In this document: positions 1 to 64,000 of the stretch, piece by piece
Layout of the letters: each line of letters opens with the position of its first letter
Numbering within the stretch: the stretch's first letter is position 1
Source: Candidatus Latescibacterota bacterium
Lineage (GTDB): Bacteria; Latescibacterota; UBA2968; SICM01
Assembly (NCBI GenBank): GCA_965217865.1
Contig: CBDCJO010000002.1
Location: forward strand, 2,816,001 to 2,880,000
DNA: 64,000 nucleotides
Direction: 5' to 3'
Made by a program: the position numbers and the translations under genes
The notes under the pieces: generated by a model
The model's input: only the letters and a program-made list of their open reading frames with translations
Told to the model about the DNA's origin: nothing
Database searches by the model: none

Positions 1-2165
1 CGGCAGATCTTCCATTCTTCAGGATCGGGAGGGCTATCTCTGGTTCGGCACCCAGACCGGCGGGATGAGCAGGTTCGATCCTTCCGCGAGCTCAGGACAT
101 GCGTTTACGACATTCACCACAAGAGACGGCCTCGCGAACAATCAAGTAACGTCCGCCTTTAAGGACCGCGACGGAAATCTCTGGTTTGGAACCGGAGGCA
201 GAGGTGTGAGCCGTTATGACGGGACGGCCTTTACCACCTTCACCACCCAAGACGGTCTGGCAGCCAGCCAGGTTTCCTCGATTTTCCAGGACCGGGAGGG
301 ATATCTCTGGTTCGGCACCTCAAGTGGCGTGACCCGCTATCGCACCCAGGCGCCTTCGCCCCCCCCCCGTGTCCATCCACGCAGTGGTTGCCGACCACCG
401 CTATGTGGGGGAGTCCGAAATCTCGATTCCATCGAGTGTGAAGCTTGCGGCTTTTGAGTTCGGAGGGATAAGCTTCAAGACACGGCCTGAGGCCATGTTC
501 TATCGATACCGGTTGAAGGGCTACGATCAGGATTGGAAATCGACGCACAGCCGTCGGGTGGAATATGAGGACCTCCCGAGAGGAAGCTACACCTTTGAGG
601 TAAAGGCCGTGGATCGGGACCTGGTCCCCTCCGGGAGCCCGGCCACCGTTGCTTTGATCGTGCATTTGCCCTACGAGAGAATCCTGTGGCTTTCTGCGTT
701 GAGCATCGCGGTCCTGCTCGTAGCGTTGCAGGCGGCGAGGGTTATCCAGCGGGACAGGAGGCTGCGGGAGACCAACCTAAAGCTCGATGAATCCAACCGG
801 GCCATGTCGTCAGCGAACAAAGAGCTGTTTGAGATCAACAAGGCGCTTCAACTGGCCAAAAGGCAGGCGGAACGGGAGCGGGCTGAAGACCGGGTGCGTG
901 CGGAGATCGCAACGATGAGAGAAAGCACAGACCTGCAGAATATCACCCCTCTGATCGTGAAGGAGCTGGCGGACCTTGACGTGGGTTTCTCCCGGTGCGG
1001 GGTCTTCATCGTGGATGAGGGAAAAAAGCAGATCAGCCTCTACCTGAGTACCCCTGAGGGGAAACCCCTGGGCGCCGTGGACCTGGACCTTGATACGGAC
1101 CATCCCCTCCTCCAGAGCATGGTGGATCACTGGCGGAAAAAGGAGGTCTTCACGCACCCCTTGGACGCGCAGGCCTTCCTCGACTGGATGCAATTCCTAC
1201 AGGAGCAGGGCCAGTCCATCGAACCGGAGGAGTACATGGATGGTGAGGCCCCGCCCGACCTCCTGATCATCCACAACGTACCCTTCTCTCACGGGAGTCT
1301 CTACGTGGGAAGCCCGTCCCCCCTCCCCGAGGAGGACTTGGAACTGGTGAAAGGCCTTGCGGATGCCTTCTCCGTTGCCTACGCCCGATACCTGGACTTC
1401 GGACGGTTGGAGGAGCGGAATCGACAATTGACGGAAGCCAACCGGGAGGTTGAGCGCGCGAACCAGGCCAAAAGCACTTTTCTGGCAAACATGTCTCACG
1501 AACTGCGCACCCCCCTTAATTCGGTCATCGCCATGTCGGACATCCTCCTGGAGAAATACTTCGGCGATCTGACCCAACAGCAGGAGGACTACGCGAAAGA
1601 CATTCGGGAAAGCGGGCAGCTCCTCCTTTCCCTGATCAACGACATATTGGATCTGTCTAAGGTTGAGGCGGGCCACAGCCCCCTTGAGCTTTCAGAAGTG
1701 GACCTCAAGAACCTGCTGGAGGGCAGCCTGACCGTCGTCCGGGAACGTGCCCTGAAGCACGGGATTGCCCTGTCGTGTGAGGTCGCGGAGGACCTGCCCA
1801 CGATTTCGGGCGATGCGCGAAAGTTAAAGCAGGCGATTTACAACCTGCTTTCGAACGCCGTGAAATTTACCCCCGATCAGGGAAAAGTGGGCCTGGAAGC
1901 GAGACAGGAGGATGATCGGATTCGGGTCTGCGTTTGGGACACGGGCATTGGGATTCCGCAGGAGGACCAGGAGAAGGTGTTTGGAGAGTTTGAACAGTCA
2001 GATGGCTCGTTGACCAAGAAGTATGAAGGAACGGGATTGGGGTTGGCGCTCGTGAAGCGATTTGTGGAGCAACACGGCGGGGGCATATGGTTGGAAAGCG
2101 AGGTTGGAGAGGGAAGCCGGTTCTGCTTTACCCTGCCGCTTAAGCCGCCCGAAGAACAGGCATAG
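1..2165 (+). pseudogene. Sensor histidine kinase (two-component regulator propeller repeats + Y_Y_Y domain + TM + GAF-like + HisKA/HATPase), 5' end outside window, frameshifted at a C10 tract
   Basis: Repeats 'QDREGYLWFGT..GVSRYDG' in the 65..457 frame; YYY motif 'YRYRLKGYDQDW...YTFEVKAVD', H-box 'FLANMSHELRTPLN' and 'GTGLGL' in 369..2165; C10 at 359-368, C9 would join the frames. Confidence 0.85.
78..99 (+). repeat. Half copy of palindromic repeat (ccttccgcgagctcaggaca) in frame in a propeller repeat
   Basis: Resembles cccttcggcaagctcaggata at 61545-61565; encodes PSASSGH where the sister repeat has GT. Confidence 0.55.
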
Positions 2166-2238
2166 GACAAATAGTTGGGAGCCACGGCGGGGGTCGGAGG
2201 ACGGCCACACCCCATGAACGTCCCAAAGGGAGGGAACC

Positions 2239-2625
2239 ATGTCCGAATACAAGGTATTGATCGTGGAGGACAATAAGATCAACATGAAAATTATGCGGGA
2301 CCTGTTGGGGGTACACGGTTATCAAACCCTGGAGGCCGGTGATGGTCCCGTCGGCATGGACATGGCTCAAAAACATCGGCCGGACCTGATCCTGATGGAC
2401 ATCCAGCTGCCCACGATGAACGGCTATGACGTCACCCGAAAGCTCAAAGAACAGGACGATACAAAAGACATTCCGATCGTTGTCGTCACATCCCTTGCGA
2501 TGAAGGGGGAGAAAGATCAGGCGCGAGAAGCCGGTTGTGATGCCTATATCAGCAAGCCGATCGATATTCACAAATTTATTGAGACTGTGAAGGGGTTTCT
2601 GCCGGAAAAGGACCCGTCTGAATGA
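2239..2625 (+). CDS. Single-domain response regulator (DivK-like)
   Basis: VLIVEDN...LILMDIQLP...AGCDAYISKPID. Confidence 0.92.
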   Translation: MSEYKVLIVEDNKINMKIMRDLLGVHGYQTLEAGDGPVGMDMAQKHRPDLILMDIQLPTMNGYDVTRKLKEQDDTKDIPIVVVTSLAMKGEKDQAREAGCDAYISKPIDIHKFIETVKGFLPEKDPSE

Positions 2626-2682
2626 TCAGAACTGATGTTCCGCACAGGCCGCCCATTCGATCCCACTTCCGGAGACCGACAT

Positions 2683-3414
2683 ATGGATGACCAGTTGAAC
2701 TTCTTCAAAGAAAACGGTTACCTTGTGGTTCCGAACGTTCTTACGCCCGATGAAGTGGAAACCATTAATGAAGCGATCGACCGTGACCTCGCCGAAAACA
2801 AACCGATGTGGATGGATCGGAAAAACGGTCGACTCCAGACGGTCCACATCCTGCTGGCCTCCCCTGACCTCGACTTCACCATGCGCCCCCCAAAATTACT
2901 TCCCTTGATGCAGGCCATCATGGGAAACGATCTCTGCGCTGAGGAACATTCCGTCATGATCCGCTCCGCGAATTCCGACGGATCTGAGGAGTGCCGCTGG
3001 CACCGCGATGGCGGAGGGATCGGTGAACCGCCGTACTATACCCAAAGGCTCTCGATCGTATTTTATCTTACCGATGTTGACGAAACCACGCATACGTTCA
3101 GCGTGCTTCCGGGAACAGCGCAGTCGTCGGAGCTGGTACCGCTCGAAGCCTATGACCTCGGAACGGCTGAGCACATCGTCGGTCCCGCTGGCACGGCGAT
3201 TCTTTTCAACGCCTCGATGTTCCACGCAGGCAACGTTCGAAAAACCGAGTCGGAACGTCGCACCATCCACATCTATTGCGGCCGAACCACAGATCCACCC
3301 ATGAGCAATTCCACTGTCTTCCCGCGTCGCCTTTGGGAGGGAAAAGACGAAGCGACAGTGAAATTTTATAGCCGCCCCAACCCGATCACCAGACTGCTCC
3401 TGGATCGATTTTGA
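2683..3414 (+). CDS. Phytanoyl-CoA dioxygenase (PhyH) family protein
   Basis: FFKENGYLVV, WHRD, FHAG 2OG-Fe(II) motifs; ggaga RBS before ATG 2683. Confidence 0.85.
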   Translation: MDDQLNFFKENGYLVVPNVLTPDEVETINEAIDRDLAENKPMWMDRKNGRLQTVHILLASPDLDFTMRPPKLLPLMQAIMGNDLCAEEHSVMIRSANSDGSEECRWHRDGGGIGEPPYYTQRLSIVFYLTDVDETTHTFSVLPGTAQSSELVPLEAYDLGTAEHIVGPAGTAILFNASMFHAGNVRKTESERRTIHIYCGRTTDPPMSNSTVFPRRLWEGKDEATVKFYSRPNPITRLLLDRF

Positions 3415-3445
3415 TCGTTCGATCCATATGAAGTTGACTTTTTTC

Positions 3446-3474
3446 TTGCGCCATTCAGGCAAGTTTAATATCTT
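3446..3474 (+). promoter_or_regulatory. Candidate sigma-70 promoter for the tRNA pair
   Basis: TTGCGC-17 nt-TATCTT about 30 bp upstream of tRNA-Arg. Confidence 0.45.
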
Positions 3475-3504
3475 GAGATCGGTCGATTTAGGCTTAAATC
3501 TTGT

Positions 3505-3578
3505 GCGCCAGTAGCTCAACCGGATAGAGCCATGGACTTCTAATCCATCGGTTGCGGGTTCGAGTCCTGCCTGGCGCG
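3505..3578 (+). tRNA. tRNA-Arg(TCT)
   Basis: Acceptor GCGCCAG/CTGGCGC, anticodon stem ATGGA/TCCAT with loop CTTCTAA, T-loop TTCGAGT; CCA not encoded. Confidence 0.95.
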
Positions 3579-3595
3579 AAAGAAATAAATAATAC

Positions 3596-3670
3596 GGTGA
3601 GTGTAGCTCAACTGGTTAGAGCATCTGACTGTGGCTCAGAAGGCTGGGGGTTCAAGTCCCCTCACTCACC
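3596..3670 (+). tRNA. tRNA-His(GTG)
   Basis: G-1, acceptor GTGAGTG/CACTCAC, discriminator C, anticodon loop CTGTGGC, T-loop TTCAAGT. Confidence 0.95.
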
Positions 3671-3688
3671 CAGAAGGTCAAAACTTGA

Positions 3689-3725
3689 TAAGCGTTCGGC
3701 TGACGGCTGAACGCTTAACTTTTTT
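3689..3725 (+). terminator. Intrinsic terminator after the tRNAs
   Basis: taagcgttcggc/gctgaacgctta stem followed by T run. Confidence 0.6.
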
Positions 3726-3735
3726 AGAGGAAAAG

Positions 3736-4989
3736 ATGAACTCACCCATTCCACCTCACGGAGGACTTTCTGAACCGGTCGTCCGGATGGTACCGGAAAA
3801 TGAGATTCATGAAGTCGAGAAATTCGCCCGGGGTCTCCGGAGAATCCCGATCAACAACGCAGATCTTTCGACCTTGAACCGGATCGGGGATGGAGGCCTC
3901 AGTCCTTTGGCCGGGTTTATGGATCGTAAATCATTCGAACGTGTGCTGGACGAAGAGACGATCCATCATAACGGGAAGGCCTATGCCTGGGCTATTCCAC
4001 TATCGTTATCCGCAAGCGAAGAGGACGCAAAAAGGCTGAAAACCGGGGAAACGGTTGCGCTCGTCGATCCCTCCGGTCGGATCGTCGCGACGCTTGTGGT
4101 CTCGGACGTCTTCCAATTCGAAAAGTCGAAATATAACGAGGTCGTCTATGGGACCACACGGACAGACCATCCCGGAGCTCGGATCACCCTGAATGACCCC
4201 AGAGCGGTTCTGCTGGGCGGGGAGGTCCGCGTCCTTCCCCAACCGAAAAATCCGGAATACGGGGAATACCAATTGACGCCACATCAGACTCGAGCCCTGT
4301 TTGTTGAACGAGAATGGGAACGGATCCTGGCATTTCAAACCCGCAATCCGCTTCATCGGGCACACGAATACGCCCTTGTTGCGGGAATCGAGCGCCTGAC
4401 GCGAGAAGGACACTTTGCCGGCGTAGTACTCAATCCGCTTGTCGGTGAGACCAAGACCGATGACGTCGATGCCGCCGTCCGAATGCGTTGTTACCGGGTC
4501 CTTGTGGAAAATCGACTTCTTGGGAAAGGTGACAAGACCGAGGATCTCTGGAATTCGAAAGGTTATGATATTACCGACCAGTTTCTCCTTATCGCACTGG
4601 ACATAAAAATGTTTTATGCGGGGCCGAAGGAAGCAGTTATGCACGCCATCTACCGCCAGAACTTCGGGTTCACGGACATCGTGATTGGAAGGAAACACGC
4701 GGATGCCCCCTTCGACGACGGCACGCCGATCTGGGGGGATTTCGACGCGCAGGAGAAGTTTACGAAGTTAAACGGAGAGCTGCTGATAAAGAACTGCAAC
4801 ATCGGTTTTGCGGCTTATTATGAGCAACTTGGGCGGGTCGGGCTGGTCGACGAGTACAGCGATAAAGGCTGGAGTATGGTCTCGATCAGCGGTTCAAAAC
4901 TCCGTGGGATGTTTCGAAAGGGGGAGGTGCCCGACGAACGCGTCATCCGCCGGGAGGTGTCGGAGATCCTTATCGAGAGCTACCGTTGA
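3736..4989 (+). CDS. sat: Sulfate adenylyltransferase
   Basis: PPHGG start, FQTRNPLHRAH, YAGPKEAVMHAIYRQNFG, ISGSKLR; real start 3736 because the ORF-track start overlaps tRNA-His. Confidence 0.93.
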   Translation: MNSPIPPHGGLSEPVVRMVPENEIHEVEKFARGLRRIPINNADLSTLNRIGDGGLSPLAGFMDRKSFERVLDEETIHHNGKAYAWAIPLSLSASEEDAKRLKTGETVALVDPSGRIVATLVVSDVFQFEKSKYNEVVYGTTRTDHPGARITLNDPRAVLLGGEVRVLPQPKNPEYGEYQLTPHQTRALFVEREWERILAFQTRNPLHRAHEYALVAGIERLTREGHFAGVVLNPLVGETKTDDVDAAVRMRCYRVLVENRLLGKGDKTEDLWNSKGYDITDQFLLIALDIKMFYAGPKEAVMHAIYRQNFGFTDIVIGRKHADAPFDDGTPIWGDFDAQEKFTKLNGELLIKNCNIGFAAYYEQLGRVGLVDEYSDKGWSMVSISGSKLRGMFRKGEVPDERVIRREVSEILIESYR

Positions 4990-5048
4990 ATCGAGAAGTG
5001 CGTCAACCGCTGGAATGCGTGGAGTCCTGGAACAACGGAACTTGGACC

Positions 5049-5564
5049 GTGGGTAAAATCGTATCCTGTGAAAATCTCTTGAAAATCATCGCCGAGGTTC
5101 GGTTGGATGGCGGAAAGATTGTGTTCACCAACGGCTGTTTCGACCTCCTGCACACCGGGCACGTCACGTATCTGAATGAGGCGAAGGGTTTGGGAGATCT
5201 TTTGGTGGTGGGACTGAACAACGACGCTTCCGTGCGCCGGCTAAAAGGCCCTGGGCGACCCGTCAAGCCGGTCGACCAAAGAGCCGAGGCCCTCATAGAA
5301 CTTCCCTGCGTGGACTACGTCTGCGTCTTCGAGGAGGATACCCCAGAATGTCTTATCTCAGCTGTCCGACCTAATGTGCTTGCCAAAGGGGGGGATTATC
5401 GGGTCGAGGAAGTCGTGGGGGCGGATATCCTCCGTGCTTACGGGGGACAGGTCGTGACGCTCTCTTACGTGAAGGGGGAATCCACGACGGAGTTTTTACA
5501 GGGAGTGAAGGCCTTTCAAAATGAAGAAAGGAAAGGCAACCAACCGGATAAGCCGGTCCAGTGA
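5049..5564 (+). CDS. rfaE2: D-glycero-beta-D-manno-heptose 1-phosphate adenylyltransferase (RfaE domain II)
   Basis: VFTNGCFDLLHTGH, SVRRLKGPGRP, KGGDY; start uncertain (4986 or 5049). Confidence 0.88.
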   Translation: MGKIVSCENLLKIIAEVRLDGGKIVFTNGCFDLLHTGHVTYLNEAKGLGDLLVVGLNNDASVRRLKGPGRPVKPVDQRAEALIELPCVDYVCVFEEDTPECLISAVRPNVLAKGGDYRVEEVVGADILRAYGGQVVTLSYVKGESTTEFLQGVKAFQNEERKGNQPDKPVQ

Positions 5565-5633
5565 AGTCCCGTCCCTAGCCCACAGCACCCAACATTCAAT
5601 CCCTGGAATTACTATATATTTTTAGGGAAGGTC

Positions 5634-6476
5634 ATGCCAGATCCGTTCACGCCACAGAAGTCCGACCGGTTCACATTCGGTTTGTGGACCGTGGGAAATG
5701 TCGGACGAGACCCGTTCGGCGAACCCGTTCGAAATCCGATTCCCCCGACGCGGATAGTGGAGCGACTGAGCAAACTCGGGGCCTACGGCGTTAACCTTCA
5801 CGACAACGACCTGGTCCCGATCCACGCCACCGCAGCCGAGCGGGACGGGATCGTGAGGGAATTCAAGAAGGCGCTCGCAGACCACGACATGAGAGTGCCC
5901 ATGGCAACGACCAACACCTTCAGCCATCCGGTTTTTCGGGACGGCGGGTTCACTTCGAACGACCCCAAAGTGCGCGCATACGGACTCCAGAAAATCATGT
6001 CAGCCATCGACCTCGGGATCGAGCTCGGGGCGAAGATTTATGTCTTCTGGGGAGGACGAGAGGGTGCGGAATCAAACATCACGAAAGACCCCGTGACCGC
6101 CGTGAAAAGATATCGTGATGGGATCAATTTCCTGTGCGAATATGTGATCGATCAGGGATACGATCTCAAGTTCGCGCTGGAAGCGAAGCCGAATGAACCC
6201 CGGGCGGACATGTATTTCGCGACCACTGGGCACTACCTCGGATTCATCGAAACCCTCGAGCATCCTGAGATGGTGGGTGTAAATCCCGAAGTCGCCCACG
6301 AACACATGGCCGGACTCTGTTTCCATCACGTTGTGGCGCAGGCCCTGGAGGCGGGAAAACTGTTTCACATCGACCTGAACGACCAGAGGTTCGGACGCTA
6401 CGATCAAGATTTTCGATTCGGTTCTGAGGACTACAAGGGGGCGTTCTTCCTGGTCCGCCTCCTGATCAGCTTTTGA
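5634..6476 (+). pseudogene. xylA: Xylose isomerase, 3'-truncated
   Basis: [40 protein letters not shown]; stops at 280 aa whereas this class is ~390 aa and has a further metal-ligand segment. Confidence 0.85.
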
Positions 6477-6602
6477 CCGAGATCCTTCTCGGGGTCAGGT
6501 AAAAGCTGCACTTACCAAAAAAATATGCCCTCCGCCTTTCCGGTCACCCTATACGGGTTCCTACCGGGCGAAGGGCCAGACCAATCGGTACCACTCAGAT
6601 GG
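6467..6602 (-). ncRNA. Candidate structured leader or sRNA downstream of a sigma-54 promoter
   Basis: Long stem-loop 6527-6576 followed by T run on minus; second hairpin 6467-6508 with AGGA loop. Confidence 0.35.
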
Positions 6603-6612
6603 TTATAAAATT

Positions 6613-6629
6613 TGCAAGTGCCGTGCCAA
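6613..6629 (-). promoter_or_regulatory. Sigma-54 (-24/-12) promoter
   Basis: TTGGCACGGCACTTGCA on minus, matches TGGCACG-N4-TTGCW. Confidence 0.75.
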
Positions 6630-7020
6630 TCACCCTGAATATAGGATATTTCGAAACGCCAGACAGGAGCTTACCCAAAAGCGACACCATATATTTAATC
6701 GTCTTTCCGGGATTGAATTATCGGTTCCTATCAATCATTATTTCCGGGAGAGACAACCTTGGGGTCTCTATATAACATAACAAATAATAATATCTTAATT
6801 TGTAGTTCTGGCCAACCAGAAGGCCTATCCTTTGCGGGGAGATCCTTTACGGAGCCGGACGGACATGCCGAAGTATTCAGGGAGAAGAGGCAATAATCGT
6901 GGCTGATAACCACAGATGGCATTTTTGACAAATGCACGAGATTGGGCATCAAAGAAATAAATAGATTAATCTGGTCAGACGATTTTTCCTAAAAAGCAGG
7001 AAGGAATTGCCTTGAAAGAG

Positions 7021-8298
7021 ATGCTTGAAGTCAAACCCCTGAACCGTCCCGTGGATGCAACCCTCACCGTTCCCGGATCCAAGAGCTACACCAACCGGGC
7101 CCTGGTGATGGCCGCCCTTGCCGACGGTCACTCGATCCTCCACAATGCCCTCTTCAGCGACGATACACAGCATATGATCGAATCCCTGGGCCGCCTGGGT
7201 ATCGAAGCCATTCCCGATGAAGGGCGGTCGCTCGTAGAAGTCACGGGTTGCGCGGGGAAAATCCCGGCCCCCGCAGCAGACCTGTTCGTTGGAAACTCCG
7301 GGACCTGCGCTCGATTCCTGACCGGGGTCGTCGCCCTCGGACACGGAAGATACACCATCGACGGTGTCCAGCGTATGCGGGAACGTCCCATCGGGGACCT
7401 TCTGGAAGCCCTGAAACCTCTGGGCGTACGGGCGACCTCGAAATACGACAACTGCTGTCCCCCCGTGATCGTGGAAGCAAACGGAATGTCCGGTGGGACC
7501 ACCCAAATCCCGGGGGAGACCAGCAGCCAGTATACCAGCGCCATCATGCTGGCCGCTCCCTGTGCCCAGAATGACGTCGAGATTAACGTGGTGGGAGATC
7601 TCGTATCCAAGCCATACATCGATATCACATTGGCAGGAATGGAGGCCTTCGGGGCCAAGTTTGAACACCGGGACGATCTCCGTTTTCGCATCCGCGGGGG
7701 CACGGGCTATCTCGGCCGGGAATATGAAATCGAACCGGACGCTTCAACCGCCGCATACTTTTGGGCTGCTGCCGCACTCACGGGGGGGCGGGCCCGGGTC
7801 CGACACCTGAACCTCACGTCCGCTCAGGGAGACGTTCACTTTGTGGATGTCCTGGAAAAAATGGGCTGCCGCGTCGAAGTTGCGCAGGACTTTATCGAAG
7901 TGACGGGACCGAAAAAACTCCGTGGGATCGACGTGGATCTGAACAGGATGCCAGATACGGCCCAGACCCTCGCAGCCATCGCCCCCTTCGCCGATGGGCC
8001 CACGACCATCCGCAACATCGCCTCCCTCCGGATCAAGGAGACCGATCGGATCGCCGCCGTTGTGACTGAACTCAGGAAACTGGGCGTGCACGCCGTGGAA
8101 CATCCCGACGGCCTCGTCATCCCTCCTGCAAAGCGAATCCACCCGGCGGCCATCGATACCCACGATGATCACCGGATGGCCATGAGCTTCGCCCTGGTTG
8201 GATTGAAGGCCGAGGGTATTCTGATCGACAATCCGGACTGCGTTACCAAGACCTTCCCGGGATACTTTGATAAACTGGGAACATTAGGAGGAGATTAA
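7021..8298 (+). CDS. aroA: 3-phosphoshikimate 1-carboxyvinyltransferase (EPSP synthase)
   Basis: PGSKSYTNRAL, GNSGT..RF, SSQY, RIKETDR, DDHRMAMSF. Confidence 0.97.
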   Translation: MLEVKPLNRPVDATLTVPGSKSYTNRALVMAALADGHSILHNALFSDDTQHMIESLGRLGIEAIPDEGRSLVEVTGCAGKIPAPAADLFVGNSGTCARFLTGVVALGHGRYTIDGVQRMRERPIGDLLEALKPLGVRATSKYDNCCPPVIVEANGMSGGTTQIPGETSSQYTSAIMLAAPCAQNDVEINVVGDLVSKPYIDITLAGMEAFGAKFEHRDDLRFRIRGGTGYLGREYEIEPDASTAAYFWAAAALTGGRARVRHLNLTSAQGDVHFVDVLEKMGCRVEVAQDFIEVTGPKKLRGIDVDLNRMPDTAQTLAAIAPFADGPTTIRNIASLRIKETDRIAAVVTELRKLGVHAVEHPDGLVIPPAKRIHPAAIDTHDDHRMAMSFALVGLKAEGILIDNPDCVTKTFPGYFDKLGTLGGD

Positions 8299-8330
8299 AG
8301 GCAACGGCTTCAGGAAAGTTTTCTGAGATC

Positions 8331-8360
8331 AAAAAAGGCGACCATCGCGGTCGCCTTTTT
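8331..8360 (+). terminator. Intrinsic terminator (possibly bidirectional)
   Basis: aaaaaaggcgacc-atcgc-ggtcgccttttt. Confidence 0.8.
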
Positions 8361-8501
8361 GTGTGTTCTTCTGAATTGCCGGGGGAGACGTTTAACTTAT
8401 TGTTTCATATATAGAAACATACTGGCAGCGGATGAATATGCGTGAATTCCTTCACAGATCGAACTGGACCCAGCTGGCCTAATTTCCTTTAAGGAGAAGT
8501 C

Positions 8502-10605
8502 ATGAGCCAAGACGAAATGACGGGGCGCATATTGATCGTGGATGACACCCTGAAAAATATCCAGGTCCTGGGAACCATTCTCAGAAAGGAAGAATACCAG
8601 ATCAACGTCGCCCAGAACGGACTTCAGGCCATCAAAATGGCCGAAACGGTCATCCCCGATCTGATCCTGCTGGACGTCATGATGCCCGAACTGGACGGGT
8701 TCGAAACCTGCAAAAGGCTGAAGACAGCCTCGGACACCAAAGATATTCCCGTCATCTTCCTGACCGCGCAATGGAATCGAAACTCCTTCACCAGGCCACC
8801 CAGATCGCAGCCGAGACCGATTCCTTCGAGGAGTCGCTGCAGAAATGTCTGAATGTCGTCTGCGAACTGACGGGCTGGCACGTCGGACACGTCTACCTGC
8901 CCGCGAGGGGCATTCGGTTTCCCCATTAAGATCAAGGGGGAGCTGGTTGCGGTTCTGGAGTTCTTCACGGAGGAAGAGATGACGCCGGATGAGCAGTTAC
9001 TCCAGACGGCTCGCAGTGTCGGCGATCAGGTGGGGCGGGTCCTCGAACGCCGGCGAGGACAGGAAGAGTTGGAAGCAGCCAAAGAAGCGGCTGAGCATTC
9101 TGCAGAGGAAGCCGAATCCGCAAACCAAGCGAAAAGCGCTTTTCTGGCCAACATGAGCCACGAGATTCGCACCCCGATGAACGCCATCCTCGGATTCACG
9201 GAGATCCTGGGGGGGCTGATCGATGCCCCGCAGCAGAGGGAATACCTGTCGTCCATCCAGTCCAGCGGAAAGTCCCTCCTCACCCTGATCAACGATATCC
9301 TGGACCTTTCCAAGGTGGAGGCGGGAAAATTCGAGCTGGAATATTCGGGCACCAATCCGCGCCAGGTGTTCTCCGAAATGAAGCAGATCTTCTCCCAGAA
9401 GGTGAGCGAGAAGGGACTCGAGTTTCAGGTGGAGATCGACCCGGATCTCCCCGAGGCCCTTATCCTGGACGAGGTACGGCTCAGGCAGATCCTGGTCAAC
9501 CTGGTCGGTAACGCCGTGAAGTTCACGGAATCGGGGCACGTCAGGCTGGCGGTCCGGAACCGCTACCCCGAACGGGACCACAGCACGCTGGACCTGATCT
9601 TTGAGGTGACGGATACGGGGATCGGCATCCCTGAGGAACAACGCGAATCGATCTTCGGGGCCTTTGAGCAGCAGAAGGATCAGATTCACGCCAAGTTCGG
9701 CGGGACAGGCCTCGGTCTGTCCATTTCCAAACGGCTCGTGGAGCTGATGGGAGGGGAGATCTATGTGACGAGCGAAGTCGGAAAGGGAAGCACGTTCCAC
9801 GTGAATATCAAAAACGTGACGGTCGCTTCCGTGTCCGACCTCCGAACCCTAGAAGCGCCCGCCATCGACGTGGACGCCGTCATTTTCGATCGCGCAACGA
9901 TCCTGATTACGGATGACATCGAAGTCAACCGGAACCTCGTGAAGGGCTATCTCGAGCAGTACGATTTCAACCTGCTTGAGGCGGAAAACGGCGAAGAGGC
10001 CATCAAAGTCTGCAAGGAACAGCGTCCCGACATGGTACTGATGGACATGAAGATGCCGGTGATGGACGGATTTGAGGCGACCCAGAAGATCAAACAGGAC
10101 GATGAAATCAAGGATATTCCGGTCGTCGCCCTGACGGCTTCTGCGATGAAACAGTCGGAGGACGAGATCAAGGGGATGTGCGACGGTTATCTGAGAAAAC
10201 CGGTCAGCAAATTAGAGCTTGTTGCCGAGCTGACCCTGTGGTTAAGCCACCAGATCGAAGATGCCCTTTCTGAAGCTCCGGAGATATCGGCTGAATCCGC
10301 CGAAGCATTCGATCCGGATACGCTTTCACCGGAGACCGTAAAAAGGCTTCCGGACCTGGCCTCGCATCTGGAGACACAGAAGGAAACCTGGGAAGAGCTG
10401 AGCAAAACCCTCACGATCAATGAGGTCGAAGAGTTCGCAAATCAGATCAAAGAAGCGGGAATAGAGTATGGCTATCCGCCGGGTGATTGCCTGGGGAGAC
10501 CGCCTGGCAGGTCAGGCCGGAATGTTCGACATGGACGGTATGGCAAAAAGTCTGGAGGCGTTTCCAAAGCTCATCCGGAACACGCAGTCCCTGGCACCGG
10601 GATAG
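8502..10605 (+). pseudogene. REC + GAF + HisKA/HATPase + REC hybrid kinase with two internal deletions and a C-terminal frameshift
   Basis: REC breaks after IFLTA (~8770) into GAF N-terminus 'ESKLLHQATQ...TGWHVGHVYLP', jumps to GAF C-terminus 'RGAFGFPIKIKGELVAVLEFF'; kinase core 8979 onward; frameshift ~10481, paralog-like end at TAG 10603-10605. Confidence 0.8.
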
Positions 10606-10858
10606 GTGGATCAATGGTGTCCAAGATTCATGTCCATTAGAATAACCTGAGGATTAGATATGAGCGAAGAAAATAAAAACCTCCGTATCCTGATCGTGGA
10701 CGATACCCTCAAAAACGTACAGGTCTTGGGAACCATCCTCAGGAAGGAGAACTATCAGATCAACGTCGCCCAGAACGGCCTGCAGGCCCTGGAAATGGTC
10801 GAAAAGTGTATCTATTCTGAGATAACAAGAGAAAAGCAGATAAAGGTCCAAGCAAGAT

Positions 10859-11870
10859 TCAGGCAGCCTTGTGGATGGTCTGGGATGTTCTTTGCCGATT
10901 GATTTCTATGCGGCGCTGCCGAGCCTCCTCCTTTCGACCTTGTCGGTGGTGAAGAATCTTTTGATGCTGGCCTTTATGCCTCTGAAGAGGCGTGACATAC
11001 TGTATTGCCCCGTGATAGCGTTCGGCGTTGTAGCTGTGAATGAAGGAATCAATCAGGCCTTCCAGTTGATGGAATGTGAAGATGTCCTGGAAGCGCAGCC
11101 AGTCGTATTTGAATGTCCGGAAAAAGGCTTCGATCCAGGCGTTGTCCGTGGGTGTTTGATATCGGGCAAACAGCTGCGAGATGCCCAGGTCCTTGAAGAA
11201 TTGGGCCATCGATTTGGCCTTCATCTGAGATCCGTGATCTGAGAGGGCTGTCAAGCTTATGGGCCCAGTGTCCAGGTCCAGCAGTCCTTCGTTGGCAAGG
11301 GCTTGATCCCAGGCCTGTTTGACCTGCTCCACGGTCGCGTTGAAGGAGAGCTTCCATCCTACGATCTTCCTGGAATACACGTCGAGAATGGCGGTAAAAT
11401 ACAGGAACAAACCGAAAAATGGGATGTAGGTCAGGTCCCAGCTCCAGACCTGATTAGGACCTTCAGGTTTGACCTGGGGCTTGCTCTGCTTGACCGGCGT
11501 CCTCACCTGTTTCCTGCGTGCCAGACGTTCTTTCCTGGCCTGTCGGTAGAAGCTGGAGGCCGAGGCCTGCACTACCCCCTTCTCTGAGGCTACCACCGCC
11601 AGCTGATGGGGAGGCAGATCGGCATAGGTCTCATCCGTGTGGGGCCTCATCAGGGGCGGGCCCGGGCTTCCCATCCAAAAGCGGGTCCGACACCCCATCC
11701 AGCTTCTCTTCTCGATCTCGCCGGCTCCAGGCACAATACCGCTGGAGGGGAAGCTGTAGGATCTCGCAAGAACGGGTGAGTTTCACCCCTTTCTCCTTGG
11801 CCCGATGGACCATTAAGAGGATCTCGCGTTTGACCTCAGCTTGCACCCGGTGGCCCTTGATCGGGCCTGT
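10859..11870 (-). pseudogene. IS3-family transposase OrfB (integrase core), frame disrupted near 11640
   Basis: PNQVWSWDLTY, SDHGSQ, DNAWIEAFFRTFKY, YNAERYHGAI; N-terminal part lies in another frame (11631..11846). Confidence 0.8.
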
Positions 11871-12205
11871 CAGATCCCATTCACACTTTTTTTTAGCAGG
11901 GAAAGTTCCACAGATTGCTCAATGATCGTTTGCTCCAGGCGTGCCCGCTCTTTGCGCAGCTGCTCCACCTCCTCAGCCGATACCATCGGCTTGCGGCTCC
12001 GGCGACCCTTGAACTCCTTGAGGGCCCCGGACTTGACCGACTCACGAATACGCTTTAGATCCGAGGAATGAATGCCCCATTTCCGCAGCACCTGTGCAAT
12101 GGGAACATCTCCCCGGCTGGCTTCAAGGAAAATCTCATACTTCTGTTCCGGGGACAAGCTCCTGCGCTTCTTGACCGGGTCACTGTTTGAGGACAGTTGC
12201 TCCAT
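11870..12205 (-). CDS. IS3-family transposase OrfA (HTH)
   Basis: RRSLSPEQKYEIFLE...IAQVLRKWGI, coiled coil, ends ELSLLKK at the A8 tract. Confidence 0.8.
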   Translation of the reverse strand: MEQLSSNSDPVKKRRSLSPEQKYEIFLEASRGDVPIAQVLRKWGIHSSDLKRIRESVKSGALKEFKGRRSRKPMVSAEEVEQLRKERARLEQTIIEQSVELSLLKKSVNGI

Positions 12206-13199
12206 CTTTACTCCTCCTGTGAGGTCAGGGATATCCCAAAATATGTATCCCTTCTCAACCCTACAGGCAACCAGGATCTTGCTTCGACCTTGCCCCCGTT
12301 TTTTCGGGCGATCTCAGACAAAAGATAAAAGGTCAAGCCCGACCTGATCCTCCTCGATGTCATGATGCCCGAGCTCGACGGGTTCGGTGCGTGCAAGCGG
12401 CTCAAAGAAAATCCGGAGACCCGGGACATCCCCGTGATCTTTCTCACCGCCAAAGTCGACACCGACGACCTCGTCCACGGCTTCGAACTGGGTGCGGTGG
12501 ACTATGTCACCAAACCCTTCAACCCCTACGAGCTGCTGGCCAGGGTCCATACCCACGTGCAGCTTCAGGCCGCGCGTCAAAAACTGGATAATCTGGCCGG
12601 AAACCTGTCCAAATACCTGTCTCCTCAGGTTTACGACTCCATGTTCTCCGGAAAGGAAGATGTCAAAATAGAATCCTACCGGAGGGACCTGACCGTCTTT
12701 TTCTCAGACATCGTCGAATTCGCCACGAAGACGGAGGCCATGAAACCACAGGAGCTCACCGAATGGCTCAACAACTACCTGGATGAAATGGCGGAAATCA
12801 TACTGGCTCACGAAGGCACCCTGGACAAATTCGTCGGGGACACAATTATGGGGTTCTTCGGAGATCCGCAGTCCTACGGCCCGGAGGCCGATGCCTTGAA
12901 ATGAATGGCCACGGAAATACAGGAGCGTTCCAGGCAGCTCGGCATCGACGTTCGTCTGGGCATCTCTTCCGGCGAATGCACCGTTGGCAACTTCGGCAGC
13001 CACGACCGTAAGGAATACACCATCTTCGGAGAGGCCGTCAACACGGCGTCGCGGCTCCTCAATGTTTCTGACCCGGGAAGGATCCTCGTCTCCGAGTCCA
13101 CCCATGACCGGATTAAGGACGCCATTCCCTGCCAACCCGGGGAAGATATCCAGCTCAAGGGATCCACGGAAAGCATCACGACATACTGGGTTTAAGACC

Positions 13200-16100
13200 A
13201 TGCAACGTTCTATCCGTTCTAAGATGCTCCTGTTTATTATCTCCCCGATCGCGGTGATCTACCTGGCACTCGTCATATTCAGCCTGTCCAAAATGCGTCA
13301 GTGGACCATCCGGGAGCTCGAAAGGCGGATGACCCAATTGGCGTCTCATTACGCTGACCATTTCGACAGCTATACCCGGGAGGCCGCTCAGATCGCACGC
13401 TCCACTGGCACCTTCATCCAGAACAATCCCAACCTCACAGGTGAAGGAATCTATAAACAACTCCGCTCCAATCTCAACCAGAACCCGTTCGTATACGGCG
13501 CAGCAATGGCCTTTGAGCCGTTTCAATTCGACCCCCAACGCCGTTTGTTCTGTCCTTACGTCTACCGGGGGGCCGACGGTCTGGAGCAGATGGACATCGG
13601 TTCCGAGGCCTACGACTATACCGATCCGCAGTGGGAATGGTGGGACAGGCCCCGCAGGAAGGGCGCAGCCCTCTGGACCGACCCGTACTTCGACGAAGGG
13701 GCGGGCAATATTCTCATGTCCACATATTCCGTGCCCTTCTCCCGCAACTCCGATTTCTGGGGCATAACTACCATCGATATCGCCTTGAAGCCGCTCCGAG
13801 AACTGGTGGATGCAGAAATCGCGAAAGACCTCGATTTCATCATCATCAATCGAACGGGCCGTTACGTGTACCATCCCGACCCCAAGCATATTCTCAAATC
13901 CTCCATCTTTGACATGACGGAAGGCGAGATAAAACAGGAGGATCTTGCAAGCCTGGGGGGGCTGATGATCGCGGGCAAGACCGGCATGATGACGATAAGG
14001 ACTAGGTCGGGTGAACCGATCTGGAGTTTTTACGCGCCGATCACGTCTACGGGATGGAGCTTCGCCACCCATATTGCGGAACAGGAGGCCCTTGTGGGGG
14101 TGCGTGAGCAGTTATACAGAATTCTTGGGGTCCTGGGGCTTTCCCTGGCGATGATCGTCGCCGCCATATGGTTTGTGTCCGGCCGAATCACCCGACCGAT
14201 CGCCAGACTGAACGAAGCGGCCCTCGAGATCGCCGGCGGAAACCTGGGCACCAGGGTCAGGGTGGAAAGCAACGATGAGATAGGGGCTCTTGCCGGTTCA
14301 TTCAGCAGTATGGCGGGTCAGCTTAAGGAATCTTTCGATACCCTGGAGGAGCGCTTCAGGACGTTGGTGTCTCAAATCAGCGGGGTGGTTTATCGCTGTG
14401 CCAATGACGAAAACTGGACAGTGGAGTTGATCAGCGACGGAATCGAATCCTTAAGCGGTTATCCGGCATCCGATTTCGTTGGAAATCACGTGCGAAGCCT
14501 TGCGAGCATTATCCATCCGGATGATAACAGTGAAATCGGAAAACAAGTCGATAAAGCCTTGCTCGAACGGCGTCCTTTCGACATTGAGTACAGAGTCCTC
14601 CACCGGGATGGATCCATTCGGTGGGCCTATGAAAAAGGATCGGGAATTTTCGACGACAATGGTGCCCTGCAATACCTCACAGGCGTGATTACCGACATCA
14701 CCTATCGGAAGCAGGCCGAAGAAGCGTTAAAATCCGCAAAAGAAGCGGCCGAGAATTCAGCGCGGGAAGCCGATGCCGCGAATCAGTCAAAGAGCGTATT
14801 TCTGGCCAATATGAGTCACGCGATCCGGACTCCCATGAACGCCATCCTCGGATTTTCAGAGATCCTGAGGGGGCTGATCACAGATCCGCAGCAAAAAGAA
14901 TATCTATCGTCTGTCCAGTCCAGCGGAAAATCCCTGCTCAGTCTGATCAACGATATCCTGGACCTCTCCAAAGTGGAAGCCGGAAAGCTGGAGCTCGAAT
15001 ATTCCGCCGTCAACCCCCAGAGTGTATTTAAGGAAATGGAGCAGATATTCTCGCAGAAATTGCTGAGAAAGAATTGGAATTCCGCGTCGAAATCGATCCG
15101 GGCCTCCCCCCCGCCCTGGTACTGGATGAGGTGCGGCTGCGCCAGGTTCTGTTGAATCTGATTGGAAATGCCGTCAAATTTACGGACTCGGGATATGTAA
15201 AGCTCTCTGCCCACAACCGTTATCCGGAGAAGGATCAAAGCACGCTGGACTTGATCCTTTCGGTTGAAGACACCGGAATGGGGATACCCGAGGATCAGAA
15301 GGAATCCATCTTCGGGGCCTTCGAACAGCAGAAGGGACAAAGTTATAACCAGTTCGGAGGCACCGGTTTGGGTCTGGCCATCACCAGGAGGCTGATCGAG
15401 ATGATGGACGGGGAGGTCACCGTCACGAGCGATGTGGGAAAAGGAAGCACGTTCCACGTCACCCTCAAGGGTGTGGCCGTGGCTTCGATATCGGATCTGG
15501 AATCCCAGGGGGAACAGGCCATCGACGTCGATGCCGTCACGTTCGAGCACGCAACAATTCTGCTCAGCGACGATGTCGAGGTCAACCGAAATCTCGTTAG
15601 AGCTTACCTGGAGCAGTACGATCTCGCCTTCATCGAAGCCGCAAACGGCCGGGAGGCCGTGGAATTCACGAAACGTGATCGTCCCGATATGGTCCTGATG
15701 GACATGAAAATGCCTGTGTTGAACGGATATGATGCAACCCAGATGATCAAATCCGACGAGGAGACCAGGTCCATTCCGGTCGTTGCCCTGACGGCCTCGG
15801 CCATGGAGGTGGATGCTGAAGAGATCAAAGCGATTTGTGACGGATATCTCCGGAAGCCGGTGAGCAAGGTAGCTTTGGTGGCCGAGCTGGCTCGCTTCCT
15901 GAAGCATTCCATAGAAGGTCCTTCTTCCGAAGATCTCCGGCCAACACAAGAGGAATGGCAGGAGGCGTGGTCTCCCGAAACTCTGGATCCCAAAACTCTG
16001 GAAAGGTTTCCCGACCTGATCCGGATCCTTGAGAGTCGAAGAGATACCTGGGTATCCCTTCGCGAGACCCTGACCATCAACGAGATTGAAGACTTCGCAA

Positions 16101-16279
16101 TTCAGATGGAGAAAACAGGTGCGGATTTCGGTTATCCTCCCCTTAAAGCGTGGGGAAGACAGCTGAGATAGCAATCGGGAATGTTTGACATGGATGCGAT
16201 GTCGAAGACCCTCGAAGGCTATCCTGAACTTATCGAAAATATCCGTTCACTCAACAGTCTGGTGGCCGAAGGGAAATAA
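13200..16279 (+). pseudogene. dCache-HAMP-PAS hybrid histidine kinase with frameshift (~15060), nonsense codon (16169-16171) and H-box change
   Basis: Cache '[21 protein letters not shown]', HAMP, PAS '[14 protein letters not shown]', 'SHAIRTP' (paralogs have SHEIRTP), HATPase and REC in 15074..16171, paralog-like tail continues to TAA 16279. Confidence 0.85.
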
Positions 16280-17009
16280 AATCCCCTTGGATAACAACAA
16301 AAGAGATCTCTCTTCTGATCTCCGGAATACTCTCAGGGTGTCTCGGGCTTATCGTCCTGATCGGCTGGTACACGCATTCCGTAACCCTGGTGCAGGTTTT
16401 GCCGGCCTTTGTCCCGATGCAATACAACACAGCCATGGGATTTTTTCTGTACGGCCTGGGTGCTATTGCCCTGGTTTTCGATCGGCGGGGCCTGGCATCG
16501 GTCTGCGGCATAATTGTCGGAGCCGTCGGCCTCCTGACCCTGGTTGAATACATCTTCGGATGGGACCTGGGAATCGATCAGCTTCTGATGGAGCACTATA
16601 TCACGGTAAAAACCTCAAACCCAGGGGTGGGCTTCTGTTATTGACCCAATCCAGTGAACGGATAAGGGAGCTTAAATCATCCGGAATCATCGGTTCGATT
16701 ATCGCAGCCCTCGGTTCCGTCGCCCTGTTCGGTTACCTGAGCGGCATGGAAACCACGTACGGATGGGGCCATCTCACACGCATGGCCTTTCACACTTCTG
16801 CCGGTTTCGTATGCATCGGCCTGGGTGTGTTGATCTTTACGTGGCGCAGATTGAGCTCTGGTAAATTCCGGGTCTCAAAATGGCTTGCGGCCCCTGCCTG
16901 CGTCGGATCCGTTACGATTGCGATCGTTCTATGGCAGGCATTGGACGCCCAATCCAGCCTCTCCTCAACGATTTCTGCGGTCGTGTTGCTGGTCGGGCTT
17001 TTTCAGGCA

Positions 17010-18113
17010 TTACTGATAACCTCCCCAGTGTCGTGTCCCGCCAATAAGTTCAAATAGTCGCTTAATCTTTTCGAGGATGGATTCTGCGGTGGCAGTCCAC
17101 ACAAAGGGTTTTGAATTTGAGTTGTAGTGATCGGCGAATTTCTTGATGTTATTGACCAGATCTTTCACGCTACGAAAGGAACCCCGGCGGATTGCCTTTT
17201 GTGTAATGATGTTGAACCAGATCTCGACTTGGTTTAGCCAGGACGCGTAAGTGGGTGTATAGTGGACCTGATATCTTGGCCGGGCTGCAAGCCATTGTTT
17301 GGTTTTAGGGTGCTTGTGCGTGCCATAGTTGTCCAAGACCAGGTGAATATCGAGATCCTCCGGGACGTTTGCCTCGATGTGCTTTAGGAATTGAAGGAAT
17401 TCCTGATGACGGTGTCTCGGTTTACATTGTGTTAACACTTTTCCCGAGGCGATCTCTAGAGCAGCAAACAGCGTCGTTGTCCCGTGTCTGATGTAGTTGT
17501 GAGTTACGCCTTCGACGTAACCCAAACCCAGTGGCAGAATCGGTTGCGTTCGATCTAATGCTTGGACCTGGCTTTTCTCGTCCACACAGAGCACCATAGC
17601 ATTGTCTGGCGGGTTGAGGTAGAGCCCGACAACGTCCCTGACCTTCTCTACAAAGAAGGGATCGTTTGAGAGTCTGAAGTGTTTCTGTCGATGAGGTTGA
17701 AGTCCGAAGGCTTTCCAGACTCGCTGAACGGTGGACTTGGAGAGCCCAGTCTCAGCTCCGATGGACCGACAGGTCCAGTGAGTTGCATGCCTTGGCTTTG
17801 TCTTCAAGGTTTTGCCAATGAGCCTGGCAATCTTCTGGTCGGAGATTGAACGTGGACCTCCAGGACGCATCTCGTCGTAAAGCCCCATCAGCCCTTGAGC
17901 ACAATAACGATTACGCCATTTCCCAATCGTGGCATAGGACAGTCCCAGCTTCTGGCCTATCTGTAGATTCGTGAGTCCGATATCACTCATCAGTATGATC
18001 TTCGCACGGCGCACCAAAGAATGCGGTAAGATCCGCGAACCAGATATCGCCTTCAATTCACTTCGGACTTCATCACTAAGGTTCAATGGCTGCAATGGAC
18101 GTCCCATTTTCAT
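17010..18113 (-). CDS. IS630-family transposase
   Basis: VLCVDEKSQVQALDR, YIRHGTTTLFAAL, LDNYGTHK, SWLNQVEIWF; reads through the IS end because the flanking TAG is changed to TGG. Confidence 0.92.
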   Translation of the reverse strand: MKMGRPLQPLNLSDEVRSELKAISGSRILPHSLVRRAKIILMSDIGLTNLQIGQKLGLSYATIGKWRNRYCAQGLMGLYDEMRPGGPRSISDQKIARLIGKTLKTKPRHATHWTCRSIGAETGLSKSTVQRVWKAFGLQPHRQKHFRLSNDPFFVEKVRDVVGLYLNPPDNAMVLCVDEKSQVQALDRTQPILPLGLGYVEGVTHNYIRHGTTTLFAALEIASGKVLTQCKPRHRHQEFLQFLKHIEANVPEDLDIHLVLDNYGTHKHPKTKQWLAARPRYQVHYTPTYASWLNQVEIWFNIITQKAIRRGSFRSVKDLVNNIKKFADHYNSNSKPFVWTATAESILEKIKRLFELIGGTRHWGGYQ

Positions 18114-18192
18114 CGGTTCCTCCTTGGATAAGGGCATAAGGAACCATAAGACGAATCCATTACTTTGTCAAGTTATTCCTGGGACATAACAC
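17028..18192 (-). mobile_element. IS630-family insertion sequence in a CTAG target
   Basis: IRs gtgtcgtgtccc..aataa / gtgttatgtccc..aataa; right flank TA, left flank CA (apparently mutated TA). Confidence 0.88.
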
Positions 18193-19859
18193 TAGTCTAT
18201 TACGTCCAAACTACAAAAATAAATCAGGAAAATTTACAGCTGGAGATTCAAGAGCGGATGCGCGCTGAGGAAGAATTAAAAAAGCACCGGGAACACCTTG
18301 AAGAGCTTATCCGGGAGCGGACCATCGAACTGCAATCCGCCAAAGCCGAGGCTGAGACGGCCAACCAGACCATAAGTGAATTTCTGGCCAACATGTCCCA
18401 CGAGATTCGCACGCCGATGAACGCCATCCTCGGATTCACGGAGATCTTGGGTGGACTGGTGGAGAATCCCCAGCAGAAGGAGTACCTCTCTTCGATCCAG
18501 TCCAGCGGCAAATCTCTCCTCAGTCTGATCAACGACATCTTAGATCTGTCAAAGGTGGAGGCCGGAAAACTTGAGCTTGATTACACCGCGGTGGACACCA
18601 GGGTCGTGTTCCAGGAGATGGAGCAGATCTTTTCCCAGAAGATCGCTCAGAAAGGCTTTGAGTTTATATTGGATATCGATCCGGACCTCCCCCCCTTGAT
18701 ACTGGACGAGACAAGGTTGAGGCAGATTCTGTTCAACCTTGTGGGCAATGCCGTGAAGTTCACCGACGATGGGTATATCAAGCTTTCTGTTCGCACAGAG
18801 GTTCCGGAAAGGGACCACAAGACGATGGATCTTCTCTTTGAAGTGGCCGACACGGGCATCGGGATTCCGGAAGATCAGCAGGACAAGATCTTCGGGGCTT
18901 TCGAGCAGAAGAAGGGGCAGAGCCACGCGAAGTACGGCGGAACGGGGCTGGGGCTGGCCATTACAAAGCGGCTGATCGAGATGATGAACGGCGATGTCTA
19001 CGTTACAGGAGATTTGGGAAAAGGGAGCACCTTCCACGTGACCCTCAGAGGGTTGACAATTGCCTCGGAAACAGATCTGGCTTCCAGGGACAGACCGGCT
19101 ATTGATGTGGATGCGGTGACATTCGCCCGCGCGTCGATTCTGGTCGTTGACGACATCGAGGTGAACCGAAATCTCGTAAGGGGATATTTGGAACAGTAAG
19201 ATTTTAATCTCCTTGAGGCCGCGAACGGGCAGGAGGCCGTGGAGGCTGCCGGGGCGCAGCGTCCGGACCTGATCCTGATGGATATCAAGATGCCGGTGAT
19301 GGATGGGTACGAGGCCACCCAACTGATCAAAGCGGATGAAGAGACTAAGAATATCCCGATTATCGCGCTGACCGCATCGGCCATGAAACAGGCGGAGGAC
19401 GATATATCGAAAATATGCGAAGGCTTCCTGAAGAAGCCGGTGGGGAAAGCCGAATTGGTGTCGAAACTCACCGAGTTTCTCGAATCCGATGTTGCTCAGC
19501 GTGAAGCTCCGGAGTTGACAACTGCTACTGAAAGCGATATCGAAGTTACTGAGGAAGCTGTCTTTGATTCAGAAACACTGGAAAAACTACCCGAACTCCT
19601 CGACCGGCTGGAATCTGAGAACGGGCGTTGTGAAGAACTGCTTCAGACGATGACGATCAACGAGGTCGAAGAATTCGCGGATCATATTGGCGGTTTGGCA
19701 AAACAGTTCGGCTATCGCCCACTCGCAAAATGGGCTGAGGGCCTTGGAACGCAGGCATCCATGTTCGACTTGGATGCGATGAAGACAACGCTTGAAAGCT
19801 ACACCGACTTAATCGACGGGATCAGGTCCGTTGCAGCGACCTGAAAAAGGAAGCAAAAG

Positions 19860-20930
19860 ATGAAGATGTTCATGTGTGCGTTCTGGATCGCTGTCTTTAT
19901 TTCGTCTCCTCTCCAGGTGTGGGCACAGGAAAACTGGTACCCCTTCCCTGTTGAGGTTTGGGATCCTCCGTTCGACATGGACAGCCCGCGAAGGAGCACG
20001 GACTATGTGCCGCTCGAGAAGGCATCGAAGAATTGGGACTTGCACGTCTTTTTTCCACATATGAAGGACGTGTATTGGCTCGCCGTGAACTACGGGATCG
20101 CCTCGGAAGCCAGGCGCCTTGGCGTTCGGATGACATTGCTTCACGCCGGAGGCTACGATAACCTGGCCGTGCAGATCCGCCAGATCCGCGAGAGCATCAA
20201 ATTGAAACCCGATGGGATGATCATCGCTTCGATCTCGCACACGGGACTGGACAGCATCATTGCCGAGATCAGGGACGCCGGAATTCCGGTTATCGACGCG
20301 ATCAACGGAGTATCCTCGCGCCGGGTTTCCGCAAAGTCATTGGTCCCGTACGGAGACATGGGATATCTGGCCGGAAAATATCTGGCTCAGCGCCATCCTA
20401 AGGGAAACAAGCGGGTCCGTGTGGCATGGTTTCCGGGACCTCCGATTGCCGGATGGGTTCAGGAGGCAGACAGGGGCTTCAAGAGAGGCGTCTCTGAGGG
20501 TTCGATCGAGGTTGTCGCCACCCGCTTCGGCGACACCGGTAAGGCGGTACAGCGGAGACTCATAGAAGAGGTGCTCGACCGGTTTCCGGATATCGACTAC
20601 CTTGTTGGGACCTCCGTCGGGGCCGAGGCGGCCCCGCGGATCCTGCGAAAGCGCGGGCTGAGGGGGAAAGTCGGTATCCTTTCCTACTACTTGTCTCCGG
20701 GTGTCCTGAGGGGGATCAAGCGTGGGCAGATCATGGGCGCGCCTGTCGACCCCGCCGTGATTCAGGGTAAAATCGCAGTCGACCAGCTCGTCCGAATCCT
20801 TGAACGGAAAAATTATGAGAAACACGTCGGCCCCAGGATCCAGATTATCGACCGAACCAATCTTGACGCGTTCGACAGCAGCTCCTCTTTGGCCCCCAGC
20901 GGGTTTCGGCCGATCTATACCGTGAATTGA
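19860..20930 (+). CDS. TorT-like periplasmic ligand-binding protein
   Basis: Signal peptide; 'PHMKDVYWLAVNYG..EARRLGV....AGGY' and WFPGP resemble TorT. Confidence 0.8.
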   Translation: MKMFMCAFWIAVFISSPLQVWAQENWYPFPVEVWDPPFDMDSPRRSTDYVPLEKASKNWDLHVFFPHMKDVYWLAVNYGIASEARRLGVRMTLLHAGGYDNLAVQIRQIRESIKLKPDGMIIASISHTGLDSIIAEIRDAGIPVIDAINGVSSRRVSAKSLVPYGDMGYLAGKYLAQRHPKGNKRVRVAWFPGPPIAGWVQEADRGFKRGVSEGSIEVVATRFGDTGKAVQRRLIEEVLDRFPDIDYLVGTSVGAEAAPRILRKRGLRGKVGILSYYLSPGVLRGIKRGQIMGAPVDPAVIQGKIAVDQLVRILERKNYEKHVGPRIQIIDRTNLDAFDSSSSLAPSGFRPIYTVN

Positions 20931-20943
20931 GGAACCACGCAGC

Positions 20944-23424
20944 ATGAAAACACGCGAATTCACGAAGGCGACCTTCTTCTTTGCCATGTTGGTTCTGAGA
21001 CTCGCCGCGATCACTTACAGCGGCGCCCGGATGCGCGCCCAGGCAAAGAAAGCTTGGCTGAATCAGGCCAGTCAGGATGTCGCCCGCATCACCGACACCG
21101 GGCAGTTCTGGCTATCCCTGATCCACACCCAACTGCGGGGTGTCGGCTCCACCTTCTACAGCTCCAGCGCGGTGACACAGGAAGAGCTCTTTTATGCCCT
21201 CGAGGTCGTGGAGGCCACCGAGTCCGCCATTCCCGTATCCGAGCTTGCTTTCGTAGTACCTACAAACGATGGCCGGTTTCAGGTCACGCTCAGCACAGAC
21301 GCCGCAGGACCGCTAGCAACCGGATCCGATCTCGCGGGACATCAGGCCTTTCGACAGGCTGTCACGAAGGCGATGAACCAGGTGGACAACGTGATCATGG
21401 GCCCCGCCTTTGAGGACCCCTCAGGTCGTGTATACTCACTGTTCGCCTTTGCGGCCCCTAACGAAGGTGTAGACGGCGCGCTGGTCACCATGGTTGATTT
21501 GAGCGCTATAATTGACGGCCTCTACGCCTTATACATCCCCGAAGGGGTGCGGTTGCGCCTGGTCGAGAAATACGAATCAATGGGCACGACGGAAAAGGGC
21601 AGGACGATCATCGGAGGGACGTCGCCCTCCTCCGAGACAGTCCATACTTTCAAGATCGTCTCATACAGCGGCCATTCCCTCTGGGATGTTTATTGGGACA
21701 TTTTGCCCTCTTATTCGGGGGGGCCGGCCACACAGCTGGCCAACGTCGTACAGTTCGGAGGTACCGTACTCCTCTTACTGGTATTCTGTGTGGTCGGCCT
21801 CCTCACCAGGCAAAACACCAGGGTCAGCCGGTTGGTAAGCGAACGCACCGCCGAGCTTCAAGCGAGTTCGGGAAAGCTGGCCGAGACCCTGGGGAACTCG
21901 GAGGAACTGAGGAGGGAAGCCGATAGAGCGAGAGAGGACGCAGAAGCCGCAAACCGTGCCAAGAGCAAGTTTCTGACAAATATTTCCCACGAGATCCGGA
22001 CCCCGATGAACGCGATCCTGGGGTTTGCCGAGATCTTAAGCGGCCAGATCGATAATCAAGCCCATAAGGCGTACCTGTCTTCGATCCAATCCAGTGGTAA
22101 AACGCTCCTGTCCCTGCTCAACGACATCCTGGATCTTTCCCGAGTGGAAGCAGGCAGACTCGAGCTTGAGTATGGACTGGTGGATGTGAGCAGGCTTTTC
22201 AATGAATCGGATGGACGATTTTCCCATGGCGCTGTGGAAAAGGGGCTGAACTTCAGGATGGAGATCGACCCCGAGCTGCCCCACGCGCTGCTCCTGGACG
22301 GGAGGCGACTGCGGCAGATTCTCGTCAACCTGGTGAGCAATGCGATCAAGTTCACGGATTCGGGACACGTATCGGTGTCTGTCAGATCCCCTCGATCGGG
22401 GAACGACAAGGTTGACCTGATCTTTGACGTCAGGGATACCGAAATCGGCGTTCCTAAAGAGCAGCAGGAGTCGATATTCGGGACGTTCGAACAGCGGGAT
22501 GGCCAAAGCGTCAACAAATACGGGGGCACGGGCCTTGGGCTGGCCATGACGAAACACCTTGTGGAATTGATGAAAGGGGAGATCTCGGTTAGAAGTGAGG
22601 TGGATGTGGGGAGCACATTCACGGTTGTGCTGAGGGGTGTGGAGGTCGCCTCATCGGATGATCAGGAGGGCCAGCCGGGAGCGGTTGTCGAACCCGATTC
22701 CGTCAGGTTTGAGCCCGCGACGATCCTTGTTGCAGACGACGTTGTGGACAACCGCGCGATTGTGAAGGGTTATTTGTCCACCTACGGTTTTGATATACTT
22801 GAAGCCTCGAACGGGGCGGAGGCGATCGAAGTGGTTAAGCAGCGCCGGCCGGACCTCGTTCTGATGGACATCCAGATGCCCGTTATGGACGGATACAAAG
22901 CGACGCATATCATTAAGGCTGATTCTGCGATGAAGGATCTGCCCATTGTGGCGTTGACCGCCTCGGTTGCGCGCGAGAAAGAGGAGGAGATCGAGTGGAT
23001 CTGTGACGGATTTTTGAAAAAACCGATCGAGAAGTCGGAACTGGTGAGGGCGATCGCGGGATTCCTGCCATACAGCGTTGTGGAACCCTCGGTTGAGGAA
23101 CAGATCGAACGGGAGGACGAAGATGCGGCAGAGGCGCAGGAGCTGGATCCGACGACGATCGCAAGACTGCCGGAGCTGGTCGACTACATGGAGGAGCAGA
23201 AAGGGACGTGGGATGCGTTGCGTACCACCCTCACCATCAACGAAGTCGAGGAATTTTCGGATCAGATGAAGGCAAAAGGAGAGGAATACGGGTATCCCCC
23301 CCTGGCGGCATGGGGGAAGCGCCTTGGGAACCAGGTCGCGATGTTCGATATGGACGCCATGTTGAAAACGCTGGAAGAGTTTCCGGAAATCATCGAGGGT
23401 GCCCAATCCCTTGCGCACGTATAG
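20944..23424 (+). CDS. Hybrid histidine kinase with periplasmic sensor domain (open frame, motif substitutions)
   Basis: Two TMs, 'FLTNISHEIRTP', G1 box reads DTEIG rather than DTGIG, REC, shared C-terminal domain. Confidence 0.85.
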   Translation: MKTREFTKATFFFAMLVLRLAAITYSGARMRAQAKKAWLNQASQDVARITDTGQFWLSLIHTQLRGVGSTFYSSSAVTQEELFYALEVVEATESAIPVSELAFVVPTNDGRFQVTLSTDAAGPLATGSDLAGHQAFRQAVTKAMNQVDNVIMGPAFEDPSGRVYSLFAFAAPNEGVDGALVTMVDLSAIIDGLYALYIPEGVRLRLVEKYESMGTTEKGRTIIGGTSPSSETVHTFKIVSYSGHSLWDVYWDILPSYSGGPATQLANVVQFGGTVLLLLVFCVVGLLTRQNTRVSRLVSERTAELQASSGKLAETLGNSEELRREADRAREDAEAANRAKSKFLTNISHEIRTPMNAILGFAEILSGQIDNQAHKAYLSSIQSSGKTLLSLLNDILDLSRVEAGRLELEYGLVDVSRLFNESDGRFSHGAVEKGLNFRMEIDPELPHALLLDGRRLRQILVNLVSNAIKFTDSGHVSVSVRSPRSGNDKVDLIFDVRDTEIGVPKEQQESIFGTFEQRDGQSVNKYGGTGLGLAMTKHLVELMKGEISVRSEVDVGSTFTVVLRGVEVASSDDQEGQPGAVVEPDSVRFEPATILVADDVVDNRAIVKGYLSTYGFDILEASNGAEAIEVVKQRRPDLVLMDIQMPVMDGYKATHIIKADSAMKDLPIVALTASVAREKEEEIEWICDGFLKKPIEKSELVRAIAGFLPYSVVEPSVEEQIEREDEDAAEAQELDPTTIARLPELVDYMEEQKGTWDALRTTLTINEVEEFSDQMKAKGEEYGYPPLAAWGKRLGNQVAMFDMDAMLKTLEEFPEIIEGAQSLAHV

Positions 23425-23464
23425 ACCGTTGTGTCTATCTCCAAAGTCGGACGAATAGGAACCA

Positions 23465-23700
23465 TAAGTCGATTTGAGAATCTGAGGTTAGGACAAAGCT
23501 TCCTGTTTATCGGGATGCTCTCCGTTTCCATCTCAGGCTGGCAGAGTTATTAACGGGCGAAGTCCGCGCTTGAAGAGACCATGGATAACCAGTTGACGGT
23601 TATCTGCGAAATCAAAAACCGGCAGATCGAATCCTGCTTCCAGACCTGGGATCATCGATGAAATCCGGCCGCTAATAGACGAAACAGCCGGGTTCCAGGA
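23465..23700 (+). pseudogene. Collapsed remnant of a further sensor gene
   Basis: 'FLFIGMLSVSISGWQSY*RAKSALEETMDNQLTVICEIKNRQIESCF' (TM + Cache-type start) abutting 'GIIDEIRPL', which resembles the paralogs' C-termini. Confidence 0.5.
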
Positions 23701-23711
23701 GAGCGAACGGC

Positions 23712-25055
23712 ATGAATGAAGAGACAGGAAAATCCCGCATTTTGATCGTGGACGATACCCTGAAGAACATCCAGGTCCTCGGGACGATCCTCAGGACAAA
23801 AGGCTATCAGATCAACATCGCGAAGAGCGGTCTGCAGGCCCTCGAAGTGGTCGAAAAGGTCCTTCCCGACCTGATTTTGCTGGACGTGATGATGCCAGAA
23901 CTGGACGGCTTTGAGACGTGCAAACGGCTCAAAGCGTCTGACAAAACCCGGGATATACCGGTCATATTCCTGACCGCAAAGGTAGAGACCGACGATATCG
24001 TCAAAGGCTTTGAACTCGGCGCAGTCGACTACGTGACCAAACCCTTCAATTCGGTCGAATTGTTGAAAAGGGTCGAGTCGCACATGGCCCTCTCCCTGCT
24101 TCAGAGATACCTGGAAACCGGGTTGCCGAAAGGACCGAAGAACTCTACAACGCCAATGTCAAGCTGCAAGAGGAGCACGCGGAACGCATCGAAGCCGAAA
24201 GGCAGTTGGCCCAGGCCAACCGCCTGGAAGCCATCGGGCAGCTGGCGGCAGGCATCGCACACGAGATCAACTCACCCATGCAGTTCATCGGGAACAACAC
24301 GGAGTTCCTCCAACAGGCCTTCAAAGAACTGACCGAGGCCCTGGATCCCTACCAAAAGCTGCTCGAACAGAACAAGAACGATACAATAACAAAAGAATCT
24401 TTGAAAGAAGTGGTCGAGGCCATCGAAGAGGCAGACCTGAGCTACATCCTTGAGCAGATTCCACAGGCTTTGAACCAGGCTCAGGAGGGGGTCGACAGGG
24501 TCAACAAAATCGTGGTGGCCATGAGGGACTTTTCACATCCCGGCACCAAGGATAAAGTCATGGTGGACCTCAACAAAACAGTTGAGAGCGCCACCGTCGT
24601 ATCCCGGAACGAGTGGAAATACGTTGGCCGACCTGGAACTGGATCTCGATCCCTCGCTCCCGGAGGTACCTTGCCTCCCGAGCGAATTCAGTCAGGTTGT
24701 CCTGAACCTGGTCGTCAATGCCGCCCACGCCATCGCCGATGTCGTCGGGGATGGAAAAAAGGGCAAAGGCAAAATCACGGTGACCACCCGCCTGGACGGT
24801 GACGCGGCCGAGGTGAGCGTGCGCGATACGGGAACCGGCATACCCGAAGAGGTGCGGGAAAAGATCTTCGATCCTTTTTTTACGACAAAACAGGTCGGAA
24901 AGGGCACGGGTCAGGGCCTGTCGCTCTCCTACGACGTGATGGTGAACAAGCTGGGCGGGACCATCTCATTCGATACGGAGACGGGTCAGGGCACCACGTT
25001 CACCATACGGATACCCAGGGAGGCCGCGGTGAAAGAGGATGAAAAAAATGACTGA
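23712..25055 (+). pseudogene. REC + histidine kinase (NtrB-like class), two frameshifts (~24118, ~24627)
   Basis: REC; 'GQLAAGIAHEINSPMQF'; '[14 protein letters not shown]', '[18 protein letters not shown]' across three frames. Confidence 0.85.
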
Positions 25056-26214
25056 CCGGATACTGTTCGTGGACGATGAACCCAGCCTCCTTCAAGGGAT
25101 CGAAAGGATGCTCTTTAAGGAGCGGAAACGCTGGGAGATGCGGTTTGAGCTGAGCGGATCGGACGGGCTGAAGGCGATTGCCGAGAAACCCTTCGATGTC
25201 GTGGTGGCGGACATGCGCATGCCGGAGATGGACGGGATCGAGTTTCTTACCAAAGTGAAGAAAACGACACCGGACACCGTCCGTATGATGTTGACTGGCA
25301 ACGCCGACCTGGAAACGGCCATCGGCGCGGTGAATGCCGGGAACGTCTTTCGTTTTATGACCAAGCCGTGCGAGCACGAGACTCTGGTCGCCATGCTGGA
25401 GGCCGGCCTGGAACAGGTCCGGCTGATCCGGGCGGAAAAGGAACTGCTGACCCACACCCTGGGTGGGACGATCCAGCTGCTCTCCGAGATGCTTTCCATT
25501 GCGGACCCCAAGGCCTATGCCAAGGCATTGTGGATGCGGAATATGGTCAAGCACGTTGTCGATTCCCTCCAGACCCCGAACAGCTGGGAAGTCGTGCTCG
25601 CCGCAATGCTGTGCCAGATCGGGCGCCTCACACTGCCGATTGAAGTTGTTGCCAAAGCGGATGAGGGAAAGGGATTGTCACAGGAAGAGAAAGATATGAT
25701 CGCGCGTATTCCGGAGATCGGATACAGCCTCCTGCAAAAAATTCCACGCCTGGAAACGGTGGCCACGATTATCCTTTATCAGGAAAAGCGCTTTAACGGA
25801 ACGGGTTTTCCCTTAGATGAAGTCTCCGGTGAAGAAATCCCCATCGGCTCGAGGATCTTAAAGATCCTCTTCGACCTGTCCAAGCTGTCCTCGATAGACA
25901 CAAAGTACCAAAGACTCACGATTATGAACAGCCGCAGCGGATGGTACGATCCCGAACTATTGGAGATGGTCTTCCCGATATGCATGGGCTCTGAACAAAA
26001 ATTCATCGCATCGGATTCAATACGGATCACACTCGACGAACTCCACATGGGTCAAAAACTGGCCGCAAATATCGAAACCGAGGAAGGGCAGATCGTCGCG
26101 CTCGCGGGAAGCAGGATCTCCCCCACTATCATGGCAAAGATCAGGAACTTCGCCAGTTTGGGAGTGGTAAAAGGTCCTTTTCTCGTCGAGACCGGAACCA
26201 TGGTAGATAGTTGA
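25039..26214 (+). CDS. Response regulator with degenerate HD-GYP (RpfG-like) domain
   Basis: REC plus 'LAAMLCQIG', 'YQEKRFNGTGFP', 'GEEIPIGSRIL', 'GWYDP'. Confidence 0.8.
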   Translation: MKKMTDRILFVDDEPSLLQGIERMLFKERKRWEMRFELSGSDGLKAIAEKPFDVVVADMRMPEMDGIEFLTKVKKTTPDTVRMMLTGNADLETAIGAVNAGNVFRFMTKPCEHETLVAMLEAGLEQVRLIRAEKELLTHTLGGTIQLLSEMLSIADPKAYAKALWMRNMVKHVVDSLQTPNSWEVVLAAMLCQIGRLTLPIEVVAKADEGKGLSQEEKDMIARIPEIGYSLLQKIPRLETVATIILYQEKRFNGTGFPLDEVSGEEIPIGSRILKILFDLSKLSSIDTKYQRLTIMNSRSGWYDPELLEMVFPICMGSEQKFIASDSIRITLDELHMGQKLAANIETEEGQIVALAGSRISPTIMAKIRNFASLGVVKGPFLVETGTMVDS

Positions 26215-26255
26215 GAGGTTGTAGAGGTCCACTTTTTTTGCGGACAAGAAATAAA

Positions 26256-27044
26256 ATGCAATTAAATAAAAGTGCAACGATCGATATCTATCCACCAGAC
26301 CGGCAGGGGGTCGGGTCTTTTGACGGGGGGAAAATCACTGAGATCAAGCCCATAGATTTTCCGGGCGGCACTTCACAAACCCAGCGAATCGGTCCGCTTT
26401 TTTACTGGGCGTGGGCTTCGGCCAGAGGCGACGGGGTGATCGGCCTGCACCCGCACAAGGGATTTGAGATCATCAGTTATGTGCTGGAAGGCGAAATCGG
26501 CCATTCCGATACGCTCGGCACAAAAAGCCGCGTTTCAGCCGGCGGCGCACAGGTGATGCAAACGGGTTCGGGTGTCTCTCATCAGGAGGAAATGTTTGGG
26601 GAGAAAACGGAATTTTTCCAGATCTGGTTCGAACCCCATTTTCACAAGGCTGTGAAGAGGGACGCGACTTACGGGGAATACCAGCAACAAGATTTTCAGG
26701 TTACGAACGAAGACGGCGTCCGTGTTAAAAAGGTGATCGGCGAAGGCGCCCCCGTCTCCCTGGTTGCAGAAGTAGAAATGGATGATATTACTCTCCAGCC
26801 GGGTAAAACGCACTGTCGAAACCTTGCAGCAGGACGTATCCTGGCAGCCGTTACCGTGAGCGGCGAAGGGATTTGGCTCAGCCCTGAAAACGAGGACACC
26901 GTGGCCGTCAAATCCAGATATTTTTCGGTGATTGAAGCAGCTGAGGACACGGAAGTTGTCGCGCAGGCAAACCGAGAGACCGAATTGCGCCTGGTGATCA
27001 TAGAAGTCCCCCGGAAAGTGGGCTATCCCTTATACGGGGAGTAG
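26256..27044 (+). CDS. Pirin family protein
   Basis: HPHKGFEIISYVLEG, QVMQTGSGVSHQE, FQIW. Confidence 0.9.
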   Translation: MQLNKSATIDIYPPDRQGVGSFDGGKITEIKPIDFPGGTSQTQRIGPLFYWAWASARGDGVIGLHPHKGFEIISYVLEGEIGHSDTLGTKSRVSAGGAQVMQTGSGVSHQEEMFGEKTEFFQIWFEPHFHKAVKRDATYGEYQQQDFQVTNEDGVRVKKVIGEGAPVSLVAEVEMDDITLQPGKTHCRNLAAGRILAAVTVSGEGIWLSPENEDTVAVKSRYFSVIEAAEDTEVVAQANRETELRLVIIEVPRKVGYPLYGE

Positions 27045-27100
27045 CTACAACCGCCCGTGGGATCTTCGACTACTCTTCAATATCCGGACGTCCCGAAACA

Positions 27101-27133
27101 AAAAGGTCGCGAGTACAATCCTCGCGACCTTTT
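27101..27133. terminator. Bidirectional terminator between convergent genes
   Basis: aaaaggtcgcgag-tacaatc-ctcgcgacctttt. Confidence 0.75.
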
Positions 27134-27194
27134 CTATTCACCCCGAGGGCGGTTTCAGAGAGAAGATTTCTGGTTCCAGAGGCAGGGCTCGATC

Positions 27195-27563
27195 TTATTG
27201 CGCTGTTTTGTTCGCAGGATCCGCAGTTTGTTTCGGGATTTGTGTGTGAGGCTTTGGGGGATATATGATGGCACCCCGCTCCACAATCGGTACTATATTA
27301 ACGCGGGGAGGTATCCAGCCTCGTGTTCTAAGGTGATTAATCTTGTAATCGATCATCGGATCCGGTCGGACCATCCCGATCTTGTAATCTATTTGTGGGT
27401 CCGGTTTTATCGTCGGCATCCAACCTCTGGTCGGAGGTTTAAAAAGATCAAACCGATCTGCTTTCCACATCGGAAATTTTAGAGAGTCCGCACTCGCGCT
27501 CACATCGGACGATGCGCACAGGCCGACCAGACAAAGAACGCCAAATCCTATTCGAACCTTCAT
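27195..27563 (-). CDS. Small secreted Pro-rich hypothetical protein with internal repeats
   Basis: AGGAGG RBS, signal peptide, PDPxIDYKI twice and TRGWxP twice. Confidence 0.65.
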   Translation of the reverse strand: MKVRIGFGVLCLVGLCASSDVSASADSLKFPMWKADRFDLFKPPTRGWMPTIKPDPQIDYKIGMVRPDPMIDYKINHLRTRGWIPPRVNIVPIVERGAIIYPPKPHTQIPKQTADPANKTAQ

Positions 27564-27680
27564 CGTCCCTCCTAAATTATCAATTAATTTTTGGTTCTTC
27601 AAGGCCCTTCCCATACTCCCCGAACTTCCTCACTCCCATATGCCATTTCTCTCCCGTTTGACGTTTGCAGTTTGCCGTTT

Positions 27681-29114
27681 TCACACCGAGTAACTCTTCA
27701 ATCCGTCGTAAACCGTCCGGGTCGAAACCTTCAGCACGGCCGTAAGCGGCACCGCGATGATCATGCCCAGCACGCCGAGGAGGTGACCACCGATCAAAAG
27801 CACGAACACGATCGCGATCGGGTGAAGGTCCACATTCTTGGCCATGACCATCGGGGAGATAAAGACCCCGTCCAGGAGATGGATGACCAGGAAAATCCCG
27901 AGCACCGGAATCGCGGCCTGGGGAACCCCGTACTGGAAAATGGCCGCGGCCGATCCAAGCAAGACACCCATGATCGCCCCGAAGTACGGGATGATGCTTG
28001 CCAATCCCGTAAAAAGGCCGATCGCCAGGTAATAATCGAGCCCGATGAGCCACAGACCCAATATCGACAGCCCCGAAACGATCACGGCATAGATGATCAA
28101 ACCCCGCATATAGCCCCCGAGCTGTTCGTCGATACGGTAGAACAGATTCAGGACCAACTCGAAATATCGGTTGGGCACAAGGGCGATCAGGCCGCGTTTG
28201 AGCGTCCCTCCCTCGCTCAAGAGGAAGAAGACCACGAAGGGAACGATCACGACATAGGTGATCCACGAGATCAGGCCGCCGATCAGCTCCGGGGTCTGCT
28301 TGACAAGATTTGTCGAGGTCTTAGACACCCAGATCGAGACCTCCTCTGCCAGATCGACGCCGCGAAGAATCGGAAGGTAGCCTACGAACTGGGGCTGGAG
28401 CGCCCGAATTTTATCCATAAATTTGGCCAGATAACTCGGCTCCACCTCCCCGATGTACCACGCCGTATCTGAAACGGCAATGACCGGCCAGTATGCGTTC
28501 GACTCCCACTGGAGATCGATGTGTTTCCGGGGAAGGCTCGAGGACGGACGGTTGGCTTCCAGCCAGATGCCCACCGGATCGTTCGTGCGTTTGGGATCGC
28601 TGCTGTAGATCTGAAGTTGAGTCCAGACCGGTTTGGCCGTGGGAGGTGAGAATCGGACGGTCACATTGACCTGTTTGAAGGGTTCGACGATCAGGGGAAA
28701 ATCCGTTGGATCGATCACATCGAGGCCGACCTTCTGGGAGGATTCGATCTTTTCGACGGTCAGATCCTGACCGCCTACGTTAGAGATGGAGAACGTCCAG
28801 TCCCTCTTTTCCCCCGCGACACGTTGGCTGAGATCTTGAATTTCGTTGACCAGAAACGGACCGATAAACAGGGACGCGGACACAGTTAAAAGCAGTAAAG
28901 TGATGTAGAGAATCAGCACCCCGAAGATGCGTTTGATCCCTTTCGATTCCATCCCATCCACAAGCGGTCCGACGATATAGGCAACGAAGAAGGCCGTCAG
29001 GAAAGGCAATAGCGTGGAGCGGATCAGGTAGAGCAGCCAGACGGCGATCCCCACCCCAACGACAACCCCAACGGCTTTGAAAACCTGGAGACCGCTCATC
29101 TCCTTACTTGCCAT
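27681..29114 (-). CDS. AI-2E (PerM) family transporter with inserted Ig-like domain
   Basis: TM pattern, IPYFGA, 'SPMVMAKNVDLHP', 'LGMIIAVP'; beta-rich insert 'ISNVGGQDLTV...VTVRFSP...IYSSDP'. Confidence 0.85.
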   Translation of the reverse strand: MASKEMSGLQVFKAVGVVVGVGIAVWLLYLIRSTLLPFLTAFFVAYIVGPLVDGMESKGIKRIFGVLILYITLLLLTVSASLFIGPFLVNEIQDLSQRVAGEKRDWTFSISNVGGQDLTVEKIESSQKVGLDVIDPTDFPLIVEPFKQVNVTVRFSPPTAKPVWTQLQIYSSDPKRTNDPVGIWLEANRPSSSLPRKHIDLQWESNAYWPVIAVSDTAWYIGEVEPSYLAKFMDKIRALQPQFVGYLPILRGVDLAEEVSIWVSKTSTNLVKQTPELIGGLISWITYVVIVPFVVFFLLSEGGTLKRGLIALVPNRYFELVLNLFYRIDEQLGGYMRGLIIYAVIVSGLSILGLWLIGLDYYLAIGLFTGLASIIPYFGAIMGVLLGSAAAIFQYGVPQAAIPVLGIFLVIHLLDGVFISPMVMAKNVDLHPIAIVFVLLIGGHLLGVLGMIIAVPLTAVLKVSTRTVYDGLKSYSV

Positions 29115-29138
29115 AGCTGATCCCAACGATTAAAACGA

Positions 29139-29693
29139 TTATTCTGTTGAACTGGATATTCGTGCCTCGCCCACCTCAGCCTCCCGGTCCTTCTGTGACT
29201 TTGCCTCCTTGAGACATCGATTGGTATATCGAAGCCGCTCCGAGACGATCATGGAAAGCCGAACGATGACGTGGATTCCCAACCTGGGACGTTGATCGCA
29301 CAGCGCCAAAAAATCGGACCTGGAAAGACAGAGAAGACTGCTGGAACGCACCGATCTGGCGGTTGCCGTCCTGGGGACGTCTTCGATCAGAGCCGTCTCC
29401 CCGAAAAACGTTCGGGGTCCGAGGTAGACACGTTCTCCGAATGATCCCCCCTCGTATCCCTCCCGAATTTCAACCCCCCCCTCAAGGACGATATAGAGCG
29501 TTTCGTCCGTTTCTCCCTCTCGGAAAACAGGCTCATCCGGGGAACAGCTTCGCTCGCGCATCGCCTCCGCCACCTTGCGGCGTTCACGTTTCGACAGGCC
29601 TTCGAATATCGTGACCCCCGACAGGGGATCGCTTTCCTCATCCCCCTTGGCTAATCGTTCCCTGATCCATTTTCCGATCTTGATGAAGACCAC
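29139..29693 (-). CDS. Stand-alone cyclic nucleotide-binding domain protein
   Basis: VFREGE, LYIVLEGGV, FGETALIEDVPRTATA; no HTH. Confidence 0.88.
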   Translation of the reverse strand: MVFIKIGKWIRERLAKGDEESDPLSGVTIFEGLSKRERRKVAEAMRERSCSPDEPVFREGETDETLYIVLEGGVEIREGYEGGSFGERVYLGPRTFFGETALIEDVPRTATARSVRSSSLLCLSRSDFLALCDQRPRLGIHVIVRLSMIVSERLRYTNRCLKEAKSQKDREAEVGEARISSSTE

Positions 29694-29718
29694 AAAACCC
29701 TCCTTCGTATACCCAACT

Positions 29719-30498
29719 TCAATTTTGGTTCTTCAATGACGCTTTTACCTTGTCCTTGAAGTGGAGCGACCTGAGGGGACGCCGGTTTTCGGTGTGGTAT
29801 TCGAGGAACCTCCCGAGGGCCTTGCGAACTTCCTCCGGGATGATCTTCGTATGATCCAGTTCATGAATAGTTTTCGAATCGCAGGACTGTAATTTGTAGA
29901 GGTAATGAATCGTCGGTTCCTGCAGAAAGAAGGAGCCTTCAACGCCTCCTCCGCATCCACTGCAGACAAGCCCGCCTCTGCTGGGACTGAAGCGCGCCTT
30001 CCCCTTTTTCCAACCCTTTTCGCAGACCGTGCATCGGTCGAGGTATGGCCTGTACCCAAGCGCCTCGGCCGCGCGGACCTGGAAAAACCAGAAGGCCGTC
30101 TCGGACATGCTTCCGGGCAAGGCTCCGAGGCAATCCAGCGACGCCTTCAACTTTCGAAAGAGCTCTGTATTGGCAGCCTCCTCTATCGTTATATGATCGG
30201 TCAACTCGGCAATCGCACTGGCATAGATAAGCCGGTCGAGGTCCGACCTGACGTTTTCAAAAGGGTCTAAAATGTCACCTTCGCTCAGGGTCTGAAGGTC
30301 GCGGCCTTCCTTGTAATAGATAATGTAAGTCCCCTCCGTGAACGGTTCGAGGCTGGCACCAAATTTACTCTTGGGCCTCCTGGCCCCTCTCGCCGTTGCT
30401 TTCACCTTTCCCAGGTTCTCAGTGTAAAGGACGACCACCTTGCTGGTGTCGCTCATCCGATAGGTTCGTAAGACGATACCGTCTGTTCGGAGAATCAT
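29719..30498 (-). CDS. recO: DNA repair protein RecO
   Basis: GIVLR...GKVKATARGARRPKSKF, Cys4 zinc site CTVC...GGLVCSGC. Confidence 0.93.
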   Translation of the reverse strand: MILRTDGIVLRTYRMSDTSKVVVLYTENLGKVKATARGARRPKSKFGASLEPFTEGTYIIYYKEGRDLQTLSEGDILDPFENVRSDLDRLIYASAIAELTDHITIEEAANTELFRKLKASLDCLGALPGSMSETAFWFFQVRAAEALGYRPYLDRCTVCEKGWKKGKARFSPSRGGLVCSGCGGGVEGSFFLQEPTIHYLYKLQSCDSKTIHELDHTKIIPEEVRKALGRFLEYHTENRRPLRSLHFKDKVKASLKNQN

Positions 30499-30625
30499 GG
30501 TATTCACGGCGTGAAGCGAATCTCGTGATTCATCGTTCGTGATCCGTGATCCGTTCGTTATGCTATGCCGCTTATCACGATCCACGGGTTTTGCGATCCT
30601 CGATCCGCGGATCCCGTTTCACGGT

Positions 30626-31024
30626 TTATTCCGCTCTCGACTCCGGACTTTCCTTTTCCCGGACTTTTTCGTCCGCCGTCTGCCGTCTGCCGTCTGCGGG
30701 TTTCCCTTCGTAAACCAGGTAGACTTCCTCCCCCGGTTTGATCATCCTGTAGCGCTCTCTTGCGATCTTTTCGATCGTCGGAAGATGGTTTTCCAGGAGG
30801 TGGGCCTGCTTTCGAAGCGCTTCGGTTTCCATCTGGATGCTCTCGAGCTCCCTCTTCAAGTGTTCGATCCGGAGTTTCTGATTCCGAATCCGATAGAGCC
30901 CGTAATCTCCCCCAACGAATTCATAGACCGCCATGATCAGGACCGCAAGGAAAAGGATCCCCTTGATCCGCCGCCGGGATGAGACGGCCATTTTGGGCTT
31001 AGGCCTCAAAAGACGGGACAGCAT
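30626..31024 (-). CDS. Septum formation initiator (FtsB/DivIC family)
   Basis: TM + 'GDYGL' + coiled coil + 'IEKIARERYRMIKPGE'. Confidence 0.85.
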   Translation of the reverse strand: MLSRLLRPKPKMAVSSRRRIKGILFLAVLIMAVYEFVGGDYGLYRIRNQKLRIEHLKRELESIQMETEALRKQAHLLENHLPTIEKIARERYRMIKPGEEVYLVYEGKPADGRRQTADEKVREKESPESRAE

Positions 31025-31076
31025 GTTCAACCCCACTCCTCATTGAAAATAAAAGTCCCGGACTGAGGGGGAATCT

Positions 31077-31463
31077 TCATTCTTCAATGATATCCTTGTA
31101 TACCTTCTCAGGAGCGAAAATCCGCTCCCCGTCAGTCACAAAAACCCCGTTCTCCACACGCCTGTAAAAACAGGAGCGATAACCCGTGTGACACGCACCT
31201 CCGGTCTGTTCAACCATAAACAGCAGGACATCTCCATCGCAGTCGATCCGAAATTCCCTGATGCGCTGTACGTGTCCCGATTCCTCCCCTTTGTGCCAAA
31301 GACCCCTCCTGCGAGACCAGTAGACCATCTCCCCCGTATCAAGGGTCTTCTGCAGGCTTTCGGCGTTCATGTGGGCGCACATCAGAATGGCCTTACTCGT
31401 CACATCCTGCGCGATGGCCACGACCAATCCACGATCGTCGAATTTGATCTCCCCAAAATCCAA
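31077..31463 (-). CDS. hisI: Phosphoribosyl-AMP cyclohydrolase
   Basis: [29 protein letters not shown]. Confidence 0.95.
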
Positions 31464-31504
31464 AATGAAAACCTCAGCTAATTTGTGTTTCCTTTTGCCA
31501 TTTC

Positions 31505-32761
31505 CTATTCCCTGATCTGACCGTCCCCATACACGACCCACTTATATGTCGTCAGTCCTTCGATGCCCATCGGTCCCCGGGCGTGAAGCCGGTCGGTGCT
31601 TATGCCCACCTCTGCGCCCAGCCCGTATTCAGCGCCGTCCGCTAATCTAGGCGAGGCGTTGATCATCACGGAGGACGAATCGACGCGACGCACGAACGCC
31701 TCTGCGCGGGCGTGGTTGCGGGTCACGATCGAATCGGTGTGCGCTGACCCGTAACGCTCGATATGCTCTATCGCTTCATCAAGCCCGTCCACCACCCGCA
31801 CGGCAAGAACCAGATCCAGGTACTCTGCGGACCAGTCCTCCTCCGTAGCGGGTTTCGCGTCCCCCAAGACGGTCCGGGTCTGCTCGCAACCCCGTATTTC
31901 CACACCGGCCTCCTCCAGCAGGGATCCGATCCGCGGAAGAAAACGCTCCATCACGGCTTTGTCCACAAGAAGCGTCTCCATGGCGTTGCAGACACCGGCC
32001 CTTTGAACCTTAGCGTTGAAAACGATCTTTTCCGCGGAGTCCATATCGGCATCGGTGTCAACATAAACGTGACAGACCCCGTCATAATGCTTGATCACCG
32101 GGATCAGGGAGCTCTCCATGACCAGCTTGATCAGGGGCTTTCCCCCTCGCGGAACGATCAGGTCGATCAAGCCTTCCGCACGAAGCAACTCCGTGACCGC
32201 CGCCCGGTCAGTCGTTTCGATAACGGAAATGGCCCCGTCCGGAACCCCCGATGCCTTTGCAGCCTGATTTAACATGCGTCCGATGCAAATATTCGTGTGG
32301 ATGGCCTCCGATCCTCCCCGAAGGATCACCGCGTTCCCTGATTTAAGACAGAGCCCCCCCGCATCCGCCGTGACGTTCGGACGAGACTCGTAGATGATTC
32401 CTACCACCCCCAGCGGAACTCGCATCTTTCCGACAAGCATTCCGTTAGGGCGGCGCTCCAACCCATCGAACCGACCCACGGGATCCGCCTGCGAAGCGAT
32501 CTCCCTGAGGCCGGTCGACATTCCCGTGATGGTCCGATCGGTGACCGTCAATCGATCGAGAGACGCCGGGGTCAATTTGCCCCGGTTGGCTTCCAGGTCT
32601 TTTCGATTCTCCGACCGGAGGAGGTCCGCCTCCGACTCCAGAATATCTGCCATTCGTCGAAGGGAATCGTCCTTGATCTGACCGCTGAGATTCGCCAGGC
32701 TCCGAGCAGCCTCCCGCGCCTTGCGGGCAGTTTCCAATACGTATTTTTTGACATCGTCCAT
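31505..32761 (-). CDS. proA: Gamma-glutamyl phosphate reductase
   Basis: [32 protein letters not shown]. Confidence 0.97.
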
Positions 32762-32893
32762 TTTCTATTCCCGATCTAAAAATGCAATATGGAAGTGGGA
32801 TTTTTTATAGTTTCGGCATGCAATCTCGGTCGCGTAAATCGGATAGTTTGGTTCTGCACTCTTCGCTTTTTAATTTACATTACAATTTCCCGT

Positions 32894-34030
32894 TTAGAAT
32901 GACAATACCACCATATCATCTCGGTGAATCACCTCATCATCCCCGGGACGACCAAGGGTGGACGCAATCTGGGATGATTTCAGGCCACGGATTTTTTGTA
33001 CCTCGTCGGAGGTGTAGCGGGTCACCCCCCGGGCAACCGTACCCGGTCCGTGTTGCACGTCGATGATCTCCCCGATGTCGAAAGTGCCGGCCACCTCGAC
33101 GATGCCAGAGGGCAAGAGGCTTTTACCCCCGCTCTCGATCGCCTTCGCAGCCCCATCATCCACGACGACGGAACCTTTTTGAACCGGGGCGAACGCGATC
33201 CAGCGCTTCCGGTCCTTCAGTCGGCCTGGCCGGGACTTAAAGAGCGTCCCCACCTCCTTCCCATCGAGAAGGTCCAAGAGTCCCGCTGACTCACCGTCGG
33301 CAATGATCATCATTCCCCCGCTTGTCGTCACGATCTCGGCGGCTCGAAGCTTCGTCCGCATCCCCCCCACCCCTATATCGCTGCCGGCCCCGCCTGCGCA
33401 TTCAAGCAGTTCGGGTGTGATCCGGTCTACAACCGGGATCAATCGGGCGTGTTCATCCAATCGGGGATCGCCGGAGTATAGACCGTCAACGTCAGAGAAG
33501 AGGACCAGCAGGTCCGCGTTGATCAGGTTGGCCACATAGGCCGACAGCGTGTCGTTATCGCCGACCCGAATATCCAGGATTTCGTCAACAGCGACGCTGT
33601 CGTTCTCGTTGACGATCGGCACAACCTTGAACCGGAAAAGGGCTTCCAGGGTGTTCCGTGCATTGACATACCGGTTCCTATCCCTCAAATCGTCTGCCGT
33701 CAGAAGGATCTGCCCAACGGTTGATCCTTGCCGTCTGAAGGCGAGTTTGTAGGCGTTCATCAGAAGACTCTGCCCCACGGCCGCGGCGGCCTGAAGCTCC
33801 GGGATGGCCCGGGGGCGCTCCGACAGTCCGAGTTTCCTCATCCCCGCACCGATAGCACCTGAGGATACCAGGGCGACTTCCAGCCCCCTTTCCCTGAGGG
33901 CGGTCACATCATCGGCGATCCGCTCAATATGTTCCGCGCTGAGCGCGTCTTCTCCGACCGTGACCACCCGGGTCCCAACCTTTACCACCACCCGCTTGAT
34001 CTTTTTGAAGAGCGCTTTTCGTTCCGACAT
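32894..34030 (-). CDS. proB: Glutamate 5-kinase with PUA domain
   Basis: VVVKVG, SSGAI, NENDSV, GDNDTLSA, GGMRTK, VIHRDD. Confidence 0.97.
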   Translation of the reverse strand: MSERKALFKKIKRVVVKVGTRVVTVGEDALSAEHIERIADDVTALRERGLEVALVSSGAIGAGMRKLGLSERPRAIPELQAAAAVGQSLLMNAYKLAFRRQGSTVGQILLTADDLRDRNRYVNARNTLEALFRFKVVPIVNENDSVAVDEILDIRVGDNDTLSAYVANLINADLLVLFSDVDGLYSGDPRLDEHARLIPVVDRITPELLECAGGAGSDIGVGGMRTKLRAAEIVTTSGGMMIIADGESAGLLDLLDGKEVGTLFKSRPGRLKDRKRWIAFAPVQKGSVVVDDGAAKAIESGGKSLLPSGIVEVAGTFDIGEIIDVQHGPGTVARGVTRYTSDEVQKIRGLKSSQIASTLGRPGDDEVIHRDDMVVLSF

Positions 34031-34091
34031 CAACTGTCCTTTGTGATCAATGGCACGAAGTCTGGATTTGCATTTCCATCTTGCATTTCCC

Positions 34092-35108
34092 TTAAAAATG
34101 CTTCCCTTCCAGCTTCACATAGGCCTCCAGCCCCTTCATCAACTCCTCGAACTGATCCGGAACGAGCGATTGTGGGCCGTCTGAAAAAGCTTTTTCCGGG
34201 TCGGGATGGACCTCAATCATCAAACCGTCCGCCCCTGAAGCCACCGCCGCCTTCGCCATCATCGGCACGAATCTGCTGATGCCCACGCCGTGCGAAGGAT
34301 CCGCGATCACCGGAAGATGGGTGGTGCTCTTGAGAACCGGGATGGCCGAGACGTCGAAGGTGTTTCGGGTATACTTTTCGAATGTCCGGATGCCGCGCTC
34401 GCAGAGAATCACATCCTTATTCCCCTCTGACGCGATGTACTCCGCAGACATCAACAGCTCCTCTATCGTAGCCATCATGCCGCGCTTAAGCAGGACCGGC
34501 TTTCCCACCTGCCCGACCTCCTTCAGAATAGGGAAGTTTTGCATGTTGCGCGCCCCGATCTGGAGAACGTCCGCATAGTTTAGAACCAGGTCGATGTCGC
34601 GGGGGTTCATCACCTCGGTGACCACGGGCATCCCGGTCTCTTCCCGCGCTTCAGACAACAATTTAAGACCCTCTTCCGCGAGTCCCTGGAAGCTGTAGGG
34701 TGAAGTCCTGGGTTTGAACGCACCGCCTCGCAGGAGATGGGCTCCCGCCCGCTTGACGGCGCGTGCAGTCTCCAAAATCTGTTCTCGCGACTCGACAGAG
34801 CACGGCCCCGCGATCATCACGAATCTTTCCCCCCCCAACAGGACCCCGCCCACCTCCACGACCGTCTTCTCGAGCTTCACCTCGGTTCCGACGAGCTTGA
34901 AGGGCTGGAGAATGGGGGTGACCCGTTCTACGCCCGGGGAGGACTCGAGGGCCTCAAGTTGAGACTTGCCGCGCTCATCTCCGACAGCGGCGACAACCGT
35001 GCGTTCCACGCCGTAGATGGGATGGGGATCGTAGCCGAACCCACGGATGCGGTCCATGACGTGATCCACCTGGTCCTGCGTTGCCCCTCGCTCCATGGTG
35101 ATGATCAT
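34092..35108 (-). CDS. aroF: DAHP synthase (type I-beta, N-terminal regulatory domain)
   Basis: [45 protein letters not shown]. Confidence 0.95.
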
Positions 35109-35120
35109 AAAATCTCCTGT

Positions 35121-35918
35121 CTATGCCACACCCGATAGATCCGGCATCGTCCGAACAAGCACACCTTTTTTTGTCAGATATTCTTTGACCTCAGGAATGC
35201 TGTATTCCTGATAATGGAAGATGGATGCGGCCAGGGCGGCGCTCGCTTTGCCCTCTTGGAGGACCTGGTAAATATGGTCGGGGCCGCCGCATCCCCCGGA
35301 AGCCACGATCGGGACATCCACCCGGTCGGCAACGGCTCGTGTCAGTGCGATGTCGTAGCCGTCCTTGGTGCCGTCCGCATCGATGCTGTTCATCACAAGT
35401 TCGCCGACCCCCCGGTCCACGAGCTCCGCCGCCCATTCCAGGGCATCTCGACCCACAGGAGTCCGCCCCCCGTCGATAACCACCTCCCACCAGGTTCGTT
35501 CCGCATCTCCCTCCTTGCGACGGATTGCATCGATCGATCCCACCACAGCCTGAACTCCGAAGCTCTGCGCACCCTGATTGATGATGTCGGGGTTCCTGAC
35601 CGCAGCTGAATTGATCGAGACCTTTTCCGCACCCCCCTCTACGATCGCGCGAATGTCCCCGAAGTCCCGCACGCCCCCTCCGACGGTAAACGGAATGAAC
35701 ACCTCTTCAGATACCCGGCGGACGAGATCCCCAACGATCTGTCGTTTCTCCGCAGAGGCTGTAATATCATAGAACACCAGCTCGTCCGCCCCTTCTTTGT
35801 CATAGCGTCTTGCCAATTCAATCGGATCCCCGGCATCCCGGTCCGCGGAGAATTTCACACCCCGTACATTTCTTCCGTTCTTGACATCAAGACACGGAAT
35901 GATTCGCTTAGCAAGCAT
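35121..35918 (-). CDS. hisF: Imidazole glycerol phosphate synthase cyclase subunit
   Basis: MLAKRIIPCLDV, GADELVFYDITAS, DGTKDGYD, ALAASIFH. Confidence 0.97.
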   Translation of the reverse strand: MLAKRIIPCLDVKNGRNVRGVKFSADRDAGDPIELARRYDKEGADELVFYDITASAEKRQIVGDLVRRVSEEVFIPFTVGGGVRDFGDIRAIVEGGAEKVSINSAAVRNPDIINQGAQSFGVQAVVGSIDAIRRKEGDAERTWWEVVIDGGRTPVGRDALEWAAELVDRGVGELVMNSIDADGTKDGYDIALTRAVADRVDVPIVASGGCGGPDHIYQVLQEGKASAALAASIFHYQEYSIPEVKEYLTKKGVLVRTMPDLSGVA

Positions 35919-36114
35919 CGGAAACCTGTGTCAATAGGGCTCAAGGGCGAGACGGGCTTCTGCGCTGAGGGGCGAAAAAAGGAACGGGGGTCGGGGAGGG
36001 GGAAATCATAACCATCCTGGGTTTAAAAAATATACCTCTATTGTCTTAAACGATCAAGCCAAAAAGACTTTCTCCACACCGGAATATCAGATTTTGGGAG
36101 AAATCCGAATAGCC

Positions 36115-36450
36115 TCAAAGCTTACTGGCGTGCACGGCAATCCAGATACAGGGGGGATCCACGCTGGTTCGGGAAACGCGGTGTCGCTCATGGGCGGAGA
36201 TGAACGTGTGATCCCCGGCCTGGAGGTGGATGGATCTCGCGTCTTCATAGTCGATCGTTGCCTCCCCCTGCAGGAGGGCGACCCATTCATCCTGCTCCTG
36301 GTCGTACCAAACCCCATCGGGGGTGGTCTGACCGCTCGAAACGATCCGTTCGATCTGAAGCCCCCTCCTGTCGGGTATCAGGGCCTCGAACAGCTCCCGG
36401 GAAGGAAGGGGGGAAGGGAGATCAAAAAGGTTGATGTTCCGTTCTGGCAT
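36115..36450 (-). CDS. Cupin domain protein
   Basis: IERIVSSGQTTPDGVWYDQEQDEWV, HERHRV. Confidence 0.85.
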   Translation of the reverse strand: MPERNINLFDLPSPLPSRELFEALIPDRRGLQIERIVSSGQTTPDGVWYDQEQDEWVALLQGEATIDYEDARSIHLQAGDHTFISAHERHRVSRTSVDPPCIWIAVHASKL

Positions 36451-36470
36451 ATTTTAAAGAGTGAAGCCAC

Positions 36471-36656
36471 GTCGAGCCACCGCCTCCGGCGCGGCTCGAC
36501 CTTGGCCCTTCGCGGGCGGGGCATCAAACCCCGCCCTTGACCAAAGGGGAACACATCCCCTTTGGAAACCCCAGGCTTAGGGAGCTTCGCGCCCCCTAAG
36601 AACCCCCGCGAGCAGTGTCGATTCCTCCCCGCGCAAAGCGCGGGGTATCCTCGACA
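36471..36656. repeat. Array of five GC-rich hairpins (REP-cluster or MITE-like)
   Basis: Stems at 36471-36500, 36514-36536, 36541-36565, 36576-36600, 36616-36656. Confidence 0.7.
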
Positions 36657-36704
36657 GAAAAACCATGCATGAAAATACGGGGGATCATAACTTGGAACTT
36701 TTTT

Positions 36705-36911
36705 CAGGGTTTTCGCCCCCCACGTGATGGCGTACTGATTGATGTCTTTTTGGATGGCCTCGATGGCTGCCTTTTTAACAGCCTCTGGGGCCGGAAAATC
36801 CGGGTACCCCTGGGCGAGATTGACCCCTCCGTGGATCAGGGACAGCCGTGTCATCTCCCGGATGACGGATTCCGTAAAATAGCCCGTGCGGTAAGAGGTT
36901 CTGGGTTTCAT
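36705..36911 (-). pseudogene. N-terminal fragment of a class I/II PLP aminotransferase
   Basis: FTESVIREMTRL, VNLAQGYPDF, NQYAITWG; similarity ends after ~69 aa. Confidence 0.8.
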
Positions 36912-36929
36912 AGCCGGCCGCGAATCGAA

Positions 36930-37469
36930 TCAGACGACGGATTCTTGGTCGATACGTCCCTGAAGGTTTCGAAGTTGATCGATGTCCTGTCTCAGCCGAA
37001 GGGCCATCATCTGAGTAACCCGGAGGACGATTTTGAAACCAAGACGGGGATCGGTCTCTACGAGCTCCATCAAGTCCGGCTTAAAAAAACCCAAAAGCTC
37101 GGTCGGCTCGGCAGCGACAATCGAGGTAGATCGGTGGGATTCGTTCAAAATGGCGAACTCCCCAAGCAGATCGCCGGTCTTGAGCTGCCCAACCTTCTGA
37201 AATATGTCCTTCCCCATCGGTCGGACGACATCCACGCTGCCCGTTTTAACGATGTACATTCCGGATCTCGGGGCTCTTGCACGGATGATGATTTCACCTT
37301 CCCCAAATTTCCTCCGGTGGACGATTCTTTCCACCTTTTTGAGCTCGGACGCCGTTAGCGTCTCGAACACCGGAAGGCCTTTCAAAATAGAAACGACCGT
37401 CTCTTTGGCCGTTTTATTTTGCGAAACGATACTGCTCCACTCCGGGTCGATGTATGGCTCCTCTGGCAA
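36930..37469 (-). CDS. Stand-alone cyclic nucleotide-binding domain protein
   Basis: GMYIVKTGSV, GEFAILNESHRSTSI; similar layout to 29139..29693. Confidence 0.85.
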   Translation of the reverse strand: MPEEPYIDPEWSSIVSQNKTAKETVVSILKGLPVFETLTASELKKVERIVHRRKFGEGEIIIRARAPRSGMYIVKTGSVDVVRPMGKDIFQKVGQLKTGDLLGEFAILNESHRSTSIVAAEPTELLGFFKPDLMELVETDPRLGFKIVLRVTQMMALRLRQDIDQLRNLQGRIDQESVV

Positions 37470-37541
37470 AGTGCCGGATCCTTTTGTATTAGGCGGTTAG
37501 TCGTAAGAACAGTGGAGTGCCTGCCCGCCTGGTAAAAGTAA

Positions 37542-38013
37542 TTATTGGATAATATATTTGGTGAAATAGATCTCCACCACGTGTCCCCCAAGCCATTTGT
37601 TGAGTTCCTCTCGAATGGCTCTCTTAACATCATCTCGGGCGGGAGCCCGAAGTTGCTCCAGGTTCCTCGGGGCAAGGGCCCTGGTGACGCTGTCCTGGAC
37701 CCGTGCCGTGTTTTCCATAGCCTTTCGTTTCGTCGATGGGGAATCCACCCCCAGTTGTACTGCGATTTGAACAAGATGCCCGAGCTGGTCCCCCGCTGGA
37801 GTGACCGTCACCGCTTCAATCCCTTTAACGATCAGAGTCCGGGGCTTCCGGACCTCTTCAACCGTCATCTCTTCCTGGGTTTCCTCAACAGCCCCAACAT
37901 CGGGTTTCGGGATCGCTTTATCCAGGGAGGTAATAAACGATACCGTTCTGCATCGCCAGAATGAGCATGATAAGAGGAAAATACTTGAAAGGGCTGGTAC
38001 TCTCTTCGGCCAC
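37542..38013 (-). pseudogene. fliL: FliL-family protein with frameshift after the TM helix
   Basis: C-terminus 'VQDSV...IREELNKWL..VVEIYFTKYIIQ'; TM N-terminus 'MAEESTSPFKYFPLIMLILAMQNGIVYYL' lies in another frame, shift at ~37925. Confidence 0.7.
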
Positions 38014-38025
38014 GTCATCCCCCGT

Positions 38026-38862
38026 TCACCACCTCTGTCCGGTGGCGTGAAACTTCTCCAATTGTTTCCGGTAGTGACCTGACTCGGGGTCCAGAGCAAT
38101 CGCTCGCCGGATAAGAGCCACGGCACGATTCCGGTTCCCCTTCAGGTAGTAAATCTCCGCCAGCGTGTCCAGATAAATAGGCTCATCAGGCCCAAGCTGC
38201 AATGACCTGTTCGACAGATCCAAAGCCTCATTCAGCAGGATTCTCTGTTGAGCGTACATCCAGGCCAGATTGTTCATCGTCCCCGTATCCCAGGGATTGA
38301 GTTCCAGCGCTTTTTTATAAGCCGCCTCCGCCTTTTCATAGCTTCGACGCTCGTAATAGATCGTACCCAACTCCGCGTGAACCCGCCAGAGATTTTGATT
38401 CGCCTCAAGGCCGGCCTCGAAGGCATGAATGGCCTCTTGTTGAAGTCCAAGGAACCTGTAAATCCTCCCTGCCTCGAGAATCGTCTCGACATCTCCATAG
38501 GAACGGGATAGCAGCCCATCCAGCGTTTCTACAGCAAGTCCCACATTTCCGACAGCCGCATACCCTCGCGACAACCCCATCAACGCTTCGATATATTCGG
38601 GAGCCAGTTCGTGGGCCCGTTCCAGGTAGCCGATGGCCGTTTCATGTCCACCCAAACTCAGATTTGCCAGGCCGGCCCTCGTCAAAAGGTAGGGGTCGTC
38701 TGGGCTGATCTCCACGGCCTCTTCATAAAGGGATACGGCATCCTGAAATCTCCCTGCCTCTGCGAAGCCCGAGGCCGATTCCAAAAGCCGGTAAGCCTCT
38801 CGGTTCTGGCATCCGACAATTGCCAGGATTATGACAAGGACTGTAGCAGGATTCTGTTTCAC
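38026..38862 (-). CDS. TPR-repeat lipoprotein
   Basis: Lipobox IVGC; TPR repeats; 'NNLAW', 'YLDTLAEIYY'. Confidence 0.85.
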   Translation of the reverse strand: MKQNPATVLVIILAIVGCQNREAYRLLESASGFAEAGRFQDAVSLYEEAVEISPDDPYLLTRAGLANLSLGGHETAIGYLERAHELAPEYIEALMGLSRGYAAVGNVGLAVETLDGLLSRSYGDVETILEAGRIYRFLGLQQEAIHAFEAGLEANQNLWRVHAELGTIYYERRSYEKAEAAYKKALELNPWDTGTMNNLAWMYAQQRILLNEALDLSNRSLQLGPDEPIYLDTLAEIYYLKGNRNRAVALIRRAIALDPESGHYRKQLEKFHATGQRW

Positions 38863-39094
38863 GTGGGTGCCTCTGATTCAGGGTTTTTCAATCCGCATTC
38901 CACAATCTACATTCCGCGTGTGCCGTCATTCCCGCGACCGTAACGCTCCAGTACTCCCCTTTGGCCAGTATTTAGGATTTAATTTCCGATTGCAATTTCC
39001 TGACTCCTCAAACTTTAATCTTTGCGCTTTCTGCTCTGTCGTTTTTGAGTATAGATTAGCCCAAGACCTTTGTCAAGCGGTATTTAAAGCCGGA

Positions 39095-39123
39095 TTGACA
39101 TAAAGGATGGATTTCAGTATGTT
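39095..39123 (+). promoter_or_regulatory. Candidate sigma-70 promoter
   Basis: TTGACA-17 nt-TATGTT. Confidence 0.55.
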
Positions 39124-39174
39124 ATTCTTCGCTCCTGCCGTTTCCGTTTGCCCATCCTGGACTTTTTTAAGTTT

Positions 39175-39909
39175 ATGTCCTTGAGAAACTACGGTGAAAT
39201 CGTATGTCGGGCGGAATCTCGGAAAAGGCCCTATTTAAACGCCCAGGCGATCGGAGAGGTGGATGGCTATCCCATTATCTGTGTCTCGCTTTCCACCGAT
39301 CACCGGCTCCCGACGGTGCTCATCATCGGGGGCACCCACGGGGACGAACCGGCTGGAGTGGAAGCCGCGCTCGGTTTTATCGATTGTGACATCGGAAGGT
39401 GGCTCGACGAACTCCGCTTTGAAGTCATCCCCTGTTTAAACCCATATGGTTATGTCCACAAAACAAGGCAAAACCGGGAAGGGATCGATGTCAATTGGGC
39501 TTATCGAAAAACGGATGTCCCCGAGATCGGGATCTTTCGTCGTCTAATCAACCATCGTCGGTTCGAGGCGGTAATCGATCTCCACGAGGATTGGGAAAGT
39601 CCGGGATTTTACCTCTACGAGTTGCGCAGGGGGGGAGAGCAATTGGGTGTCGAGCTTGTCCGACGCGTCTCATCAGTCTGTCCGATAAATACGGCCCCCA
39701 GCATCGAGGGCGCACCCGCGGAAGCCGGGATCGTCAAGCCGGATATCGAGTCGGAGGTTGCCAAGCGTGGAGAAGGGATCCCCATCGCCTTGTTCAAGAG
39801 GCATACCGACCACCTGCTGACCTCCGAGACCCCCACTTGCCTGGCCCTTGACACCCGGGTAAAAGCCCACCTCATCACCCTGGACACTGTGATCGAAGCA
39901 CACGCGTAA
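39175..39909 (+). CDS. M14-like zinc carboxypeptidase / succinylglutamate desuccinylase-like protein
   Basis: GTHGDEPAG, NPYG...R.N, IDLHED, SETP. Confidence 0.85.
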   Translation: MSLRNYGEIVCRAESRKRPYLNAQAIGEVDGYPIICVSLSTDHRLPTVLIIGGTHGDEPAGVEAALGFIDCDIGRWLDELRFEVIPCLNPYGYVHKTRQNREGIDVNWAYRKTDVPEIGIFRRLINHRRFEAVIDLHEDWESPGFYLYELRRGGEQLGVELVRRVSSVCPINTAPSIEGAPAEAGIVKPDIESEVAKRGEGIPIALFKRHTDHLLTSETPTCLALDTRVKAHLITLDTVIEAHA

Positions 39910-39992
39910 AGAAAGGAGGTTGTCGAAGTAAGCCGAAACAGCCAAGATTTCTTCTTTAACTTAGAACCTGGAACTTCCTTTGAGGTGATTCC

Positions 39993-40184
39993 ATGCCGAT
40001 CGTTACAGTTAATTGGTTACAGAAGTCCTGCAGAACGCCTGACGTCAAGCGGAAGGTCGCAGATGCGATTATCGATGCCATGTCAGGGGTGGAAGAAGCC
40101 GAGGTTTCGCCCGATCGGGTCTCCGTGAAATTCTCAATCATCGACAACGATCAGCCCGACGAGGGCTATCGCGTAAAGTCTTAG
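39993..40184 (+). CDS. 4-oxalocrotonate tautomerase family protein
   Basis: Pro-1 (MPIVTV), R.PDVKRKV, 63 aa, gaggt RBS. Confidence 0.75.
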   Translation: MPIVTVNWLQKSCRTPDVKRKVADAIIDAMSGVEEAEVSPDRVSVKFSIIDNDQPDEGYRVKS

Positions 40185-40197
40185 GGCCAGGAAAACC

Positions 40198-41715
40198 ATG
40201 TCTCGTACCCCGGTTCAAGCATACGATGAACTGATCCGTCGCATCAAGGCGATTAATCTTCTTCGAAATTGTGAGGGCGTCTTAGGCTGGGATCAGCAGA
40301 CTTACATGCCTCCCAAGGCATCGGCTTACCGTGCGGACCAGCTCGCTTTGCTATCCGGCCTGATCCATGAGCGATTTACCGATCCTGAGATCGGGGACCT
40401 GATCGGCGAGGTGGAAGTCAGCAAATTGGTCACTGATCCGGAATCTGTCCCGGCCGTCAACGTCCGGGAGCTGCGCCGGAGCTTTGACCGTGCGAATCGT
40501 CTGTCCAAGTCGCTGGTGGAGGAGCTGGCGCGTATCTGCTCCCTTTCCAGGGATGAGTGGGTTGAAGCGCGAAAGGCCTCCGATTTCCCCAGGTTCCTAC
40601 CCTGGCTGGAGAAGGTCCTGGCCCTTAAGCGGCAAGAAGCCGCGGCCTACGACGACTCCGTTCACCCCTACGACGCCCTCCTCGAAGACTACGAGCCGGG
40701 CGAGACGACCGCTCACCTGAGGGGGGTCTTCAAAGACCTGCGTGAAGAACTGGTGGTCCTTGTCGATGCCATCGTGGGATCCCGGAAACATCCTGACACC
40801 TCGATCCTGGGCCGGGATTACCCCATCGATCGCCAGGAGGTCCTCGGCAAGGCGGTCGCATCGGCTATCGGTTTCGACTTCGAAGCCGGACGTCTGGATG
40901 TCACGGTGCATCCCTTCTGCGCCGGACTCGGCCCTTTCGACACACGGCTTACCACACGATACGACGCAAGGGAATTCAACCAGGCCCTCTACGGGGTATT
41001 GCACGAGGCCGGACACGGCCTATACGATCAAGGCTTGGACGAGGAGCACCACGGGACCCCGATGGGCGAATCGGTGTCACTCGGAATTCACGAGTCCCAA
41101 TCCCGGATGTGGGAGAACTTCGTAGGCCGCAGCCGGTCCTTTTGGGAGCACTTCTTCCCCGTTGCACGTTCCCTCTTCCACGAGTCCCTGTCCGGGGTCT
41201 CCCTAGACGACCTTCACTTTGCGTGCAACGACGTGCGCCCCTCCTTCATCCGGGTCGAGGCCGACGAAGTTACTTACAACCTTCACATCCTCCTCCGATT
41301 CGAACTGGAGCACGACCTCCTCACCGGGGATCTGCCCGCCCCCGACCTGCCCGGTGCCTGGAACGAGCGATTCAGGACTTTTTTTGATCTCACCCCCCCT
41401 GACGATGCCCGCGGTTGCCTCCAGGATACCCACTGGAGCTTCGGGGGGATCGGATATTTCCCCACCTACAGCCTGGGCAACCTCTACGCCGCTCAGTTTT
41501 TCGACCAGGCGGAAAAGGACCTGGGTAACCTGGATGAAGCGTTTGCCAGGGGAGAGTTCGTGGTCCTGAGGGACTGGCTTCGGGAACATATATACGTTCA
41601 GGGGATGCGGTTCCGGGCGGAGGATCTGGCCAAACGGGTCACAGGGAGACCCCTGAGCCATATGCCCCTGATCAATCACCTCAGGACAAAGTTTGAGGCG
41701 CTTTACGGAATCTAA
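40198..41715 (+). CDS. Carboxypeptidase Taq (M32)
   Basis: HPF, HEAGH, HESQSR, IRVEADE, GYFPTYSLG. Confidence 0.95.
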   Translation: MSRTPVQAYDELIRRIKAINLLRNCEGVLGWDQQTYMPPKASAYRADQLALLSGLIHERFTDPEIGDLIGEVEVSKLVTDPESVPAVNVRELRRSFDRANRLSKSLVEELARICSLSRDEWVEARKASDFPRFLPWLEKVLALKRQEAAAYDDSVHPYDALLEDYEPGETTAHLRGVFKDLREELVVLVDAIVGSRKHPDTSILGRDYPIDRQEVLGKAVASAIGFDFEAGRLDVTVHPFCAGLGPFDTRLTTRYDAREFNQALYGVLHEAGHGLYDQGLDEEHHGTPMGESVSLGIHESQSRMWENFVGRSRSFWEHFFPVARSLFHESLSGVSLDDLHFACNDVRPSFIRVEADEVTYNLHILLRFELEHDLLTGDLPAPDLPGAWNERFRTFFDLTPPDDARGCLQDTHWSFGGIGYFPTYSLGNLYAAQFFDQAEKDLGNLDEAFARGEFVVLRDWLREHIYVQGMRFRAEDLAKRVTGRPLSHMPLINHLRTKFEALYGI

Positions 41716-41751
41716 CGCCGAGGCGCGGGAAATGCCTTGTGGCTATAATGC

Positions 41752-42705
41752 TCAGTCCGGTGGGCAAAGGATATCTGGAGGCGGGCAGGATACGGTCATC
41801 TCCTTCCCGGTGCCGGGATGGAAGAATCGAACTTCGTGAGCGTGTAGATAATACCCCCCGTCGCCGGGCAGGGGTACAGGATTCGGATCGACCGGGATGA
41901 CGGGTTTTCCACCCGTCCCATAGATCGGATCCCCAACCAGAGGTAAACCTGCATACACCAGGTGAATCCGGATCTGGTGGGACCGCCCGGTTGGGATGAC
42001 GACTTCAAGAATCGCGTTCCCGTGTTCATGATCTCGGTAAAGCAGCCTGCACTCCGTCCGGGCATATTTCCCGCGGGGCGTCACCCCGTAGAGGGTTCCG
42101 AGGATGGGATAAGGAACCCGGCCGATCGGCGCTTCGATCACAAACTCTGGGGGCATCCGGGTCCCCCGCGCCAGGGCTCGGTAGGTTTTTCGAATACCCC
42201 TATCCCGGATGTCGGCGCAGAGTCTTCGACGGGCCCTCTGTGACCGCCCAAGGAGCATCACCCCGGAAGTCCCCCGTCCAAGCCTGTGGATCGGTGCCGG
42301 AGGCGGATCGCCTCCGTATCTCCGGCTCATCATCGCAAGCAGCGTGTTTTCCAGGAAATTGCCTCCGGGCAAAACCGGAAGTCCTGCGGGTTTTGCCAGG
42401 GCAAGGATGTCATCATCCTCGTGGAGGATTTGGATATCGCGAGGGACATCATCCTCTTTCCAAGGCGGCCGTTCGTAGGATAGTTGTTGACCCGTCTGGA
42501 GAAGGGTATCCGCACCCACCGGTTTCCCGTCGAGATGGATGAGACCTTCCTCGATCCGCTGCCCCCATTCCTCCTGCGAAGAGTGGGGATACCTGCTGAC
42601 ATAAAAATCCAACACGCCTTGCCGCGCGTCCTCGGGTGCGATGCGGTTGGTGTAGGTCCAACCCCGATTGAGACAACCTGGGGACCTGTTTTTCGAATGT
42701 TCCAT
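41752..42705 (-). CDS. RluA-family pseudouridine synthase
   Basis: KPAGLPV, HRLGRGTSG, TGRSHQIR.H, PLVGDPIY; start approximate. Confidence 0.88.
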   Translation of the reverse strand: MEHSKNRSPGCLNRGWTYTNRIAPEDARQGVLDFYVSRYPHSSQEEWGQRIEEGLIHLDGKPVGADTLLQTGQQLSYERPPWKEDDVPRDIQILHEDDDILALAKPAGLPVLPGGNFLENTLLAMMSRRYGGDPPPAPIHRLGRGTSGVMLLGRSQRARRRLCADIRDRGIRKTYRALARGTRMPPEFVIEAPIGRVPYPILGTLYGVTPRGKYARTECRLLYRDHEHGNAILEVVIPTGRSHQIRIHLVYAGLPLVGDPIYGTGGKPVIPVDPNPVPLPGDGGYYLHAHEVRFFHPGTGKEMTVSCPPPDILCPPD

Positions 42706-42724
42706 CAGCCCGGAGGAGGAATCC

Positions 42725-43627
42725 ATGAAGACACTCTTGACAGGAGCCAGTGGCCTCATCGGTTCTGCGCTGGCTTCAGACCTATCCAACCGCGGACACG
42801 ACGTGGTCCGGCTCGTGCGGTCGGAACCGGAAGCGGAAGCCCTTCTATGGGACCCGGAGGAGGCTGGGACCCTCGAATCGTCGGGACTCGAAGGACTGGA
42901 TTGGGCGGTGCATCTTGCTGGAGAGAACATTGCTTCAAAAAGATGGAGCGAAGAGCAAAAGGACAGGATCCGGGACAGTCGGGTCAATGGGACCCGACTC
43001 CTCTCCGAAACCCTTGCCCGGCTCACAAATCCGCCTCAGGTGCTGATATCCGCGTCCGCGATCGGCTATTACGGAGACCGCGGTGAAGAGATCATGAACG
43101 AGGAAAGCGAATCAGGCTCTGGATTTCTCTCCGAAGTCAGCCGCGAATGGGAGTCTGCAGCTGAACCGGCGGCACGGCAAGGAATTCGGGTCGTCAACCT
43201 TCGATTTGGGGTGGTGCTCAGCCCGTCCGGAGGGGCGCTTGCAAAGATGCTGTTTCCCTTCCGCATGGGCCTCGGTGGCGTGATCGGAGACGGGGGACAG
43301 TACATGAGCTGGATCTCACTCGATGACGCGGTGGGATCGATTTGCCACGCCCTGGCCGAACCCACAATCAAGGGCCCCGTCAATGGGGTATCCCCGAACC
43401 CGGTCACAAACCGGGAGTACACCAAGACACTGGGCAGGGTCCTGTCGCGGCCGACCCTGTTTCCAATGCCCGCCTTTGCCGCGCGTCTGGCCTTCGGTGA
43501 AATGGCCGACGCCCTGCTTCTGGCCAGTACGCGGGTGGACCCCGCCCGCTTGAGGGAGACAGGTTATGAATTCCGCCATCCGGTGCTCGAACCCGCGCTC
43601 AGACATCTCCTGGAAAAGGAAGATTGA
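42725..43627 (+). CDS. TIGR01777-type NAD-dependent epimerase family protein
   Basis: TGASGLIG, HLAGENI, SASAIGYYG, GQYMSWI, SPNPVTN. Confidence 0.92.
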   Translation: MKTLLTGASGLIGSALASDLSNRGHDVVRLVRSEPEAEALLWDPEEAGTLESSGLEGLDWAVHLAGENIASKRWSEEQKDRIRDSRVNGTRLLSETLARLTNPPQVLISASAIGYYGDRGEEIMNEESESGSGFLSEVSREWESAAEPAARQGIRVVNLRFGVVLSPSGGALAKMLFPFRMGLGGVIGDGGQYMSWISLDDAVGSICHALAEPTIKGPVNGVSPNPVTNREYTKTLGRVLSRPTLFPMPAFAARLAFGEMADALLLASTRVDPARLRETGYEFRHPVLEPALRHLLEKED

Positions 43628-43655
43628 CCCACCAAACCAATAAGGTTCTCAACTT

Positions 43656-44846
43656 TCAATCTTTTACCGGTGTCTGACCATCGGCCCCCGCCCCCTGTTC
43701 CTCCGTGTCCCGATCCGAGTCGATCTCGATCCGTTTCTGGTCCGCCAGTTGAAGGGTCGTCTGGATAAGCCATCGCGCATTCGCACGCCGGCGCAGCTTC
43801 GACCTCTCGAAAAGTTTTTTAGCCCTCTCGAATAGTTCCGGGTCCGGGAGGGCGTGTTTTTTTCGCCCCGTGAGCACATTTTGAATAGTTGAGAAATATG
43901 GGCTCGGATGTGTCTCACGGATCCGGGTCCACTTCTCATAGTCATACGACTTGAGGGAAAACGCCGAAGGGTCATATGTGAACTTTATCCCGAGAGACTT
44001 CACTTTAGGCCCCTCTCCGGAGTCAACCAGATCAGCCCTCACAATCTGTCCGAGAAGGGAAACCTTCATCGGGAGGTCGGTTCGAAACATGTCAGCACCG
44101 TAGATTGAGGACCGAGTGGGATAGAGGGTCAACCGGATCCCGACGTGACGGATAGCCGCGATGGGATCTTCCGGGGAAGCCTCACAGTCTTCCGCAAGGT
44201 AGTCGATTAGTTCATCATCCGCCGCGATCCTGACCCCACTCGCGCTAAAATCGATCAGATTGACCCATTTTCCGGACTCCGGTCGGATATAGCGCGCCCT
44301 CAGGGTAATATGCTCCGAAGCGATATGGAAGACTTCCGCGATCATTTCGTGGTAACCGGGAGGGAGCCCGGTTGAAGAGGAATACCCCATAAGAACCACT
44401 TCTCCGGCCTTCAGGGCATCGGGATCTCCCAGCTCCGGGTGCATCTTGGGTGGCTTTCGGATATAAACCGACTTCTCATCCTCCCGATCGCTCTCCAGTC
44501 CCAGGATCTTGGTACGGCCGAGTACCATCGGGACCACCCGATAACCTCGTAAATCCATGTGGGGTTTTGTGACGTGGATGATTTGATCCGGTATTGGAAT
44601 CTGACGCATCGTCTCCCTGAACAATTCCAGGAGTTTTTGCGGGTCCTCTCCGGAGGGAATGGGCGAGGAAGGGATCTTCGTCCTCGGGGGGTTGGGGCCG
44701 GAATCCGGATAAACCAGGTCCGTCCGCGTTATGAAGAGCTCGAACTGTGCCGGGAGTTGGGTCGGTAGGGCGCTGGATTGAATATCGTGGAGGAACCGCG
44801 CGGAAGCACGGCGCTCAGCTTGGGGGGCTGAGTTTTGGTCGGACAT
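43656..44846 (-). CDS. Hypothetical protein with PilZ-like motifs
   Basis: N-terminal ERRASAR (RxxxR), later IDFSASG (DxSxxG), 'GQIVR...LGIKF'. Confidence 0.6.
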   Translation of the reverse strand: MSDQNSAPQAERRASARFLHDIQSSALPTQLPAQFELFITRTDLVYPDSGPNPPRTKIPSSPIPSGEDPQKLLELFRETMRQIPIPDQIIHVTKPHMDLRGYRVVPMVLGRTKILGLESDREDEKSVYIRKPPKMHPELGDPDALKAGEVVLMGYSSSTGLPPGYHEMIAEVFHIASEHITLRARYIRPESGKWVNLIDFSASGVRIAADDELIDYLAEDCEASPEDPIAAIRHVGIRLTLYPTRSSIYGADMFRTDLPMKVSLLGQIVRADLVDSGEGPKVKSLGIKFTYDPSAFSLKSYDYEKWTRIRETHPSPYFSTIQNVLTGRKKHALPDPELFERAKKLFERSKLRRRANARWLIQTTLQLADQKRIEIDSDRDTEEQGAGADGQTPVKD

Positions 44847-44923
44847 AAACCGGATGGAGTGGGCGAGAGTCTACGCGGTTTTTCGGTCACACAGGAACAG
44901 GACCGAACGCTTGATTGGCTCGA

Positions 44924-45295
44924 TTATCGGGAGTTCCGCAGACTGTCGGTCGGAAGCACCCTCGGCTGATCTTGACCCTTTGAGAGGTACCACATCCGCC
45001 GCTGCACGACATCAACATCCTGGCGCAGCGATTGGATATGCGCGTGGAGGCTATCCAGGCGCGTGAGGATTCGGGTGGCGTCGGCGGATGAGGATCCGAA
45101 TTGGGCGACCGGCCCCCCTTTGGATAAGGAATAATTCCAAAGACAGACCACAAGCGCGCAGGCAGCCAGGATGAATGCAACACTGGAGGCTGAGCGGTTC
45201 CCCTCGGTCCGGCGCGCATACGCATTCCCGACCATGAAAATCAGGATCACCAGTGCGAATAAAAAGTTTGCAGTGTTCAGCAATGGGACTCTCAA
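44924..45295 (-). CDS. Small two-TM coiled-coil membrane protein
   Basis: Two hydrophobic helices; overlaps the xdhC stop as in an operon. Confidence 0.6.
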   Translation of the reverse strand: MRVPLLNTANFLFALVILIFMVGNAYARRTEGNRSASSVAFILAACALVVCLWNYSLSKGGPVAQFGSSSADATRILTRLDSLHAHIQSLRQDVDVVQRRMWYLSKGQDQPRVLPTDSLRNSR

Positions 45296-46401
45296 GCGGA
45301 ATTTTTTCTGAGTGCCTTTGTTTCCACATGAAGAGGTTTCCCCCGGGAACGCCGCACGGCGATGAGTTCGGCCACCACACTGACGGCGATCTCCTCGGGA
45401 TTGTCGGCCCCGATATCGAGTCCGATCGGGGCGTGGACCTCATCGAGACGGGAACGGGGGATTCCCTTGGCCTCGAGTTGCCTCCACATCAGAGCGATCT
45501 TCCTACGGCTGCCGATCATACCGATATATTTCGCATTCGTGCGGACAGCCTGTTCGATGACAGGTTTGTCGTGCTGGTGGCCCCGTGTCACCGCCACAAG
45601 GTAGGATTGCTCGTCGATGTCAAGGTGTTCGAAGCAGTGCTCCAGATCCAGAACGTGGGTTTCGTCCGCCTCCGGAAATCGTTCCTGGTTCGCGAACATG
45701 GGCCGGTCGTCTACGACCGCGATCTGAAAGCCTGAAGCCTTGGCGATCCTGGCGATTTGGAGGGACACGTGACCGCCACCGAAGAGATACAGACGGGGTG
45801 CGGGAACGATCGACTCGAGGAAAATGCGGTGGTCTTCCCGGCCCTCGGGTTTCTCAATCGTAACCGTCAGAACTTTCAGGAGGTTTTCGTCGATTTCGTC
45901 CCCAATCTCTTCCCTCACACGAAGATCAAGTACCGGATTCCCGAGCGTGCCATGGATGGTCCCGTCCTTCCGGACAAGGAGCTTCGAGGCAAAGTCATTT
46001 GGCTCGTCCGAGACCAGGGTGGCCAGGATCGCAGACGCATCTTTTCGCCTCAGGTCAATGATCTCCTCGAGGGTCGATTTTGACCCTTCGGCGGTGATGG
46101 GCTCGGTGAAGATTTCGACATTCCCCCCACAGTTCAGCCCGTCCTCCCCCGCGTGTTTCTCAGTAAGGATGAAATGTTGCAGGCTGGAAACACCGGATTC
46201 GATCACATGCCTACCCTCTGCCCAGACATCCGCTTCGAGGCATCCGCCTCCGACGGTCCCGACGATCTTGTTGTCGGGTTTCACCAGCATTTTGGCCTTC
46301 TTGCTCATCGGAAGGGATCCCTTGCTCGACACGATTGTCGACAGGGCCGCACGTTCTCCGCGTTCGATGATCTTAAGGGCTTCTTTGAATATGTCCTGCA
46401 C
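45292..46401 (-). CDS. XdhC/CoxI-family molybdenum cofactor chaperone
   Basis: GTVGGGCLE, CGG, FGGGHV, TRGHQHD, YIGMIGSRRK, APIGLDIGA..PEEIAVS. Confidence 0.92.
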   Translation of the reverse strand: MQDIFKEALKIIERGERAALSTIVSSKGSLPMSKKAKMLVKPDNKIVGTVGGGCLEADVWAEGRHVIESGVSSLQHFILTEKHAGEDGLNCGGNVEIFTEPITAEGSKSTLEEIIDLRRKDASAILATLVSDEPNDFASKLLVRKDGTIHGTLGNPVLDLRVREEIGDEIDENLLKVLTVTIEKPEGREDHRIFLESIVPAPRLYLFGGGHVSLQIARIAKASGFQIAVVDDRPMFANQERFPEADETHVLDLEHCFEHLDIDEQSYLVAVTRGHQHDKPVIEQAVRTNAKYIGMIGSRRKIALMWRQLEAKGIPRSRLDEVHAPIGLDIGADNPEEIAVSVVAELIAVRRSRGKPLHVETKALRKNSA

Positions 46402-46483
46402 GTATCACCCCTCACATTTTTCGAATCGACTGTCATCCTTATGGAGCAAACTGACCCAAGCCCAGGAGCCTCATACCCCAGAT

Positions 46484-47632
46484 CTAAATCCAGATCGAGC
46501 GGAGGGTCTTGGCCAGTTGGACGAGGCTCTGCAGGTTGTGTGCCGGCAGGAAATAGTCGAGGTATGGCAGGGCGGTCTTCATACCCAGACAGAGAGGCTG
46601 ATACCCCGGACTTCCAAGTAGCGGGTTGAGCCAGATCGTTTTGTACGCTCGACGTCGAAGCCTTTCCATCTCGCGTTGCATCAAGTCCGCGTCCCCTCGG
46701 TCCCACCCGTCGCTCACGATCACGACAACGGTATTGCTCCTGAGCATCTCTCTGCTGAACTTGTCATTGAATTCACAAATGCTCTTTCCGATGTCCGTAC
46801 CACCGGCCCAATCCTCCACGGACCGTGCGACCTCGGCCAGAGATGCCTCCACACTCCGGGTCTGAAGGAGGCGGGATATAATCGTTAGATGGGTGCTGAA
46901 AACGGCGACCTCTACTTGCTTCAACTCCCGCTTGAGGCCGTATATAAACTGAATGAGAAACTTGCTGTAGCAGTCCATCGATCCGCTGACGTCGCATATC
47001 AACATCAACCGGGTCTTCTTAATCTTTTTTCGTTTGTTGGCGATTTCGATCCCGTCTCTTCCGAAGATGATATTTCTCCGCCAGGTTTTTCGAAAATCAA
47101 TCTCCCGACCCCTTCGGGAAGGGGTCCTCCTGCGGCTTATTTTGGTGGAGATGATGTCCACGATGTGAGCGATGATTCTTCTCGCCTCCTCAATCTCCTT
47201 GTCGGTGAGTGAAGCCAAATCTTTTTGGGCCAGCACCTCTTCGGGGCTATACCAGATCGCCTCAGCCTCCCCATCTTCCTCCCCCTCATCATCCGACCAG
47301 TCGAGAAGATCCACCTGCCTCTCCTTCGAATGGGTCGCAAATTCCTCTTCACCGCAGAGATTCTCCGCTTCGGAGGGGTACGGTTTGAGCTCGTCCAAGG
47401 GTGATTCCCAATACGAACGGAAGACCGCGTCAAAAGTCTCCAGATCCTCCTGCCGTGAGATCAGGTTCGTACGAGCCGAGTGATAAAAATCCCTCCGGTC
47501 GCTGATCGGGACATAGTCGAAACTCCGGCATAGGTCGATCAGGTTTCCGGCGGGAACCTCCACTCCCGCCCTTCTGAGAAAACGGGAGAATGAGACCACC
47601 CTTCCGAGGGTTGAACGGTCAGTTCGAGGCAT
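46484..47632 (-). CDS. CoxE-like VWA domain protein
   Basis: DVSGSM, WAGGTDIG, VSDGWDRG, IWLNPL. Confidence 0.9.
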   Translation of the reverse strand: MPRTDRSTLGRVVSFSRFLRRAGVEVPAGNLIDLCRSFDYVPISDRRDFYHSARTNLISRQEDLETFDAVFRSYWESPLDELKPYPSEAENLCGEEEFATHSKERQVDLLDWSDDEGEEDGEAEAIWYSPEEVLAQKDLASLTDKEIEEARRIIAHIVDIISTKISRRRTPSRRGREIDFRKTWRRNIIFGRDGIEIANKRKKIKKTRLMLICDVSGSMDCYSKFLIQFIYGLKRELKQVEVAVFSTHLTIISRLLQTRSVEASLAEVARSVEDWAGGTDIGKSICEFNDKFSREMLRSNTVVVIVSDGWDRGDADLMQREMERLRRRAYKTIWLNPLLGSPGYQPLCLGMKTALPYLDYFLPAHNLQSLVQLAKTLRSIWI

Positions 47633-47633
47633 A

Positions 47634-48578
47634 TCAAGAGCTCCCCGTCCGGAGAATCCGGTCGTCCGGTTCCCGCTTTGAAGCACGATCCTTCAGGACT
47701 TTGGCCTTCTCGATCAGTTCCGAGATACCATCATCTTGAACCCTCTGGATGTCCTCGCGGTATTTAAAAATGCAGCCGATTGTCGCGTCGACGTTCCCGT
47801 TGTCTAGCTCTTCGACACCCAGCGTCATCAAAGCCATGGCCCAGTCGATGGTTTCTGCAATCCCCGGCCTTTTGTAGAAGTCCCGCGTCCGGGCGACCTG
47901 CATGAACCCGCAAACCTGCCCGGCGAGGTTGTCTTTGATCCCCCGGACCTTGGCCTTGACGATTTCCAATTCCTTTTCGAAATTTGGATAGTCGATCCAG
48001 AGATAAAGGCAGCGGCGTTTGAGGGCGTCGTGGATCTCCCGCGTTCGGTTGGAGGTCAGGACGACGTAGGGACGGTGCTTCGCCTTGATCGTACCGATCT
48101 CTGGAATCGTGATCTGGAAATCCGAAAGGACCTCCAAGAGGAACGCCTCGAACTCTTCGTCGGAACGGTCCACCTCATCGATCAACAGGACCGGCGGACG
48201 CTTGGAGTTCCCCTGAATAGCGTCCAGGAGGGGTCGTTTGAGGAGAAACTCCTCGCTGAAGATATTCCTTCCGATCTCCTCCTTCGAATGTCCCCTCGCC
48301 TCTTCGAGGCGGACCTCCAGCATTTGCTTGGGATAGTTCCACTCGTAAAGCGATGTATTTGCGTCGAGTCCCTCGTAACACTGAAGGCGAATCAGGCGAG
48401 TTTTAAGAATTTCGGCCATCACCTTGGCCACTTCGGTTTTACCTACCCCCGACTCACCTTCGAGGAAAACAGGCTTATTCAGGGAGCCGGCTAAAAAGAC
48501 GGTTGTGGCCAGCGCTCGGTCCGTGACATAGTCTTTAGTCGCGAAAGCCCTCTCGATTTCGTCGATGCTCTTGAGCAT
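47634..48578 (-). CDS. CoxD-like MoxR AAA+ ATPase
   Basis: GESGVGKT, RLQCYEGLD, LLIDEVD, TSNRTRE.HDALKRRC. Confidence 0.92.
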   Translation of the reverse strand: MLKSIDEIERAFATKDYVTDRALATTVFLAGSLNKPVFLEGESGVGKTEVAKVMAEILKTRLIRLQCYEGLDANTSLYEWNYPKQMLEVRLEEARGHSKEEIGRNIFSEEFLLKRPLLDAIQGNSKRPPVLLIDEVDRSDEEFEAFLLEVLSDFQITIPEIGTIKAKHRPYVVLTSNRTREIHDALKRRCLYLWIDYPNFEKELEIVKAKVRGIKDNLAGQVCGFMQVARTRDFYKRPGIAETIDWAMALMTLGVEELDNGNVDATIGCIFKYREDIQRVQDDGISELIEKAKVLKDRASKREPDDRILRTGSS

Positions 48579-48747
48579 GTGAGCTCTCTATCTATTTCAT
48601 TAAAAAAGGGTTAGGGGCCGGATTCCGACATTAAAAAAAGACTTTCTCATATGCCCTGGGAGTCGAATATTGAATATACTGAAATACACAAAAAGAGTCA
48701 AGGTTGGAGGACTGGCCGCAAGTTCCTCCGCGGTTCACCCTTCCTTA

Positions 48748-48776
48748 TTGACTTGCCCCATCACATTTGGTATATA
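48748..48776 (+). promoter_or_regulatory. Candidate sigma-70 promoter
   Basis: TTGACT-17 nt-TATATA. Confidence 0.5.
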
Positions 48777-48829
48777 AGAATCCGTCTTCGTCAATCTCCA
48801 ATTTTCAGCGACCCTCAAAGGAAAGCATC

Positions 48830-49476
48830 ATGGGTTTTCCGATTTACGACTTCAGAAAAGATATTCGAAATGTACTCGTCACCCCCCAGATCCGTGCCCG
48901 ATTTCTCAGGATGGAACCCGGACAGGTCGCCAACCTCCACTCCCACGACCTGGGGGTAGAGGTGTTTCTAATCCTTGAAGAAAAGCCGAGTTCGAAATAG
49001 ACGGTGAAACCGAAGTGATCGGACCCGGCCAGATGTGCGTTGCCCTGGCCAATCAAATGCACATCGTGAGCGTCGTAGGGGATCGTCCGATGACCATGTA
49101 TCTCTCGGTGACCCCACATATTCAACCGACACACACAGGACGAACCCCCGAAGGGGATCGGCTCCCCCTCAAGTTCTCACCGTCAAGGTCTTACGACGAA
49201 AAACCCGATCCCGATATTCCCCCGGAAAAGTTGGTCCACCGACAGGTAGAAGCGGCCCGGGAGGTTGCGAAAGCCGCTCGAACCAGCTCCAGGATCCACC
49301 TGGCGGTGAGAGACAAACTTAAAGCCGCGTTCGTAGATGGAGACAGAGACATCCTCCACGAGGTTCGTGGAGAAATCTGGGGGGCGATTTTTGAGACCTT
49401 CGAGAGGGTCAACGAACTGGCTTCAACCTGGAATCAGCTTGCTGCAAGAACAGTAGAGACGGAGCAGGTAAGGTAG
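48830..49476 (+). pseudogene. Cupin-domain protein, frameshift at ~48980
   Basis: 'HSHDLGVEVFLILE' continues as 'KAEFEIDGETEVIGPGQ...MH' in a shifted frame. Confidence 0.75.
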
Positions 49477-50369
49477 TCTTCTGAATCCCATCGATTCCGT
49501 ATACCAGGATCATGGATGAAAGAACAATACCACCCGTTAGACTCGGAGTCATCGGATGCGGAGCGATCGCCCAGATTCAACATCTGCCGAACCTCGCCTC
49601 CCTTCGGGAGGAGTTTGAAGTGGTCACGGTCTGCGACCGTTCACCTGCTCTGGCCGAATATGTCGCCAACACCTTTCACGTTCCGAATTTTACCACCGAC
49701 TACAACGACCTTTTGGCATCCGATCTCGATGCCCTCCTCCTCTGCCACACCGACCCAAAGACCACGGTTGCCGTTGGCGCCTTCGAAGCGGGGAAGCACG
49801 TCTTTATGGAAAAACCGATGTGCTACTCCATCCAGGATGCGGATGCCATTATCGCCGCCGCTCGAAAATCCGGGAAGGTCGGCCTGGTCGGATATGTGAA
49901 AGTCTACGATCCCGCGTTCGAACTCGCAAAACGGGAAGCCGACGAAATGGACGATATCCGTTTCGTCCAGATTAACCACCTGCATCCCAACAACAAGCTC
50001 CATCTTTCCCAATATCGGATCAAACGGTTCGACGACCTCCCCCCCAGGGAATCAGTCGAGGGAAAGGGAGAAAAGAGAAAATCTCTCCAGGCCATCGGGG
50101 ACGTGCCCAGCCACGTGGAGCAGGCTTTTTTTACCGTTTCAGGCAGCATGATCCACGACCTCTACGGCCTGCGCATCCTGCTCGGGGAACCCAAGGCCGT
50201 GATCAGCACTGAGATTTGGAATGACGGCCGGGCGATCAACACCGTTCTAGACCCTATACAAGCGTGAATTTTTCTTGGTTTTAGTAGAAAAAAGTTGAAA
50301 TGCCCCAGTTTTCAGGCCTATAGTTGTAGTGTGAAAGACAAAAAGAGGCCATCAAAAGGGGCATTTCAG

Positions 50370-52112
50370 ATGAGAGAATACAGGAAGATTCTTCGGAACA
50401 GGGAAGCACGAATTGTCCGTCGTTTGCGTCGGAAGCAGTGGTGCAGTCAGGTCAAGCCTATGATGTCTGGGGGAAACATCCACTACGAGATAAGTGGGAA
50501 GGCCGAGGCGATCACGTGTGGGGGGATCGGCGCGTTTCACCACCTGGTCCGCAGGGTTGGGCTGGTGAAAGAGATTGACCGTCATCTTCATCTTTTGAAA
50601 GTGCATTTGCCCTGTCACGAATCAGACCACGTTCTGAACATCGCCTACAATGCGCTGGTTGGTGGTCAACGCCTTGAAGACATTGAGCTGCGCCGGCAGG
50701 ATGCCACGTTCCTGAACGCTTTGGGCGCTCAGCGTCTCCCGGATCCGACCACAGCAGGCGACTTTACACGTCGTTTCCGGCCATCGGATATCGAGACGTT
50801 GATGGATTGCATCAACCGGGTGCGCACCCGGATCTGGAAAAAGCGCGCCAGGGGCGAACTCAAAGAAGCCCTCATCGACATCGACGGCACCCTGGCCACC
50901 ACCCTCGGAGAACGCAAGCAGGGCATGGCCCTGTCATACAACGGTATCTGGGGATACCATCCTCTCGTGGTCTCTCTGGCGAACACCAGGGAGGTGTTGT
51001 TTCGGTGATTATATACTTGATAAAGTCATGATAGTGATGAAGGCTCTGTCTACTCAAACAATCTGTTGGCAGTCCCCATGCCGACAAATATAGAAACAGG
51101 ACATCAAAAATCAGGTAAAGAAATCGCTCGAATCGGACGATCTCCGGCCAAGGGACGGGGCATTCTGCGAGACTTTCGCAAAAAACTCAACATTTTTGGA
51201 TAAAGCAAATAGCCTTTGTCAAGTATATAATTCCCGTTGTTTCTTGTGAATCGACCCGGCCATGTGCCCAGCCACGACGGTGCCGTAAAGTGGATCGATC
51301 GCGCCATCGCGCTGGTCGCCCCTTTCGCCAAACGCATCTGCCTGCGCGGAGACACCGGCTTCTCACTCACCCGGCACTTCGATCGTTGGTCGGAAAAGGT
51401 CGACTTCGTCTTCGGCATGGATGCTTACCGGGGATTGGTCAAGATCGCCAAATCCCTGTCACAGAGCGATTGGGAGCCCTTTGAACGACAACCCAAATAC
51501 CAGGTCAAGACCTCCCAGAGACAGAAACGCGAGAACGTGAAAGCCCGGATCATCCGGGAGCGCGGCTTCAAAAACATCCGACTTGCCAGTGAACGTGTTG
51601 CCGGGGTTTCGTATCGTCCTGCTCGATGCAGGAAGACCTGTCGACTCGTGATCCTCGAAAAGAACCTGAGCGTCGAACGCGGCGAAAACGCCCTGTTCGA
51701 TGACAAGCGCTGTTTCTTCTACATTACCACCCGAAAAGATCTTACGGCCGCGGAAATCGTGAGGCTGGCCAATCGACGGTGCGATCAGGAAAACGTGATT
51801 GAACAACTCAAGAACGGGGTCAACGCCATGCGGATGCCCGTCGACAACCTGATGAGCAACTGGGCTTACATGGTCATGACCGCCCTGGCGTGGAACCTCA
51901 AAGCCTGGTTCGCGTTGATGATCCGAAAGCGTGAGCGTCGCGATCAACTTCTGAGAATGGAGTTTCGCGCCTTCCTCCAGAATCTGATCTGGATCCCTTG
52001 CCAGATCGTGACCCGGGGAAGACAGATCATCTATCGTGTCTTGGGCTACAACCGGTGGATGACTGACTTCTTCCCGGCCTGGAACAGAATCAGATGGCTC
52101 AAACCGGCCTGA
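50370..52112 (+). pseudogene. IS1380 transposase split by a nested MITE
   Basis: PDPTTAGDF, IDIDGT, GYHPL | RGDTGF, R.DQENVIEQLK. Confidence 0.88.
51004..51235. mobile_element. 232-bp non-autonomous element (IS1595 family, ISNwi1-like ends) with 8-bp target duplication
   Basis: GTTGTTTC at 50996-51003 and 51236-51243; IRs ggtgattatatacttgataaag / gggaattatatacttgacaaag. Confidence 0.85.
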
Positions 52113-52749
52113 CTGCCATGTCAGCACCTGTCGTCGTAACATCACAGGGACAAGTCCGTCCACCCCGGCTAAAACACGTCCGCAAACTCAGTTAATTAGA
52201 CAATCGCATGCCGAAACAATCACAAAAACAGCCCAGACATCATCTCCACCAAGTCACAAGTCTGAAATGCTCCGAAATCTTGTATAACACACCGCTCAAC
52301 AAGCCTATTCGCTTATTTTAGGGCTAGAGTACCCGACTGGGACGCGCTGTGTCGCGACCTGGGTCGATCTCCCAAAACTGTGGGACTTTAAAGAAACACT
52401 GGAAGTCTACGGAGACGACAAGAGGGTCATCCTCTCTTATCCGACAGGCTTTGCCAGAGGAATCCCTACAGACATAACCGTCCAGGAAATTGACGGAAGC
52501 GGACGATCCTTCCGGAAAGAACCGGCCGTATCGTGGGACGGCGCCTTCACGCAGGAACTCCGGCATTTTCACGAATGCATCGTCCGGGGAACGCCCCCGA
52601 GGACTCCGGTAGACGATGCCCGAAGCGATATCAGCTTAATCATAGAAATCATCATGGCTTATCAAAGACGAAATCAATCGTAACGTCCTTCATCCTGAAA
52701 ATTAGAAATGGAAGGGATTGGGATGTTTAAAAGAAAAAAGGAGGAACCC

Positions 52750-53526
52750 ATGATCACAAACTCAATTCGACTGACAGAAGATCAACTTGAGACATATCAA
52801 CGTGACGGTTATCTGATCGTCGAGGATCTTGTTTCCTCTGAGGAGGCCGAAGCCCTCCGGAACAGGGTCAGGGAGTATACCCACGGAGACCGGCCGACCG
52901 ATCATCTTCAGGTCGAGATAGAACCGAAAATTCGCCGCGGAGAGCTCGAAGTCGATCACCCCGGGGATGGTATTCGCAAGCTGGGCGGGCTTGTAACGCA
53001 CGACGACCTGTTCCGCAAGCTGGGACTGGAGGGTAATATCGTCGATATCATGGAACAGATTCTGGGGCAGGATCTCAAACTCTTCCGAAACGCCCTGATG
53101 GTGAAGCCCCCCGAGGTCGGCTCCCAGAAAGGCATGCACCAGGACTCCCCCTACTGGCCGATCGAACCGATGGCACTCTGCACGTGCTGGTATGCGATTG
53201 ACGAAGCCACGGTAGAAAACGGATGTATGGGCATCATCCCCGGATGGCATAAGAAAGGACACCTTCCCCACAAGCACGTCACGGACGACTTCGTTGTAGA
53301 CGAAGAGCATTACGACATGAAAGATATGGTCATGGCGCCGCTTCGCCCGGGAAGTGGCCTCTTCTTCCATTCGTTGATGCCCCATTATACCGCTCCAAAC
53401 CGCTCGAAGAACTGGCGGCGAGCCATCGCACTGGCCTACATGTCCGCGAAATCCCGTTATACGAAGGAGGGGGATAAGCCGGAATTCTTCCAGGTAAGAG
53501 GGAAGTCCTATCCTGGATGCGTATGA
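52750..53526 (+). CDS. Phytanoyl-CoA dioxygenase (PhyH) family protein
   Basis: YQRDGYLIV, HQDSPYWP, ATVENGC, HYTAPNRS..WRRA. Confidence 0.88.
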   Translation: MITNSIRLTEDQLETYQRDGYLIVEDLVSSEEAEALRNRVREYTHGDRPTDHLQVEIEPKIRRGELEVDHPGDGIRKLGGLVTHDDLFRKLGLEGNIVDIMEQILGQDLKLFRNALMVKPPEVGSQKGMHQDSPYWPIEPMALCTCWYAIDEATVENGCMGIIPGWHKKGHLPHKHVTDDFVVDEEHYDMKDMVMAPLRPGSGLFFHSLMPHYTAPNRSKNWRRAIALAYMSAKSRYTKEGDKPEFFQVRGKSYPGCV

Positions 53527-53663
53527 ATCCCCGGGTTCTGAATCAATCCGGGATCAACACGAATAGATCTTCTACGGTGGATAGAATAGAACTTGGATTG
53601 TCCTGACCTCCCTCGCTGATCCCCCTTTCAAAAAACCCAACCCCCCTCAATCCCAGGAAAGGA

Positions 53664-54725
53664 ATGACCATGCCAAAAGTCTCTCCGTCCTTTCACGGAT
53701 GGGCCTCCTTGTTGATCCTCTCACTCGTCAGTGCCCCCCTTGCCCTCGCCCAGGGCGAGATGCCGAGCGGAAATCCCGGTATCATCCCACCCGGGGCCAC
53801 ACTGGATACCCTTTTCACAGGGGGATTGGTCCTCACCGAAGGCGTGGCCGCCGGGCACGATGGGATGATCTACTTCAGTGACATCACATTTACATTTATG
53901 GCGGGGGAAAAAGGTGTGGAGGCGGGCCATATCTGGAGATATAACCCGGCTACCGGAGAGGCCGGCGTATTCCGCTCTCCGAGTGGAATGTCAAACGGGA
54001 TTAAATTCGACGCCAAGGGAAGAATGATCGTGGCCGAAGGCGCGGATTTCGGGGGACGCCGTGTTACCAGAACGGATATGGAGACGGGCAAGAGCTATAT
54101 CATCGCAGGTTTCTACGACGGCCGTCGGTTTAACGCCCCGAACGATATCACCATCGACGAAAAGGGACGGATCTACTTTAGCGATCCCCGATACCTCGGA
54201 CACGAACCGCTCGACCAACCCGTGAAGGCCGTCTACCGAATCGATCCCGACGGATCGATCCATCGCATCATCACGGACGCGGGAAAGCCGAATGGAGTGG
54301 CTGTTTCACCGGACCAGAAAACCCTCTACGTCGTGTGCCACGACAATGGAGCCACCGGCTCCGATCGACTTTCCGAAGGAGCCCAAACCTACAGTGGCCG
54401 GATGGCCCTGTTGGCTTACGACCTTGCTCCGGACGGTACAGCGAAATTCAGGGAAACCCTTGTCGACTACGCTCCCGAAGACGGACCCGATGGGCTTGTC
54501 GTAGACGAAGATGGGAATCTCTACGTGGCCGAACGCAGTAAGAAACGTCCGGGGATCGCCGTCCGTTCACCAAAGGGAAAAGAGCTCGCGTTCATCCAGA
54601 CCGAGATCCCGACCAATGTCGGATTCGGCCGCGGCGAAGAAAGCAAAACCCTCTACATCACAGCGGGTAAAAGCCTTTACCGTATCAAGCTGCTGAAGAA
54701 GGGCTACCACCTGCCGCCGGAGTAA
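53664..54725 (+). CDS. SMP-30/gluconolactonase family protein, secreted
   Basis: Signal peptide; TEG, SNG, PNDI, YFSDP, PNG, PDGL. Confidence 0.9.
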   Translation: MTMPKVSPSFHGWASLLILSLVSAPLALAQGEMPSGNPGIIPPGATLDTLFTGGLVLTEGVAAGHDGMIYFSDITFTFMAGEKGVEAGHIWRYNPATGEAGVFRSPSGMSNGIKFDAKGRMIVAEGADFGGRRVTRTDMETGKSYIIAGFYDGRRFNAPNDITIDEKGRIYFSDPRYLGHEPLDQPVKAVYRIDPDGSIHRIITDAGKPNGVAVSPDQKTLYVVCHDNGATGSDRLSEGAQTYSGRMALLAYDLAPDGTAKFRETLVDYAPEDGPDGLVVDEDGNLYVAERSKKRPGIAVRSPKGKELAFIQTEIPTNVGFGRGEESKTLYITAGKSLYRIKLLKKGYHLPPE

Positions 54726-54865
54726 GGAATTTTCAGTCTTAAATCCTCAATCTTAAACCAGTAGTGTCCGGTTAAGGTTTCGGTGGTTCTTTGTAACCAT
54801 CTGAGTGAAACCTACTTGCGGGAATATTTGTCTGTTTTCGATTTCAATTCGTTCCTACGCCTTCA

Positions 54866-56575
54866 ATGACTTTAGTCGACTGGTTGTTGGTCATCGTGAT
54901 CAACGGAGGTATCGTCCTCTACGGGCTCACCGTTTTCAAGGGAAAACGAGAGAGCTTCGATTGGTACCTGGCCGCAAAATCCATGCCCTGGTGGGCCGTG
55001 GGCTTGTCAGCCTTCGGAACCGCGGTGGACAGCGGAGATTATGTTGGGATCGTCGGTGGGTCATACAAGCTCGGGTTGTCCCAGCTCTCTCAGTGGTGGC
55101 TTGGAATCGCAGTCGGGTGGTTCGTTCTGGCTTTCTTCGTGATCGTTCCGATGTACCGATCCGGAGTGTTCACAAACGCGGAATGGTTGGAATTTCGCTT
55201 CGGACCATCGGTCCGCATCCTGGCTGTCCTGATCAATATTCAATCCCGCACCAATGTGTTGGGTAATATCTTTTTTTCCCTTTTTCTGGTCCTCAACATT
55301 GTCGGTGGGCTCGACGCAGCCAGGAGCTGGCCCATCGTTGTGGGCATAGCCTTTACAGCGATCCTGTACATTGTCAGAGGCGGGTTGAAGGCGGGGGTCT
55401 TTACAGACGCGATGCAGAGCATCGCCATGATCGTGGCCTCATTCGTGCTCTGGGGAATTGTCTGGGCAAACACTGGCGGTTGGGAGGGCTTGAGTCAAAA
55501 GCTTGCGGCCGTGGATCAGGAGCTCCCGGGAACGCTTCTGCACGTTGGCGGATATTCACCCCGCGATGGCGTTTCTCCTATCGTGGTCGTACTCAGCTTT
55601 ATCGTCGTGTTGACAACCTATGTGTTGATCAATCAGTATGAAGCCATTCGTTTCCTGGGTGCGCGGTCCGAATGGGATTTCAAAATGGCTGCGCTTGTGG
55701 CAAGTGCGGCCACGGCGATATGCCTCTGGTTCAACGTCAGTATGGGGCCCCTCTCAAGGGCGGACTTTCCCGGTCTGGAAACGATCGATCAAGCCTACCC
55801 CCTGATGGTCAAGAAGTACCTGCCTCCCGGCCTCACCGGTTTGGTCATTGCCGGCCTGTTGGCGGGGGGATATTCAACGTTCGACTCGATCGGAATCGGA
55901 ATCTCCAGCCTTTTTGTTCGGGACATCTACGCTCGTTTCATCGTGAAACACGGGACGGATGCCCACTATACCCGAGTGGGCAGGATCTCAGTGCCGTTCA
56001 TCATCGCCCTCGGTTTCGCCTACGTGCCCTTTATTCAAAAAGGAATGCTCCTGTTTTACCTGCGGTTGGCGGGAGCCATCGCCGTTCCCCTGATGACCGT
56101 GATCCTCATGGGGGTTTTTACAAGGGTGCATCGAGGGGCGGGGATCGTCGGGCTCCTGGTGGGACTGACTTACGGGGCATCCGCGATCCTTGGAGATTTC
56201 AACGGTTGGGACCTGCCCACCTGGTACACGAATACCTGGTGGGCCTACCTCTGGAACCTTGTCCTGCCTGCGGGGAGCATGTTGATCTTTTCGAAGCTGC
56301 TGGACGTCTTTCGGGGACCTGTTCAGGAGGAAGAATTAAAGGGTTTGATTTATGCCCGACATGAGATCACGGGAGATATTAGGAAACTGATGTCTGGACG
56401 TTTAAAGGTGTTGGAAGGAACCTGGTTGCAGAAAACCCTTCGGGAAGCCCCGGTGAGGCCTGAGTATCCCTTCAAGGTGCCGGAGACCGGTCTCCCGTGG
56501 TTTCAAAAACCCGGCTTGTGGGTCTTCGTCTATCTGGTCGTGGTCTGCTATCTCCTCTTCGGGCTTCTCTGGTAG
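54866..56575 (+). CDS. Sodium:solute symporter family protein
   Basis: About 13 TMs; MPWWAVGLS, EWLEFRFG, GGLKAGVFTD.MQ, LPPGLTGL. Confidence 0.9.
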   Translation: MTLVDWLLVIVINGGIVLYGLTVFKGKRESFDWYLAAKSMPWWAVGLSAFGTAVDSGDYVGIVGGSYKLGLSQLSQWWLGIAVGWFVLAFFVIVPMYRSGVFTNAEWLEFRFGPSVRILAVLINIQSRTNVLGNIFFSLFLVLNIVGGLDAARSWPIVVGIAFTAILYIVRGGLKAGVFTDAMQSIAMIVASFVLWGIVWANTGGWEGLSQKLAAVDQELPGTLLHVGGYSPRDGVSPIVVVLSFIVVLTTYVLINQYEAIRFLGARSEWDFKMAALVASAATAICLWFNVSMGPLSRADFPGLETIDQAYPLMVKKYLPPGLTGLVIAGLLAGGYSTFDSIGIGISSLFVRDIYARFIVKHGTDAHYTRVGRISVPFIIALGFAYVPFIQKGMLLFYLRLAGAIAVPLMTVILMGVFTRVHRGAGIVGLLVGLTYGASAILGDFNGWDLPTWYTNTWWAYLWNLVLPAGSMLIFSKLLDVFRGPVQEEELKGLIYARHEITGDIRKLMSGRLKVLEGTWLQKTLREAPVRPEYPFKVPETGLPWFQKPGLWVFVYLVVVCYLLFGLLW

Positions 56576-56693
56576 CTTGTTCCGGATTAGCGCGGCCGGG
56601 AACACTGCAACTCATCAAGGATAGCTTTCACCATCGAAGGATCGGACTGCTAACCGCCTTTTTGATACGGGTCACCCCCCGACTTTTTGAGCT

Positions 56694-56891
56694 ATGGAAA
56701 ACTCAGAAGACACCAGAAGAACGCACCAGTTCGAAAGAATCTACACCCTCCTCCTCTTATGGCTGGTCGCAGGCCTTCTCCTGATCTCCATCCTTTACAC
56801 CTCAGCGCTCTGGTGGGTGAAAGTCCTGATCGCTTCCGTCCTCATCATCATCGGCGCCTTTTTCGCCCGCAGCTATTGGCGTGAGCGATAA
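56694..56891 (+). CDS. Small two-TM membrane protein
   Basis: Two hydrophobic segments, 65 aa. Confidence 0.55.
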   Translation: MENSEDTRRTHQFERIYTLLLLWLVAGLLLISILYTSALWWVKVLIASVLIIIGAFFARSYWRER

Positions 56892-57096
56892 CCTTTCCGA
56901 CTCGCCTTCCAAAATTCCCCCCCGATCCCTTACGATTCCCCCCCGGAATCCCCACATACGATACCCAGAAAAATCAGAAAACTGAGGTCCAGGTTCAAAA
57001 AACCGATAGGGCGATAGTCATCCCCGCTTTTTTGAGAAACGCCTTACGAGGTTGTTTATCAATCACATAGAAGATCGGATATCGGCATATTTCCAA

Positions 57097-57113
57097 CTGG
57101 CACAGCGATTGCA
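57097..57113 (+). promoter_or_regulatory. Sigma-54 (-24/-12) promoter
   Basis: CTGGCACAGCGATTGCA, about 50 bp upstream of an AGGAGG RBS and ATG 57165. Confidence 0.75.
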
Positions 57114-57164
57114 AGGGTAAAGACTGGAAGGCGAAACCGAATCAAGAATCCTTTCAGCAGGAGG

Positions 57165-58280
57165 ATGAAAACCATGAAAATCCTACTCGCTCCTTTCGCC
57201 GTTGTGCTGATGTCTTTTTTTGGATGCGGAAAGGGCGTCCTCAATTCCTCACCAGAGGCGGACGGACTTCCCAGCACGATTCGAACCGATACCAGAACGA
57301 TCGCGTTTGAACACCTTGCCGGAGGAGATTCTCATACAGCTTCCCTCGAAGGACCGGCCTTGTTCGTTGCGGGAAATCCATCCGAGATCACCTCCTTCAC
57401 AGGGATGTTAAAAGATCCCGAGCTTGTTCGCCGGATTGGCGACACGGATTTCGATAATAACTGGGTCGTCGCGATCTTTCGCGGAATGGTAAGCACCGGT
57501 GGACACGGGATCCGGGTGAAGGAAATTGAAAAAGAAAATGAAACCCTGAAAGTCGCAGTCGACCTCAGCGACCCCGAACCCGATCAGTTTGTTATTCAAG
57601 TGATATCCTATCCCTTCCATATCATCACGATTCCGAAAAAGGACCTCATCGTAACCGGAGAAACAACCTGGTCTGTCGTTCGAACAAGAGGGACCCCCCT
57701 CGCACCCATCATCGATCCCATCGTTAAAGCCGACGATCCAGATGTGACGATTCTCCTGCCTGGAGGAGATTCAGGTCAAGGTGGGGTAAGAGGGGGATCG
57801 GGTCCTGTTACCGTAGGTGGTAAAGATACTCCTTCGGACCGTGATGGCAACGGAAGGGTTGTTCCAAGAGGCGATTTCCCGGGGGATACCGAACCGGTGG
57901 ATCCTGATAAACCGGATCCCCTGCCCAGGCCGACAGAGCCTGATGACGTTCCAACAGGGGGTACCGAAACCCCCGGGGTGAAAGCGGATATCAGGGGGGC
58001 GATCACAAAAATGACACCATCCGGAGAGGACGGATTGAGCAAGGGTATTGTTGGCGCCGTCTTGATTGAAGGGAAGATCGAGAAAGATACGGGCTTCGAC
58101 AGGGCATTTGTAGAAATTACCAGAGGAACTCTAATCTTAAAAAAAGAAGGTGAAGAATTCCGAAAGGTGTCTTTTGAATCGCTCAAGATCGGACAGGAGA
58201 CGCAAGCCGTCTTCACGGGGCCGGTAAGGGAATCCTATCCCGTGCAGGCCACGGCCCGCGAGTTTATAATATTGAACTGA
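57165..58280 (+). CDS. Lipoprotein with PrcB C-terminal-like domain, Pro/Gly linker and YobA/DUF3221-like domain
   Basis: Lipobox FFGC; 'STGGHGIRV...QVISYPFHII'; 'FTGPVRESYPVQATA'. Confidence 0.75.
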   Translation: MKTMKILLAPFAVVLMSFFGCGKGVLNSSPEADGLPSTIRTDTRTIAFEHLAGGDSHTASLEGPALFVAGNPSEITSFTGMLKDPELVRRIGDTDFDNNWVVAIFRGMVSTGGHGIRVKEIEKENETLKVAVDLSDPEPDQFVIQVISYPFHIITIPKKDLIVTGETTWSVVRTRGTPLAPIIDPIVKADDPDVTILLPGGDSGQGGVRGGSGPVTVGGKDTPSDRDGNGRVVPRGDFPGDTEPVDPDKPDPLPRPTEPDDVPTGGTETPGVKADIRGAITKMTPSGEDGLSKGIVGAVLIEGKIEKDTGFDRAFVEITRGTLILKKEGEEFRKVSFESLKIGQETQAVFTGPVRESYPVQATAREFIILN

Positions 58281-58349
58281 TCTACTCAGGATCCTCTGTT
58301 TCGAATCGGGTGCGGGAAGGGTGGACCTGAAAGCTGATCGGATCGAACC

Positions 58350-58381
58350 GCCCCGGAGGCACAATTCTTCGGGGCTTTTTT
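58350..58381 (+). terminator. Intrinsic terminator
   Basis: gccccggag/cttcggggc stem followed by T6. Confidence 0.65.
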
Positions 58382-58559
58382 CCAATATTTGATTTATATT
58401 ATAGTTTATGTGGTGTGGTCGTGAAATCTCCCTGGAATTTCTCATTCTGCTTTAGATCGGCTTCCGCCCGGATGCCTCGGCACAATCCAAAGGGTCCGCC
58501 TACAGCCCAAAATGGTGAAAGAAAAAATCAACGAAAAAAGGAGCCCAGGCGGGGACATC

Positions 58560-60035
58560 ATGCTCAGGAAGGAGGTGAATCCCGAAAGGAAACCTCGCGG
58601 AAGGATCGGGCGAAAGCTTGTCGTGACATTCGTTTTTTTCGTTCTGTTGGTGATCGGCGGTACGGGCTGGGCTTTCCACGACCTCACGCAGCGCAGCCTC
58701 GACCGGCAAATGAGCGAGCGGCTCCTGGCCGTGGCGCGGCTGGTCGCAGGCGGTCTCGACGGCGATCTGGTTCGCCGATTGCGGCCGGGCGATGAGGGAT
58801 TCAGGGTTTACGGGATCCTCACCAACCGGCTCCGAACAGCTAAGGAGGAGGTCGGCGCCCGAAGGATCTACGTTTTCGACCGCCAGGGAAGAAGCCTTTT
58901 GGACACCGAGCAGGGAACTCCCGTCGGACGGGAGTTCGCACGGCTCAGATTTCAAAGAGCGGAGCTTTCTTCGCTGTGGAAGGGTCAAGCGGCCCATTCG
59001 ATCCTGTTTCAAGGTGAGGATGGGGTCTTCTACAAGTCCGGATATGCACCGGTCTTTATCGACGATGAAGTGGTCGCCGGTGTCGGGGTGGACATCGGCG
59101 CTGCTCTCCTTGAGACCATTCAGACGTTTCAGCGATCCATCCTGATCTTCGGCGGGATCAGTGTTGCTTTGACCGTCGTCATTGGGCTGGTCCTCGCTCG
59201 ATCGATTACCCTTCCGATTCACCGTCTGGTCAAGGCTGCCCGGGACATCGGCAGGGGAAATCTGAAGCGGGAGGTGGATACCTCCTCAAGGGATGAGCTG
59301 GGATACCTCGGTGAGTCGATGGAGGAGATGCGTCGAAAGATCCTTGATCGAGACGCGCAGCTCCGGCAGATGCTCGGGGGCGTCGCCCACGAAATTCGGA
59401 ATCCTCTGGGGGGTATCGAAATCTATGCCGGACTGATCGCAGACGATCTCCCAGATGAAGACCCGCGAAAAACTCATATCCGAAAGGTCATCGGTGAAGT
59501 AAAAACCCTCAACCGGATCATCACGGAGTTTCTCGATTTTGCAAGGCCCACCCAACCCCGGCCGGAAGCCGCATCCGTCTCCCGTTTGGCCGAGGAGACC
59601 TCGTTTCTCCTCGGACCTGAGATGGAAACCGTGGGTGTCCGATATGAACAGGTCGTCCCCAGCGACCTCCGGATCAAGGCGGATTCGGAACAGGTAAAGC
59701 GGTCCCTGCTTAACCTGATGAAGAACGGGATTCAGGCGATGCAAGATGGAGGTTCCTTGACCCTTAAGGCTCGGGAGTCCGGTGACCGGGTAGTCATCGA
59801 GGTGAGTGACACCGGTTCCGGGATGACCCCGGAGGTGAGGGGGAGACTCTTCGAACCTTTCTTTACGACAAAGCAAAAAGGAGCGGGCCTGGGACTCGCC
59901 ATGGTACAAAAAATCTCGGAGGAGAACGGGGGGTGGGTAGAGGTGGAGACGGAGGCGGGAAAAGGAACGGTATTTAGATTGACATTACCTCGCGCGGAAG
60001 ATAACAGGGGCCAGACGCCGGGGGCTGGGGATTAG
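58560..60035 (+). CDS. HAMP-domain sensor histidine kinase
   Basis: Two TMs, HAMP, 'VAHEIRNPL', 'FEPFFTTK..GAGLGL'. Confidence 0.92.
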   Translation: MLRKEVNPERKPRGRIGRKLVVTFVFFVLLVIGGTGWAFHDLTQRSLDRQMSERLLAVARLVAGGLDGDLVRRLRPGDEGFRVYGILTNRLRTAKEEVGARRIYVFDRQGRSLLDTEQGTPVGREFARLRFQRAELSSLWKGQAAHSILFQGEDGVFYKSGYAPVFIDDEVVAGVGVDIGAALLETIQTFQRSILIFGGISVALTVVIGLVLARSITLPIHRLVKAARDIGRGNLKREVDTSSRDELGYLGESMEEMRRKILDRDAQLRQMLGGVAHEIRNPLGGIEIYAGLIADDLPDEDPRKTHIRKVIGEVKTLNRIITEFLDFARPTQPRPEAASVSRLAEETSFLLGPEMETVGVRYEQVVPSDLRIKADSEQVKRSLLNLMKNGIQAMQDGGSLTLKARESGDRVVIEVSDTGSGMTPEVRGRLFEPFFTTKQKGAGLGLAMVQKISEENGGWVEVETEAGKGTVFRLTLPRAEDNRGQTPGAGD

Positions 60036-60110
60036 GGTCCCACCAAAATAAGATCGGTGCTGGGGTTCCCCGGACCCCGACCTCTGACCCCTGACATCTG
60101 CTTTTATGAT

Positions 60111-61461
60111 ATGAGTCGAATCCTGATCGTAGAAGACAACGAAACCATGCGGACCGGGATTGCCCTTGTGGTTGAACGAATGGGCCACGAACCCGTGCCG
60201 GTGGCCAGCGGTCCGAAAGGCTGGGTCGGATGCGTGAGGAGGCATTCGACCTCGTCATCACCGACTACCGCATGGCCGAAATGGACGGCCTTGCGGTTTT
60301 GGACGCGGTGAAACAGGACCATCCTGACACGGACGTGATATTGATTACCGCTTATGGAACGGTCGAAATTGCTGTGGCGGCTATGAAAAATGGTGCGGTC
60401 GACTTTGTTTCCAAGCCCTTTTCTCCTGACGAGCTGCGCCTTAAGTTGGCGAAGGTCCTGGAATTCCGAGAGACCCGGCAGGCTCGAGAAAAATTGACCG
60501 ATGAGAACCGTTACCTGCGTGAAGAGATCGAGGGACGGTTCAACTTTGGCGAGATGGTAGGACAGTCCGCGCAGATGAAAGAGGTATTTTCGACGATACA
60601 GAAAGTGGCCGCGAGTGAATCGTCTGTGTTGATATATGGAGAGAGTGGGACCGGCAAAGAACTGGTTGCGAGAGCAATTCACGGCAATAGCCCCCGGCGG
60701 GAAGGACCTTTCGTAAAGGTGAACTGCGGGGCCCTTCCCAGGGAGCTTGTCGAAAGCGAGCTCTTTGGCCACGAAAAAGGAGCTTTCACGGGGGCCGTCC
60801 GTCAAAGAAAAGGGAAGTTTGAGCTTGCGGAAGGAGGCACGATCTTTTTAGACGAAATCGGAGACCTTCCGATCGAGACCCAGGTCAACCTGCTGCGGGT
60901 CCTTCAGGAGAAGACCTTAACGGCCGACGTTCGCGTTGTCGCCGCGACAAACAGACCTTTGAAAGAAATGGTTTCCGAGGGCAACTTCCGGGAGGACCTC
61001 TTTTACAGACTGGAAGTCATCCCGATTCTGCTTTCCCCCCTGCGGGAAAGGAAGGAGGACACGACTTGGTCGCGCACTTCGTGGAGAAGAAATGCAAGGA
61101 GATGAATCGCCCGATAAACCGTATCACACCGGAGGCCATGAAAGCGCTTTCAAATTATGGCTGGCCGGGAAACGTTCGGGAGCTCGAAAACGTGATTGAA
61201 CGGACGATCGTTCTATCGGATGGTGAGGAGATCGATCTGAATGACCTTCCCCTGATGATGGATGCGGATCCCGACAGGAACTCCCACAGGGAGTTGCCTG
61301 GAGGTGAAACCGGGCTGAACAGAACGCTCGATGATTTGGAAAAACAGCTCATAAAGCAGGCCATGGAAAAGTGTGGGGGCGTCAAAGCGAGGGCGGCACA
61401 AACCCTGGGCATCAAGACCAGCGCCCTCTACTACAAGCTCGAAAAATACGGATTGGGATGA
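60111..61461 (+). pseudogene. NtrC-family sigma-54 response regulator with two frameshifts and an internal deletion
   Basis: [33 protein letters not shown], Fis HTH; shifts at ~60220 and ~61062; 'LQEKT^LTADVR' lacks the usual RVGG segment. Confidence 0.88.
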
Positions 61462-61534
61462 AGCCCTTCACCCCCTTCCCTCCCCAAACTCGGAACCTGA
61501 GCGCGATCTGGTTTTTGGCCGCCCAATCGAAGCT

Positions 61535-61646
61535 ACATCCTGAGCCCTTCGGCAAGCTCAGGATAAACTCCGCGGCGGTTTCAGCCGCGTAGTCGAAGGA
61601 TCACATCCAGAGCGGAGCGGCGCCCCAGCGCTGCGGAGACGAAGGA
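61535..61646. repeat. Tandem nested palindromic repeat (acatcc.gagc...g.cgaagga twice)
   Basis: Units 61535-61600 and 61603-61646 with internal hairpins atcctgagc/gctcaggat, cgcggc/gccgcg and agcg/cgct. Confidence 0.7.
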
Positions 61647-61651
61647 CAGTT

Positions 61652-62683
61652 ATGAAATCGATCCCAAACAGAATCGCGATCCTCCTCCTCTCTTTCTCCG
61701 TGCTCTACCCTTGGAACGCGATCGCCGACCCTTTGGAAATCTCCAAAACCGAAGCCGACCGCGCCCGGCTTGAATCCGTTCGGGATTCCCTGTTGACACA
61801 ACGGGCATTTCTGGTCGCTCGGGCGGACAGCCTCTCCGTCCGCATCGACAGCCTCAAACGGCGATAAGAAAAAACGGCCGCGTCTGCCGAGCTCCGGAAA
61901 GGACTTCGACGCTCAATCGACTTGGCCGGCAAAATTGAATCCACCGACCTCCGGATTGAGCAAGTTCTGAAACAATTGAGAGATGTCCGGGAAAGCCTCC
62001 GCACATCCTATAGTCATCTTATCGAAGAACTCACACAACGCCTGGAACGAACCCCGAATGACACCCTGATTCGCCAGTTGGGAGCATATCAAAGAGCCAG
62101 GAAGGCGATCGAACGGGACCCTGTTGTGCACGATATTGGGGTTGAATCGGAAATCTTAATTCGTCGGGACGATGGCCCTAGAGAGATCCGCAGGAAAGCG
62201 GAATTGATCGAGGATAGAGCCGCCCGGCTGGCCACCCAGGCCTCAGGCATGGATGATCGTTTGGAAGAGTTGGAAACCGAGCAGCGGCTTCGCACACGAA
62301 TGAGAGATTTCGCGCAGGAGATAGGGCTTTTCGATGAGTACCTCCCCGAGGGACGAGCGCTATCCGCAGCGGAACAAGAGACTGGAGTCACACCATCTTC
62401 TCCCACCGAAGGAGCCGGTCGGGATCAACCCCCGACTTTTGAAGTCGAAAGGTCAGAGGGGGCCACCGGGGGGTTGATCGGTGGGTTGTCATCGGTTGGA
62501 AAAGAAGTCACCCGCCAAGAGAGAACCCTGTCACCGGAGGAATTCGCTTCTGACGACCTCGCGTTGGAAATCCAGCGGCTCCAGGCGCTGCGGAAGGACC
62601 TCCAGGAGCGGGAGCAGCTGCTCCTGGACCGCGCCAAAGCCTTTCAGGAACAACTCCGGCAATTGCTTGAGGAGAAAGATTGA
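61652..62683 (+). pseudogene. Secreted coiled-coil protein with in-frame TAA (61865-61867)
   Basis: 61652..61867 and 61922..62683 are in the same frame; signal peptide. Confidence 0.65.
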
Positions 62684-62973
62684 GGGCCCCTGGCCAGAGC
62701 TACTGGACGATCCTTCTATTCGGATTGATCGGATATCCCCATTCCCTGCAAGGCTGTGGACCTTCGTGCTGTGGTCGGATTGGAATACGATGACAACCCG
62801 TTTGAAAGCTCCTCCAAAAAATAAGAGTCCGGGCTGGTCAACAGGTTCTTCGTGGCAACATCCGGGCATCTCCTTAAACGTCCTGGGGGAGGTCTTCATC
62901 TCGGGTATCAGGGGGGTGTAAAGCGCATATGGCGGGAGGACCCACAAACACAGGGGACCTTCGGGGACGTAGT
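62680..62973 (+). pseudogene. 5' fragment of a probable outer-membrane beta-barrel protein
   Basis: Signal-like start, then 'AVVGLEYDDNPF' and alternating beta-strand pattern across frameshifts; cut at the IS110 remnant. Confidence 0.4.
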
Positions 62974-63323
62974 CATGGCCACCACCATCCGATCCGGCCC
63001 GCAATCTTTGATGCGTCGCTCCAGATGCTGCCAGAGGGTATGGTCATATCCCGCTCGCGTCACGGGGAATGAGAAGGCCCCGCCTTGCTGAAGTCCGGAG
63101 GGATCGAGCACCGACCCGCTGTGTTTTTCCTTGCCCGGATCGATCCCGAGGACGAAATTCTGGGAGATGGCCTGTCGTTTAAGGTGGAAGATTTTCGACT
63201 TCATCGTATACCTCCAGCGTTGAGGGTTGAGTTTGCTTGCGCTTGCCGAATCTTAAGACACCTTGCCTTGCAAGGGAAGATTCAGCCCCTCAACGCTGTT
63301 TTTTCCTCCTTTACTCAATATAG
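62974..63323 (-). mobile_element. IS110-family remnant: DEDD recombinase N-terminus plus structured 5' non-coding end
   Basis: 'VLGIDPGKEKH...MVVAM' (63204 to ~62974), GGAGG RBS; 12-bp inverted repeat 63215-63226 / 63287-63298. Confidence 0.75.
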
Positions 63324-63362
63324 AAATCGTTAGTGGCCATGCTCGAAAATTGAGGGTTATAA

Positions 63363-63842
63363 ATGACTGATGGCACGATTGCGGTAAGGCTGGCCGAAAG
63401 AGGAGACGTGACTTCCTTACTCGATGTCCTGCCTCAAATCAGTAGTCGACGCGATAGCCTCTCCGCAACAACTCTTGGAGTCGAGGAGTCAACGCGGATA
63501 TTCGACCAGATGTGTTCTCACGGTAACGTCCACATCATCGTTGCACAGGAACGCCTCACGGAAACTATCGTAGGTGCACTTACGATAGTGATCGTCCCAA
63601 ATCTCACGTATGGTGGACGTCCTTGGTCCGTGATCGAGAATGTGGTTGTAAGGAGGGAGTGGAGAGGCAAGGGAATCGGCAAGCAGTTAATGGACTTCGC
63701 GGTAGACCTTGCGAAGGACAGGCACTGCTACAAGACGCAACTGCTGAGCGGAGTCAATGACAACCAAGTAGGCTTCTACAGAAGTACGGGCTTCGATGAC
63801 GCAAACAGTCGGGGATTCAAGAGGTATTTTGTTGACCGGTGA
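63363..63842 (+). CDS. GNAT-family acetyltransferase (gene cassette)
   Basis: 'IENVVV...RGKGIGKQL', CYK..L, FY...GF. Confidence 0.9.
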   Translation: MTDGTIAVRLAERGDVTSLLDVLPQISSRRDSLSATTLGVEESTRIFDQMCSHGNVHIIVAQERLTETIVGALTIVIVPNLTYGGRPWSVIENVVVRREWRGKGIGKQLMDFAVDLAKDRHCYKTQLLSGVNDNQVGFYRSTGFDDANSRGFKRYFVDR

Positions 63843-63870
63843 GCACCGAAAGCAGAAGTGACTGCACAGC

Positions 63871-63965
63871 CACTAACACCGTGCTCACGCTGCGGCGGCT
63901 TCGCAGCCTTGACCCTCCGGGCAACCTGGCTTGTGCCAGGTTCGTGAACACAGAAGCCGTTATGT
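63871..63965 (+). mobile_element. attC integron cassette recombination site
   Basis: R'' CACTAAC; L boxes gtgctcacg / cgtgaacac; R' GTTATGT; gccactaac is the exact complement of gttagtggc at 63329-63337 upstream of the gene. Confidence 0.8.
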
Positions 63966-64000
63966 GTAATGCAAGTTTTGAGGACTATTCGTTTCTGATA

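Follow-up and report, generated by a model that had tools for sequence, protein, structure and literature searches.

The 64,000-nucleotide stretch of DNA analysed here (the window) carries a remnant which is very probably the left end, now truncated, of an IS110-family element of 1.9 kb that is present in several copies, sits at the base adjoining the R' box of attC sites and is predicted to be steered by a two-loop bridge RNA encoded downstream of the gene for its recombinase. The bridge RNA, the circle and the transposition discussed below are predicted from sequence. Insertion into attC under RNA guidance has been described before, and the copy in the window is dead; the main interest of the family lies in its apparent split target guide.

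The remnant (63328-62975, minus strand) corresponds to the first 354 nt of an element of about 1915 nt and is 100% identical to the starts of the full copies present in the genome; the rest of the recombinase gene, the 3' guide RNA and the right end are missing. Its first base, 63328 (minus), is a single G common to donor and target (1-nt core), at which the 11 left ends described below also start. It opens the left end (63317-63328, minus), formed by GATTTC and a −10-like TATATT (63322-63317) of putative promoter activity. Further inwards, a 5' leader hairpin adjoins the ribosome-binding site (63215-63298, minus; outer stem 63287-63298 / 63215-63226), and the N-terminus of an IS110 DEDD recombinase begins at 63204. 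The first 77 codons of this 443-aa protein (62975-63204, minus) are 100% identical to the full copies and match PF01548 (E 0.0065 for the fragment), and the reading breaks off at 62975. The IS110-family remnant recognized by the earlier note is therefore real. Outside the element, the R' core GTTAGTG of the invaded attC (63329-63335, plus), which is both the start of the GNAT cassette and the left target half, reads CACTAAC in element orientation and is mirrored by CACTAAC at 63871. The cassette gene encodes a GNAT acetyltransferase (63363-63842, plus; PF00583, E 8e-16) and is the first of three cassette-like genes, the other two lying beyond the window. It is closed by an uninterrupted attC-like site, CACTAAC ... 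GTTATGT (63871-63965, plus), the folding of which is modest by itself (z −1.9, 10 of 200 shuffles equal or better), and the same cassette start stands behind uninterrupted attC sites at C2:4315664 and C2:235206.

At the other side of the remnant, a frameshifted host gene (61922-62974, plus; no Pfam match, C-terminus TonB-like by eye only) ends at the break, and the contig of a related strain carries this gene on past 62970, without the element. The rest of the invaded attC was lost along with the 3' part of the element, so that only the R' box is visible at the window copy; the end of the host gene is missing as well. Movement of this copy by its own products is impossible. An 8-bp inverted repeat (ATGGCCAC / GTGGCCAT, at 62975-62982 and 63333-63340) brackets the remnant exactly at the break, and may be due to chance. 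Elsewhere in the window, a split transposase-like gene pair (50295-52112) is unrelated to the IS110 remnant, and a scan for direct repeats gave nothing relevant. On its far side, the three-cassette cluster is bounded by another IS110-family fragment, different from the remnant and fused to a FlaG-like stretch (C2:2882141-2882884; L004:6141-6884, minus).

Seven two-ended copies of the element were found in the genome, each of 1902-1915 nt and 99-100% identical. Their intact gene encodes 443 aa with PF01548 and PF02371, and scores 154 bits against NF033542 (cut-off 140). A search with the left end gave 12 matches, 11 of which run on as the element; all 11 start with GATTTC and ten of them do so directly after TAAC, two of these ten being near-duplicate loci. 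The end therefore lies at 63328, flush against the core, and not around 63323 with some 6 bp left before GTTAGTG, as had been proposed from the window alone. The 11 right ends all finish in CATGTA or TATGTA, with GT as the next two bases. One copy splits a transporter-like gene. Rejoined with one G, its flanks form an open frame of 200 codons, which is broken if no G or two Gs are used; donor and target thus have a single G in common. Insertion is site-specific with a short, 1-nt core and without a longer target duplication, as in the IS110 family in its broad sense.

On paper, TTGACT at the right end and TATATT at the left end would form a promoter of 17-bp spacing on a circle; the same spacing in 43 of 43 relatives was set by the search pattern and thus adds no evidence. 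Circle joints were not found in four contig sets, but such sets drop rare forms, so that this is not evidence of absence. One contig from an RNA run covers part of the 3' region, though it may be DNA. The element is present in 1 of 60 genomes of host relatives, and viral contigs gave no relative. One copy, C2:3759594-3761495, is devoid of the element's initial 12 nt, and its two flanks come from unrelated places; the right one mirrors the element's own end, which suggests a rearrangement or a donor-like half match.

The boxes of an attC site are named R'', L'', L' and R', and the integrase cuts between G and TT. The attC calls made here come from our own scans, not from IntegronFinder: a profile built from 25 hand-picked sites gave 69 matches, in small clusters. 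These attC-like sites consist of R''/R' and L''/L' arms around a variable hairpin, stand after a promoterless gene, and differ from class 1 sites in their spacers. No gene in the genome passed the cut-off of TIGR02249 for an integron integrase; the sole candidate is a frameshifted, IntI-like tyrosine recombinase gene with a Phage_int_SAM_4 domain (L133:1212-2391, about C2:1657170-1658350, minus), the best TIGR02249 match though below the cut-off, with cassettes after it in the same orientation.

Read in element orientation, the flanks of the element correspond to the attC bottom strand, the element being antisense to the cassettes. Eight of the 11 right ends fall within attC-like hairpins, namely those of 5/7 two-ended copies and 3/4 of the orphan ones, and it is on this ground that the attC-inserting nature attributed to the element by the earlier note holds. 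Of the other three right ends, one is unclear, and two, both of two-ended copies, are outside attC, one of them within the transporter-like gene. These two insertions keep TAAC followed by G at the point of entry, which indicates that the attC hairpin is not obligatory.

As for the stretch 'agaaatc', which had been read as an attC-tail flank, it belongs to the element, given the position of the left ends. The resemblance is nonetheless real: 6 of the 53 empty attC-like sites start with GATTTC after TAAC, exactly as the left end does (C2 positions 1417142, 2469450, 2880813, 4179151, 4232135 and 4315592). Among these six is the uninterrupted site before the recurrence of the window's GNAT cassette at C2:4315664 (98.6% identity), whose tail also reads GAAATC, and this explains the likeness to an attC tail. 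Mimicry, old scars or spacer composition may account for these six sites. An immunity of GATTTC-type attC sites was considered and is unsupported; one loose contig end (a single contig) suggests that such sites can be invaded.

Beyond this genome, 117 loci were gathered: 35 from genomes, the best 80 of 239 from metagenomes, one from G033 and the element's own copy. Named records among them include Nitrospirota, Ignavibacteria, Bacteroidota and Calditrichota MAGs, and usable sequence was available downstream in 101 and upstream in 109. These relatives are not mutually independent and contribute one insertion site each. In this set, the left flank ends in TAAC in 59 of 71 relatives, of 38-89% amino acid identity. 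A strict attC test was passed by 9 of 30 relatives, with 1.3 expected, and a relaxed arm test, defined after the strict one, gave 20 of 41 with perfect attC-type arms (8/8) following the right end, against 0.4 expected.

Some loci present features of their own. At L113:3259-3333 (minus), the 3' end of a group II intron lies in the attC just behind the element, two attC parasites thus occupying one site. The most distant relative, L047 (34% aa), has weak RNA-model matches both upstream (70-254) and downstream (1843-2042) of the gene, with E about 0.02. In addition, a subclade (24 of 69 elements; e.g., L024:139-369 and L113:1317-1519) carries in its 5' region a second conserved, structured RNA of about 170 nt, in which GTCCTGACGCC and GGCGCT are invariant, 10 of 22 pairs are compensatory among 16 aligned sequences, and pseudoknots are possible; it has no Rfam match and is absent from the window's element.

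The RNA predicted to guide the family is held by the 3' region of about 460 nt. In single-sequence searches this region matches 62 of the 101 downstream regions, and the 5' region matches 4 of the 109 upstream regions, self included; an iterated profile of the two-loop RNA covers 88 of 92 distinct downstream regions of the 117-locus set. The predicted fold comprises a target arm (outer stem, internal loop and inner stem) and a donor arm (a stem around a large loop). Across an alignment that took in 42 of 69 non-redundant segments, 19 of the 28 pairs are compensatory, and 93% of the cells are paired, as compared with 78% in shuffled and 39-53% in slid controls. The covariance model of this RNA gave 10 matches in the genome, every one of them an element copy, and none within the window, while Rfam returned no match to the 3' RNA or to the leaders in 8 loci.

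The loops carry words that follow the DNA. In 52 of 52 cases, the 3' pentamer of the donor loop (left-donor guide) is identical to the five terminal bases of the right end, with seven different words involved (shuffle mean 19.9). For the right-donor guide, which has one bulged base, the variable base of the 5' segment complements base 4 of the left end in 60 of 66 cases (shuffle mean 30), the neighbouring base doing so in 33 of 66. On the target side, the 3' side of the loop reads TAAC in 79 of 88, the left-target tetramer is identical to the left flank in 60 of 69 cases, and five of eight non-TAAC guides match their own non-TAAC flank. Altogether, these correspondences point to a two-loop RNA with guides that covary with donor and target, as in bridge RNA systems. 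The near-invariant RNA word TTCG was also considered as a guide for a CGA motif 13-15 nt into the flank, and discarded: TTCG is paired in a covarying stem, and the motif is present in 50 of 53 empty sites too.

The other half of the target is where the family appears to depart from known systems. Among 45 elements, the 14 loop windows taken on the 5' side of the target loop gave no exact pentamer match for a right-target guide adjoining the core, at offsets 0-2. One target-loop window, however, matches at offsets 4-8 in 18 of 45 (null 4.9; 1, 4, 5, 2 and 6 elements at the successive offsets), and the word it matches, first spotted by eye, is the L' box of attC, 3-7 nt away. Guide and box change together, as in the pairs TTAGC/GCTAA, TATGC/GCATA, TGAGC/GCTCA and AAACC/GGTTT. 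The offset ranges over 3-7 nt across lineages; between elements of 85% identity or more it varies by just one. That the 5'-side hexamer could be explained by intramolecular pairing was rejected, as the hexamer varies with the flanks while CTAAC stays fixed.

We regard it as an even question whether a widespread long-IS110 lineage came to attC independently of the IS1111-attC elements and with a split guide, one half of which would read the R' box and the other the L' box across an unread spacer of 3-7 nt, possibly on a folded attC in which the spacer would be the unpaired central bubble. The folded attC is a plausible substrate. If the split reading is true, this would be a natural bridge recombinase tolerating gapped or structured targets. 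In the literature covered, with most subscription papers and ISfinder outside that coverage, no paper was found on a long-IS110 attC lineage or on a gapped guide, and the accessible part of PMC5034289 holds no reference to attC targeting.

A simpler account keeps the downstream bridge RNA and supposes that target recognition relies on just the CTAAC half and the G, perhaps with the help of the attC hairpin shape or of protein contacts, the L' match being a by-product of shared ancestry or habitat. We consider this a possible explanation, though on balance not the probable one. It would agree with the poor L' fit in the window's own element (3/6 at the reference copy), where allowing G-U wobble gives a fit of at least 5/6 at 4 of 11 occupied vs 5 of 53 empty sites (Fisher p 0.04), with the TAAC and G kept at the two non-attC insertions, and with the half-match recombination reported for IS621 in the available part of 10.64898/2026.08.31.748434. 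Yet TAACG occurs 4642 times on contig C2, as against about 69 attC-like sites, and 8 of 11 right ends are found in the latter. Moreover, the L' match persists when one element is kept per distinct guide (13/28, with 2.8 expected) or per 60%-identity cluster (mean 8.5/14, null 2.6), whereas the same-strand control yields 6/48 vs 27. A different objection concerns the window itself, namely that the remnant would be an assembly artefact of the repeat, since the genome has many frameshifts and 9.3% contamination and the break falls within repeated sequence. This seems improbable to us: a short-read contig matches 62400-63004 without a difference, albeit reaching only 30 letters past the break, one below the 31-letter rule, and from a run that may be the source sample; the family-level conclusions are, besides, independent of the window copy.

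It could also be held, as the earlier note did, that the bridge RNA is the 5' hairpin itself, as in IS621 and most IS110-group elements. The roughly 120-nt upstream region does fold into nested stems that abut the ribosome-binding site, as described there: the hairpin (−44.5 kcal/mol, z −4.4, equalled by none of 200 shuffles) adjoins the GGAGG before the ATG. An upstream position is usual for the guide RNA of IS110-group elements, with listed exceptions, according to the part of PMC11187229 at hand, and the outer stem beside the ribosome-binding site is kept in the six closest elements. Against this, none of the eight target or donor words tested occurs in the hairpin, the 5' regions of 69 elements split into 26 similarity clusters, with folds of z ≤ −2 in 23 of the 69, the interior is variable and unalignable, and 1 of 11 pairs is compensatory. 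The loop-target covariation sought at the 5' end is all in the 3' RNA. Lacking guide words and conservation, the hairpin is rejected as a guide, an identity we hold to be very unlikely; the earlier failure to match loops to target is explained by the guide RNA sitting in the 3' non-coding region, which is lost here. The 5' hairpin is likely a leader that would damp translation, by analogy with ISPpu9, in which a structured 5' leader inhibits transposase translation (PMC12288879, in its accessible part).

Taking up again the element guided by a downstream bridge RNA with a split target reading, the following course can be proposed, its first steps by analogy with IS621 and ISEc11. The element would form a circle, whose joined ends would make the TTGACT-17-TATATT promoter, and the transcript starting at this junction would yield both the recombinase and the RNA. 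The guides of the donor loop would recognise the final five bases of the right end and the left end. In the target loop, CTAAC would base-pair with the R' box and a second 5-6-mer with the L' box, leaving out the 3-7-nt spacer. Insertion separates R' from the remainder of the attC by 1.9 kb, likely disabling the site. The family is an independent lineage aimed at the end of attC opposite to that entered by the IS1111-attC element ISPa21 and close to where the integrase cuts; insertions there would lock or break up cassette arrays. Furthermore, the apparent gapped reading of the target departs from the adjacent-guide rule of solved bridge recombinases, and is relevant to the way in which IS110 elements locate folded targets and to the off-target rules of bridge editing.

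The element is a member of the IS110 family, outside the IS1111 branch. Its recombinase has the DEDD RuvC and C-terminal SG domains; D22, D122/D125 and S334 align with IS621, and DEDD and SG residues also align with ISCro4. The best folds for its structure model are IS621 and ISCro4 (PDB 8wt6 and 9t56), with a TM of 0.77 on target. The earlier note's question of its place between IS110 and IS1111 was addressed by a midpoint-rooted tree of 28 proteins, with long branches and IS621 left out, which includes 16 of 18 chosen clade members (two had no clean protein). The clade forms a single branch (99/100) and lies on the same side of the tree as ISBth13 and a pair of long IS110 proteins. A split with 99/98 support separates this side from ISPa21, which groups with IS4321, ISEc11 and ISPa11.

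This placement bears on the reading of the element as an ordinary member of the IS1111-attC group (ISKpn4, ISPst6, ISPa21, ISPa25). The two share, according to the accessible parts of PMC11187229 and PMC3001079, the attC target, the antisense orientation to the cassettes, the downstream RNA and the order of the guides, the top-strand guide preceding the bottom-strand one in IS1111 seekRNAs (PMC11187229, same extent). However, the element stands in an unrelated branch, with 443 aa vs 330-350 aa and a BLASTP E of 0.17 to ISPa21 vs 1.5e-33 to ISBth13. It is also without the long (7-17 bp) sub-terminal repeats of that group, its longest perfect end-to-end inverted repeat being of 4-6 nt in 38 of 43 elements, of 7 in four and of 9 in one. 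The RNA model R1 has no match to ISPa21, ISBth13, Streptomyces or Brucella loci. The point of entry differs too: the element enters the R' end (TAAC before G, bottom strand), while ISPa21 enters the R'' end, lying in pME-1a 6 nt inside R'' with 13-bp sub-terminal repeats, in agreement with the available part of PMC3001079. We hold membership of that group to be very unlikely.

With IS621 and ISCro4, as described in the accessible part of PMC11208160, the element shares the DEDD RuvC and SG fold, separate target and donor loops, the absence of long sub-terminal repeats and a predicted junction promoter. It is distinguished from them by its length (443 aa vs about 330 aa), by an identity to IS621 of about 20% by structure, by an RNA that would lie downstream with the right guide 5' of the left guide in both loops, by a 1-nt G core instead of CT, and by a right-target match away from the core. 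It resembles the long IS110 subgroup (395-455 aa), with ISBth13 as its nearest named match, in protein length, in the long variable region and in the side of the tree; some of these long elements have a downstream non-coding region, as section 6 of PMC11187229 indicates in the part available, a comparison made by description, and identity to ISBth13 is only 25%. Finally, the structured 5' leader recalls that of ISPpu9, also compared by description and not by sequence; unlike the element, ISPpu9 targets REP, has no junction promoter and has antisense RNAs, in the accessible part of PMC12288879.
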